A DNA stretch of 63,327 nt, counting the filler, from Lenisia limosa (taxonomy: Eukaryota > Protista > Breviatea), in the NCBI GenBank assembly GCA_001655205.1. It is 7 parts of 7 records of this genome, joined end to end, with 100 filler letters (N's around TTAATTAATTAA, not from the genome) between each part and the next. Parts side by side here need not be neighbours in the genome. Positions count along the whole stretch, not along the records: positions 1 to 13,212 come from LPNZ01007735.1; 6 more parts are not named here. One strand, given 5' to 3'. The notes below the pieces were generated by a model, which saw only the letters and a program-made list of their open reading frames with translations, did no database searches and was not told where the DNA came from. Each line of letters starts with the position of its first letter. Within the stretch, counting starts at the first letter, position 1. Shown here piece by piece: positions 1-63,327 of this stretch. Both the position numbers and the translations under genes were made by a program.

Positions 1-1
1 A

Positions 2-3000
2 CCCCCACATTCGGCCTCAATTGTAATAATCTTGCTGACGGTGCGGCAGTGGGACCGTGCCGTTATAACCATGGTGTAGTTTCCTAATATGGTAAGTTGC
101 TGTTTATAGTTCTTGAAAAAGTTGAGGATAATCAAAGAAAAAACCAGATTAGAGATTCAAGCAAATAATACCAGTAAAAATGGGGGGGGGGGGGNNNNNN
201 NNNNNNNNNNNNNNNNNNNNNNNNNNNNNNNNNNNNNNNNNNNNNNNNNNNNNNNNNNNNNNNNNNNNNNNNNNNNNNNNNNNNNNNNNNNNNNNNNNNG
301 AGAGAAAAAAACCCTGAGATAACAGAAAGTATCCAAACAGTTACAAACTAGTGAGAAGAGAAGGTGATAGGTTGAAGTGAAGCTAAACCAATCATACCAG
401 CAAGGATGGGAACGAAGGTCGCGATGTTATCATGAGCTACAAATCCGAATGTGGGAGCTTGGTTGGTCGAAACGTCTGAAGGGTAAAATACTACGGCGCT
501 TTTTGGGATTCCGATGAAATTGTTCGAATTTTCTTTATTTACATGAAAATCTGAAGAAATATTATATGAAATGTGTCAGGTAGGGATGAGTAGGGCTTCG
601 ATCCAAAAAGGACAAGCGTTATCGATAAATCGTTGACTTTATTCATTTCCCTTCCTCCCACTACCCACCTTTGTTAATAATCATTAATAAGGATTTCAGT
701 TCACCTTTAATTCCTCACACTTTCAGTATCCAGACACCTTTCTGATATTTCACCACTAACCAGCTACTGGCCTGGGCTTTGTGTTGCTTGCCAACAAAGT
801 TGATTTTGGGNNNNNNNNNNNNNNNNNNNNNNNNNNNNNNNNNNNNNNNNNNNNNNNNNNNNNNNNNNNNNNNNNNNNNNNNNNNNNNNNNNNNNNNNNN
901 NNNNNNNNNNNNNNNNNNNNNNNNNNNNNNNNNNNNNNNNNNNNNNNNNNNNNNNNNNNNNNNNNNNNNNNNNNNNNNNNNNNNNNNNNNNNNNNNNNNN
1001 NNNNNNNNNNNNNNNNNNNNNNNNNNNNNNNNNNNNNNNNNNNNNNNNNNNNNNNNNNNNNNNNNNNNNNNNNNNNNNNNNNNNNNNNNNNNNNNNNNNN
1101 NNNNNNNNNNNNNNNNNNNNNNNNNNNNNNNNNNNNNNNNNNNNNNNNNNACTTCCCTCACAATACCATTATTATAACCTCATAAAACAAAAGACCGTCA
1201 AAATATTGATATTTATCGAGGACTTATCAGGAAATTCGGTCTGTCTTGGGACCTAATGCAGTAACCCCCCCCCTCTCACATACAACTCTTTGCACACCCC
1301 TCCCCTCCTCCCCACTCGAGGGTCGAGACTAATGGAAAGATCCTCAAGAGGCACAGTGATCTCCAAATCAGCACATGGGGCTACGCGAGTAATAAGAAAT
1401 TTGTGAAATAAAAATAAATATGTATTGTATGTGTGTGGGTGTAACGATCATACTGTGTGTGTGTAAAGGAGTATTTTGTGTGGATGATAATAATCTCCAA
1501 ATCGCCACATGGGAGGAGGTAAGCGGGTAAAATAGTCGTATTGAAGTGAGAACAAGACTGTGATTTTTTCAATTAATTGAAGAAAAATACAAATAATTCA
1601 CATTCCGCAGGAGAGGGGGGGGGGGAGATAAAATGGAAAAGTTATGAACAAAAACAATGTTGATTCAATGCCTTATTGCAACCCATCCCTCCTCCCACCA
1701 TGAATTTCAATAGGGTTACTGACGTATGTTTCGCAGTCCTCGAGGAANNNNNNNNNNNNNNNNNNNNNNNNNNNNNNNNNNNNNNNNNNNNNNNNNNNNN
1801 NNNNNNNNNNNNNNNNNNNNNNNNNNNNNNNNNNNNNNNNNNNNNNNNNNNNNNNNNNNNNNNNNNNNNNNNNNAAAAGAAAAACAGCCCCACCATCGAC
1901 ATCAGGTACGAAAACGGTTCCTGCCGGTCTCAGGGCCTCCATATCAACGCTCTCGAACTTGCTGTACTGAACAGTGGTGGTGCTCACATTGTCAATGGTG
2001 GTCGTCTGAGGGAGGGTCATTATGTGCACATTGATATATAATATTTAATATATAGTATTACTATATGAGGTTGTCTAATGGGTTAGTCACACGCACCAAT
2101 ACCCAATACCCCACGCGAATAGTTGTATCTCCAATGACTGTTGTGGTGTTCCCAGTGGCCAATGATATAAAGGTCTGAATAGCGTAAAAAAGATGTAAAA
2201 ACAGCAATAATAATATTCAAAAAAAAAAAAAAANNNNNNNNNNNNNNNNNNNNNNNNNNNNNNNNNNNNNNNNNNNNNNNNNNNNNNNNNNNNAGATGTT
2301 GACAGGATAGTTAGTTGAAATTATAGTTCGTTCTGATCATAACAGTGGCCTTGTTAGCATCAAATCTCATGTCTTACTCTGGGCTATTAAAATATATCGA
2401 TGATTTATAGAGAATTCAGTCATTTTATGGATCAGAGTGAAGCTGCTTTATTGCATTGTCTAGAAAACGCTCAAGTACATACATATTGTAGATACGATAT
2501 CGGATTAAAGACAAAAAGAAAAAGGTTGTCTTATTGATGGCTTGTGCCTCTATTGACTTTTGATATCAAAAATAATAATAAAATAACACGAAAACATCAG
2601 TTCTAACTTACCTCAGTAGTGGGGGTGTAGATAGAGTTATCAGGAGCTTCAATGACAGCCCAATAATGGGTGTAGTCGTCGAAGGACTTGCCAAGGTCGA
2701 AAATGGTGTTCTGGGGGGTGAAATACTGTTTTTGAATCAATAGACAAAAGAGAAAAACAAAGACCGAGATAACAAAAAGTTCAGTTACGAACCAGTGAGA
2801 GTAGGAAGAATTGGGGAACAAGATCCTTCCCATTCTTGGCTTTTTATTTTCCCCTANNNNNNNNNNNNNNNNNNNNNNNNNNNNNNNNNNNNNNNNNNNN
2901 NNNNNNNNNNNNNNNNNNNNNNNNNNNNNNNNNNNNNNNNNNNNNNNNNNNNNNNNNNNNNNNNNNNNNNNNNNNNNNNNNNNNNNNNNNNNNNNNNNNN

Positions 3001-6000
3001 NNNNNNNNNNNNNNNNNNNNNNNNNNNNNNNNNNNNNNNNNNNNAAAAACTCTGTTGGCTAGCAGCAAAGGAGGGTTGGAAACTACAAAAACAACAAAGC
3101 TTGGGGTTGTTATTCAATTTAACATATTATTTCTTCAAAATAATATTTATCGAGACATTCGGTCGGAAACCTCCTAACAAGCCCCGCTGACCTGGAGTGC
3201 GGGCGAATATTGATCGGGAACTGCTTGCACGTTACAATGATGACCTAAGGGAGAGGTCAAAACGAAAGAAAATGGTATGAAACAAAAAAGCCCAAAATAA
3301 ACTCTGTTGGAAANNNNNNNNNNNNNNNNNNNNNNNNNNNNNNNNNNNNNNNNNNNNNNNNNNNNNNNNNNNNNNNNNNNNNNNNNNNNNNNNNNNNNNN
3401 NNNNNNNNNNNNNAGAACCGAATAATAGCATTTGGGAAGTACACATGTGTGCTAAAACTCTGATGAAGATAAATCAATTGAGAAACTCTTTATCACATTT
3501 ATCACATTTATCAATACATAGTATATGATAATTTATATCTATTATACATATAGCTAGACAAAATTTTTTAAACCAAATACAAACCGCTGTTGCTGAGGCT
3601 TCAGTGCCGCAAGACAGGGTGTACGTCCACTTCAAAGTGTAGTTACCAGGTACGGCGGTATCGAACGTGTAAAGTTCGTCAAAAGCTGAAAAGGGATAAA
3701 ATTAAATATGAAGACGAGTTTTAAAAAAAGGTTGATGTGGACGGCCTTGGTCCCAGGTAAAAAATTTCCATAATATTAACAATAATAGCTATATCATATA
3801 ATATGTATTTCTCATCAACTATTATATGATATACCCCTCCCCCCGCGAACTATTGCTGAAAGTTGCTCCAAGAGGCCCTTCATAACTACTGGGTAAATGT
3901 GCGTGAACGTGCAGCGTTAAAAGGTTGGCTTGAAAAATGTAGATAAAATATTGAGCGTTAACGAGAATTGATCGAGGAATTCAGTCTTTTTTTTTGATCT
4001 AAAGTGGAAAATATATGAAACAAAAAAAAAAAAAAGAAGCCCGAATCAACAATGTTGNNNNNNNNNNNNNNNNNNNNNNNNNNNNNNNNNNNNNNNNNNN
4101 NNNNGAGATTAGAGGCAAGTTACACGAGTAAGACTGCCAGTTCCATAGCATCAAGTTTCTTTTGTTAAAGGAAATTGAAACAATTATTATGCACCAAGTG
4201 ATAGTTCTCTATCGCAAATGAAAGTAGCCAAAAGATAAAACCCACCTGTTTTTTTATTCTATTTTTTTTTTATATTTAGCCCCTCTCCCCGCGCCTCGTA
4301 CGAGAAAACTCTCCCTGCGACTTGGGAAGTGTCGTTTAGACNNNNNNNNNNNNNNNNNNNNNNNNNNNNNNNNNNNNNNNNNNNNNNNNNNNNNNNNNNN
4401 NNNNNNNNNNNNNNNNNNNNNNNNNNNNNNNNNNNNNNNNNNNNNNNNNNNNNNNAGAGGGTATTGATCTAATATATTTATATGTATGTCACCCATCGGA
4501 CAAACAAAGCCCCCAAGGCAGCAAACAACCAATACAGCGGCTCACATTCAACACTAAGAGTGAGGGGCGATCCAATGGTCATTTCGAAGGACGTTTTCGC
4601 CGTCTTATTTACAACGGTTTGCTCGTCAACAAAGACGGCAAAGCCCTCGGGGCACGTACGTATGTAGGTCACTTGGACCAACTCAGCTGTCTGGCCACAA
4701 GCGGTGGTGACTATAGCCTGGGGGAGGGGAATTGGAAATTTGAAACAAAATTTGAAGGATTGCTTTTTGATTGAATCCCTAACAATTATGAGTCCCAAAT
4801 TTCTCTCCCATCATCCATGAGAAATACAGTTTTTTTTCATCCTATTTTTATTCCCCAATTTCTGAGCCGCAAGCCCCCCGCACCTTGAAAACGTGGGTTC
4901 CGGGTCCCACAGTAACACTGGCCGTCTCAATGGTGGTCATGAAGATTGGAACAGGGCTAAGGAGTTACCCATGGGCGAATGAGATGGGAAGTAAACACAC
5001 AACCCCCCCCCCCCCNNNNNNNNNNNNNNNNNNNNNNNNNNNNNNNNNNNNNNNNNNNNNNNNNNNNNNNNNNNNNNNNNNNNNNNNNNNNNNNNNNNNN
5101 NNNNNNNNNNNNNNNNNNNNNNNNNNNGGCAGAGTCCCAATAGCAGCAAGCTGGAGGAATGAGGGGGGTGGCTGGGATAGAATTGGGGATTGTGTGTGTG
5201 TGTGTGTGTGGGATAGGAAATTGTTCTAAAAGCCCAAAATCATCTCTGTTGGCAAGAAGCACATGATCTGTAGCAACACATCTCACTCCGTTCCCGGATC
5301 TTTATGATCCTGTTCCAATAGAGACTTTACTACAAAAAAAAACAAAAAACAGAAGCTCCGACCTGTTCTTCGGGGATAGTGAGCTTGAAGGTGTTATCGA
5401 ATGTGGCAGCTGCTTCGATGACTTGAATCTAATACAGGTTAATGTGACATGTAGAACTGAAGGTTACTGTAACAAGTAGGGCTTCACTTAGGTTCGAAAA
5501 AAGACTGAATTTCTCGATATATCCTCAACAATTAACGAATTTTACAGGGATTTGTCGAACCGAAGTGAAGCCCTTGTAACAAGTAGAAATAAAGGTAGAT
5601 GTCATTAGATCTGGCACATATTAATACCTGACAGTTTCAAGGTGTTTCTTCTAACATGAAAGTGACACATAATTCCTTGAAAAACTGAAAAAGAGAGAGA
5701 ATTACACTACGGCGCATGACTTGGGTCTCCCTTGTATTATTTGGGAATCCCATAAATAACTTCGGATTTCCATAAAATTACATGGGATTCCCATTTAAAA
5801 TAAGGGAATTCCCAATTTTTTCACAAGAATCCCAAGTCGATGCGCCTTAGTGTAATTGCACAAGCGTACCATTGGAAGGGCGGCGGGAAGGGCATAAGTA
5901 GTGGTGTTACAGTACGACGGAATTTCGAGTGAAACTGTTACTACTTCACAGTCCTTGGTTGCAACGAGTGTTACCTGGGGGGTAAGAATGGGATATTAAT

Positions 6001-9000
6001 GAAACAATAACAACAAAAAAAAAGAAGCTTAAAATTAAATCAGCTGGCTACCCCCCCCCCCCTCACAACCGTGGTCACCATCACAGTAGTCACCACAATT
6101 GTCATCATCACCACCACCACCATCATCATCACCATCAACACAACAACAACAACAACATCACCANNNNNNNNNNNNNNNNNNNNNNNNNNNNNNNNNNNNN
6201 NNNNNNNNNNNNNNNNNNCACCCCCTCCCCCCACAGTGTAGTTCATTTGGTGTTCGACAATGACGGCGTTCGAAGTGGCAGAAGTTCCGAATGGCTTGGT
6301 TTCTTCCTCGGTAGACTAGAGAGGGTTATTAGAGTTTATGTTCACTTGTGGTTATTATGTTTATAGTCTTTGTGGATTGTTTTTTAAATAAATCAATTCA
6401 AACAAACAAAAAAAAAAACAGAGCTAATAGACTTCCCTCNNNNNNNNNNNNNNNNNNNNNNNNNNNNNNNNNNNNNNNNNNNNNNNNNNNNNNNNNNNNN
6501 NNNNNNNNNNNNNNNNNNNNNNNNNNNNNNNNNNNNNNNNNNNNNNNNNNNNNNNNNNNNNNNCTAACTAAAAACCACCACCACAATATTTGATCTTTGA
6601 ATATAAAAAGAAAAATAATAAAAAAATAATAAAAAAATAATAAAAAAATAATAAAACAATAAAAATAACACAAAGCCAATACCCCACAGAAATGGTCCAG
6701 TAATAAGAATCAGCGTTCAGGGTTTCGGAAACAGTGACGGTGGGAGTGGGGTACGAGCCGCCGTTGTGCTCGATGGGGAGTGCAGAGGAGGCAACGAGAT
6801 GGAAGTTGGGCATGGTCTGGTGAGGAGTAAAATTGGAAAATTATGAAACAAAAAAACCCAAATCAACTCTGGTGGGGTGGTGGTTAGGGTCACATTTATC
6901 GAGGATTTAAAGGTTTTTTTTATCTTTTTTTGGAACCGAAGTGAAACCCCACACCACCACCGTCTCGAAGCCCTACCTGTGCGTCAGTGGGACAAATGGT
7001 TGTCACAACGGCCTTGGCGGTTTCACCTCTTCCACACCTGCGAACTGCAGTGACCGCCAAAATGTACGAGCCTAGGGAGTGAGAAGGAATGGTGTGTGTC
7101 TGATTGTACAAAGAGAGAGAGAGAGAGAGTGTGTGTGTGTGATTGGGTGATTGATATATGTATTTGTGTGTGTGGTTGTGTTCTATATGTGTGTATGAGA
7201 GACGTAAAGAGAGTCGTGCTACTGTGTTCTCTCTCTCACTCTCTCTCAAAAAGGGATTCAGTATTGAAGGTGTATGTCATTATGTCTCTCTATGTGGTGT
7301 GTGTGATTCTGTCTCCCTTGAGCCTTGTATCTCTTTCTCTGTGTATCACACACCCAAAACCACGCATACAGGGAACATTAGGCCTGAACCCAAAACCACA
7401 GCATACCAGGAGCATCAGGCGTGAACCGAGTAGTGTAGTTGTTGGAGAGGGCAATGAAGCTCAAGTCGTCGTCACTCAGTACTGAGTCTCGAGGAACGGA
7501 TTCGAATGTCCATTCACTGAAGGGGTAAAAAATGTATGTGTTGAAATTGGAAAATGTATAAGTAGGGCTTCCCTACGGTCCGAAAGAGACCGTTTAAATA
7601 TCGATATTTATCGAGGATTTCTCGAGAAATTCGGTCAAATTGGGACCGTAGGAGAGCCCTTTGTATTAAACATTGGCTGGGGTGAATCGGAAAATGTATG
7701 AAACAACAGCCCCCCCCCCACTAGTGGATATTAGCATCGTCATCCGAGATGCCGGCGTCAAGGGTAACCTCGCTATATCCAGTGGTGTATCTAAAATATA
7801 AATAATGTAGCTAATGCAAGAACTGTTTCCAAAAATGCGAATCTCCCCACGTGGAGGTGGTAATAAATATAATGAAAAGAAAACAAGTAATAATAAATAA
7901 TAGTAATAATAAATTGAAATAGAAAGTAAAGAGATGAGAAATAAAACAAGGTTGACTTGAGCCGAAGCCATCCACACCATCACGCAGAAATAGGATCAAC
8001 AACAACACCACCACTACCACCAACAACAAAAATAACAACAACATTAATGATAATCAAAAACAACAACAACAACAAAAAAAAAANNNNNNNNNNNNNNNNN
8101 NNNNNNNNNNNNNNNNNNNNNNNNNNNNNNNNNNNNNNNNNNNNNNNNNNNNNNNNNNNNNNNNNNNNNNNNNNNNNNNNNNNNNNNNNNNNNNNNNNNN
8201 NNNNNNNNNNNNNNNNNNNNNNNNNNNNNNNNNNNNNNNNNNNNNNNNNNNNNNNNNNNNNNNNNNNNNNNNNNNNNNNNNAAGATGATCATCCTTTTGC
8301 CTGAGCTCACCGAGGCAGTTTTCAGGGGTAGCGTCAACGACGTCCCCTCCAGATTCCATATTAGCGTCCTGGTAGAAAATGACCTTCGGCGCAGAGTTGA
8401 GGTCCAAAATGGCCACAGCACAGACCAGGACTGCGGGATTATAGTTAATATCCAGGAATATTGTAACATAGAAAGGGGTCACAATAGGCATTATCATATC
8501 TATTAAATAAGGAGATGGGTTTGATAAAATTGGACAATTTTTGAAACAAAANNNNNNNNNNNNNNNNNNNNNNNNNNNNNNNNNNNNNNNNNNNNNNNNN
8601 NNNNNNNNNNNNNNNNNNNNNNNNNNNNNNNNNNNNNNNNNNNNNNNNNNNNNNNNNNNNNNNNNNNNNNCTTGAGAAAGAGGGGGGGGGGTAGAGCAAT
8701 ACAAGGCCCAAAGAGGCCCAAAGAGGTAGAACAATAAAACTTGGCCTTACCGTCATCGTAGCTGGTTCGGGTTTCGGTGTACACTTCTTCAGTGGTGGTG
8801 TTCACAACGGTTTGCTGTTGGAGTGTGAGGTGTGTCATGTTTTAAGAAGTTTGCTGTGTGAGGTGAATGGCGTTTTAAGCGGTTTGTGCGAGGTTTAATA
8901 ATAGGGCTTCACTTCAGATCGAAAATATCGATAGTTTTCGAGCATTTATCGAGAAATACACTCTTTTTTCGAACTGAAGGGAATCCGTAATCCCAAGTCA

Positions 9001-12000
9001 CAGAAAATATCTCCTCCACCCAGCCTGAGACACCTAATTATTCCTCCAGCCTTTGACACCTAAATATTAGGGCTTCACCTTAGGTTCCAAAAGACGGATA
9101 AAATATCGATATTTATCGAGGATTTATCGAGAATTCAGTCTCTTTTGGAACCGAAAGTGAAGCTCTATTAAATATTCCCCCAACCTTAGATATAGAGCAA
9201 TGGGAAATAAAAATAAGGATGTATCTGGCCGAANNNNNNNNNNNNNNNNNNNNNNNNNNNNNNNNNNNNNNNNNNNNNNNNNNNNNNNNNNNNNNNNNNN
9301 NNNNNNNNNNNNNNNNNTATTCCTCCAACCTTGGATACCCGGGTAACGTCGTCCCAGTTTTTGGAGCCGAAAACATGCTGCAGAGGGACGGTGGAGGTTG
9401 AAGAAACTCTGATAATCGTCAGAGCGGATATACATTATATACCAGATTATAAATATGATAATACATGATATATCGATATATACTATGAATATATCATATA
9501 TCACACCGTCCATAATTCTGTGATTTTCCGATATCTGTGATTTTTTGAAAAATGTAAGTTTTTTGGTTTTTAAGGACTGTTGTTACCTAAATAGTGTCTT
9601 TGCTTCTTGTTTAAATTGAGAAAAATTACTAATGGAAGAAAAACAGACAAAACTCAGACAAAATATTGGGAACATGGGGAGAAACAGAAGAAAAACACAC
9701 TGTTTTCATGTTTTGTTAAAAATACCTCCGCTTGGAATCGAACCCAGCACCTCAGGAGTCCAAGACACGATTTTGAGCTTCCACTGAGAAGAACTGAAAC
9801 CCGGGTACCCGGTTGCCTTTTCACCGTTTATTTTGAAACCCCCTTTTCAAAAGTTAGTGTAATTTTTACTTAAATAAGGTTTGAACATCAAAAAAATAAA
9901 ATTGACTGAAAATTCCTTTTCTGAGGTTGGTTTGGGGTAAAATTGAAATTATGTTCAGTTATTAATCAAATTTCTAGAATGATAAACTTGGATCAGCATG
10001 TTGGACGCTATACAACTTGGAAAGATATTCCTGAGCCTGTGAAAGTTGCTTATTTAACTGCGCAGTGTGAAAAATATGAGGCAGCCTTAGCAATTGCTAA
10101 AAGTACCAAGGTATGAGTCAATGTTGGAGTTTATTATTCAGACAAAATGCTTCCTTGCAAATTTCACTCGCTATATTCCTAATATTCAACATTTTGAAAA
10201 CGTCACAGATGAGCTGTCATTTCCAGATAGTCACCGGGCATTTGATAGATATAAAGAAGGTTTGAATGCATGACATCATCTCATATTTTGGAAAGCCTGT
10301 TTACAGTATTATCCCTGGACGGAAAACTGATAGAAGAAAATCCGTCAAACTATCTCAACAATCAAAGACATTCACTCAGTAAGCCTTTTTTTTGTCTTTG
10401 TTGATTCTTTAGAAAGGCTTACATATTGATCACAAAACTGTTTCTCAGCTTGCAAAGCAGCATGGAGTTTCATGGAAACGATAGAAGAAGGTGGAAACAA
10501 AGCAAGGCGCAACCCTCGGTCCAGAGACGATTGATGCTACTGGTGGAGCCACTGAGGTTTGAAAAAGGCAGTTGGAAAGAAAGGCTGGTGGAGGTTTGTT
10601 TATTATCGCATATTTAACATCCAAGAAAGAGGAAGAGCAAGACNNNNNNNNNNGGAGGGAAAAGAGGTCGCAGTACTCGTGGAAGATAATGTCATTTTTA
10701 TCGGTTATGTTGTATTTTTGGCAAAAATATATGTCTTTTTGTCTTTATTTTTTGCAAATAGTGTGTTTTCAACAAGAAAATTCGCATACTCTTCAAAATG
10801 TATCAAAAAAAGTTGCATCAGTACTTTAAAGCAAAAAGAGAGTGAATAAACAGGCAAAAGAAAGACTAAAATATCCAAAAAACGAATTATTTAAAAAATC
10901 ACAGATATATGGACGGTGTGATATATATATATTACTATACATGTGTATAATATATCATTTGTATAATAGAACATACAATAGTATATACAGCGACCAGGAT
11001 AAGTCTTGACCGATTTTCCATTGAGAAATTAGAAGCAAATTGGTCAAGAGTTATCCCAGTCACTGTACATATCCTGGATCGGATGCCCAGGCCACTCACT
11101 CGTCAGTGGAGACGTCTGTAATGGTGTTCCGGACCACATCGTCTTCAACGGTCTTGAAAATCTTCCACTAAAAAGTAAGTCAAATAAAAGAGGCAGCACA
11201 GAGATAAAAAAAAAAAAAAGGNNNNNNNNNNNNNNNNNNNNNNNNNNNNNNNNNNNNNNNNNNNNNNNNNNNNNNNNNNNNNNNNNNNNNNNNNNNNNNN
11301 NNNNNNNNNNNNNNNNNNNNNNNNNNNNNNNNNNNNNNNNNNNNNNNNNNNNNNNNNNAACAAAATAATAAAAAAAACCACAAACAAAAATTGCCTACCT
11401 TAATCATGGAGGGAGTTGAGGAGTGAAGAACGGCCTTCTTCCCAACGCCTGCCTCCAAAACCCAGTCAAATGACACCTGAAATGTGAGTTCCATGCAATC
11501 ATCATCATTATCAATATAGAAGTCTGTACAGAATGTGCATTATTGGTATTTTTCTTCCTTAATTATTGATACATTTACATTCTTTTTCAAAAAAAATATA
11601 GAAGTCTCAAGAATCCCCCCGCAGAGAACACTCCACCCACGGAAGACTCAATATCACCGAATGTGAAAACAAGGTCCTGGGCGANNNNNNNNNNNNNNNN
11701 NNNNNNNNNNNNNNNNNNNNNNNNNNNNNNNNNNNNNNNNNNNNNNNNNNNNNNNNNNNNNNNNNNNNNNNNNNNNNNNNNNNNNNNNNNNNNNNNNNNN
11801 NNNNNNNNNNNNNNNNNNNNNNNNNNNNNNNNNNNNNNNNNNNNNNNNNNNNNNNNNNNNNNNNNNNNNNNNNNNNNNNNNNTAAAAATTAGGGCTCCGT
11901 GCAAATAATTGAAAAAGTATTTCAAAAATCTGAAGTTAGACATATTGTCACAAGTGCATATTCTATTACTCGTTCAAAAAAATAAAAAAAAAATTTATCG

Positions 12001-13171
12001 AAGAATCCCTCGAACCTGGACGAAGGGAGTGTGGGAGCAGGCCGCGATGATTTCGACTGTTGAGGTGGACACTGAACAGCCATCTGTTACAGCCAGTTGC
12101 AGGGTGTAGCTGGTAAGTTATTTCAAATGGGGGGGGGGGGGGNNNNNNNNNNNNNNNNNNNNNNNNNNNNNNNNNNNNNNNNNNNNNNNNNNNNNNNNNN
12201 NNNNNNNNNNNNNNAGTAATAATAACCCTTGAAAGAGTAAAATATTCCCATAATAATATATAGCAATGAGAAATAAAAAATAAGGTTGTATCTGGCCTAA
12301 GGCTTCCACATCATCACACTTATAAGAGATATTGAATTAGACTAACATTAATTCACAAAATCCTACAATCTATGCACACAGCTTTCTGCGTGCCTCATTC
12401 CAAAATAACCCTTGTGCATCATGCCTCTCAACTAACCTGGCGGCCATGGTGGGTTGGAAGTAGGTGTTAAGGGAGAAGGGGCGGGAAATACCAACATGCG
12501 CGTCGGTTATAGCGATTTTTTTTCCTGGGGGTTTCAACAGAGGTGGATTATAATGTTCAAAACAACAGAACTTAGCTTTTTGAATAAAAATAATAAAAAT
12601 GAAAACTCAAATTTTGATATTAAATCAATGACTCTCCACTTTCCCCCTGACCATCATGGGAAATGTCGATAACCCTCCACTCTACGGCTGTTGCAGGGTA
12701 ATCCCATTCGGACGTCAGAATACCCTTTAAGGTGATCATTTCGTTTTTTTTTGACAAGAAAAAAATACAAACTCGAAATCCAGGGAATAAATCAAAAGAT
12801 GATCATAATACCCTTAAAGGTGAGATGTTTGGAGAAGAAAAAAATTATCCCAGTAAAGACCAACAAACCATGATTGCAGTGAAGGAATATCCATCATTGA
12901 CGTAGTAAACAAAGGGATTCGCAGTAACGGCCTCGTACTAAAATATCAAACATTCACAGATGATACATTGTCGGATAAGTTGACAGAAGATGGATGAGAA
13001 ATTGCAAGAAGATAAACAGGATGAAAGCAGAAGATAAGCTGGATGAAGGAAGAAGATGAAAAGGGAGAATAAAAACCCTCTTTCGTACCCCCCCTTGTTT
13101 TCCGTCACTCCCATAATTACTTCCCCCCATACCTCAAATTTTCGGGGGCATTCAAGCACGACGTCAACAGC
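2..13171 (-). CDS. Giant multi-exon protein with tandem PKD/Ig-like beta-sandwich repeats, probably cell-surface (partial at both ends)
   Basis: Many GT-AG exons with consistent phases where checked. Repeated motifs: WTFESVPRDSVL..FTPDAPGSYILAVTAVRRC (~7530-6977), YTLQLAVTDGCSVSTSTVEIIAAC (~12110-12015), VPGNYTLKWTYTLSCG..VIIVTC (~3700-3190), NYT|VTLVATKDC (~6310-5870), GNYTMVITARSHCRTVSKIITIEAEC (2-92). N gaps hide some exons. Confidence 0.75.
5477..5575. mobile_element. hAT-type MITE, family A
   Basis: TIRs TAGGGCTTCACTT...AAGTGAAGCCCTT. Perfect 8-bp TSD GTAACAAG at 5469-5476 and 5576-5583. Confidence 0.85.
5705..5852. mobile_element. CACTA-ended MITE
   Basis: CACTACGGCGCATGACTTGGG ... 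CCCAAGTCGATGCGCCTTAGTG with TA on both sides. A related fragment GGCGCACCGACTTGGG lies at ~24820. Confidence 0.65.
6885..6975. mobile_element. hAT-type MITE, family A (rearranged copy abutting a splice donor)
   Basis: TAGGGTCAC...GGAACCGAAGTGAAACCCC...GAAGCCCTA. The minus-strand intron begins G+TAGGGCTTC at 6976. Confidence 0.6.
7563..7661. mobile_element. hAT-type MITE, family A
   Basis: TAGGGCTTCCCTACGGTCC...GGACCGTAGGAGAGCCCTT. Flanks TGTATAAG/TGTATTAA match at 6 of 8 positions. Confidence 0.75.
8902..8989. mobile_element. hAT-type MITE, family A
   Basis: TAGGGCTTCACTTCAG...CTGAAGGGAATCCGTA with internal ATCGAT/TCGAG motifs. No TSD is visible. Confidence 0.65.
9068..9167. mobile_element. 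hAT-type MITE, family A
   Basis: TAGGGCTTCAC...GTGAAGCTCTA. TSD CTAAATAT/TTAAATAT matches at 7 of 8 positions. Confidence 0.85.
9724..9794 (-). pseudogene. Degenerate tRNA-like or SINE-head sequence
   Basis: A-box-like CTCAGTGGAAGC and B-box GGTTCGATTCC. T-arm CTGGG/CCAAG pairs at 4 of 5 positions. The acceptor stem does not pair. Confidence 0.35.
9979..10534 (+). CDS. Hypothetical protein of ~135 aa, 4 exons, nested antisense (cargo of the TIR element)
   Basis: Exons 9979-10110, 10142-10259, 10307-10378 and 10449-10534 splice in frame without stops: MINLDQHVGRYTTWKDIPEPVKVAYLTAQCEKY...FPDSHRAFDRYKEVLSLDGKLIEENPSNYL...TCKAAWSFMETIEEGG..DD*. Confidence 0.6.
10988..11065. mobile_element. Tc1/mariner-type palindromic MITE, family D
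   Basis: TA|CAGCGACCAGGATAAGTCTTGACCGATTT...AAATTGGTCAAGAGTTATCCCAGTCACTG|TA. Confidence 0.8.
12261..12395 (-). repeat. Family C dispersed intronic repeat (~140 bp)
   Basis: ATGAGAAATAAAA..AAGG(A/T)TGTATCTGGCCGAAGCC..CCACA(C/T)CATCAC.CTTATAAGAGATATTG. Other copies at ~7930, 9195, 16345, 24870, 25432, 32185, 48540, 53045, 53470-53578 (reverse) and 53950. Confidence 0.8.
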
Positions 13172-13212
13172 TGAAAATGTGATTTTGTAAATATCAAAAT
13201 TGCCTCCGCAGC

Positions 13213-13312
13213 NNNNNNNNNNNNNNNNNNNNNNNNNNNNNNNNNNNNNNNNNNNNTTAATTAATTAANNNNNNNNNNNNNNNNNNNNNNNNNNNNNNNN
13301 NNNNNNNNNNNN
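13213..13312. other. Artificial scaffold linker
   Basis: N44-TTAATTAATTAA-N44, with stop codons in all six frames. Confidence 0.95.
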
Positions 13313-13497
13313 AAATAGAAGGAAGATGGGGCAGGGAAAAAATATTTCTATTACAATTTATAGATAGAATAATGATTTTTGCAGTAAAGTCTCTACTGAA
13401 ACTAGGATCATAGAGATCTGGTGGTTGACTGTACACAATGAGTTTGGACTGAGACATTTAATATTGCCTCAGATTTATCATCAAATCAAACAATCAT

Positions 13498-14551
13498 CTA
13501 ACAGAAGAAACACCCTCCTGCCTTCTTTGGGGTGGTATTAGGGAAGTCAACATGGTCTTTGAAAGGCGATTCTGCTCCACCGGGAGACACAACAGGTGCA
13601 ACAAGATCAATATGAACCTGGTGGGGGGGGGGGGANNNNNNNNNNNNNNNNNNNNNNNNNNNNNNNNNNNNNNNNNNNNNNNNNNNNNNNNNNNNNNNNN
13701 NNNNNNNNNNNNNNNNNNNNNNNNNNNNNNNNNNNNNNNNNNNNNNNNNNNNNNNNNNNNNNNNNNNNNNNNNNNNNNNNNNNTCTTAATCATGTTAATG
13801 AAAATATCAATAAGTATTGTATTGCGAAAAAAAAAAAATTGGGCAAATATTGGACCACCCTAGCCACCCCCCCCCACACAAAATAAAAGCTGTAAGAATA
13901 ATTAATAGAATCAGCCATAATTCTGAGAAATCCTCTCAGCCTACCCTAGATACGCACTCCAAGTTGGGATCTTCCTCCGCAGGGAGCAAAGGGCCAGGAG
14001 GCCGGGCGGCAAGAGTGCCTTGTGGTTTCGGGGGCGCTGGAGAAGATAATGGTGATAAGTGGGAGGCTTTCAAGAGAAAAGGGTATTTATTACATTCTCA
14101 CCTTGTAACGGCTGCTCAGTATTGGCAGAAGAAAGGCAAGGTTTCGGAATATAGGCCTGTTGGGTCAAAATCGCGTCCTAATGAATGACGACAATATTTC
14201 CAGAAAATTTCAATTCCTTTTGCATCAACAAGTGGGTGACATTTTGAGTTTAGTAATGAACCAAAACGGCTGTTTTCAACATATTTCTTCGAATGCCGAG
14301 TAGAATATTGCCTTCATAGAAACCGATTCATCCCAATATGCCCATCTTCAAAAGCTAACCTGCTGCCCGTGCCTGTCCTGTTGGCGTGATGGCGTGCGAC
14401 ACACACTTGGCGGTTGTGGCGAAGCATGGTACTCCTGGGGCTGCGGCCTGGAACGGACTGGAGACTGCGACTTTCTTTGGATGATGGCTGAGCGCTGAGG
14501 GGAATGCTGATGGGTGAACAAAAGTGGGTAGACAAATACGGTTGAGCACAT
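13498..14551 (-). CDS. Hypothetical P/Q/S-rich protein, 3' exons
   Basis: Phase-consistent exons DAILTQQAYIPKP..QPLQ|APPKPQGTLAARPPGPLLPAEEDPNLECVSR|VHIDLVAPVVSPGG..KKAGGCFFC*. The upstream part is uncertain and may join the ORF at 15696. Confidence 0.5.
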
Positions 14552-14608
14552 ATGGCTGAGCAGATATGGTTGAACATGGGTGAGCGAAAATGGGTGAGTA
14601 TATACATA

Positions 14609-14997
14609 TGCTCGAGGTCCTAAACTATGTCGTTAATTCGAATTATTGTCGTTAATTCAATTTTCTGTGACTGTCTCTTTCTCATGTTACGGTCAACTTC
14701 ACAACAATTTAACTCGTAAAAAAGGACATATGAGAAGAATGCGAGCGCGCATAAACTGAAAAAAAATTGCCTAGCGTGGCGCTAAAAAAATTAAATTTCC
14801 ACGATAAAGTGCTGATTTTGCAAAAAAAAAAGAAAAATTTTGAAAGGTTATATTTTTCTTTGTTTTCCTTCATAAACAAATTAAGTGTGTATATCTCAGA
14901 AATATAGTACTATTTTGAAGGGGAATAGCTGATTTGGCGACCGTAAATGATTAACGACATGAATTCGAAATAACGACATAATTTTGGACCTTGAGCA
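14609..14997. mobile_element. ~390-bp MITE with ~50-bp TIRs
   Basis: TGCTCGAGGTCCTAAACTATGTCGTTAATTCGAATTATTGTCGTTAAT matches the reverse complement of ATTAACGACATGAATTCGAAATAACGACATAATTTTGGACCTTGAGCA. TA flanks both ends. Confidence 0.75.
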
Positions 14998-15389
14998 TAA
15001 TGTTTAGCAAAAGTGACCAGTCTTTTTGTTGGTGTATTTTGAAATGGGTACGCACAAATACCACACAGTAAATAGCTAAGTGTGTCTGGGAAAGTTCACA
15101 AAAGTGGTTTGGGAATTATATATAACACTAAAACTAAGAGATGCAAAGAAGATACACACGGTGGAGTTGGGGTGGAGGTGTAGAAAGTAGAAAGATAATT
15201 GAGAATCAACAACTTGTTTGCGAGGAAACAAGTTTTTTGTTCATTTAGAGGAAACCCCTCACAAAAGACTTTAGAATTTCAGAATTCACTTTCTCTGGGA
15301 CAATATAACCATATAATGTACCATCAATTCGAATGTCCAAAATAGAACAAAAACGTGGATTCCAAAAGAAAACAGTTATTGATCAACGC

Positions 15390-15696
15390 TCACGAAATTG
15401 GCTGGTTGGCGGGGGGGTTCTGCTGGAAGCTGGGAATGGCCGCCTTATAGTGTAAGTTTAGTAAATATGAATCATTTAGAAGGGGAGAAGGGGGCCAGTA
15501 AAGGAAGTAAGAAGAGCAAAAGGCGCCAACCGTATTGTCCGACCGCTATAGCTCCGTCTTTTCCAAACACTTTCACTGTTACTGGTGCTGAGCGCTTCTT
15601 GCTCTCATCAAGATGGGAGACGATGCGAACGGAGTGACGAGATGATGAAGACCCCAGGGTAGAGGCATCGCCTTTTTGTCTCCGCTTCGAAAACAT
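15390..15696 (-). CDS. Hypothetical protein, 5' exons
   Basis: ATG-initiated ORF MFSKRRQKGDASTLGSSSSRHSVRIVSHLDESKK..GQY, then a phase-1 exon GGHSQLPAEPPRQPANF ending at a GTGAG donor. Confidence 0.35.
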
Positions 15697-15992
15697 TGTT
15701 AACTTTACTGATAACTCCTTAAACCATGCTCAAATCTTCATTAAGGTCAGTTTTTTTGATTTTCAATTTTTGTTAAATATGCGCGTGTACGTGGCGTATT
15801 TTGATGGTACAACATTTAAGTTTGTAGGACCAAGGCCTGAATGTAACAGGGGTGGAAACAACAGGGTCACCCCATTGCCACCCAGTTACTCACTTTACCT
15901 TGACATAAATAAATTATATCCGTATAGTCAAAGTAGGATTACATGTTTCAACAAAACAACACAACAGCAAACAATTAATAAAATACACATCA

Positions 15993-17735
15993 CTAGCCTC
16001 GCATGACGACAGAAGGGTGGAACGATATAAGGAAGGTTGTTCTCCACGGTGTGTCTTCATTCACAATATGAGCAGACACTTTAGCAGGCTACACAATATT
16101 AGTTATCAACAACAATCTAAGGGGACAATATCACCCTGTAATAAAAGTTGTTCGAGTTTCCCTATTAATCCACCACAGATATCAATATTCTCCCCAGTCA
16201 GGCAGCACTTACCATTCCAGCTGCCTCCAGACAAGCTTCCACGATACCTTCGGGATTAAACGGGTTTAAACAGGGCAGTGAAAATGAGCTACAATAACAC
16301 AAAACAATATTCTGTATTATACTGACAGTATACGTAGAGATGCGAATTAAAAATAAATGCTATTTGGCCGAGGTTGTCCACATCATCATGCTTATAAGAG
16401 ATATTGGGTTATTGTATAACACTTATTCACCCAAGTAGAAGTGAATTACCAAAAAAGAGAGTAGCTGTCACCTACCAGCAGTGAATGAAGCAGGATTAGC
16501 ACCAATGTCTCTTGGCGATTTCGGGCTGAACCCAGCCCACTCAAGAGGTGCAGAATCCACGATCATGACTGAGGAGTGAGATCAAAATGAACAACATGAG
16601 TTTTCTAATTTAACCACGAAAAAAGCCGAACTAAACTTGCAAGAAACGACAAACTATTTGATAGGAGAAGCTATACGAAGGAAGTAATAGAACAAAGGTG
16701 AGCTCCCATACAAAGGCTTCCAACGTGGATTATCAAGAACCACAGCGACCCTCAGTATACATTCGTTATCTTTGTCTGTGCTCTTTTCAAGTTGGTCCGC
16801 CTGGCGCCCGAAAATGGACTTCCATATTGTCGATGTCATCAACATCAGAAACTGGACATTGGTTAATTTTGCCAGAGGGTGTGCTTACATCCCCAAGATA
16901 GATATTGGTTTGTCATATTACATAAAACAATTCATCTGGTGATACACGCTGTGCTGCAAACACATGATTGGTATCAATATCCCTGATAAACATGACCGTC
17001 TGCCTGATTCTTGATTTCTCATTTAGAACAAGACTAATATTGCCCAGAAAACTATTAAATAAGAAATAGTGGTGTTGAAACGTGGGTTCATATTCCCAGA
17101 ACCATGGCATCACTAAAGCAGGTTTGAAACCAAACAACGAAATATACTTTCAATTTTTCATAAGTATCAGAAAAATGTGATATTACAATTACAAAAGTGA
17201 GGGAAAGAGGCTAGCATACCTGAACCGGTTTTGTCTCCCTTCTTGGCATTTTCTCTCTCCAACAGGTAACGTGATAGAGACGAACTCCAACATCATAGCC
17301 TAATTTGTGCAACCTGCAGTTGTTATGGGGTTAGCCCTAAGTTCAATAATAGTTGATACAACAGAAGAAGCGAAACAAAATGCATAAAAGGGGTAACAAC
17401 ACGAGATATCAACTCCTTTCCAAACCTCATACCTTTCTTCGACTTCATTAACCCTCTGTGACTTCCTCATTGAGTAGCGATAGGCCTCAGCAAAGAGGAA
17501 AGAAAATGCCGACTTCGACACCTGAAGCGTCACTGGGGAGGCAGAAGCGGACTCTCAATCCTCAATACACACAGACACTCCTTTCAGCAACACAATCCTT
17601 CAAAACGGGGAAAGCAGTTTAAGCCGGTGAAAGGACCATCATTTGAACAAGCAAACCACATACTACCTCTCCTTTTGACTTTGGGATCTGGAGATCAAGG
17701 TTCTCCGTCATTTTATTGCGTTGTCGACCGCTCAT
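15993..17735 (-). CDS. TRAPPC5: TRAPP complex subunit 5 (Trs31)
   Basis: Complete 7-exon model: ..GEVSKSAFSFLFAEAYRY..ERLHKLGYDVGVRLY..REKMPRRETK..TIWKSIFGRQADQLEKS..NPASFTAGIVEACLEAAGMPAKVSAH..TTFLISF*. This matches the TRAPPC5 family motifs. Confidence 0.9.
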
Positions 17736-18012
17736 TATGAGCCTTGATCAGGGGAAGAAGAGGGGTTGACTGGGTAGGGATCAATAAAACTTGTTTTATT
17801 ATTGTAAATGGATAATATGGGCAACAGGAGACGACCAGAAGAATGCACTACCGCTGGGGAGGAAACGGAAATGCTACAATTGTGCGTTGATCGACCTTTT
17901 GATGTTGATTATTTTAATATCTCTCTAAATATATAATAATTAAGGGTTAGTTTTGAGTTTTTGAGAGTTTTTTTTTCAAAAAACGTTTAAAATGACGGCT
18001 CGGATGGTATAT

Positions 18013-18018
18013 CACGTG
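18013..18018. promoter_or_regulatory. E-box (TCACGTGA palindrome) in a probable divergent promoter
   Basis: CACGTG lies between the TRAPPC5 start (minus strand) and plus-strand exons leading toward SELO. Confidence 0.3.
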
Positions 18019-18214
18019 ATTTTTTGGCTTTTTACGGTTCTCCCAAAGCTTTCCTTGAAGGTTTTACCATATTAGAGGATTAATAATTTTATACACAAGT
18101 ACAATATAGCAGCGCTTAGTAAGGTTAAAAGGCACAGTCTTGAGCAACATATCATTCAACTCACATCGTATTCGTCATCCAAATCATCATCTTTCTCAAG
18201 TGGGATTGTTAGCT

Positions 18215-18782
18215 AAGCCGTTTACTTTGGCAATCAATATGAAAGCATGATTGCACACCGTGTTTTAAACTTAGTTCCAAGTCAGTGTAAATTCCGTATT
18301 TTAGGTAAGCATTGCTGTCGCCATGTTGAATGATGGTGGAAGGATGACTGACACACATTCTTGACGATCTAGGCCAGCTTCGAACCATGGCATCACAGTC
18401 TTCATGGGTCAAGGTTGGTCTTTTAAATGTTGATGGAGTTTCTCACTTTACTGTTCGGGAAAGGGATTATTAATTAAATTCGATGCTCATAGGCTTTACT
18501 CATTTTGCTTCAGATATCAATTTGGGGCTTAGACATACAGGCAATCACCACATACTTGTAGTATTATATGTGATATACTACAAGTATGTGGATGTTCTTC
18601 TTTCCAAGAGTAACAGACTGCATATTTGTATTTTCACATTAATTTGTTCAGTCGTTCGCCGACCGTCTTGAGACCCCAGCTCTTGATATGCTGGAAATCG
18701 ACAGATCTTATAACGCTGAACAACGCACTGTCGAAAGTTGGTCAAGTGCTTTTTTTCAGAAAACGATTCTTCAATACTCATA
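18215..18782 (+). CDS. Putative exons upstream of SELO (N-terminal extension or separate gene)
   Basis: Phase-consistent exons AVYFGNQYESMIAHRVLNLVPSQCKFRIL|GQLRTMASQSSWVK|...SFADRLETPALDMLEIDRSYN. No family recognised. Confidence 0.35.
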
Positions 18783-18983
18783 GTTCATTAATATTACAAA
18801 ATATATTGGTAGTTGACATACTGATATTCTAATCAATTGCCCCTGCAACTTCGGAATCGAGTGTTTTGTTGTAATTTTGTACAGATGGTGTGGGTATCCA
18901 TGGTACAGCATTGTGAGAGAAAATGACTGTTGACCTTTTTTTGTTTACGGTCTTCACAAAGTACTTCTGTTAATATTTTTTAG

Positions 18984-22255
<3,272 letters not shown>

Positions 22256-22313
22256 GTATGTATTTTTACAGCATAGACACACCCTCTAGTGAAGCGACTG
22301 GCCTGGGCTTTGT

Positions 22314-22413
22314 NNNNNNNNNNNNNNNNNNNNNNNNNNNNNNNNNNNNNNNNNNNNTTAATTAATTAANNNNNNNNNNNNNNNNNNNNNNNNNNNNNNN
22401 NNNNNNNNNNNNN
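22314..22413. other. Artificial scaffold linker
   Basis: N44-TTAATTAATTAA-N44. Confidence 0.95.
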
Positions 22414-22513
22414 GAAGATCCCCCCCCCCCACGGTTAGACAAGATTAGAATTGATTTGGGCTTTTTTGTTTCACAAATTTTCAAATTTTACTCCCCCCCT
22501 ACTAACCACATAG

Positions 22514-24726
22514 ACAAGAAGACAGAGTCGAAGTTTGACGCGTTGGACATGGACCTGACCAAACCCCTGGATGCCGGTGAAATGACTCTTCCGACTATCA
22601 CTTCGAGGTTGGAGGATGGTATGGGTAGGGCTTCATTTCGGTTCGAAAAATGTCGGTAGAATATCGATAATTTTCGAGAAATTGTCTTTTTTCGAACCGA
22701 GTGGAGCCCGAGTAGTATATGGTATATTACTTCTACTTTGGGGGTCAGTATCAGCCCTCCTCGCGATGCTGTTTTTTTTTGTGATCAACCGTCGTGTGTT
22801 GTCAGCCAACAGAGTTGATTTTGAGCTGTTTTGTTTCATATATTTTCCAATTGTACTCCGCGAAAACAACGAATGCCAGCTGATTGTACAGATACGAGGA
22901 CTCCGTGGCCCAGAGGAAGGCCGAGAAAGAGGAGAAGTCCACAAGGAGGCAGAAGAAATCACGTGACGAGAAGAAGTCCAAAGATGGTTGGTTCCTGTTT
23001 TTTCGAAGCATTGAGCTGATGAGATAATATGCGGATGATATGGCGAATTTGTATCGGCCCTTTTTTATTATTATTAGAACTGCAGTGCAGATCTGGACTC
23101 ATTACCACAACCATATTTACTTATTCCTCAAAACCATCATCATCATCATCATAACCCCCTCCCCCTAGAGCCTCGTAAGTCAAGACATCATCGCTCCGAT
23201 AAGGACAAGAAGGAGAAGAAGGAGAAGCAGGAGAAGAAGGAAGTGGGAGAGGAGAAGCCAGAGAGGAAACATCGCCATCGTTCAAAGAGCTCTAAGGAGG
23301 ACAAGAAGGAAGGCAAGAAGGAGAAAGAAGAGCTGTCTAAAGAGGAAAAGAAGGAGAAGAAGGAGCGGTCATCAAGAAGGAAGCACAGCAAGAAGAAGAT
23401 AGAAGAGACCGAGGAAGTTGTTGAAATCAAGGATGACGTAGCAATTGAGGAGGAAACAGGATTTGTAAGCATTCCTAACGATCAGCCTGCCGCTTCACCT
23501 GACCAAATCGATGAAAAGGAAGAGAAGAGTGGGGATGAGAAGGAGGAGATGGAAGAAGTTGAGAAGGAGGAGATGGAAGCTATGAAGCAAGAAGAGGAGA
23601 AGCAAGAAGAGGAACAAGAAGAGAAGGAAGAGGAAGAGGAAGAGCCCAAGCCAACCATGGTCATGGCCCCAATGGACGACCTTGACGGTCCTGATTCTGA
23701 CGAAGAACCCGAGCAGATTACGGAGCCGGCCGAGCCTTCTCCCGAGCCCTCGCCCTCCCCAGGTAGGGCGGTTCTTTGGTTTCTGGAGGAGTGGTGGATG
23801 GTTTCTGAAGGAGTGGTGGATGGGAATCCCCCACCGCCACCCTCTGTGACCTGGGCTGTTTGTTTTGTTGTTCTCAACCCTCGTGTGTTTTCTGCCAACA
23901 GAGTTGATTCTGGACTCTTTTTTTTTGTTTCATAAATTTCCAGTATGATTACTCACCCTCCTCTCAGTTTTGTTTTGTTGTTCTCAACCCTCAGGCGGGT
24001 CGAGATGATTTATGGCATTTTTAATATTTTTCGATTTTACCCCCTCCCAGAAACCGAAGAAGCGGAAGAGGAAGCCCAGGCCGGGGACGAGAAGGACGAG
24101 GATGACACCCGGGAGAAGTCGCGTAGCCGCCGCCGCAAGAAGTCCAAGAAACCGCTGCTGGAGCCGGTTGTCATGACGTCAGAAGAGTTTGGCGATGCGG
24201 TCGCGAAGCTGGATAAAATGGCGACGGCGGTTCTCAACCACCCGGACCGAAGTGCTTCGGAAGAGATTTCGGCGCTGTGTTCGCGGGTCGGCCTAGGCCT
24301 TGTTGAAGTTATTGAAGCGCAGAACGCGGCGGCGCTTGTCGGTGTGCGTCACGGCAAAACCGTGGCTGTATTGGGTTGGGGGGGGGGGGNNNNNNNNNNN
24401 NNNNNNNNNNNNNNNNNNNNNNNNNNNNNNNNNNNNNNNNNNNNNNNNNNNNNNNNNNNNNNNNNNNNNNNNNNNNNNNNNNNNNNNNNNNNNNNNNNNN
24501 NNNNNNNNNNNNNNNNNNNNNNNNNNNNNNNNNNNNNNNNNNNNNNNNNNNNNNNNNNNNNNNNNNNNNNNNNNACCTTCACGCCAATATTCTTCATGGA
24601 AATTTCCTTCGTTTTACCCCCCTCCCAGCCAAGGCCACATCAAGCACCAGCACATCAGTGACGGTCAAGGCCAAATCCACCGATCTTGCTCAACGTGTCA
24701 TTGAGGCAGCTGAGCTTTCCCTCTAG
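22514..24726 (+). CDS. AP3D1: AP-3 complex subunit delta, C-terminal part
   Basis: FDALDMDLTKPLDAGEMTLP (cf. ALDIDLDKPL), followed by a K/E-rich hinge and a C-terminal domain ..LCSRVGLGLVEVIE..AALVG..VAVL..TSVTVKAKSTDLAQRVIE*. Confidence 0.7.
22626..22711. mobile_element. hAT-type MITE, family A
   Basis: TAGGGCTTCATTTCGGTTCGAAAAA...TTTTTTCGAACCGAGTGGAGCCCGA. Confidence 0.75.
23849..24048 (+). repeat. Family B intronic repeat, two tandem copies ending at the AP3D1 acceptor
   Basis: CCTGGGCT..TTGTTCTCAACCCTCGTGTG..GCCAACAGAGTTGATT..TTTGTTTCATAAATTTCCA. The second copy runs into TTTTACCCCCTCCCAG|exon. Confidence 0.8.
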
Positions 24727-25173
24727 TTTTGTTTGTTTCTTGAAGGGGAATCGAATACATTCCTCAGTTCATCTTTTCTGGATATGAAAATTCTGAAATA
24801 TAACGGGAAGCCATCTGCGGCGCACCGACTTGGGATTCTCATTGAGTGCAGATGCATATGATATATAATTGCAATGAGAAATAAAACAAGGATTTGGCAG
24901 AAGCCGTCCACGCCATCTCAAAATTAATAATCACTTGATACCCATGACACTCGGCACCAATTTCCCTTCATGACCTCAGAACCTCTGCAGTGATAAATAG
25001 AGAATCCCTTTGGTTGGCAAACAGAAAGCACAGATTTGTAAAGCAAAGGAAGGGTGAAGATTCGCGTGATTGAATATTTATGAAGAAGAAGGTATAAATA
25101 CTCCATGGCTCAACTATTACAGTAAAATGAATCAAAATGTAGAAAACCATATGAAAAAAATTGTGTACAAAAA

Positions 25174-26001
25174 CTAGTCCAAATCCATGTCGTCATCATC
25201 AGGAGAACGGGGCGGTACTAAAAAGTGAATGCAGCTATCAAAGCTATCGGAGTTGTGTTGTATGTAGAAATGAGAGATTATGATATTGATAGCTAGCTAC
25301 ATAGTATCATATAATACATTATATAAATGTATGTAGTAGTATATCATACGGTGACTAGGATAAGTCTTGACCGATTTGCTCAATGATTTCCCAAGGAAAA
25401 TCGGTCAAGACTTATCTCGGTTAATACTATAAATGAGAAATAAAAAACAAGGATGTATATGGCCGAAGCCGTCCACACCTTTACGCTTATAAGATTCATC
25501 CAATTTCTCTTGGGGGGTGGGGGGAGTAATATACCGTTTTTTAATTAATAAACAAGGGGGGAGGTTAGTATCAGATAAACCGAAGCATTTTATCTGATAT
25601 GATATATTTAAGGCCTCTCTACGGTCAGAAAAAGACCGGTGAAATATGGATATATCGAGTATGTTAGGCTGAAGGCACCCCCCACCATGACGATTTTGCT
25701 GATGTTGCCCCGGCTGATGATGGTGATGCGAGTGGGAGTGGTAGTGTGATGGCGGGGGGCCTTGGCGCTGAGTTTGGCCGTGATAATGACTTTGGGGCTG
25801 ATTGCTTTGCTGGTTGAACCTCTGCTGTTGGTTTTGGTTGTGGGGATGGTGATGTTGTTGATTATGGGAGTGATGTTGTGGGTGCGAATGATGGTGTTGA
25901 TGTTGTTGATGCGAATGATGATAGTGCTGGTTGTGCTGATTTTGCTGGTTGAATTGATAGGAGCTGTGCGGGGGAGGTGGCCTTCTTTGCTGCTGCTGCA
26001 C
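25174..26001 (-). CDS. Q/H/N-rich low-complexity protein, last two exons
   Basis: VQQQQRRPPPPHSSYQFNQQNQHNQHYHHSHQQ...QNRH|VPPRSPDDDDMDLD*; the splice phase is consistent. Confidence 0.65.
25349..25426. mobile_element. Tc1/mariner-type MITE, family D
   Basis: GGTGACTAGGATAAGTCTTGACCGATTT...AAAATCGGTCAAGACTTATCTCGG. Confidence 0.7.
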
Positions 26002-26075
26002 CTATAGGGTCAAAAAAGGGAAGTTCAAGCAATACAATTGTACATATGCATAAGATAGGAGGATTCAGAGCTACG

Positions 26076-26175
26076 NNNNNNNNNNNNNNNNNNNNNNNNN
26101 NNNNNNNNNNNNNNNNNNNTTAATTAATTAANNNNNNNNNNNNNNNNNNNNNNNNNNNNNNNNNNNNNNNNNNNN
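26076..26175. other. Artificial scaffold linker
   Basis: N44-TTAATTAATTAA-N44. Confidence 0.95.
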
Positions 26176-26194
26176 CGCTCGATCACCCAAAAAA

Positions 26195-26323
26195 AATTTG
26201 GAAAAATTATGAAACAAAAAAGCGCAAAAATCAACTCTGATGGCTAACAACACACGATAGTTGAGAACAAAAAAACAAAAACAAAGAAAGCCCAGGCCAG
26301 TCGCTTCCGCAGCACCGCATCCC
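26195..26323 (-). repeat. Family B repeat, most complete copy
   Basis: Minus strand reads GGGATGCGGTGCTGCGGAAGCGACTGGCCTGGGCTTT..TTGTTCTCAACTATCGTGTGTTGTTAGCCATCAGAGTTGATTTTTGCGCTTTTTTGTTTCATAATTTTTCCAAA. Confidence 0.8.
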
Positions 26324-26417
26324 ATTGCGCGTGCGGGGGATAAATATTAGGAATGGGTGCTGGGCAGTTTTCATAATAACACCAAAAACCCGATACTCCC
26401 CATAAAAAGCCACAAAC

Positions 26418-29400
26418 CTGGGGTAAAGCACGATCAATGGGCTGGAGCCTTACGAGGACTGACTCAATGAACCTGGGGGGTCATTTGCATCACTTCAGGT
26501 GATGAGAAACTGAATCATTCCACCATTAACCATAAGCAATATATTGGACTTTGTTTCAAAGAAAAGAAAAAAGTTCTGCCAAACAAAACGAGGAAATTTA
26601 CACGTAGGTATTCAAGGTATTCGATTCCCACTTGTTGATTTCCTCCCTCTCTTCTTTTGTCGTCAATTTGAGGTCTGCCATCTTTTGCCCAATATCTTCG
26701 CATTTCTTCTTACTAAACACGAAGACGACCACTATGCTGTAAATAGTCGAAGACAACAAGGTTAGCAATAAGGATCCAATATCAATCAATATTATCAAGG
26801 ATATCTATCTATAATTTGTCTCCATTACAAGTGGGAAGTCAAAAAACCCAGCTTACGAGGTAAAAGTTCCTTCTTCTGTAGTTTTTTGACAACAATGTTC
26901 CACTAAATGGTAAATCAACATGTAAACGGCTTCATTGTCTCATCAACAACAAAATCACACGCCAGCGAACTTTGATATCATGCGAAGCAGCGTTAGGACC
27001 CCTCTGGCCAACTGCCTGGTTGATTGCACGTGACTGGGCTGTAGAGCCACCCTTCACATGGCCTTGTCCTGGCCGACTGGCAGGGTTAAGATGGTTTCAA
27101 ATACAGCAGCCTCAAATATTTTATTGTAGAAAGAGATTAGAAGTTACAATTTACACACTAAAGACAGTAATAAATGTATGAAAAAAATACATACATAGCT
27201 ACATGAATATAAGTTCACTACTGTTGTGATTTTGAGTTGCAGTACCCTCTTTTCTAAAAAAGGTTGCATCCATATACCCAGAGGTGTTAAATTTTCAAAA
27301 TACTTGGATATTGGAAAGACAAAAAGTTCGTAATATTAATTCATTGTCCCGCCCTGTATGAACTAAGAAGAAATATCAATGTAATACTGTATGAATATAT
27401 CAATAATATTACTCGTATAGTGTATAAAAAAGGAAAAGCATACCCTCCCTTGGTTTGCTTTTGTCCCTGTTTATTTGGACCTTTGTCGGGACCACTGCTG
27501 CCCCTAGCGGTTGAAGGGCTTGGGGAACTGAAAAGTCACGTGAGCATTTGGGAGGAAATCAATTGATGAAATCAAGGTAATTCTAAAAATGTTGATAACT
27601 CATCCCCTTCTATATAGTATTTGGTGGGTGGGACAATGAAGAGCTTGTAAACAGCAGTAGCCCAAAAAGAGCATTGTTTTAATAAGTGAAGGAAAAACAA
27701 GATCTTAAAAACTGGCGCTTCAAACCCTCGGCCCATACCTTCCTGATTTATTGGCTACCAAAATAGCCTTGGTGTTAAACACGCCTCCCGGAGATAAAAC
27801 CGGTACAATTCCATCTTCCTGTTAGGGAATATAAGGAAAATGTTGAAATATATGGTGAGTTTATCTTCTACAGTCCAAACAAGACGGAATGTCTTGACAA
27901 ATCCTCTATTATCAAATCCACAGTCTTATTCGGATACCCCATATTATATTCCATTGCTTCAATAATGTAAATATTTGAAAAAAAAAAAAACATGCAACAA
28001 TAACATTCCATAAATATCCAGTGAACACCCTAAAACGTAGATCATCAGTTATTACAAATATCGGATAACTGAGTCAAGGATTCATTATTAATAATACAGA
28101 AAAGCCTCGGGTGCTCACATCAGGACCTGCACGACCATCAGGATTGAAGAGGAGACAGTGTTCTAAGGGCACGGGTCTGGACAAGATGATTTAAACAGAA
28201 TCATAATTTACAGAAAAACTTTGATAAAATATACATACTGTCTATCAATAATTCTTCAAATGCAAATTCTCCATTCATCTTGAATAACGGTCAAGACTAC
28301 CCTGTCAGCAGGCCCCACCTTTTGTTGGTGGTGGTGACGAAGACCTTCTTCCTCTTTGTCCTTCCTATCCAGTCGGCAAACTCGAGTGCGTTGGGCACCT
28401 GAAGTGTAATAAAATGCGGAAATGGATAAAAGTGTAAAAGAAAAAGATATATGGTTGGGACATAGCAGTCTTGCAAAAGAAGGAAGATGTAGTTATATAT
28501 CACTTGAACAATGTCACTCCATCAAGAGAACTCCGATAAGAAAGAAAATGGAAGAGACAGATGGAGCAGAATGAATCGCTGATTTATCAACACAAGAATA
28601 CAATGCAAAAAGACATACAGTTGCCGAGAGCATGACAAGTCCAATGTGCTGTGGAAGCATTATGATGACTTCCTCCCAGACAACTCCTGCAAGTCCATTA
28701 ACGCAAAAGGGATGATGATGATGGTGATAAATTGATGACAAGTAAATACCATCAAAAATGGGTGATATAGCTGCATACTTGAGCTAATTCTACATATAGA
28801 GCTTCTGCGGTCCCAAAGACAGAATTTCCCGATAAATCCTCGATAAATATCGATATTTTTGAAGATCATTTTCGGACCGCAGGGAAGCCCATACAAGACC
28901 ACAACACGACAGTTCAACACAACGCCCACCTCGCTCTGGGTCATTGACATAGTGAACCTCATCAAAGATGACCCACTCGACGTCTCGGATCAAGTCGGCA
29001 CCGTGGTACAGCATGGACCGAAGCACTTCAGTCGTCATCACAAGGCATGAAGCAGTGGGGTTTATCTGAAATCGTTACTAACACTTCCACAGTGGAAATT
29101 CAGTTCATTAGAATATAGGATGTTAAAATAAACAGAAATCTACTTAAAATTGGATCCTGTCGAGAAATCCGCAAACAAAAACGTTTAACAAATTATATGC
29201 ACCAACCTGTACATCACCTGTGATGAGGCCAACATCGCCAAATTTGTCACAGAAATCTCTGTATCTGTAGAGTGAAAGATGACCAAATGCGGACTCAGTT
29301 TAATTTATTGAAGTTATGATAGTGAAGATATCCTTCATCAATGCGAAAACCACCAACTTTTGATTACTGAGGGTCTTAATTGGCGACGTGTAGATGGTCC

Positions 29401-32400
29401 TTGTGAGGTGTTTGGCGCTCATGGCAATGGCGTACTCCGCAGCCACCGTCTTTCCGGCTGGGTTGTGAGATATCATACATGGCGATAATGAATTATACTA
29501 ATATATCATAGCACACCTGTTCAACTTCAAATACATATAACTATGAATATGAAATATGGTTTTCTATGTATTAACAAATAAATATGATATACGAGTTACA
29601 TTGTCAAAAAAAAAAAAAGAGAAGTTGGCAAAAGTCGTCTTAGGGCTTCCACAAGGTCCAAAAAGATCGGCTAATATGTATATAAACGCCACAGAGTCAC
29701 TACGACTGAATCACCATCAGGTATATCATATCATAAAAAATACTACAAAAGCCCCCACCAGATGTATGGGCTGCGACGAAGACGTTTTCGCCTCTTTCGA
29801 GGTGTCGAATAGCCCGTTTTTGGAAGGGGTCGAGCTCAAAGGGGTACCTACTCGGTGACAAAAACGGAAATGCATATTAGGGGGGGAGCATAAACTGATC
29901 CTTCTGTTCAATGTATGACAGGAGTGACCCCCCCCCCTCCTTCTCATACCTCAACGCAGGGTCAAGGATTTCACTCCAAATGCTGTCAACCGGAGAGTTG
30001 TCGACTTCTGCCCATTTTGAGAGTTTTGGTGCCACGGCCCGGGTGTGGAGCTGCCCGGTGGCATACTACAAGGAATAGATTAGGGTTCCATGATAGGACA
30101 TCGGAGTTGTAGGGGACAAGAGATTGGATGAATTAGCATCAAATATCTTAATTGAATATTTGTTGTTAAACCCCCCACCTCCCGCCAGAAATCGCCACCC
30201 GCAAGTAGTGCGTCCAGTTCCTTTTTTGACAGCACTGAAGATGGCTTCTCCTAAACGGTTAATTGGGTCTTCTCTTGCAATATGATGGTAATTAGTGGAA
30301 GCTTAAGTTCTTGTGTTACTGTGTCAAACACTGATTTAATGATGCTTGATGTTCTGTTTGTACTTTTGTTTGATTGTGCTTTCAGAATGATCGTCCTTAT
30401 ACTGATTTTCACATCAATAGGTCCCCTCACCTTTGTCTCGGCTTCAGCTTCTTCTTCATTCTCAGACTCTGTTTCTTCAACTTCAATAACTTCAATTTCT
30501 TCTTCCTCTTCGTCGTCACTCATTTCAATGTTGATTCCTGGAGGTGAATAGTACCCGATGCACGGAAAATTTGTGACGAGTTTGATCCTCAGAGCTTATT
30601 CAAAATAAACTGAGAGGACAAGTCTCCGTTTCGTGTCATAATGATACCTAGAAGTATGTTGACGGTATCCCATTATTTTATTTGTTTCCCTAGATTTCTA
30701 ATGTATATGAATATGTATTGCTTCTCTTAAAAAAACATACCAGGTGGAAGGATAGTGCTAGGAGCGTCTTCAATGGGGGGCCCATCCGTGCCCAAATCAA
30801 CAAAAGGCATCGGTACCACCTAAATCCAGTCAAAAAACTTGGAAGATTAGCTACAGAATGCGGCAAATGCAACAATTCTGTATATATTCAGNNNNNNNNN
30901 NNNNNNNNNNNNNNNNNNNNNNNNNNNNNNNNNNNNNNNNNNNNNNNNNNNNNNNNNNNNNNNNNNNNNNNNNNNNNNNNNNNNNNNNNNNNNNNNNNNN
31001 NNNNNNNNNNNNNNNNNNCAATACGACGATAAATATGCATATTGACAACTTCGGGTATCCTATAAGAGATACAAAGATAAAGATTAGGGCAATATTTTTT
31101 TTTGCAATGTAAGGACTAAAGGAAATTGTTTTTGTCAAGTCTTTAGTTAGGTGATGATCAATTCGGTTTCAAACATAATATGATAAAGTGAGAAAACGAT
31201 ATTTAGGGATCAGAATAGCACAACATTGAGAGAAAAAACCGTATTTATTCTTGGCAAAGAGAATATACGTTTGAACCAATTATTGTGTTAATGTCTAATC
31301 GGCTCCAAAATCGTTCCATGGTGTGGGAATACGCTCTGTTCACCAAGAGCCCCGCTCACTCTCAAGGACTGCACAGACACTTCATTAAGCTGAAGTGCTT
31401 CCCACCCGGGTGGAGTGGTCAATAGTTGGCCGTTCGCAGCTAAATACTCGATATCTGGGGTATCATGGATGCATCAGGGTGTTAAGTGGGATCTGGGGTT
31501 GATATTTATTTTGAAAAGATATGCCAAACCTTTTTTTTAAAAGAGAAAATTGGATAAAGCTAAGAAGGTAAAATTAAATCTCAGTTTATAATTAGGGTAT
31601 CACTTTGTTCCGAAAAAGGACAATTTCACGATCGATCCTCAAAAAGAAGATTTTAGCTTTCGGGGTAGGTATAATATATATAATTATGTATTATATGATA
31701 TTTCAGAGAGAAATGGTCCAATCAGACCAGTTGAAGGGAGTGGCTTGTCAAGAGCAGAAGCTGACGTCCCACCAGGCCTTGGTTGTGAGGCATGTCAATT
31801 CATGTGACACCATCAAGGACCAGTTTTACATGCAGTATTACATTGATATTTCTTCTTAGTTCATACAGGTCCGGACAATGAAGTAATATTACGAACTTTT
31901 TGTCTTTCCAAAAACTTCCACCACTCCAACCTAAATGGCTGTTGTTGATGTGACCCTCGAACGAAATCGGCAGCATCCTCAGGGGCTCGTGTCAAACTAT
32001 TGGTCCCGTCCTAGAAACATAAGGCCAACTGTTTTTGGAAACTAGGGGTTCAACTAAGAAGCAGAGAATATTTTGTTCTGTAAGGGACACGAAAATACAT
32101 GCAAGATTAGCCTGCAAACCTCAAGCAGCACCTCTTCAATTTGAGAAACATCCAAACTCAGAGGGTCCAACTAAGTAGAAATGAGAAACAAAACAAGTGT
32201 CCGTGCACAGAAAGTCAAAAGTCTATCTTAATCCCATATAATCTGCATCTTCTATGAAGATATGCACCAGCTTGAGATACCCCTCCACTATCCCCCATTC
32301 AATAATCGATGAGAGCCGCTTGGCCACCAACTTTAGCGACAAGTTGGGTTGAGCACGCCGCCAGACGGGGATGGTGTCGGAAGTCGGCCTCGGGCTGCCA

Positions 32401-33294
32401 TATGCCCTCAGTAGCCGCAACTGCAAGATCGTCCCGTCCGTAGGACTCCCAGGACCACTGGGGGGGGGGGGNNNNNNNNNNNNNNNNNNNNNNNNNNNNN
32501 NNNNNNNNNNNNNNNNNNNNNNNNNNNNNNNNNNNNNNNNNNNNNNNNNNNNNNNNNCTGTAAAAATAAAAATTATGGTGGAATTGGAAAATTATAAAAA
32601 ACAAAAACAACACCAAAATCAACTTTATATGATGCTAAACTTTTGAAGAGGGTTGGAAACAACAAAACAAAACATTCATCCCCAAGAATTTAGTAACACA
32701 GGAGAATGTAATACTAGCAAGAACTATAATACACCATACATGTTTGAAATACTGTGTGTTCAATAGCCACCTTGATTTCAAACCGATATATCCCAGATAA
32801 TACTTTGTGAATTGTTTCGTTCAAATCCCCAAAAGAAACAGAAGTGGCGACAAACCTTCAAAAGGTCCCCCATGCGAGGTACAACGTTGCCGTTTCTGTC
32901 AACCAAATGCGAGACATCTTTCATATCCATGCCATTTGACCCTTCGGGAAGGGCTGCTTCAGCCCACGGCAGCGACCCATCTTTAGCATGACGGGGGTCA
33001 AAGAGAAAAGAAAATCTGAAGAAAACTCGAAAAGAAGACATGTCACCCTATAATTAATTTCCAAAAATAATTGTCATTAAAAACTCCGTCAATAAAGCAG
33101 GAAGAGCCCTAGACTACCAAAATTCTCTCACCATTTTCAACATAGTGGGAAAGGGAGATATCTCCAAATATGCCCTTAGTCTGTGCTCGAAGAGGCTTAA
33201 ATTCTGGTAAAATAGGCTCAGCAGCACTCGACAAGTCGCCAAGTACAGAGTCAAGCTCGTCAAGAAGGTCCCCGAAGGGGTTTAGCTCGTTCAT
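26418..33294 (-). CDS. SKI2: SKI2-like DExH RNA helicase (5' portion; 3' end cut by scaffold end)
   Basis: [139 protein letters not shown]-terminal QPFRPGG and LLTTPPG segments are Ski2-type rather than Mtr4-type. Confidence 0.92.
27311..27393 (+). repeat. Family F repeat (inverted partner at 31829-31911)
   Basis: An ~83-bp near-identical reverse-complement pair in two SKI2 introns. Confidence 0.8.
28797..28892. mobile_element. hAT-type MITE, family A
   Basis: TAGAGCTTCTGCGGTCCC...GGACCGCAGGGAAGCCC with internal ATCGAT repeats. Confidence 0.7.
31829..31911 (-). repeat. Family F repeat (inverted partner at 27311-27393)
   Basis: Reverse complement of 27311-27393 with few mismatches. Confidence 0.8.
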
Positions 33295-33763
33295 TATCTA
33301 CACTTTTGTTATTAAGCACTAGCACAACTGGAAAATAGTCATTTAGAGCATTTACAGTCATGTGTGTAGAGTGATATGTGATTTCATAAATATGCGCGTG
33401 ATAGCGCAAGCTGCGCTTTGCTTTTGTTCCAAATCTGTGGCCCTCTCCCTCTCCCCCCCTCTATTGCTCTTGAACGATCTTATTTTTGTGCAATAAATTA
33501 GGAAATTTGGAAATTAGAGATACGGACTTGGATCTGACTTGGATAAGCAGCGTTTCGACTGCCACCTTTATTGAGCTGGTTTTCTTGAGCAGGCTTACCA
33601 CAGAGGAGGTTAGTAAATGATAAGTACTTCAAATCTTGACTCTATGAACTTACCATTTTCTGTTCTGTCATCTCTTTTGCCCTTATTCCTGGAATAGTAA
33701 TAGTTGATACAGTCACCTAAACAGTCTCCCTAGCAGTTAGCACCCGACGTCCTCGCCACCATC

Positions 33764-36700
33764 ATGGTGGTGACCTTCGGTACCCGACCGCGAAGGGTGA
33801 AGGTTAGTAGAACACTCACTCACTACCTTTACACAATACAGTACCTTTTTTTTTCATGTAATGTTTTGGAAGATACACCTGACCCTTGCTTTGCTACTAA
33901 TTTTACAACATTACAACATTATCCATCTCACACCCCACCCGACTCGATAACTCGAGAGTGGGGTGAATCCAAACACATCANNNNNNNNNNNNNNNNNNNN
34001 NNNNNNNNNNNNNNNNNNNNNNNNNNNNNNNNNNNNNNNNNNNNNNNNNNNNNNNNNNNNNNNNNNNNNNNNNNNNNNNNNNNNNNNNNNNNNNNNNNNN
34101 NNNNNNNNNNNNNNNNNNGAAGATTGCCGTTCACAGCACATGAAAGTCCCGGATCCCGCGGCTGTCACCGAAATAGCCAATGAAATTGTACCGGGCGCAT
34201 ATTCGATTGACGAACTAGAGCTTCACTTTCGGTCCCAAAAAAGACTGAATTTTCGATGTTTTGGAACCGAAAGTGAAGCTCTCTGACCGACTTTCAAGTC
34301 GAAATGATGAAGAGAGAACACGAGGGTTTATCATTGAAACTTGTCACTTTATCACATGAGTATCATACCTATTTTATCACACTGACATAAATAACTATTG
34401 TTTTCCTTTGTTGATCAAAATGACACTGGGGGGAGGGGGAGGGGGGTCAGCCATTTTCATTCCACTAGTGGGCGGGAATGACACCTGAAGAGAAAGCTCC
34501 ATTTGAAATGCACGCGATTGCTGACAAGGTTAGTTCCTATGAAATATAGAGCTTCACTTCGACTACAAGAGATATTGGATAAATGTCTTTTGACGCTCTC
34601 ATAAACAATAATTGCTTCACTTCAGCTGAATGACGCCTTTTTACTTATTTACTATGTGATTTAATATGACAGTATAATCCCCCCTTTTTTTTTCTTTTAA
34701 GCATGATGTTGAGCATGATGTTGAGCATGACGTTGAGCATGATGTTGTCCCCTCGTATATCGCCTTTATTCTGTTTTAGTTTCGATACGAGAAAGAAATC
34801 CTTGAGTACAACAGAAAAAACGAGGAACGTATGTTTGGTGTAGTAGTTATTGACAACCTCCGTTATGCAGGCATTATTCACAGTGATTGTTTTTTCGGGT
34901 CAAATTTTAGGGTGATTTGAATCGATTGTTGAAGAAAAGTTCTTACACCTCTGATATCTTTTATTTTTGGTGTTTCTGCAATTATACATGCATATCATTT
35001 TTATATCTCCTAAAATCTCACCATGACAGAAGCGAAACAACTCAGAATTGAGGAGCGACCGAAAAAACCGCTAACTGCCTATATTGCCTTCAATAATGAG
35101 GTGAACAGGGAGTCACATTGGTCTAAGAACATTGCTACCCAAACGCACACACACCCACACACTCTCTCTATCTATCTATCTATCTCTTCCCTCTGTCTCT
35201 TTTTTCACTTTTACATGATTATATTTTGATGTTTTTTACTTTCATACTAAGTCTGCTATCCTCTCCTCAATCATATGATATTCAAAATTACCTCCACTAC
35301 ACCTGCAAATGTCTCATCCCCCAGATATCAATCATATTATACCTACCCTCACCCCCCCCCCCAGNNNNNNNNNNNNNNNNNNNNNNNNNNNNNNNNNNNN
35401 NNNNNNNNNNNNNNNNNNNNTAAACCCAAAGTGGGGAAGGGTGTAAAAGGTTGATGGTTGTGGTTTCTCATTGAAACATTTCTCATCTTGTTCAGGTTCC
35501 TGAAGTTATGAATCGAGTGTCCCAGTTGTGGCGTCTTCTCTCCGAAGAAGACAAGCGGCCGTATTATGAGGTACTTGCATCGGGGAAGTTGATCGAATCG
35601 TTTACCTATTTTCGTTTTCCCTTTTTTCTTTTCTTACTTTTGCTCCATTAAAACGGCTATCAAATCATCCTCAAGTTGATACTTTTCGATCACAAACAAA
35701 ATACCTCTTTTCGAGAGAGTCAGTTGCTGGCGGGACGGCGTTCTTGAAAACTGCGGCAGTTATATAACAGTAACAATGCGAATGTTTTCAAATATTTCTT
35801 TGGTCCTTAGCGAACATTGACTGGAAGGGTGTGGCGGTAGCACCTTCGGAGATGGGAGGGGGGGGACAAAATCAAAACCCTCTCTTGAATCTCTCTTAGC
35901 GAGACACCCCTCAGTTATAGGGTCCGCGCCTGGGACTTCAGCCTCCGCTCATAGCCCTGGCACTCCTCTTTCATCATCTTCTTCAGCTCTCAATTTCTTG
36001 CTGCTGCTCTTCGTTCTTGGGCATGAATGACAAATACAAGAACATCAAGGATCGGGTATGAATGACAAATACAAGAACATCAAGGAGCGGGTATTATTTT
36101 TGGCGGGAAAATCAGATGTTAGACGATTAGCCATCAACAAGACCCATAAAGATCAGTATAATCCCTAGTTAGGAGTCAGTAAAACATAGTTTTAAATTAC
36201 GCATGGTTGATTGGCAAGCATGAGGCGTTTGGCTACTTCGGCTGCAGCGTCGGGTTAGTTCATTGGGAGTGGCAAGATAGGGTCGAAGTCAGCGATATAA
36301 CATCAAACTTGAAGTCCTTAAACTTGGTGTGAAAATCGCGTGCTGGGCGAAAATCTCCCGTGTGCAGTACGGTTGTGTCATCGAACTTAAGAATGAAGCC
36401 CAAAGCGCCAAGACAATGGTCAACTGAGAAGGGAGTGACTGTGACACCATGTGTCACAAAAGGGTGGTCAGGGATGCAAACATGCAAAAAATTGCCAAGG
36501 CCAGAGTTTTTGGCCTCAATGAAGGCGATGGTCTCCCTTGAGGCAATAACCTGACTACGATCAAGCTTTGCACTCTTGCAGGGGTCAATTTCCAACTAGG
36601 AGCTACAGATATGATATGATTGTGAAATAGCAAAAAAAAAAAAGCGAAAAGAAAAAACTTTACACACGAAGAGGATACATGTCAATAAAGAATAGCAATT

Positions 36701-39615
36701 CAGGTAAAGAAAATGCATTTACACCAATACATCAGTTTATTATCCAATGTATGATATGAAGGCAAATGAGCGAGAAGAATCCTGGGAGGTTAGTTCAAAC
36801 TGTCAACAACGACTAAAATTAGAGGCAGCAAAAATATTGTAGGTATGAATGACGTCAGAAGAATGACGTTTGAATTGGCCCCAGTAATCACCTCATCATG
36901 GTTCTGCTCGAATGCCATCGCCATAAAGAAGACTTTCGCCGCAACAGAGTTGGTTGCAACTGCGGCCTAACATCGTCAAATACAAACAATAACACAATAA
37001 CCAATCATGCAACTGCTAAACGAGACTGCAACAGAAAAGATGCTTTCCATAGTAGACTGAGTAAGCTCAATTACCGGATGTAGAGGCTACACATGTCACT
37101 TGATCAACTTCAACAAAGTTCAGCACAAAACAGCAACTGCCTTTTCATCCCAATTCCACCAGCTCTTTTGTAGTCCTAAATAGAATCAATAAATTCAAGA
37201 AAGCAACTCATCACCAGTCAAGGCCACGCCCTTCCAACTTTGCAGAGAGACAAATATTATTGGTTCAAAATCTTTGATAATTTCATATACTACATGTATA
37301 TCATATTCAAAACAATTTAATTACACCTTCAATGTTACCTACAAGCCCATCATCTCCTTTTTTGCATTTGAGTTATTAAATATGTTGATTGTGTTGATTT
37401 TTTTGAAATGATTTGATGAATTGATTTGACTCAATTTATGCATTGCTTTGATATTTTCTCTCTTAGTCAATTTTTGTTTTCTTTGGGTCGTACTGCCCGC
37501 TATTTTTGTTGTTGATTCATCGATATTTAGAGGGCTGAGAAACTCAAAGAGATGTACCTGCAACAAATGGAAGTTTATGAAGCGAATTTAAAGAAAGTTA
37601 GTGCTACCTGAATCATGACTTACTGCTCAGAGGGACTTGGAGCTACCGCGGAGCCCGGTCAAAACAGTGCCCGCTTCCTACCCTCATGCCTTCGCCAATC
37701 CCTTGCGCCAGACGCCTGTGTCTACTGCTCTCCTGTCAAGGTCAAATCCAACCCTCTCCCCTCCGATCACCCAGTCTGTTCCTTCCCCGGCGTGTGTGCA
37801 AGTTTGTGGAGTTGCTGTTTTAAGAAGAAATTTTATTTAAATACGTACGTGGGGATGACTGTCAACAGTTGTACACCTGATGTTCAGTTATTATTACCTG
37901 GTACATTGGTTGTTTTATTTAATACATTCCATACTAATCTACACCCAACTTCACAACAATACAATCCCTACCTCTTACATCACAGAGCAATCCACAGCCC
38001 CCGAGTATCCCAGCTTCAACCAAGCCCTTCCCCCAGAGGTTGGCGACTGAATTACCAATAATTTTGGCATCAAAGGGAAGCCCATAATGTGTTCTTGCAA
38101 AAAATATGGGAATAATCCTTTTTTTTTTTTTTATTTTTTTTTTTATCATTTTCAGGGGGCAACGAGCACTTCTCAAGAACTTCCCAATGAAAAAGCCCCT
38201 CTCGTTATCTGCCGGGGGTATTCAGAGTATCTCAAAGAGCGCAACCCCCGGTTAGTTGGAGATATTGATCTCTTTTTTACCTTTTTATCTCAATTCACTG
38301 CACAATCATTATTCATCTGAATTTGGCCCGTTAGTCGAGGGGGGTTTGGATACTGCTTGTTTTGTCTGTAATTAATTCTTCAATATGACCAGTACCACAA
38401 CTTAAACCCCTCACCAGTATCGCACCACGAACAATCCGAATTCACTTTTTAGTTCGCACGGACCTCTCCAAGTCCATCCCTGTCGCCTCACCAAACCCGC
38501 CCAAATCCATAGCACACAGCCAGCCATCCTTCCGCCCCTCAAACAACCTTCAGGAGTCCTCACCGCATGCATACCACCAGCAAAGCCCGCATTCTGGGCA
38601 AAGTCCTCTCCAAATGAACCAAATCAGCCCTGTTGAACAGCAAATGAGGTCCCCGATGGAGCCGCAATCACCCCTTGGGTTGGTGGATGGGTTCCTTTTT
38701 TACAAATGAAAATATATCATATTAAATCAAATCATGGGGATGTGTAATACATAATATATTTAAAGGGACGCTTTTGATATACTGATCATTTTACTGTNNN
38801 NNNNNNNNNNNNNNNNNNNNNNNNNNNNNNNNNNNNNNNNNNNNNNNNNNNNNNNNNNNNNNNNNNNNNNNNNNNGGTTATGATATGAGTTAAAGATATG
38901 TATAATTGTCCGGTGTGGCGAATCTCAATTCACAACAGCTTACCTTTGTAGTCACACAAGCCCTATGAACCAAAACAGCCCCATGTCCTCGATCCACGAC
39001 CCGTCCCCCCACAACTCCATACCCGAAGCCTCGCCAATGGGTTCAATGCACAACTCGTCTCCGCAGGGCTCCATGTATCTTCCATCCCTCGGGGGCATTC
39101 ACTCCGCTAGCCCCTTAAACGCCCAGACCCATTCCAACACCAGCAGTCGACAGAATAGCCCGTATGTCCAAGGCACGAGTGCAAGTCCCCCAGGGCCACC
39201 CAGGCCCTCCCCCCTGCCACAAACAGCTATTCCAACGCAGCAGTTCAATATGAGCCCCAAAGTCACGGCAAACAGTCCTTTAACAAGTGCTATTCCCTCG
39301 CACTCTCACGAACCACACCCATCCAATTCGCCAATTCGCGACCAATTTACCTCGCAATTACCTGGATACGCACAGCCGCCTGAACTGCAACTCAACCCCT
39401 CTAATGAATACCCCGAAAATGGGCCCGATGATATTGGTGATGATGTGATGATGGGCCCCTTCCAGCCCCACGACCTTCATATGCCCTTGAGCCATGATCT
39501 TGATGATCAAATTGCTCAAGGCCACTTCAACAGCACGCATTCAAGTCCCAATCTCTTCAGTCCCAGTTTGAACGAGTCACATTTGTCGCCGAATTTCCCT
39601 CTTATGATGTTATAG
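33764..39615 (+). CDS. Two-HMG-box protein with a long S/P/Q-rich C-terminus
   Basis: Box 1: ..VTEIANEI|WAGMTPEEKAPFEMHAIADK|FRYEKEILEYN. Box 2: RPKKPLTAYIAFNNE..VPEVMNRVSQLWRLLSEEDKRPYYE|RAEKLKEMYLQQMEVYEANLKK. Phases are consistent where checked; the start codon is uncertain and some exons fall in gaps. Confidence 0.8.
34216..34283. mobile_element. hAT-type MITE, family A (short copy)
   Basis: TAGAGCTTCACTTTCGGTCCC...GGAACCGAAAGTGAAGCTCTC. Flanks TGACGAAC/TGACCGAC match at 6 of 8 positions. Confidence 0.75.
34701..34747. repeat. 12-bp tandem repeat, 4 copies (intronic)
   Basis: GCATGATGTTGA units. Confidence 0.85.
36024..36093. repeat. 35-bp tandem duplication
   Basis: ATGAATGACAAATACAAGAACATCAAGGA(T/G)CGGGT, two copies. 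Confidence 0.85.
36260..36781 (-). CDS. SNM1/Apollo/Artemis-like metallo-beta-lactamase-fold protein with a degenerate active site, nested antisense (possibly a pseudogene)
   Basis: ILLAHLPSYHTL (cf. FFLSHMHSDHTV), VIASRETIAF (cf. YCSPIT), VTVTPFSVDHCLGALGFIL (cf. VTLLDANHCPGSVMFL), VLHTGDFR (cf. ILYTGDFR). The frame stops shortly after this. Confidence 0.65.
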
Positions 39616-40189
39616 AACCTTGTATTTTTATTGTCTATTTGCCTTTGTGAGGTATGTTATTTATTGCTTGTACTATCCAGACAGGAGGATGAGCAGGGGT
39701 TGCACTATCGAGACAGGAGCAGGGGTTCTATATGGTCCCAAAAAGACCGAATATCTCGAATCCTCGATAAAGGTCAATATTTAAACTAATGATTTGTGAA
39801 CGCTATCGAAACGTTTGGATACTACAACGGGGAGATTGTTACTGCAAATTGCCAAATCTTTTCCGAAATATACCTTGGGGTGTGATCTTGTCAAACCATC
39901 ATACATTTGTTGCACAATACTAATCAAAACTGTTCAAATACCAAGGCCATAATAACATAATAAAACGGAGCTCTTCAAACTTCCTCCATTTCCCCATTTT
40001 TGCTGATACCGACAAAAATCAGCAGCAAAACAAGTAAGCACAGCCACAAAATACAACTAAAGTGTAAAACAGCAAAAGTTGATCATCTTTTACAAAATTG
40101 ACGTGTGTGACTTTGGTTTTGAAAACATATTTTCAAGAATATTCAAAATTCAGTCTTCTCTGGTATTCTTCATTTTCAAACTCACCAAA

Positions 40190-43100
40190 GAGGGACTCTA
40201 CTAGCCTTTGTACAGAGTTCTTCAGGGATTTGAATAGATAGGTCTTTCTCTAAATTACTAAGTTGCAACCACCAAGCAAAGGCAACCGTGTTGTCAAAAC
40301 CAATTTATTACCTTCATCTCGCTCCTCATGTTGACATAGAAGTGTTCGTGGAATCCCATCTAACATTATTATTTACACAAATCATTTGGAAAATGATATT
40401 GTATTAACATAAGGAAACGGACTAATAAACAGAAAAGATATAATGAGAGGATTCCAAAATACTTCTCACAAGACAACATTTGGAAGTTTGTATTACCGGT
40501 ACACAAAAAAATACCTACAAATGTAATATAATACTCAGTTTATCGATTGTGAGTACACATTATTATGAGTAAATTGTGTAACATGAAACATCACATGCAG
40601 CATACCCAATTTGGAAGTTGGACTGAGAGGGTCTGGGATTACATAGTGGGAATGGCCTGCCTTCTTCGCTACAAGCCCACCAACTCCCGCCGCAACAATC
40701 GGAGCAACCAATCCACTGGTTAACAGAATAGCCGCTCCACCCATTCCTAAAACTGGTCAAAAATATTACGTTTTCTATTTCTTTGTATACTTTTATGATA
40801 CTAATAGGTTACCCAATTGCTCAAAAGCAAAACTGGATTTGAAGTTGTCTCAGTAAATGGAATTCACACCAATTGTTTAACCTACCAGCCATTGCTGCGA
40901 TAACGGCCTTTGACCGTCTCCTCTTAGCATGCAAGGGATACTCGGATGTGTCAGAGCTACACAGTGAAAACCGTGTGAAATAAGATTTATTGCGAAAATA
41001 GAGTTTCGGCGCATATTACGGGGGTTAAATCTCAAAGATCTTCCACTTGTAAAAGCACAGTAAAGTTGAAATGGTTGTACCCATATCACCCACTATCACT
41101 GACCCCATCTGAACACAGTACACACTGAGATATCACTTGAAGCAGCAACTTAAAACATCAACTTGCCCAACCCTACACTTGAAATAACACGCCAGCTTCG
41201 ATCCTTGTGGAGAAGTTGTCGTCAACTTCTAGGTTAGAAAGGAGGGTGTGGTTGAGAGACTTCCATTGTTGCCGCACCCGGGATTCGTCTGAGCCGTCGG
41301 GACCTTGATGCGCCTCTAATGTGTTACTACTATTTAATATGAAATAGTATATCTATTATATGTTTACATCAGTCAAAATTGTGAGCTCATGGCTTCTAAT
41401 GTAAGATTTTGTGGAGAGAAAATTGAAAAATCTATGTTTTTGTTAGAAAAAAATTACACATCAGGTTTGAATTGAATTTTTATTTCATAAGAGCAAAGCT
41501 ATTATGTGGTACACTGGTGATATGATATTGCAAGTTGCCAATTTTAACATGTAAATCAAGCGGCAAACCAAGGACAATTTTGTTCATCTGTGACAGCGCC
41601 CAGCTGGGAATACCTGGCAGTTTGTAGCGCTGTAGTAGTAAAAAAGGACAACAATTCGTTGACACAAAACATATGAATTCAAAAGTTACTAGTATAATGA
41701 TATTTGTGCATATGAAGTTGTCATACCACAATTTAACTGACAGAATGTGATATAAAGTTTTACGAATGGAGTTTCGGTAAGATTACAATGTTTTGACAAG
41801 AACATAGCAGACCTGGTAGCCATGCTTTTCGAGAGATCTACTTCGCTCCATTCGAATAAAAGGGGCTGTTTCACTGTCGACAGATTCCAACTAAATACAT
41901 TTTAGAAATAATAAAAATATGCATGGCATGCCTTTGTTGTATTATGAATAATTGTCTTCTTATAAGTACATTACTGATGTAAAATGTCGTAATTTAGTCT
42001 TGGAATTGACTATGCATATTGTAAAACATCATCTCAGCAATTCTCAGACAAATTTACGTGAGTGATAATATTACTTAAATCTTCAATGAAACGCACTTCT
42101 CAACTTGGCTCGATCAATCCAGTTTACCTCCCGATAGTATCATGCTTATGTAATTGACCTTTATTCGCAACTGCCCACCGTATCAAATTCAGGCAATGAC
42201 TGACTTATCTCTACTTTGTCTTCATACGCGATGTTTGGTTCAACTGGTGAATTATTGTGTGTAAAGAACTGGTAAATTGTTTTGAGAATAATACAAAAAC
42301 ACAACTCACCTTGTTCCAATTCCATATCAGGTTTTTCATTTGGCTTGAGAATACTGCTTCTATTAATACAGTTAAGATTCAAAAATGTAGAAATATTGAC
42401 ACTGAAAATTCTCAATTCTCCAAATAAGAAACACATCCTAACCTTCTCAACTTCCAGCCGTTGACAACAGTAACAGTCCCATCGTCAACATCGGCTATGA
42501 CATCCACAGACTCGGACCTGTTAGCCAAATGAACAAAGGATAAGGAATATGTAAAAAAGAATGAGTCAAAGAGACTAATCAAGTATGTTTTGGGATAATA
42601 TACATAGCTATGTAGATGGATTGTAAACATAACATATGTGTGTATGTCGAGTAATTATTGCATTCAACGATATGATATGGAAACTGTTTCAACCCTACAT
42701 GCTGTGGGTGAGGTGTGGGTTAGTGGTGGCAAGTATAAGAGGAAGGTGTGAGGGTTGGGACGAAATCTCATCTAGTGAAGGCACTGTCACCACAAATCGT
42801 TGCAACCTACAATAGTTAGTCAAACTTTAACATCATGACTGAGCCTTTTCTTTGTCAATTACCATTTTACATACAGTATTGTGCACAATTGGTCATTTAT
42901 GATTTTCTTTATTACTGATATTCGACAATGCAAGAATATTATACTCCTCTGTAGATAAATGACAGTATAATATTCCTGCAAAACCATAGGTACCAAGCCC
43001 CTTACGATTGAAGTGGCGCTGTTAAGAGAAGAAGACTGAAGGCAATTCGAGTGGCCAAATCAGGACTGCTCGATAGGACGACAATTCTTCCACTACATAG

Positions 43101-45050
43101 CATCGCTATCCTGAATTGATTTAGTGTGTTACAAGTTTTAACTGTAAGTGAAATACTAATAATATATCCTACCATAGGGCTTGAATGTTGTAGCGAAAGA
43201 TTAGAATGATGTCAACTAATCTAAAAAGAGAACATTCGTAATCGATTGAAATGCCCTGCGGCCATGGGGGCTCCAATTCTAAACAGAATGTCACTATTTA
43301 TGCCAATCCAAAACAATAGTACAAAAATAGAACTCACCCATCAAGTCACAATTCAGTGTGAATGTATTTAAAGCGTCTGCAATTTCATAATCTTTTCTTC
43401 AAAACAACCCCCAACAGTTCCTTCCTGACCTACCAATACCAAACAGTGTTGTTTGAGGTGGATCGCAAGTGAGATATGTCTGTATTTCAGCAGCTATAGA
43501 GTAAATTTGAAGAACACAATTTTTCCGTTTTACTTTCTAAAATAACCTTAATAAAAAAAAGCTTCATCCAAATTGAGCAATTATTTGTCAACAACCTACC
43601 AAGTTGTTGACATGTTGCAGCATTGGTCAGGTTTTGTTTGACCAGGTGGTTTCCAATCACTGACAAAATTGGGGCTATTGTATTGAATATCGGAACTACT
43701 GACCTATTACTAGTTAAAATAACTGAGACATTGGAGTACTTTGAATAGCAATATGAGCATATGAAATATCGTATTTTGATAATACATGCCAGATTATGCT
43801 ATTTGTATGCAACTGACTAATCAGAAATAAAGGAGCTTACCAAACTGTGACAGAGAAAATTTTCGCTCCTCTTGACTGCAAAATATCTAAGAAGTGAACT
43901 GGTAAGATAGTACAAAAATAACATACCTATTATACCCTATCATATGCAATGTACTTTTTTGGCCACCTTTTGATTTACCCAAACTCTTCAACAATGGGGC
44001 TTATACCATAAAACCTATCCTTTGATGATATACAACACATGGTAGAATTTGGTTATCAGAAGACGTGGAAAATGACACATGATAATGGTAAGATCCCCAC
44101 CTCGTTTTGAAGAGACAAGGCTGAGTGCAAACACGGGATGGTCGTCTGAAAACGTTCTGAAGACCGATGTGTGGACACATTCCTGGGGGTGTTACCCATG
44201 ATGGAGAGAAAAGGGGAAATCAAATATTACATTCAAATATTACCAAATCCAGTACACCAAGGATTCATTATGTTTAAGCAGCAATTTGTCAGCATTTTCC
44301 CATCCCACTGTCCCGGGCTGACAAGCGAACCGAACAGGTGGATGGCGAATTTGGTAGACTTCTGTCAGGTCGTGGTGGTGGGAGCCCTCGGGTATCAAGC
44401 TGATAAGTAAAATACGACATTTTATTATTCAGGTATGTACAAAAGGATATATTTCATCATAGCCATTAACCAAGGGGTATGAAATTACAACAATTATCAA
44501 CAAGATTACAACATACAAATTGAGCACACACAACAGCAGACCAAAGCTCGAGTTAAAAGATGATCTTCAGTCAAGACAGCCATGAAGCTCACCTCTCTGC
44601 CTTGAAGATGTCAGGAGGAATTTCGGGATCCATCGCCATGATCAAAGGGCCGCTGACAGTGTCGAAGTCTGGATGTTATTGTTTTGGTAATACTGTTGGT
44701 ATGATATTCTAGATATAAAAGAGAACTCGATATGAACAATGAAGTAAGGATTGTCAAATGAATATTTAATTGGGTTTGAAAATTTGGACAGCTTTAGGCA
44801 ATGTCACCAAAGATATTGATATACCACGCTCACTGCAAATGATGACTCCCATGTGGGCCACATTCCGTTTATATCGCACATCGGGACGGAACAGCTGCCT
44901 TGGGGAAGAAACCGTCTCCCCTGCCCCTGACATCCTTCTATTATGGAAGCGTTTGCGGGGTGATTGACTCACATTGCAACTACATAGGCATCAGGAGAAA
45001 CACGGATTGTACGAAGGTTGTTATGGCCGAGATGTTGTGGCTCAACTGAT
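40190..45050 (-). CDS. DENN-domain protein (DENND6/DENND11/AVL9-like) with a C-terminal hydrophobic segment; ends approximate
   Basis: VIICNFDTVSGP (uDENN), LIPEGSHHHDL..VYQI, ALWIAMLCSGRIVVLSSSPDLATRIAFSLLLLTAPL, LPLILATTNPHL (cDENN). Later: VIAAMAVLGMGGAAILLTSGLVAPIVAAGVGGL. Confidence 0.65.
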
Positions 45051-45439
45051 TTGTTTTAATGGAGTGGAATTATGTGCAGTAAGGGAATGGGAGAAATCGA
45101 AGAAACCAAATAAGCAAATGAAATGAGTAACACAACGGAAGAAACTGAGCCATTTACCAATTACCAAATATAGTAAATGGTCAAAAGGACAGGATTTTTG
45201 ACAGTTTTGGCAGAAAAAGGAAAATCGGGGAAACGCAATCAAAAAACACAAAATTTAATAATCAGTTCTCAATGACAGTTTCTTGTGTCGTCGGCAGTAA
45301 ACTACTTAAAAAGTCCACAAAATTTGATCCATTGACTTGTGCCCTCTAAAAATACTGTGTTTTTTACTGTTTTTTTTCGTCCATTGTTTTCCTTCTGACA
45401 ACAATGTGACAGTGTTACCCTTTTACCCTTTTACTTGAT

Positions 45440-48040
45440 GCTACTAACATCGATCATCGATTATACCTTGCTTGAACCCTCGCCCCCGCACCATCCTTTG
45501 GACAAGATTCAAGATGGCTATTGTAAGCATAAGTGATAATATAATAATGCTATTGTATGTCAAATCTCGTATGATAGAATAATGCAAATAGCTTGTTGCC
45601 AGTACAGGAAAGCCCTGTACGGCCCGATCTAGACGTCATCAGAGATGCAAAAGAGCAGGTGAAGTTCTACTCTGAAATTTGTGGATCACAATGACAAGCA
45701 TATTTTCTATCATATCACGTGTGAACGATCATTTTCCACCTGATGATAATATCGCAATGGATATCTGATACACTTGGGATGAACTCTCATGTTTGACTTT
45801 TCGGGCATTTGACCGTGTCAGTATCAGATGTGTACAACATGTCTTGGTTTTAAGCATCCTACAACCTGATAATAAAGACAACCGCTCTTCTAATTCATGA
45901 TTTAGGCCCTTAATAGTATCAAAGGCGACTGGAAAAGGAACAATGATTTCAAATCAGGGAAAAGTAGGTTGTCTTTTTCAACGTAGGGGTTCAAACCAAC
46001 GCAATTGTTTTCTACACTCCGGTTGAATTTGATTCTGCTCAAGGGTACCCGGATATATTTTACAGGGGGGGGGGGGTNNNNNNNNNNNNNNNNNNNNNNN
46101 NNNNNNNNNNNNNNNNNNNNNNNNNNNNNNNNNNNNNNNNNNNNNNNNNNNNNNNNNNNNNNNNNNNNNNNNNNNNNNNNNNNNCATTTTCACACATATA
46201 AACTTGTAAACTGTCATTCTGTCAGATACGATTATGTTAAAATAGTCAGCATCCTAATGATAACTCGGCATCCAACTCTTGTTTTCTCCTCAAACTTTAG
46301 TCAATGATAGTATCCAAGGCGGATAATATCACTAGTGCATATGGGGCACAATGTTCTACTTTACTATTTTTTTTTTTTTTTATCATTTGTCCTTTCGTCA
46401 TAACCTTAGTGGGTGCTAAGAGGCTTTGTGTTTATGGCCAACAAAGATGAAGCGCTGGTTTACAAGAAAGAAGGTCTGGAAAATCTGAGCTTCGTGTGCC
46501 TTTTTCCATGTTAACCCTCATCTGCTATCCTCTCTGTTTGGCCTGTTCCTCTGTTCCCCACGTTATTCACTGTTTCATTGCTCGTTCATCCTTTTAGTTC
46601 AGGAGTCTTCAGACGAAAGCAGAATTCAAGAAGGTTGGTGGCAATCTAGATTCTTTTTGTTTTACAATGGAGCATGTCATTCTGTTGATTTTTTATCACT
46701 GCATCAAAAAAATAGAACAATTAAATCACTTTTGTTATTTCCACAGTTAAATGAAAGGAATTCAATCTTGCTGCCCTTTACAAAGAAACACTGCTGACAA
46801 ATGAAGCCCTTCACACCAGGGAAGAATAATTGCATCTTGCTCTGCTGTTGTACATTTGTTGATCATTGTCTGTGTCTGTTGTCAGTTTTTTTGTTGTATG
46901 TATGTTTATTTAAGTTGTTAAACTGTCTTTGTTGACGAATTCCGAAGAAATTCATAAATAACATGATTTGTGACTTTTGTTAATATGAAAATGATTGAGA
47001 AGAAGACGGAAATAACATTGCAGAGTCAACATTAAGAAAGCCGGGGTCCAATCGGATCCCATTTTGCATTTGCGTTTTTGACCCCTGTCCATAAGAACCA
47101 ACAAAATAAATTACATTAACAACAAAAACAATCAAAACGAGCTCTCTCTCATAATACAAATGACTAACTAGAAAAATATTACACTACACCATACTCCTGG
47201 CAGTTGGAATGACACCCCCTTCGTCCTGATACTGCGCAGGTTATTTCACTGGAAACTGCCAGTACCGTGTCAGTACCATGATATCATATTATATAACGGT
47301 TATGAGCGGACAAAAACTGGCAGCAATAAGTCCTGACAAGTTTGACGAAATATAAAACTCAATATCCGTGTCCGGACTTATCATGGTCAAAATTATAGTC
47401 TCTTCAATGCCGGTTATGCATATGACAAAAGTCTATCCAGAGACCCCCCCCCCCCNNNNNNNNNNNNNNNNNNNNNNNNNNNNNNNNNNNNNNNNNNNNN
47501 NNNNNNNNNNNNNNNNNNNNNNNNNNNGAGGGGAGAATCATGAACACTGACGGTTCCGGCCTGAAGAATATGAGTGAATTCATTGAAAGTTGCGTCACAA
47601 AATCAAACCCAGAATATCAATATCATATCAGAAAAGACACCCATAGATGCTCAAGTGCTTTCGTTCAATCCAAGAAAACAACTCAAGGCGGGAATGGCAA
47701 AAAATCAAAACGACCAAAGCTATACGGCCTACATTTTGGCTTCTTCCAGAGACAGTGTTGACGCTTGTGACTCAATACTTCTGTTCAGTGTCAGGCTCGC
47801 TATAATATCAGCGAAGTGGTTGGAGTGTGATTGTGGGGATGTAATGGAGGGATGTAATAAAGTGATGGTGATTGGACTCCATATTCAACCTTTCCTCTAA
47901 AGGTATAGTATTAACAAGGTAAGAAGGCAACATGACTTCCCAAAGTGGAGAAAAGTCACCACAATGTCGACAGTAATTTTTTGGTAAGTCCAGACTTGTC
48001 CGGCATACAGGGTGTAGCACTTGAGTTGAGGGACTGGTGG
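45440..48040 (+). CDS. Hypothetical multi-exon gene (fragmentary)
   Basis: Plausible GT-AG exons, e.g. ..PLDKIQDGY|LQESPVRPDLDVIRDAKEQ and WVLRGFVFMANKDEALVYKKE. No family recognised. Confidence 0.3.
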
Positions 48041-48096
48041 GCTTCCAAAAGAGCAAGTCGGTGCTACGGTGTCAAAAATGGTGAGAACAAACACCG

Positions 48097-48196
48097 NNNN
48101 NNNNNNNNNNNNNNNNNNNNNNNNNNNNNNNNNNNNNNNNTTAATTAATTAANNNNNNNNNNNNNNNNNNNNNNNNNNNNNNNNNNNNNNNNNNNN
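48097..48196. other. Artificial scaffold linker
   Basis: N44-TTAATTAATTAA-N44. Confidence 0.95.
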
Positions 48197-48205
48197 CCCT
48201 CCTAC

Positions 48206-51200
48206 CTTGTACAATCCGAAGCACTTGGAGTAGCCTCTGCAGCATTAAAACAGATATGATATATCGCACATGTTTTGTTAGAAGTCTCTGAGGTTTTTCA
48301 TTTCTGGAAGAAGCAAAAAATTGCACCCCCATATGCCCTCCCCCCTCCCACAAGTCCCATTCGTAGTTGTCCATAAAGGTCCAGGCTAGATAGCCGCGAA
48401 TATCCGCACCATCGTCAATCGATTTCTGAGGCGTGACAAAAGGCAGGGCAATAATACTCATAATACTCATAATAACAGAAACAACAACAATAATAATAGT
48501 AATAATATTAATAATAACAATAGATAGATGATATAACAATGAGAGATGAAAAAACTAAGGATGTATCTGGCCGAAGCCATCCACACCATCACGCTTAAGA
48601 GATATTGGATTATAGTATAATATTAATTCACCCAATCATTTGCTTTACAGCTATGTGAACACAACTTTCTGCGTGCCTCCCCAGCATACATAGCAATAAT
48701 AATAATAATAATAATAGAGTGTTAAAGGGAGGGACAATAACGAGTCAAAAGGGAAAATAAGTTATGTCTAGAAAATATATGACAAAAAGAAGGAGAACAA
48801 TACATGCTAAAACGAAAGAAAATAATGTCTGTCAAAGGGTGGGCGAAACACGAAAAAACGAAATAATAGTACTATGTCAAAAAGAAGGAAAATGATTTCA
48901 GTTAAAAGAAACAAGCTGTTGACAAGTAAGGAGAACCACACACCCATCTCCTAGTAGGAATCAAGAGAGGAAGAAGGCATCGAAAAGGGTTTAGGACAAA
49001 GTGAACACCCCACCTTAACCGCTTTCAGTACCCTGGGAATGTACCATTGTCGCCGCTCGTCCTGCTGGGATAAGGGTTGTTGCCATAAGAGTAGGGCTTC
49101 CACGGTCCGAAAAAGACCTGGGAAGTATCGATATTTATCGAAGATTTATCGAAAAAGTCAGTATTGTTTTTAGGCCGTAGGGACGCCCTTTTTTTATTGT
49201 TTCATTTTACTCCCTGTGCCACCCACTGGAAATTCGCTGTCAGCAAGGCCGCTCTCGGTGATAATCACAGGGGCTGGGTACTGCTTCAGTTCCATCATTG
49301 CGTCGTACATGGATTGCGGAGTCAAGTCTGGTGAGGGGGGGGGGTAAAACGAAGGAAATTTCGATGAGGAATATTGGCGTAAAGGTACTAATCAAGAACC
49401 GAAGTGAATGCTGTTTATTAGTTGGAAACACAATTGAGAGACATAACTACAATTATCAAACAGTTTTCTATGCAGGGGGAGAGGGGGATAAAAGCACAAC
49501 AAAATCAACTCTGATAGCTCAGCGTTTTAGAAACACACAAGGAAAACAGAAAACCAAGGAAAAGTCAGGGTTGTCACTTCTGCTGCACCATCTATAAAGA
49601 GTATATGGCGTAAGTGGGTAGAATTTCTAACGGAAAATCGAAAGTTATGAAGTATTTAGGACGAAGGGGTTGCAGAACACAACCGAGCCCCCTACCCCAG
49701 TCCATATCACTGATCTTGGTTTTGTCAACCTGGAGTATGAGAAGATAAAAGCAGTATTTACTTGTCCCAAAAGAATCGAGTGCACTGGGCTTGGCTTTAA
49801 AAGATGTAAAATACGATGGGAAAAAAAAAAAGAAAAAAAAAAAAGAATGAAATCCANNNNNNNNNNNNNNNNNNNNNNNNNNNNNNNNNNNNNNNNNNNN
49901 NNNNNNNNNNNNNNNNNNNNNNNNNNNGAACATGACGTTCCAAAATTGCCATGTCAAAATGATGAAGTTCATGGTAAGAGCGACTATTCTATAATAATAT
50001 ACGAAATCATTATATGATACTATCAGACAATATTACAGATTTTATATGAAATGACCCACTTTGGGGTCATGGAAGTTGTGGAACGGGCCTCTGAGTCCCA
50101 CTCCGATCCGGTTGCGGTAGTAGTGATTGATACCTAAAGAGGGGAGTAAAACGAAGGGACTGAAAAAAAAAAAAAAGCGGAGGAGGATGAAAAGGTGAAA
50201 TGGACAAATAACAAAACTGAGTCCCATCCTTACCAATGAAGTCCGCCGTGCCTTTGACCCTGGGATGGTAGGACTTGACATAGGGCAGGGGGGGTATACA
50301 GAGACCGTAGGGTGCTAGGCGGATCTGGCCTGGGGAGGGGGGTATGAAAAAAAGCCCAAAATCAAGTCTGGGGGTGAATATGGAAATTTATTCATTGCTT
50401 AAAAGCCCCAGAATCTACTCTTAGGCATTTTGGAAAGTTCTTCATCCTCCCACGACAGTTTAGTGTATATCACCCCTCTTGAATAGCCCACCTGTGAATA
50501 AAGCGTTGAGAGGACTGGTATTGACGAGTCTGTTCATCATGGACGTTAACACCACGTCTCCAAGGTGCCATGACCGGTATGCCTCCCACTGATTCGATTA
50601 GAGGTGGTGATGGTAACGGTGGTGGTGATGTTGGTGATGATGGTGATATTGATGATGATCTTTAGATTGCTAAAAGGAGCCTAGGATCTTGGGATGATAA
50701 TAGGGAAATTGAAGAATTGATTTCAGCATTGTAAATTGATAAAAACTCGAGGGTATGTATGTAATCCACCAACTTTGACAATAGCCTTCACGACTCCAAC
50801 GAAGCATCCGTGCGTGGCGTGATTGCTGAAAGATATGTTGCTGCTTTTGAACTGACAATTGCAGATGTACAACATGAGTATTATTTCATACCAAATATTT
50901 AGAAATGATAAATAAACCGGTAATATATAATGCCACACAATCCATGGGTTGCCCCATACCTGAGCTTGGTATGCATTTCATGCATGATGTGGTAAGCTTC
51001 TCCGTGACAGATGAGCATTGTTTCTAGGGCTAGAGAAGAGGTAATTAAGGATATTATTCGTGAGTTTGAGAAAGGGTCAATCACCAACACAAACAGTCGG
51101 TTCAAAAGTCCCACTGCTATTGGAGCAACATTGTTTAAGTCTGTCAATGATATAATAAAGGTCTAGCCGCACCAGAATCATAAGATGATGATGTAGATTC

Positions 51201-53449
51201 TGATGGACGTATATGAAAACGCGAGAAAACAGTCCCAAATATCACAATCAAAATCAAGTGGGTTTATCAAAACTGTGCTTCATTTTGACGTAAATCCCTT
51301 GTTTGCCTTTTTACCAGCAATATTTACAATAAAATGTCTCCGAGACTCCTTATAAAATTCGGCTTAGCAACCCATCAACAAGATTTTTTACCTTTCGCTT
51401 ATTTTCCTTTTGATATCATTGGAAAACGGNNNNNNNNNNNNNNNNNNNNNNNNNNNNNNNNNNNNNNNNNNNNNNNNNNNNNNNNNNNNNNNNNNNNNNN
51501 NNNNNNNNNNNNNNNNNNNNNNNNNNNGGGGTGCATTCCAACTTCATAGCTGCCGAGATGAGGAAAATGAAACAATGAGCCCTATTTCCGGGTGTCTCTT
51601 TTAAAAAAAACGTCAGTAGTTGCAAAAATTATTAACCTTTTATTATTTTGATTTTGTTCATAAAAATACCACTTTTATCACACATTATTATTTAAAGACG
51701 CTGCCACCCCCCTTTAGATGAGCCAATATTTCAAGATTATAAATAGCATATAAGGATTGAGTAATAATGACTAAAAGTTTTACATAATTGCATTGGTAAT
51801 AATAAAGAGAAATAGTCTCCCTCTACTCCCTCTCATACCCACACATTCTTTTCCCATCACAACCACGCCAACCCCACTAAAGACACGCAACCCTAAAGAC
51901 ACGCCAACCCCAACCACCCCCACCCCAGTAAAGACACGCCAACAGGCTCATTGATTGTGCACCAGAATTCAACGACGTCTCCGAGTACCGAGTACACCTA
52001 ATATGGTGATGTGATGTAATCATGGTGTTGGTGAGGGATACTGATGAAGGTGTTCGATTTGGCTATTGTCGTATGCGGAAAGTCTTTATTGATTTGACGG
52101 GATATCCTACTATGTATACACACACACATTTGATGATCATAGCAAGGAAACGTGAGTACTATTGTCCTCATTGTGATATGATACCCCCTCCCCCGCCCAC
52201 AGCCTCCACATATTTTGAGAACCTTGTAACCATGCGCTCTCTATCAAGCCAAGGCTCCTCACCCATCCAGAGGGGATGCGTGCTGTGGTCATCAGCAAAT
52301 GATTGTTCACCCCTTTCTTAGCGTGATTTATATTAATTTTTTATTGTTAAAAAAACATGAGCAAAAGTTCGGATGATGTCTGAAGAGGAAAGCTCCGCAG
52401 TTTGGATGATATTATCGGAGTATTTCAGTACTTCCCAAAAGTTCGAAAAAAGACCATTAAAATATCAATTTGTTTCTTGGAGTATTAGAGGAATTGGGTT
52501 TTTGTACCCGAAGTGACCCCTTTTCGCATCATCAAGCACCCCCCAACAAGTGGTGCAATGTAACCATGGGCCTGATGCCGCGCCGCCGGAGCTCGAGAGC
52601 CCAGGACCTATATCTACCGAGCGCGTTTTCGTCAATTTGATCTTCTTCCGGCTCCACGCGGCTCCATTCAAGAGAAAATCTGGGGGGGGGGAGAGAGAGT
52701 AAAATTGAAACAATTATGAAACAAAACCGGGGGTGGGTAAGGGTCATGTTTAGGAGTTCTCTACGGTCTACAATAAGACTGGATTGCTCGAATAGTCCAT
52801 GATAAATATCATATTGTTACTGTCCGGCTTTTTAAACCGAAAATGATGCCCCCCTAACGCCAGAATTCTTCATTGAAATTTCCTTCGTTTTACTCCCCCA
52901 ACTAATACCTTACCCTCCCACCTAAAGAAGTTCACACCCATGTCAGAGAGGAGCTCAATGTCGTGTGTCAGAAATCGGTCCCACATTTCACATGCGTTTG
53001 CTGAGGGCTATTTGGTTAGTTTGCTGTGCTAAGGGAGCATGTGGAGATAAGGGAAATAAAACAAGGGAGTGTTTGGCCCAAGTCGTCCACATCATATTGG
53101 ATAAGAGCATTCATCCAATATTTAATAATAGTTGCAATTCCATACACACAGCTTTCCGCGTATCTTCTCGGTATATCATAAAAATAACCATAGTAGAACA
53201 TACGATACGTACGATATAATATAGCAATTATATACCGACAATAAACCCTGCAAACTTCGATTCCCTTCTTTTCTGCAAACTCGGTCCAATTATTAACCGT
53301 GCCGCCCTCGTTCTGATGCGCAGCGCAAGCCACCCCCATAAGAAAGCCCGGGGGGAAGGTCAGATCCTCTTCCTATATATGGTAAGTCTTGATGTACTTT
53401 AAAGCTTAACAAAACGAGCCACAAAATAACAAAAAAGGACAATCATCAT
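48206..53449 (-). CDS. Glycoside hydrolase family 1 beta-glucosidase (3' end cut by scaffold end)
   Basis: FPPGFLMGVACAAHQNEG, RFSLEWSRVEP, PMVTLHHFTHPLW, WCTINEP (acid/base), KGTADFIGINHY, SDMDW, IITESG (nucleophile), IRGYLAWTFMDNYEW, GYSKCFGLY. Confidence 0.93.
48540..48682 (-). repeat. Family C repeat, full-length copy
   Basis: Matches 12261-12395 and the reverse copy at 53470-53578. Confidence 0.8.
49092..49190. mobile_element. hAT-type MITE, family A
   Basis: TAGGGCTTCCACGGTCC...GGCCGTAGGGACGCCCTT. Confidence 0.75.
49330..49387 (-). repeat. Family E short acceptor-associated repeat
   Basis: ACGCCAATATTCCTCATCGAAATTTCCTTCGTTTTACCCCCC..CAG|exon. Copies at 24575-24627 (+), ~50140 (-), ~3250 (-) and ~52857-52900 (+). 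Confidence 0.75.
51860..51945 (-). repeat. Imperfect tandem copies of a GH1 exon end inside the adjacent intron
   Basis: GTTGGCGTGTCTTTA occurs in the exon, followed by 2-3 intronic copies separated by G-rich spacers. Confidence 0.7.
52751..52856. mobile_element. hAT-type MITE, family A (diverged)
   Basis: TAGGAGTTCTCTACGGTC...AACCGAAAATGATGCCCCCTA. Confidence 0.55.
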
Positions 53450-53589
53450 ACTCTACCTCTCTATGCTGGGAAGGCACAGAAAGCTGAGTGAATTAATATT
53501 ATACTATAATTCAATATCTCTTACAAGCGTGATGGTGTGGACGGATACAACCTTGTTTTGTATTACTCATTGCTATAATAAAAAATCTA

Positions 53590-54750
53590 TCCCCCGCTAA
53601 GAAATCCCCTGCTGCTTAACGTGTTTACTAATACATGAGATAAAAGACCAGCAACTACTGTGATGATTACTGTGATGTACATGTACATATATAAGAGGAC
53701 ATTGAACTTTACTACTGTGATGTATATTATAGGCATTGAACTTGGCGAAAAAATGCAAGGCTTCCTTGAGGCCCCATCTAAACATCTAAGCATATAAGCC
53801 AACCCCGCCCCCAACTGTGGGCTCATCGTCAAAGTCGATTGTTTTATGCTGCTGGATTTTGGTCCAAGTCTAAGGGGGGGGGGCAATGAGAAATGAAACA
53901 GTTGTGTCTGGGTATGATACATACCATGTATCCTATCATATATGATATAGAGAGATGAGAATAGTACAAGGTTGTATCTTGCCGAAGCAGTCAACACCAT
54001 CACGCTTATTAAAGATTATAATTCACCTATCATTTTTCTTACAACTGTGTACACTTCTTCTCTGTGCCACCCCAAAATCATATGATATACAGTGACCAGG
54101 ATGAGTCTTGACCTATTTTCCTGAGGAAATTACATAGCAAATCGGTCAAGACTTATCCCAGTCACTGTATATACTTCNNNNNNNNNNNNNNNNNNNNNNN
54201 NNNNNNNNNNNNNNNNNNNNNNNNNNNNNNNNNNNNNNNNNNNNNNNNNNNNNNNNNNNNNNNNNNNNNNAGAGAAGGGGTCCAAAAGCGTTAATGCATT
54301 TTTGGACAAAGCAATGAGTGACCGTTGTAAGTCCAAAATTTCTTCAGTAAACTATGATTCATATCGTCCAAGGATTACCTCATGATAACTGTATTATAGA
54401 AAACAACCCATATTCAGGAGGTAGTAAAGGTAAAGCATACAATTGACCCCCCAAAAAGGTAACAAATGAGCAAATTCACGACCCCCCCCCCACCTTAGCA
54501 ATCACTGCAGACGAGGCCAAAACGGATGCGCCAACACAGCCATAGAGCAAAGCGGCATAGCCAGACATGCTTAGCATGGACCTAGCGTGGACTGACTTGG
54601 CGGCTGACCTCGGATTGAGGAATGGGAAAGGTGGCTTCGCGGCTGTTTGCAGTCAAATTTGTCAGTGTTTATTCTCTTTTTTTTTCTCTTCCTTTTTCAA
54701 GCTAATAATGGGGAGAGAAAGGTGAAAGGCGCCTTCATCAAAGCCAGCAT
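53590..54750 (-). CDS. Hypothetical protein with an A/S/K/R-rich, possibly mitochondrial-targeting N-terminus
   Basis: Exons AKPPFPFLNPRSAAKSVHARSMLSMSGYAALLYGCVGASVLASSAVIAK and TWTKIQQHKTIDFDDEPT; the joins between them are unresolved. Confidence 0.35.
54090..54167. mobile_element. Tc1/mariner-type MITE, family D
   Basis: TA|CAGTGACCAGGATGAGTCTTGACC...GGTCAAGACTTATCCCAGTCACTG|TA. Confidence 0.85.
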
Positions 54751-54912
54751 GATAAAGGGTTGATATTGTCCCCCGCACGTTTGACTACTTAAAAATTTGA
54801 AAATAACCGCCAAAATGAAAAAGCTAAGCGTTCTTTTGGACAGGCGCAACTATACAATACTATTATGGACATAGTTTAGAAAGAAATGCTTTCTTTCCCT
54901 TCATCAAAATAA

Positions 54913-54971
54913 CGTTTGCTGCGTCTAAAATACACGCCAATGTCGTTTGCTGCGTCTAAAATACACGCCAA
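54913..54971. repeat. 28-bp direct repeat in a probable divergent promoter
   Basis: CGTTTGCTGCGTCTAAAATACACGCCAA, two copies separated by 3 bp. Confidence 0.8.
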
Positions 54972-55729
54972 GTCGCACTACCGGAGGCAACCTCCATCAG
55001 AATGGCATTGTTGGTGGATTTTGGTTTCTAACTCTCATGTGTAGACCCTTCTAAGCCATCTGCATCACTAAATGAGGAAATTGCCGGTATTGAAGCGCCT
55101 AGGTTGGAATAATTGCACGGTTTCAGCCTTCCCCTTATTCCTCTTGAAAGTGTTGATGTTGTTTCCTTTCACTCATCGTATTCAGAGGCTCCAGACGTGC
55201 CAAACAAAACAGCAAGTCGATTTGTAGGCCGGACTGGATGATAGGTGGTAGAGGGGCTTTTGGATAATGCAAATAATAGACACTGAAGTCCTTGACTACA
55301 GATAGTGTGCTGTCCGTGCCAGGACTTATCTATCACAGTCAGTGCTTTGCATAACCATATACTGTATACAACAGTGTTTCCTTGTGAACTTGAAGGAAAA
55401 TCTTGAAATATGTATGAAATCTTCCAAAGAATCTACCTTCATGAGGAAGCTGCTTCAACCTGCTCCAGTCTCGTAACACAGCACTGTGCGGGTTTTCTTT
55501 CTCTTGCCCTTTTGCAACTAGAAAGGAGTTTTCTTTCTTTTCCTCTTTGCTAATGTGTTTTCCCAGTAATATCCTGTACATATCATATGTTACTATCAAA
55601 GCTATACTCTCTTCAGGTTTTATTTTCTCATTTGGTACTGCTAATTATATCTTGAATCCTCCCATCCCAATAACACATATGTAGTTTCCGTATTGTATTG
55701 TATCGCTCTTCTCAACAATATGGTCCTTT

Positions 55730-55811
55730 TATATCACTTTCAGTTCCAAAAAGACTGAATTCTCGATAATCGATATTTTACCCGGTTTTTGGAACTGAAA
55801 GTGAAGCCCTA
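55730..55811. mobile_element. hAT-type MITE, family A (left end eroded)
   Basis: TCACTTTCAGTTCCAAAAAGACTGAATTCTCGAT...GGAACTGAAAGTGAAGCCCTA. Confidence 0.7.
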
Positions 55812-56479
55812 TTATTAGGAGACATTTACCAGTCCTCATCTATTGCGAAACCATTTAATGCTCCCTAGCTATCCGACCAACGACCAACAAAACTGTGCAG
55901 CTTCAGGCAAGCAACACCCCCTGGAGAGCTGGTGAGTGTCTACCCCATCTCTTTGGTATTTACTTTCCAGTTTTCCTTTTTCGAGAGCAAAAAAAGGAAA
56001 TAATATGATTTAAATACATAGGATACAATAAGCAAGATTAAAATAATACCGAGTGTACTCTAAAGGCGCCCCTATCCATCAATACATTGACCTCTTTTAG
56101 GTATCCCACAGAAGGCTACAAGGAGTAAGTCTAGCGAAAGTCCAAGAAGAGTGAACAGAGTGAGGGGGGGGAGCGAAGTTTGTGGTGGTGGTGGTTCTGG
56201 TACTATCATGTTATCACAAATAGTCTTCATACCATTATGACTTTTCAATTCGGGAGAAACGAAACTCCTAGGCTAAACTCCTCCGCATTTTTGAGATCTA
56301 TTGTAATACATCAAAACAAATAATTATCATAATTGAAAGTGAATCCTTGTTAGAGTTTCCAAGTAGTCTCCTTGCGGTTTGGATATGATATGTACATGTA
56401 CATACATACATAATATATATAGTATATATATGATATATATATCATATAATAATATATACATACATAAATAATCTTGCAG

Positions 56480-56572
56480 CATCCCCGGGACCGTGCGGTT
56501 GACGATCAAAGCCTCCTGCGCCCCTCGAGCCCCTACGCCGCCTTGGATGACGACCTCGAATTATTGGGACAG
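56480..56572 (+). CDS. Isolated coding exon of an unknown gene
   Basis: TTGCAG|HPRDRAVDDQSLLRPSSPYAALDDDLELLGQ|GTGGGG; GC-rich and free of stops. Confidence 0.4.
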
Positions 56573-56584
56573 GTGGGGGGGGGG

Positions 56585-56684
56585 NNNNNNNNNNNNNNNN
56601 NNNNNNNNNNNNNNNNNNNNNNNNNNNNTTAATTAATTAANNNNNNNNNNNNNNNNNNNNNNNNNNNNNNNNNNNNNNNNNNNN
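56585..56684. other. Artificial scaffold linker
   Basis: N44-TTAATTAATTAA-N44. Confidence 0.95.
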
Positions 56685-59600
56685 ACGGAACCCGTGGTCG
56701 ACGTAAAGGGTTGCCAAATCGAAGTTACGGTTGCTGAGGGCAAGGAAAAGCAAGTTGTCCTCCTGGCAAGTCAGTGTGGAAATATAAAAATATTGAACTA
56801 GTAGATACCATATGATATGTCATATATTTAGCTTTTTTGGCAGGTAGGGCAGGCCAAGGAATTTGAATGTACAGTGATCTGGATAAGTCTTGACCGATTT
56901 TCCTTGAGAAAACATCAGCTAATCGGTCACAACTATCTCGGCCACTGTATAATTCCCTAACACAGAAGAGTACAACACTGATGATAATGATGATAGGAGA
57001 GCAAAATTGGGAAATTAAAGAAACAAAAAATTCAAATCAACTCTGTTGAAACACAAGGGTTGATAACAACAAAACAAATGCAGTACCGCATCCCATCAAT
57101 GATGATAGGCGGTGAAGGTGATGGTAATGATGGCTCCAAAAAAGGGTTGACCGTCCTTTCCCTACTTTGTGTTTGATATGTGTGATTTTGACAGTGTAAG
57201 TACTCAGGTACTCTTTGACAATCTCAACCCTCCCAAAGAGCGTGAGGAAGATCAGTAGGAAATTGGTCTAAAAAGTGAGTTTTTCCAGAGGGTTCAGGCT
57301 TAGTGATAATACATTGAACAAATAAAAGAAAACAGATTAAGGAAACCTTGATAAAAGAAGAGACACGCAAGATAGTAGGCCGAAATGAAAGACGAGTCCG
57401 CTCGCATATTTACAAGTCCGATTACGGGATAATATACTATTGGGATCTTTGTTTTATAGTATCCCTATGTTTATTATGCATCTCTTCTATTTAATGTATG
57501 CTCTTGCTCTCAAACCAATTCAAATGCCCCTCCAACCAATTCCTGGACAGTGAAGCCGATGTTGACGAAATGATCAACTGTCACTCTCAGAACATCCATA
57601 CTTCCAACTTCGCACGCTTTCGAAAGCAGTCCATACACCTGAACAAATAAGATCAACGGGGTCTCAACCATTTTTAATGAGATGAATGGGGCCTCAACCA
57701 TTTTTAATGAGTTCTGCTGCAATCACATTTTGGTTTATTATATTTTGACTGTGTCTCATTATTGCTTTGTATCCCAAGATTATCTTTAATGTAGTNNNNN
57801 NNNNNNNNNNNNNNNNNNNNNNNNNNNNNNNNNNNNNNNNNNNNNNNNNNNNNNNNNNNNNNNNNNNNNNNNNNNNNNNNNNNNNNNNNNNNNNNNNNNN
57901 NNNNNNNNNNNNNNNNNNNNNNNNNNNNNNNNNNNNNNNNNNNNNNNNNNNNNNNNNNNNNNNNNNTAAGCAGGGAAACACACAAAAATGAGGAGGGGTG
58001 GCTTATCTGTACTAATTTGGTCAAAAATTACCAAAGTGAACTTATTTTTACATCAAAATAATAAAAGTCTCCTTTTCATATTTTTTATATGATGAAATAT
58101 TATTCTTTTTTTTTTGTACCTTAAGGGTACGTACCCTTTTCTTACAAAGAGATATACATATAATACAGTGCACGGGATTTAAAGCCTTGACCGATTTGCT
58201 ATGTATTGGTTTGTGTCATAAGATTCCCCCAATAATTAGCCTAGTTGCTAAATTGACCATTTTCTTTTCTTTCTTTCTTATTTTAGCTCTAAACATCTAT
58301 CAGCATTTAAATATTTAGGAGCTCTAAATGCTGTCAATGATGCGGTATAAAGGGGAAAGTATGCATGTAACCGGTCTGAACTACATATCAAATTTTATAA
58401 TTGCGATAGGTCAAACAAAGAGAGGACCTTGCTTACCATGCCCATTATCACTTCGGTTTGCTCTTCAAGAGTGCTCTCCTTTCCTTCAGCCGTGCTTTCA
58501 ATGTTGTTTGTCTTATTTTCTTGGGGCTGCTCATCGAGCACTGTCTCGGTGATAATAGCCATTCTAAGAGGTAAAAATGGCGCGGTTATTTCGTTGGAAC
58601 CTTATTTGCGATATATTTTCCTAATTTACTTATAAATGAATTACTACTTACCACTAAAGATGATTAGAAGGGGAAGAAGAGAACTGTAGACAAAAAAAAT
58701 AATCGAAATTTCAAGCTATAGTAAACATATTCGACAATAACGACTCTCAAATTATAATGTATCTAATTGGTAAAAACATCCATAAAAGGAGAATAAACGG
58801 CGTATGGCTCACCTCACCTCTGGTCAAAGCTTCTAGCTCTTCTCAACTTCTCCTCCCTCTTATACTCCAAGTCCTCCGATAGTCCTCCAGTCCTCCTCTT
58901 CTTTTCCCAAAAAAAAACTGACCCAAAAAAATTAATATCATGCGATGCGGCAGCGGGTCCGCCAAATCAGTCAGCAGTTTATTTACGACTCTTTGCCAAT
59001 ACTCTTCTTATTTGTTTCCAATTTTGCTTACAATTTGCTTACTTACTACCTTACTACCTTACTACTTTTCAACTTTTCAACTTTTCTACTTGAGTCTTGC
59101 TTGGGTCATGTTGGGTCATGAGCAAAAGGATATGATGAACCTAGGAGCCTAGGATAGAATATATACGCCTCCAGATAACAAGTCTCTTTCACCCTCCTCC
59201 CAAACAGCTACCCCAATATATAAAAAATAAGTCAGATTTACCCCACATAAAAAATAAGATGATCTGACGAACTCATACTATACATTGTAAAAAAAACCTG
59301 AAACTTAAAACATAACCTCAGTATAACCTATTTCATTTTGTCTTGACAAGAAGTCTGAATGGTGAAAAAAGGCCAAATATCATCAGCGAAAAGAGAACAA
59401 ACAACTACAACAACCCCCCATTTGACCAAAAACTGCATACAATGACCGTTTTGAGCTCTGAAGGCGACAACTCGTCCAAAAGCGTCATCACCGCAAAAAG
59501 GACATTCTGCATTGTCAGCCTATTCAGCAATATGTAACGTAGGGCTTTGTGCAATTAATTGAAAAATTAATTTTAAATTTTGAATTACACCGCTAACTCC

Positions 59601-59974
59601 AGACCATGCCACGACCGAAGCCACCGCCTAAGCCTAAGGCTAGACTGGGTTCCTTCGCTTATGGTATCCCTATGTATTTATTTGTTTCCCAAGATTTTTA
59701 ATTCATCAATTGCTTATACACACGACTTTCTCCAGTGGAGTTAATATAATTCCATTTGAAGAAAAGTCATTATTCGTCTTGATCCTCTCCCTACATTTCT
59801 GCCACCCCTCTGTTGGGGCTGTGGAGCAGGCTCACTACGCCGCGCAATTGGCGCGGGCGCAATATTGGCTGCGCTTGGCGTGTACTGCGATGAAGGAGCC
59901 CGATGGTCTGCGGCTCGGATAGCTTCCGACTATGACGTCATGAAGGGTGTGGACAAGTGTTGCACCAAGGCTCC
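56685..59974 (-). CDS. Ankyrin-repeat protein (partial; upstream exons above ~57630 tentative)
   Basis: GLLSKACEVGSMDVLRVTVDHF, LIFLTLFGRVEIVKEYL and NLLFLALSNRNFDLATLYVDHGF resemble ankyrin helices. Further minus-strand GT-AG exons extend to ~59970. Confidence 0.55.
56872..56947. mobile_element. Tc1/mariner-type MITE, family D
   Basis: TA|CAGTGATCTGGATAAGTCTTGACCGATT...AATCGGTCACAACTATCTCGGCCACTG|TA. Confidence 0.8.
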
Positions 59975-60294
59975 TGAAATAAAAAAACACCCATTTATAT
60001 AGCTGTCAAAGAACAAAGAGGGGTTCAAAAAAGCATCACACAGGCCATAAAAAGGCATAAGATAACCGCAATCATTTGATGCTCTTCTGAAAATTTATAA
60101 GGCTTCATTTTGATTCCTAAAATTACTATTTCTCGATGATTTCTTTCTGTTATCCCATACAAATCTTTACATCATCAAATGTGATTTCATGTACTCTCTT
60201 TTATAAAATAAAGACCTATTAATCTATTCATATATATACTATATGCTGCTGCACGGAAACCGTGTCATTTATGAGAAACCGTGTCATTTATGAT

Positions 60295-60394
60295 NNNNNN
60301 NNNNNNNNNNNNNNNNNNNNNNNNNNNNNNNNNNNNNNTTAATTAATTAANNNNNNNNNNNNNNNNNNNNNNNNNNNNNNNNNNNNNNNNNNNN
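60295..60394. other. Artificial scaffold linker
   Basis: N44-TTAATTAATTAA-N44. Confidence 0.95.
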
Positions 60395-61796
60395 AATTGT
60401 CGTACTACATGTACGTAAATGCAGAAACAGTCCACAACAAAAATTTAAAAAACAACTTTTAAATGTTTTTATGCATGTCCACGGTTTCCAACACCAACCT
60501 ATATGATATACTATGTATATGCATATGTATGAAAACACAACTACAGGGAAAATGCCAAAGACAACACACCCTTATACCCTGCCAACCCAGCTGCTCTTTG
60601 TCATCATCAATGTCACTGTCATCATCGTCATCAAACAACTTGTCATATTCCTGTTAATGAAAGAATTGAGAACCACAAATAAAAGCAATAACTAACCATT
60701 TGAAGCTGTGTGATGACCCTGCTCATTGTCATCTTCTGAGCTCTCTTCGGTCAAACTCTTGGTGTTCTTTGCTTAGTCTTCTTTGTTGGATTGGTTTTCA
60801 CTGATTTTAAGATCAAATAGCCCAGAAGAAAAAATTTGATCCTTAGACTGCTTCCCCTCTTTTCCTACCCTTAATGATCACTATTTCCTTCTTCTACCCA
60901 AGCTTAGCAGTGATTTAGAAAGAAAGAAAAAAGAAGAAAAGTGTTGCCTGAAACTCCACCCCAGGCCCTAAATCGCATAAACTAGGTTAAAAAAATTAAT
61001 TGGACTCCCGCTTTAAAGGATAAACTTATTAAAAAACAAGCAAATTAGTGTTAGCAGCAGCACAAAGTCCTCAAACATACCGGGAATTGGATTGTGGTTC
61101 TTAACTGGTGAAGCTTACGTAGACAAGGTCAACAAAACGGGAATTACAGTCACTAAGACCTTTGTCAACCTGTAACCAGAACTAAAACAACCACAGTTCA
61201 AGAGACGCTGGAAGTAATCGTTCTCGAGCACGTTCTCAATATCGGACTCCTTTTCCATCTTATTATCCTAAATATCCTTCATATTTTGGACCTGTCTTTC
61301 TTTCCTCCCGATTTTCCTAGCTTTTTGACAAGCTTTGGGTGACTCTTTACTTTTTTGCTGAGCATAAACTATGTGAGCATACTGTCTCCTGCTTGCATTG
61401 AACCCGCGTGAGAGACGGGCTGCATTCTTTGGCTGATGTTGTCAGAATTTTGAATTAAAATCATGGATATTACTGATAAGCTTCCATGAAGCACTTCTTC
61501 TGGAGTCATCAAGATCTTTTGCTGGTGGGTAAGCTTCTCGCTTAACCTCGAGGGCCTTCTTCTCATTTCCACGCTGTTGAGGATCATTCAGCTGCATCAC
61601 GGAAGTAACTTCGTCTGTTGACGTTTTGTATCCAATCTAAAGCGATTAAATTGAATGATATTCATGCACAAACCTTTTTTGATTTTTTGAAAGCATCCCT
61701 TGCTTTGTTCACAGCAAAGACGTCAAGACTTGGTCTACCAGATGGGGGGGAGTAGAGCGTAGCAGTGGGGTCTAAAAGAAAGCGGCGATGTGCTTT

Positions 61797-62070
61797 TTAA
61801 AAATGAATGGATGAGAATATGATTGCAAAGTCACTATCGTTGTCAATGCAACGATAGGCATCGCGAGGGAGGGCATGTGTGGTTCCAATCTGGTTGTGGA
61901 AGGAAACAACTGCATCTCTTAAGTATCTGTTGATCTCTTTATCATTTAAATACCCAAATCCTTCTCTCAGGATAGGTTTCGAAGGCCTCTTGCCTCTAGA
62001 CCAAGACTCCAGGTCCTTTTCCGTTGGGCTTTTCCTGCTCATTGGGTGCTTCTTCAAAGCTTCCTCCTCA
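61797..62070 (-). pseudogene. Intronless ORF fragment in a stop-riddled coding-like region; weak Ulp1/C48-like motif
   Basis: GFGYLNDKEINRYL resembles the Ulp1 WLNDxxINxY motif. No downstream HW or QxxxxDCG motif was found. Confidence 0.25.
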
Positions 62071-62619
62071 CTTACTTAATGTATCTTTCTAACACTGATA
62101 AAATTCTGTTGTTAAAGAGGCTTTCAAGGAGGAAAAACAAAAATAAAAAAAAGAGATTTCCTGGATGGACACTTTTTTTTTTATTATTTTTTATTGATCA
62201 TCCTTCTTTTTTTTTCTTTCACAATTGGTCATTTAAAACCACCTCTCCCTCACCTCCTTTATAAGCTGCGTTGTATTCTTAGTTATTTGTCAATATTCTA
62301 AGCACTGACATGTTTTTTTATATTTTTTTTGAAGCAAATATTCGATTTTTCCAATCCACAGATATAGGTATACTGAAGCCAACATATATCAGATTTTCAC
62401 AAAAGTGCATCAAAATTTTTTCTTTTTTGTGTATCTTTATTTTTTTAAAATGACTTCAACAAAAAAACTGAAAGATAGTGCACAGAGTTAAGTGCTTTTT
62501 TAAGGGTTTTATAGGGTTTAGCCGGGCGTGCATATATAGTATATGATATAGTATATGAAAGCTACAATACTACATATTATTCTTAAGGGGCACAACGTAT
62601 CAACCAGGTCATTGGCACC

Positions 62620-62741
62620 CTAAAGTGCAGCAAGTTGCCTGGCATCTTGGCATTCCCAATCTGTGTTGGCGATGCGGGCTTGCTGAAGGTTGAGATCGGA
62701 GCCCAACATGTCTTCGAGGGTAATGTCTCTCAAACTTGCAC
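62620..62741 (-). CDS. Terminal exon of an unknown gene
   Basis: CACAG|ASLRDITLEDMLGSDLNLQQARIANTDWECQDARQLAAL*. Confidence 0.4.
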
Positions 62742-63327
62742 CTGTGTATGATGGGGTGGATTTCTTTTTTGAAATTGCTCAAAATCAGAATCATACAATT
62801 ATTTAATATATCATATGTAACCCACGTACAAACAAAAGGGAGGGAGTGGTACATTTTGCCCAAATTTAACAATAAAACAGCAAAAAATAGGCCGGATTAT
62901 TAATACGGCCTGATACTCTCTAAGCCAGACTTAGAAAAGTTAAAATCCAAACGTAAAATTCATGTACCCGAACGGTCCCTTATTAGTCATTTTTGTAAAG
63001 CATTGGAATGTGTTAATTCACAGACAATGGAAAATTAACCAGTAAATAATGCCATTTTCGGTCAGGCCCACATCTATGATAATACTTTTCCTCCAAGGGT
63101 ATATTTTATTTCAGTTAACTATAATATATTAAATGTATATCATATCATATACGATATTTTTTCATTTTGGGGTCATTTTTTTCGCGAAAATTCATATTTT
63201 TTATTTTGTCGCTCTAATCGAACTATGAGAAGCATATAACTAAGAGAATTGTCATAACACTCCTGTTGCTAACAAAAATGACAAAAACTTTTATTTGTTG
63301 ATGACAACATTTTATTTTGGCAAAATT

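Follow-up and report, generated by a model that had tools for sequence, protein, structure and literature searches.

Internally deleted, non-autonomous derivatives of DNA transposons are well known from maize, where Ds derives from Ac and dSpm from En/Spm, and from Drosophila, where KP derives from P. Such derivatives keep both ends of the element and lose the interior at a junction of short microhomology; the 5′ exons left behind can pass for a small gene, and a full-length partner is needed. Terminal inverted repeats (TIRs) around exon–intron-bearing coding sequence are also found in the Pack-MULE and Pack-CACTA elements, in which the coding sequence is a captured host gene.

The pogo elements include the families Tigger, pogoR, Fot/Fot-like, Passer, Lemi and Mover, and are described as DD29-56D elements of 1.2–5.2 kb, with transposases of 300–977 aa and target-site duplications (TSDs) of TA, TAA or TAAA (PMC7386202). 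Members of the Mover family are all DD36D, and their DNA-binding domain is undetectable by hmmscan (PMC7386202). Sola elements (Bao et al. 2009) are described as having a DDD transposase, 4-bp TSDs, a length of 2–9 kb and TIRs of 11–1124 bp (PMC10741241). Their RNase-H-like domains are reported to lack similarity to Pfam models, Pfam having no Sola profile (PMC5751038).

We have analysed a stretch of 63,327 nucleotides from Lenisia limosa (GenBank assembly GCA_001655205.1), here termed the window. An initial annotation had placed within it an intact gene carried as cargo by a transposable element. The element is a commonplace defective copy of a DNA transposon, from a family with an unusually hard-to-classify transposase. 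In all likelihood the segment 9501–10921 belongs to a multi-copy cut-and-paste family and is a non-autonomous copy with an internal deletion, lying antisense at a (TA)n sequence in a host intron. Like Ds, dSpm and KP it keeps both ends, has lost its interior at a short-microhomology junction, retains 5′ exons that mimic a small gene and would require a full-length partner. We see no difference of kind between them; translation of the window copy would end in exon 3 or shortly past it, and nothing suggests that the truncated product acts as a repressor. It shares with the Pack elements the arrangement of TIRs around exon-bearing coding sequence, but differs in that this sequence is part of its own transposase gene rather than a captured host gene. 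The ends of the element and its flanks are as follows.

9497–9500, no strand assigned: left flank TATA, a candidate TSD (TA or TATA), which reads ATAT if the element starts at CAC
9501–9550, plus strand: left TIR, made up of TCACACCGTCCAT and then a tandem pair of 17-nt motifs at 9517–9533 and 9534–9550
10886–10921, minus strand: right TIR, with a single 17-nt motif, one copy being gone relative to the family
10922–10925, no strand assigned: right flank TATA, the partner of 9497–9500

There are just two occurrences of CACACCGTCCATA in the window, at 9502–9514 on the plus strand and at 10908–10920 on the minus strand, and the inverted-repeat arms reach 32 nt with 94% complementarity. The inverted termini described in the initial annotation are thus borne out, as are the ATAT flanks on both sides and the TA-rich insertion site in an intron. 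The left terminus had also been described as internally duplicated. However, family members normally have the 17-nt motif twice in tandem at each end, and the layout of the left TIR is found again at the ends of the related copies L002, L004 and L008; the left end is therefore not duplicated, and it is the right end that has lost one motif. The tandem motifs are probably transposase-binding sites. Eight ends from five copies have in common TCACACCGT(C/T)CAT plus the 17-nt motifs.

All eight family ends read TATA/TCAC at the boundary. Three copies are complete, namely that in the window, L004 (6205–9493) and L008 (1295–3407), the latter two each having both TIRs. In these a TSD of 3, 5 or 8 bp fails, and duplications of TA and of TATA both fit the TATA flanks. 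Taking CAC..GTG as the ends makes the adjoining dinucleotide AT and not TA. The joined flanks of the three complete copies, representing the empty site, gave no match across the joint in all the DNA fetched. We infer from the flanks that the family duplicates TA or TATA on insertion.

The element is multi-copy, both by contig depth and by coverage. Summed contig depth is 130–360 across 9479–10892 compared with ~25 on the unique flanks, a value for the copies of the family taken together. The 98%-identical contig L001 has a coverage of 120 and L005 one of 275, where the single-copy level is 21–26, taken from two contigs bearing host genes; the coverage of the intact gene in L005 is ~11-fold. 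Other copies and longer versions, which the initial annotation had proposed seeking, have been found, and the longer relatives come from one public metagenome assembly (ENA). L004, a degraded copy, measures 3.3 kb from one terminus to the other. Full-length members reach at least 3.7 kb, with TIRs of ~50 bp made up of TCACACCGTCCAT and two 17-nt motifs. RNA contigs of family members occur in a polyA library. Homologues elsewhere were sought by profile among 5.8 billion proteins, with the C-terminal ORF as query, and by scanning metagenome contigs from JGI; these searches gave either contigs of the one ENA assembly alone or nothing. Two matches to the exon 1 search, P0004 and P0005, are spurious, being internally repetitive bacterial-type proteins.

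An intact transposase gene, as predicted from the sequence, is present in L005, where the gene model gives an open frame of 794 aa in eight exons (703–837, 872–1102, 1141–1281, 1317–1500, 1533–2203, 2236–2310, 2392–2474 and 2511–3375), with all introns GT-AG. The family gene has eight to nine exons, and its micro-introns, of which there are seven in L005, are mostly 32–38 nt. The L005 protein begins with a conserved N-terminal region of ~85 aa (exons 1–2) containing the motif LDQHVGRY..W.DIP. This is followed by a GRK-rich linker, by helix-turn-helix-like exons, by a region containing D305, D445 and D482 (D139D36D, with 36 residues between D445 and D482), and finally by a long C-terminal tail of ~300 aa. 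The first aspartate (DETAF/DETSF) and the second (DGHxxH) are kept in three subfamilies, and the third, in ‘..P.xTS..LQ.ND’, is kept in L002 and L005. Together D305, D445 and D482 form a putative catalytic triad. The sequence EFDDPG was considered as the site of the second catalytic aspartate, and was ruled out by the conserved DGHNxH in L005 and P0010. With dS saturated, dN/dS on the exons between subfamilies is 0.12–0.27, which shows purifying selection on the predicted coding sequence; for exon 1 the values are ~0.12–0.26.

What remains of this gene in the window copy can be assigned feature by feature.

9979–10110, plus strand: exon 1 of the family transposase gene, beginning at the start codon and 44 codons long; undamaged in the window
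10142–10259, plus strand: exon 2, 39 codons long and in frame with the family gene, with an in-frame 15-nt deletion relative to L001
10291–10378, plus strand: exon 3 in its family version, reading ..PGRKTDKKKIRQTISKIKDIHS in L001
10449–10472, plus strand: the opening 8 codons of exon 4 (LAKQHGVS, resembling a helix-turn-helix), truncated by the internal deletion
10472–10473, no strand assigned: deletion junction with a 4-nt microhomology, TTCA; the window resumes at ~2880 of L002
10473–10643, plus strand: remnant of the C-terminal tail from the last exon, KKVETKQGATLGPETIDATGG.., with two in-frame stops, and an acidic low-complexity tail
10644–10653, no strand assigned: assembly gap of 10 N
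10654–10885, plus strand: 3′ subterminal non-coding region, subfamily-specific, with no match in other subfamilies

Exons 1 and 2 open the long gene of every longer member (L001, L002, L005 and L006), and are followed there collinearly by the exons that bear the conserved D..D..D motifs. Exon 1 is the same in the window and L001 without a single difference, and its relatives P0001–P0003 and P0006 (51–100% identity) have their initiator Met at the same place, with a GT donor close to codon 44. Judged by this conservation, exons 1 and 2 of the window are 83 genuine codons of the predicted family gene. A Trp in P0001 at the position of a TGA in the window is a product of the genetic code used by the gene caller, and not a sequence difference.

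Beyond exon 2 the gene is disrupted. The family acceptor AG of exon 3, at 10289–10290, reads TG in the window, and one A is absent after 10331, giving a frame shift. In L005 exons 2 and 3 are fused, which fixes the family frame of exon 3; the third exon drawn in the initial annotation (10307–10378) is a different, accidental frame. Window 9559–10472 corresponds to L001 1–930 (~98%), after which L001 runs on into sequence that is absent from the window. On the far side of the junction, window 10485–10549 corresponds to L002 2893–2957 and the right TIR to L002 3771–3822, and the C-terminal tail remnant has its counterparts in L002 (..KKVDTKQGATLGPETIDATGGAEEVRKRQL) and in the tail of L005. All that separates exon 4 from the C-terminal tail in the family gene, a stretch of ~2 kb in L002, is gone. 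An exact look-up of the ORF that crosses the deletion junction found no entry. Otherwise the interior is collinear with the longer members, and the termini are those of the longer, protein-coding members. An RNA contig (96–97% identical) has 148 letters at 10644–10653, so that the gap there is ~138 nt too short; it lies outside the 135-aa ORF of the initial annotation. The region 10654–10885 has a depth of 155–213 and low RNA-contig cover.

These relationships suggest how the copy may have arisen. It keeps 970 nt at its 5′ side, comprising the TIR, the leader, exons 1–3 and 8 codons of exon 4, together with the last ~450 nt at its 3′ side and a further ~138 nt hidden in the N gap. Some 2 kb is missing at the 4-nt microhomology junction, in the manner expected of abortive gap repair after excision, and besides the deletion this copy has private lesions in exon 3. 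The window copy is unable to encode transposase. It could presumably be mobilized only by enzyme supplied in trans from a full-length relative, provided that this tolerates the single-motif right end.

The initial annotation had viewed the locus as a Pack-type element carrying a captured cellular gene, or else as bearing an accessory gene from an autonomous family not yet known, with CMC or Transib suggested by the ends. It was right that this is a non-autonomous copy of a TIR DNA transposon, as the termini, the other copies and the collinear deletion bear out. Moreover a spliced, stop-free frame of ~135 aa can be assembled from four exons, of which the first two are in the family frame; the ORF has no Pfam match and, as had been remarked, is not itself a recognisable transposase; and the ends do read CAC...GTG if the preceding T is left out. 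But exons 1 and 2 lie in the same place and orientation in the longer members and are spliced into the 794-aa frame in L005. They are the first exons of the family’s own long D..D..D gene, and this is therefore not a gene-capturing element. Exons 3 and 4 of the ORF are outside the family frame, and the interior is that of a deletion derivative. What resembled cargo, an ORF free of stops, with canonical splice sites and enclosed by inverted repeats, is really two transposase exons plus two accidental frames. Nor is the gene intact, as had been claimed, given the lost exon-3 acceptor, the base missing after 10331 and the removal of most of the gene by the deletion at 10472/10473. The suggestion of CMC or Transib was based only on the CAC..GTG ends. 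For Transib, the 5-bp TSD fails in the window, L004 and L008, and the exon ORFs have no RAG1 match in Pfam. For CMC, which has CAC(T/A).. termini and a TSD of 2–4 bp, the CACACC termini and AT/ATAT flanks are compatible; the 3-bp TSD of CACTA proper fails in the same three of three complete copies, and there is no En/Spm-type Pfam match (Transposase_21/24). The family motifs DET/DGH/ND also differ from the CACTA transposase motif, DGF.PF. A captured or accessory gene is thus extremely improbable. We also regard as very unlikely, if slightly less so, an artefact in which 5′ and 3′ reads of full-length copies were mis-joined in a repeat-rich and poorly assembled region. The assembly is indeed poor, with 19 N gaps in 13.2 kb; the listed pieces of X1 contigs stop at 10472 or begin at 10483, so that no independent contig among those listed spans 10472/10473; and the private letters of the window at 10289, 10306, 10331 and 10359 occur in no X1 contig. 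However, the junction lies in continuous sequence with the nearest N 170 nt away, the ~4 nt shared there are too short for a k-mer mis-join, depth has no dip in the 10388–10488 bin, and contig breaks are expected at the branch point if deleted and full-length forms coexist. An internal deletion within a family member remains much the best explanation of the locus.

To which superfamily does the transposase belong? The features of the protein indicate a DDD enzyme, pogo-like or, with lower probability, of Sola type. We somewhat favour a very divergent pogo-like DDD transposase of the IS630-Tc1-mariner group, with duplication of TA or TATA. A language-model search arrived at PF03184 (DDE_1) from each of two separate regions of the protein; the same search with exon 1 led to no family. 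The motifs DET.F, DGHxxH and P..TS..LQ..D, the last of which has a K at +8 in L002, and the 36-residue spacing of the last two aspartates, fit what we take to be the DDE_1 consensus. Further likenesses to pogo are the cut-and-paste organization with TIRs, the lengths of 3.3 kb (L004) and at least 3.7 kb (full-length) compared with the range of 1.2–5.2 kb, a transposase of 794 aa falling inside 300–977 aa, the TA-based target, and TIRs of ~50 bp that match the pogo ‘type 2’ of 40–60 bp. As in Mover, 36 residues separate the last two aspartates and no DNA-binding domain is found by hmmscan; TSDs of 4 bp (TAAA) occur in Fot-like elements. Unlike pogo, the family goes undetected by the DDE_1 HMM, its D1–D2 spacing of 139 is long, and it has an extra conserved N-terminal region of ~85 aa, a C-terminal tail of ~300 aa, seven micro-introns, and ends of the form TATA/TCACACC rather than TA/CAG...

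Sola is the main rival to the pogo-like assignment, compared by description only. Three conserved aspartates, TATA at eight of eight ends with three complete copies that permit a 4-bp duplication, variable TIRs, a length within 2–9 kb and the lack of any Pfam match would all suit Sola, the last as reported for its RNase-H-like domains (PMC5751038). Against this are the two separate parts of the protein that lead to DDE_1 clusters, together with the local motifs and 36-residue spacing discussed above. We consider Sola rather unlikely; adopting it would leave the deletion-derivative structure unchanged. Profile and structural searches returned little. Pfam matched nothing in the exons as first annotated, and when each exon ORF was run through hmmscan there was no DDE_1 at E ≤ 10, even for the 223-aa exon bearing D1 and D2, the introns splitting the domain and lowering power. 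The N-terminal exons had no match to CENP-B_N, HTH_Tnp_Tc5, HTH_psq or BrkDBD in Pfam, no NCBIfam model matched the exon ORFs, and sequence and profile searches of the PDB gave nothing meaningful. AlphaFold models of the D1–D2 exon, made with alignments of 4 and 8 sequences, had a pLDDT of only 35 and 30 with no usable fold, and the RNase-H fold and the superfamily are for this reason putative. It is possible, though doubtful, that the family is a deeply divergent undescribed clade, either pogo-related with a 4-bp TATA duplication or outside the named superfamilies, that would still be active and in which a B-box-like motif in the leader would be functional. For the activity that reading draws on the intact gene at ~11-fold coverage, near-identical copies and RNA contigs; the family itself is marked by its TATA/TCACACCGTCCAT ends, the 794-aa D139D36D protein with its conserved N-terminal motif, and the seven micro-introns.

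Returning to the pogo-like assignment, its confirmation, or that of a Sola-like placement, would widen the known sequence range of these enzymes and their target-site variants. Although purifying selection acts on the transposase and at least one contig carries it intact, searches of Pfam, NCBIfam and the PDB missed it.

The host gene lies on the opposite strand, and its exons around the element are these.

11399–11476, minus strand: next host exon upstream, whose splice to 11684–11641 is carried by a polyA-RNA contig
11100–11167, minus strand: host exon upstream of the intron, ..WKIFKTVEDDVVRNTITDVSTD-, with acceptor tttttag and donor gtgagt, and no RNA cover
9318–9408, minus strand: host exon that follows the intron, EVSSTSTVPLQHVFGSKNWDDVTRVSKVGGI, and continues into an N gap

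Four successive minus-strand exons (11684–11641, 11476–11399, 11167–11100 and 9408–9318) make one open frame of 93 aa, and the GT-AG sites at 11100/11099 and 9409/9408 join in phase. This agrees with the in-phase host exons that had been proposed at 11100 and 9408. Support from RNA is partial: the 11641/11476 junction is carried by the polyA-RNA contig, and no RNA contig lies over the two exons that flank the element. It is plausible that the element sits antisense in a host intron of 1.69 kb that would be spliced across it, and the case documents the insertion of elements into host introns. A Pfam search with the host exons found nothing. The host genome is saturated with MITEs.

The 5′ subterminal region of the element contains one further feature.

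9723–9816, minus strand: segment with a weak likeness to tRNA, which includes a B-box-like GGTTCGATTCC at 9734–9744

A tRNA-like segment had been noted here from the outset; the likeness is weak. Neither ARAGORN at its default setting nor the Rfam tRNA model gave a match, and at an 80% threshold ARAGORN drew only a distorted cloverleaf, at 9723–9816. The B-box-like 11-mer GGTTCGATTCC is clean, and is found at the equivalent place and on the equivalent strand in L001, in L009 and in the 65%-identical L002.

The window is AT-rich (~32% G+C), eukaryotic and highly fragmented, with 19 N runs in 13.2 kb. It has exactly two copies of the 13-mer CACACCGTCCATA, one at 9502-9514 on the plus strand and one at 10908-10920 on the minus strand; 0.2 matches with ≤2 mismatches are expected by chance. 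The inverted repeat reaches 32 nt at 94% complementarity, and a second pair of arms (9531-9553 and 10886-10908) reflects a 17-nt motif of which the left end has two tandem copies. Thus the inverted termini proposed in the initial annotation are real, and bound an element at 9501-10921.

The sequence ..TATA|TCACACCGT(C/T)CAT is found at 8/8 ends available among the window copy and longer metagenome loci carrying relatives (both ends of the window copy, L004 and L008; the right end only of L002 and L009). As target-site duplication (TSD), either TA (2 nt) or TATA (4 nt) fits the three complete copies (window, L004, L008), in which lengths of 3, 5 and 8 fail. If the ends are taken as CAC the candidates become AT or ATAT. 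An empty site of the element copies was searched for and not found. The failing lengths exclude Transib with its 5-bp TSD, CACTA proper with one of 3 bp and hAT with one of 8 bp; the TSD lengths of pogo, Sola and Chapaev-type elements are compatible with the flanks.

In contigs of a DNA-like run of the same organism the summed depth over 9479-10892 is 130-360, against ~25 on the unique flanks, so the element is a member of a repeat family, and the multiple copies that the initial annotation had proposed to look for exist. Contigs at depth 105-122 (records 3 and 4) have just 2-3 differences from the window. A phmmer search of 1.84 billion representatives with the 44-aa exon 1 returned four short ORFs of 51-100% identity. 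These share the starting Met, and each ends after ~44 codons at a GTN codon, a conserved donor. Their contigs all come from a single ENA metagenome assembly. Within word and length limits, no relatives outside one ENA assembly were found by this search, by a catalytic-exon profile or the C-terminal ORF against 5.8 billion proteins, or in the JGI metagenome contigs scanned.

The relatives reveal the nature of the window copy. L001 (1,464 nt, coverage 120) aligns to 9559-10472 with 20 differences, and then runs on into sequence that is absent from the window and homologous to the interior of L002. After 10472 the window picks up at the equivalent of L002 ~2880-2957, the C-terminal tail of the last long ORF of L002 (..KKVDTKQGATLGPETIDATGG..), and its right terminal inverted repeat (TIR) is that of L002 3771-3822. 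The two sides of the 10472|10473 junction share a microhomology of ~4 nt (TTCA). Such a length is typical where repair has generated an internal deletion, and is too small to have led an assembler to mis-join. Both TIRs are present in the complete copies L004 6205-9493 and L008 1295-3407. The window element is an internally deleted DNA transposon copy of an ordinary kind, lying in an intron. Its ORF is the start of a gene that belongs to the family itself. The initial observation is confirmed in part, and the earlier view of a gene-carrying element is not upheld.

Nor is the ORF intact. Family exon 3 reads ..(N)IIPGRKTDKKKIRQTISKIKDIHS in L001 and ..NLTPGRKSNDQKRRKTVSKIKEMHS in L002; exons 2 and 3 are fused in L005, and therefore the frame of exon 3 is fixed.

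Changes in the window, scored against L001 and every DNA-run contig aligned there
10289, T for A, family acceptor AG destroyed
10306, G for A, creates the AG taken as acceptor in the initial annotation
after 10331, one A lost
10359, C for A
exon 2, 15-nt deletion, in frame

The exons 3 (LSLDGKLIEENPSNYLNNQRHSL) and 4 (CKAAWSF..) annotated initially fall outside both the 5′ and 3′ frames of the family, so that 83 of the 135 residues are genuine and the remainder accidental. With the acceptor lost at 10289, the A lost after 10331 and exons 3 and 4 out of frame, the intact four-exon gene cannot be maintained. Comparison between subfamilies shows strong purifying selection on the exons (dN/dS = 0.12-0.27 where computable); exon dN is 0.05-0.69 and synonymous sites are saturated.

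The gene model of L005 (703-3375) has eight exons in an unbroken, apparently intact 794-aa transposase frame, with seven GT-AG introns of 34, 38, 35, 32, 32, 81 and 36 nt. The contig, which begins within the left TIR, has a coverage of 275, ~11x the single-copy level, and the subfamily is possibly still active. The micro-introns of the transposase gene (31-38 nt) have strong GT..YAG sites, and the nearby host-gene introns are 164 and 1,691 nt. The window, L001 and L002 subfamilies have the exon 2/3 intron, which L005 lacks.

Micro-introns
L005: 838-871, 1103-1140, 1282-1316, 1501-1532, 2204-2235, 2475-2510
window: 10111-10141

A 390-nt contig of a polyA-RNA library (record 12; window 9991-10032) carries an exon-1 homologue (MIHLDQH..) nearest the L006 type. 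The 276 nt that precede the homologue are unlike the window and L006 genomic sequence just 5′ of the ATG; an acceptor-like tttctag stands there in the window. This suggests that expressed copies have a spliced 5′ leader exon.

Three conserved aspartates, spaced D(139)D(36)D, are each preceded by a hydrophobic strand-like stretch.

Conserved aspartates, L005 numbering
D305 (D1): RVLTGDETSF in L005; ILFSDETAF in L002, L003 and L009
D445 (D2): IILFVDGHNMH in L005; MTDGHN/SI in the protein homologues P0010 and P0012
D482 (D3): EPSQTSHMLQCND in L005; EPSLTSQHLQ..SND in L002, K at +8

None of the exon ORFs matched Pfam, NCBIfam or PDB. A language-model search, whose scores of 0.84-0.85 provide leads only, connects the D1-D2 exon to DDE_1 (PF03184) clusters, and the first 110 residues after D3 give an independent lead to DDE_1 (89/100 named hits agree). 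The DDE_1 consensus is DEt.f; D....H; P...T(s)h..Q..D.......K, with which the aspartate motifs agree. We consider it somewhat probable that the transposase is pogo-like, in the IS630-Tc1-mariner group. The DD36D spacing falls inside the pogo range of DD29-56D, and size, TIR length and TA-based target are all compatible; Mover has the same DD36D, and in both the DNA-binding domain is undetectable (PMC7386202). In favour of the rival, Sola, are its DDD transposase and 4-bp TSDs (PMC10741241) and its lack of a Pfam model (PMC5751038). We consider Sola an unlikely home for the family, and would give another or a new superfamily the same small chance. The divergence of this transposase is the sole unusual aspect of the element.

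The initial annotation also noted a tRNA-like segment. No tRNA was called in the element by default ARAGORN or the Rfam tRNA model; what stands is a distorted cloverleaf at 9723-9816 (-) with ARAGORN at an 80% threshold. The strict B-box-like motif GGTTCGAnnCC has only four occurrences in 73.6 kb of window and loci, all at the same position and strand of the element leader.

B-box-like motif GGTTCGA(T/G)TCC
window 9734-9744, minus strand
L001 175-185, minus strand
L002 98-108, minus strand
L009 2806-2816, minus strand

In L002 it precedes the start codon by ~240 nt. It is kept at an equivalent place in two subfamilies ~65% identical there, and could be either an old fragment of tRNA origin or a motif with a function.

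Four host exons can be joined in a single open 93-aa frame.

Host exons, with canonical AG/GT borders
11684-11641, minus strand
11476-11399, minus strand
11167-11100, minus strand, upstream flank of element
9408-9318, minus strand, downstream flank of element

The predicted host intron, 11099-9409 (1,691 nt), is well supported by sequence. Splicing across the element, as initially proposed, is predicted from the in-phase frame; an RNA contig (record 14) carries the first junction (11641|11476), and RNA cover is absent over both flanking exons. A Pfam domain search of the host exons found none to identify the gene. Another polyA-library contig (record 13, 333 nt) aligns at 96-97% identity, its letters 1-119 to 10525-10643 and its letters 268-332 to 10654-10718, and may derive from a sister copy. 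The 148 letters between these two segments stand opposite 10 N, so the gap as written is probably ~138 nt too short. The gap falls in a low-complexity, acidic stretch 3′ of the annotated ORF, and affects neither ORF nor termini.

A near-perfect hairpin of 70 nt (GACCAGGATAAGTCTTGACC...GGTCAAGAGTTATCCCAGTC, 10992-11061) shares the intron with the element, at a distance of 70 nt, and has weak, sub-threshold matches to miRNA families. Its summed depth is 16,000-21,000, where unique sequence has ~25, so it is a MITE-like palindrome of very high abundance. A second MITE-like inverted-repeat element, with ends GGGCTTCACTTCGG..TCGAAAA, has two copies at 8896-8995 and 9063-9172, and further copies in L004, L007 and L008. 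Its summed depth of up to 1.5e5 in the DNA-like run suggests thousands of copies, and contigs show many rearranged joints between them. In L009 a 94%-identical piece of the window-subfamily leader (2745-2997; window 9674-9921) precedes a copy of another subfamily on the same contig by ~0.8 kb, suggesting nested or clustered insertions. In L007 (59-4746 and 11223-12336) a degraded L005-type copy is flanked on both sides by ORFs of the minus strand that give weak HYDIN/ASH/CFAP65-type Ig domain matches, and so may also be inside a large ciliary gene.
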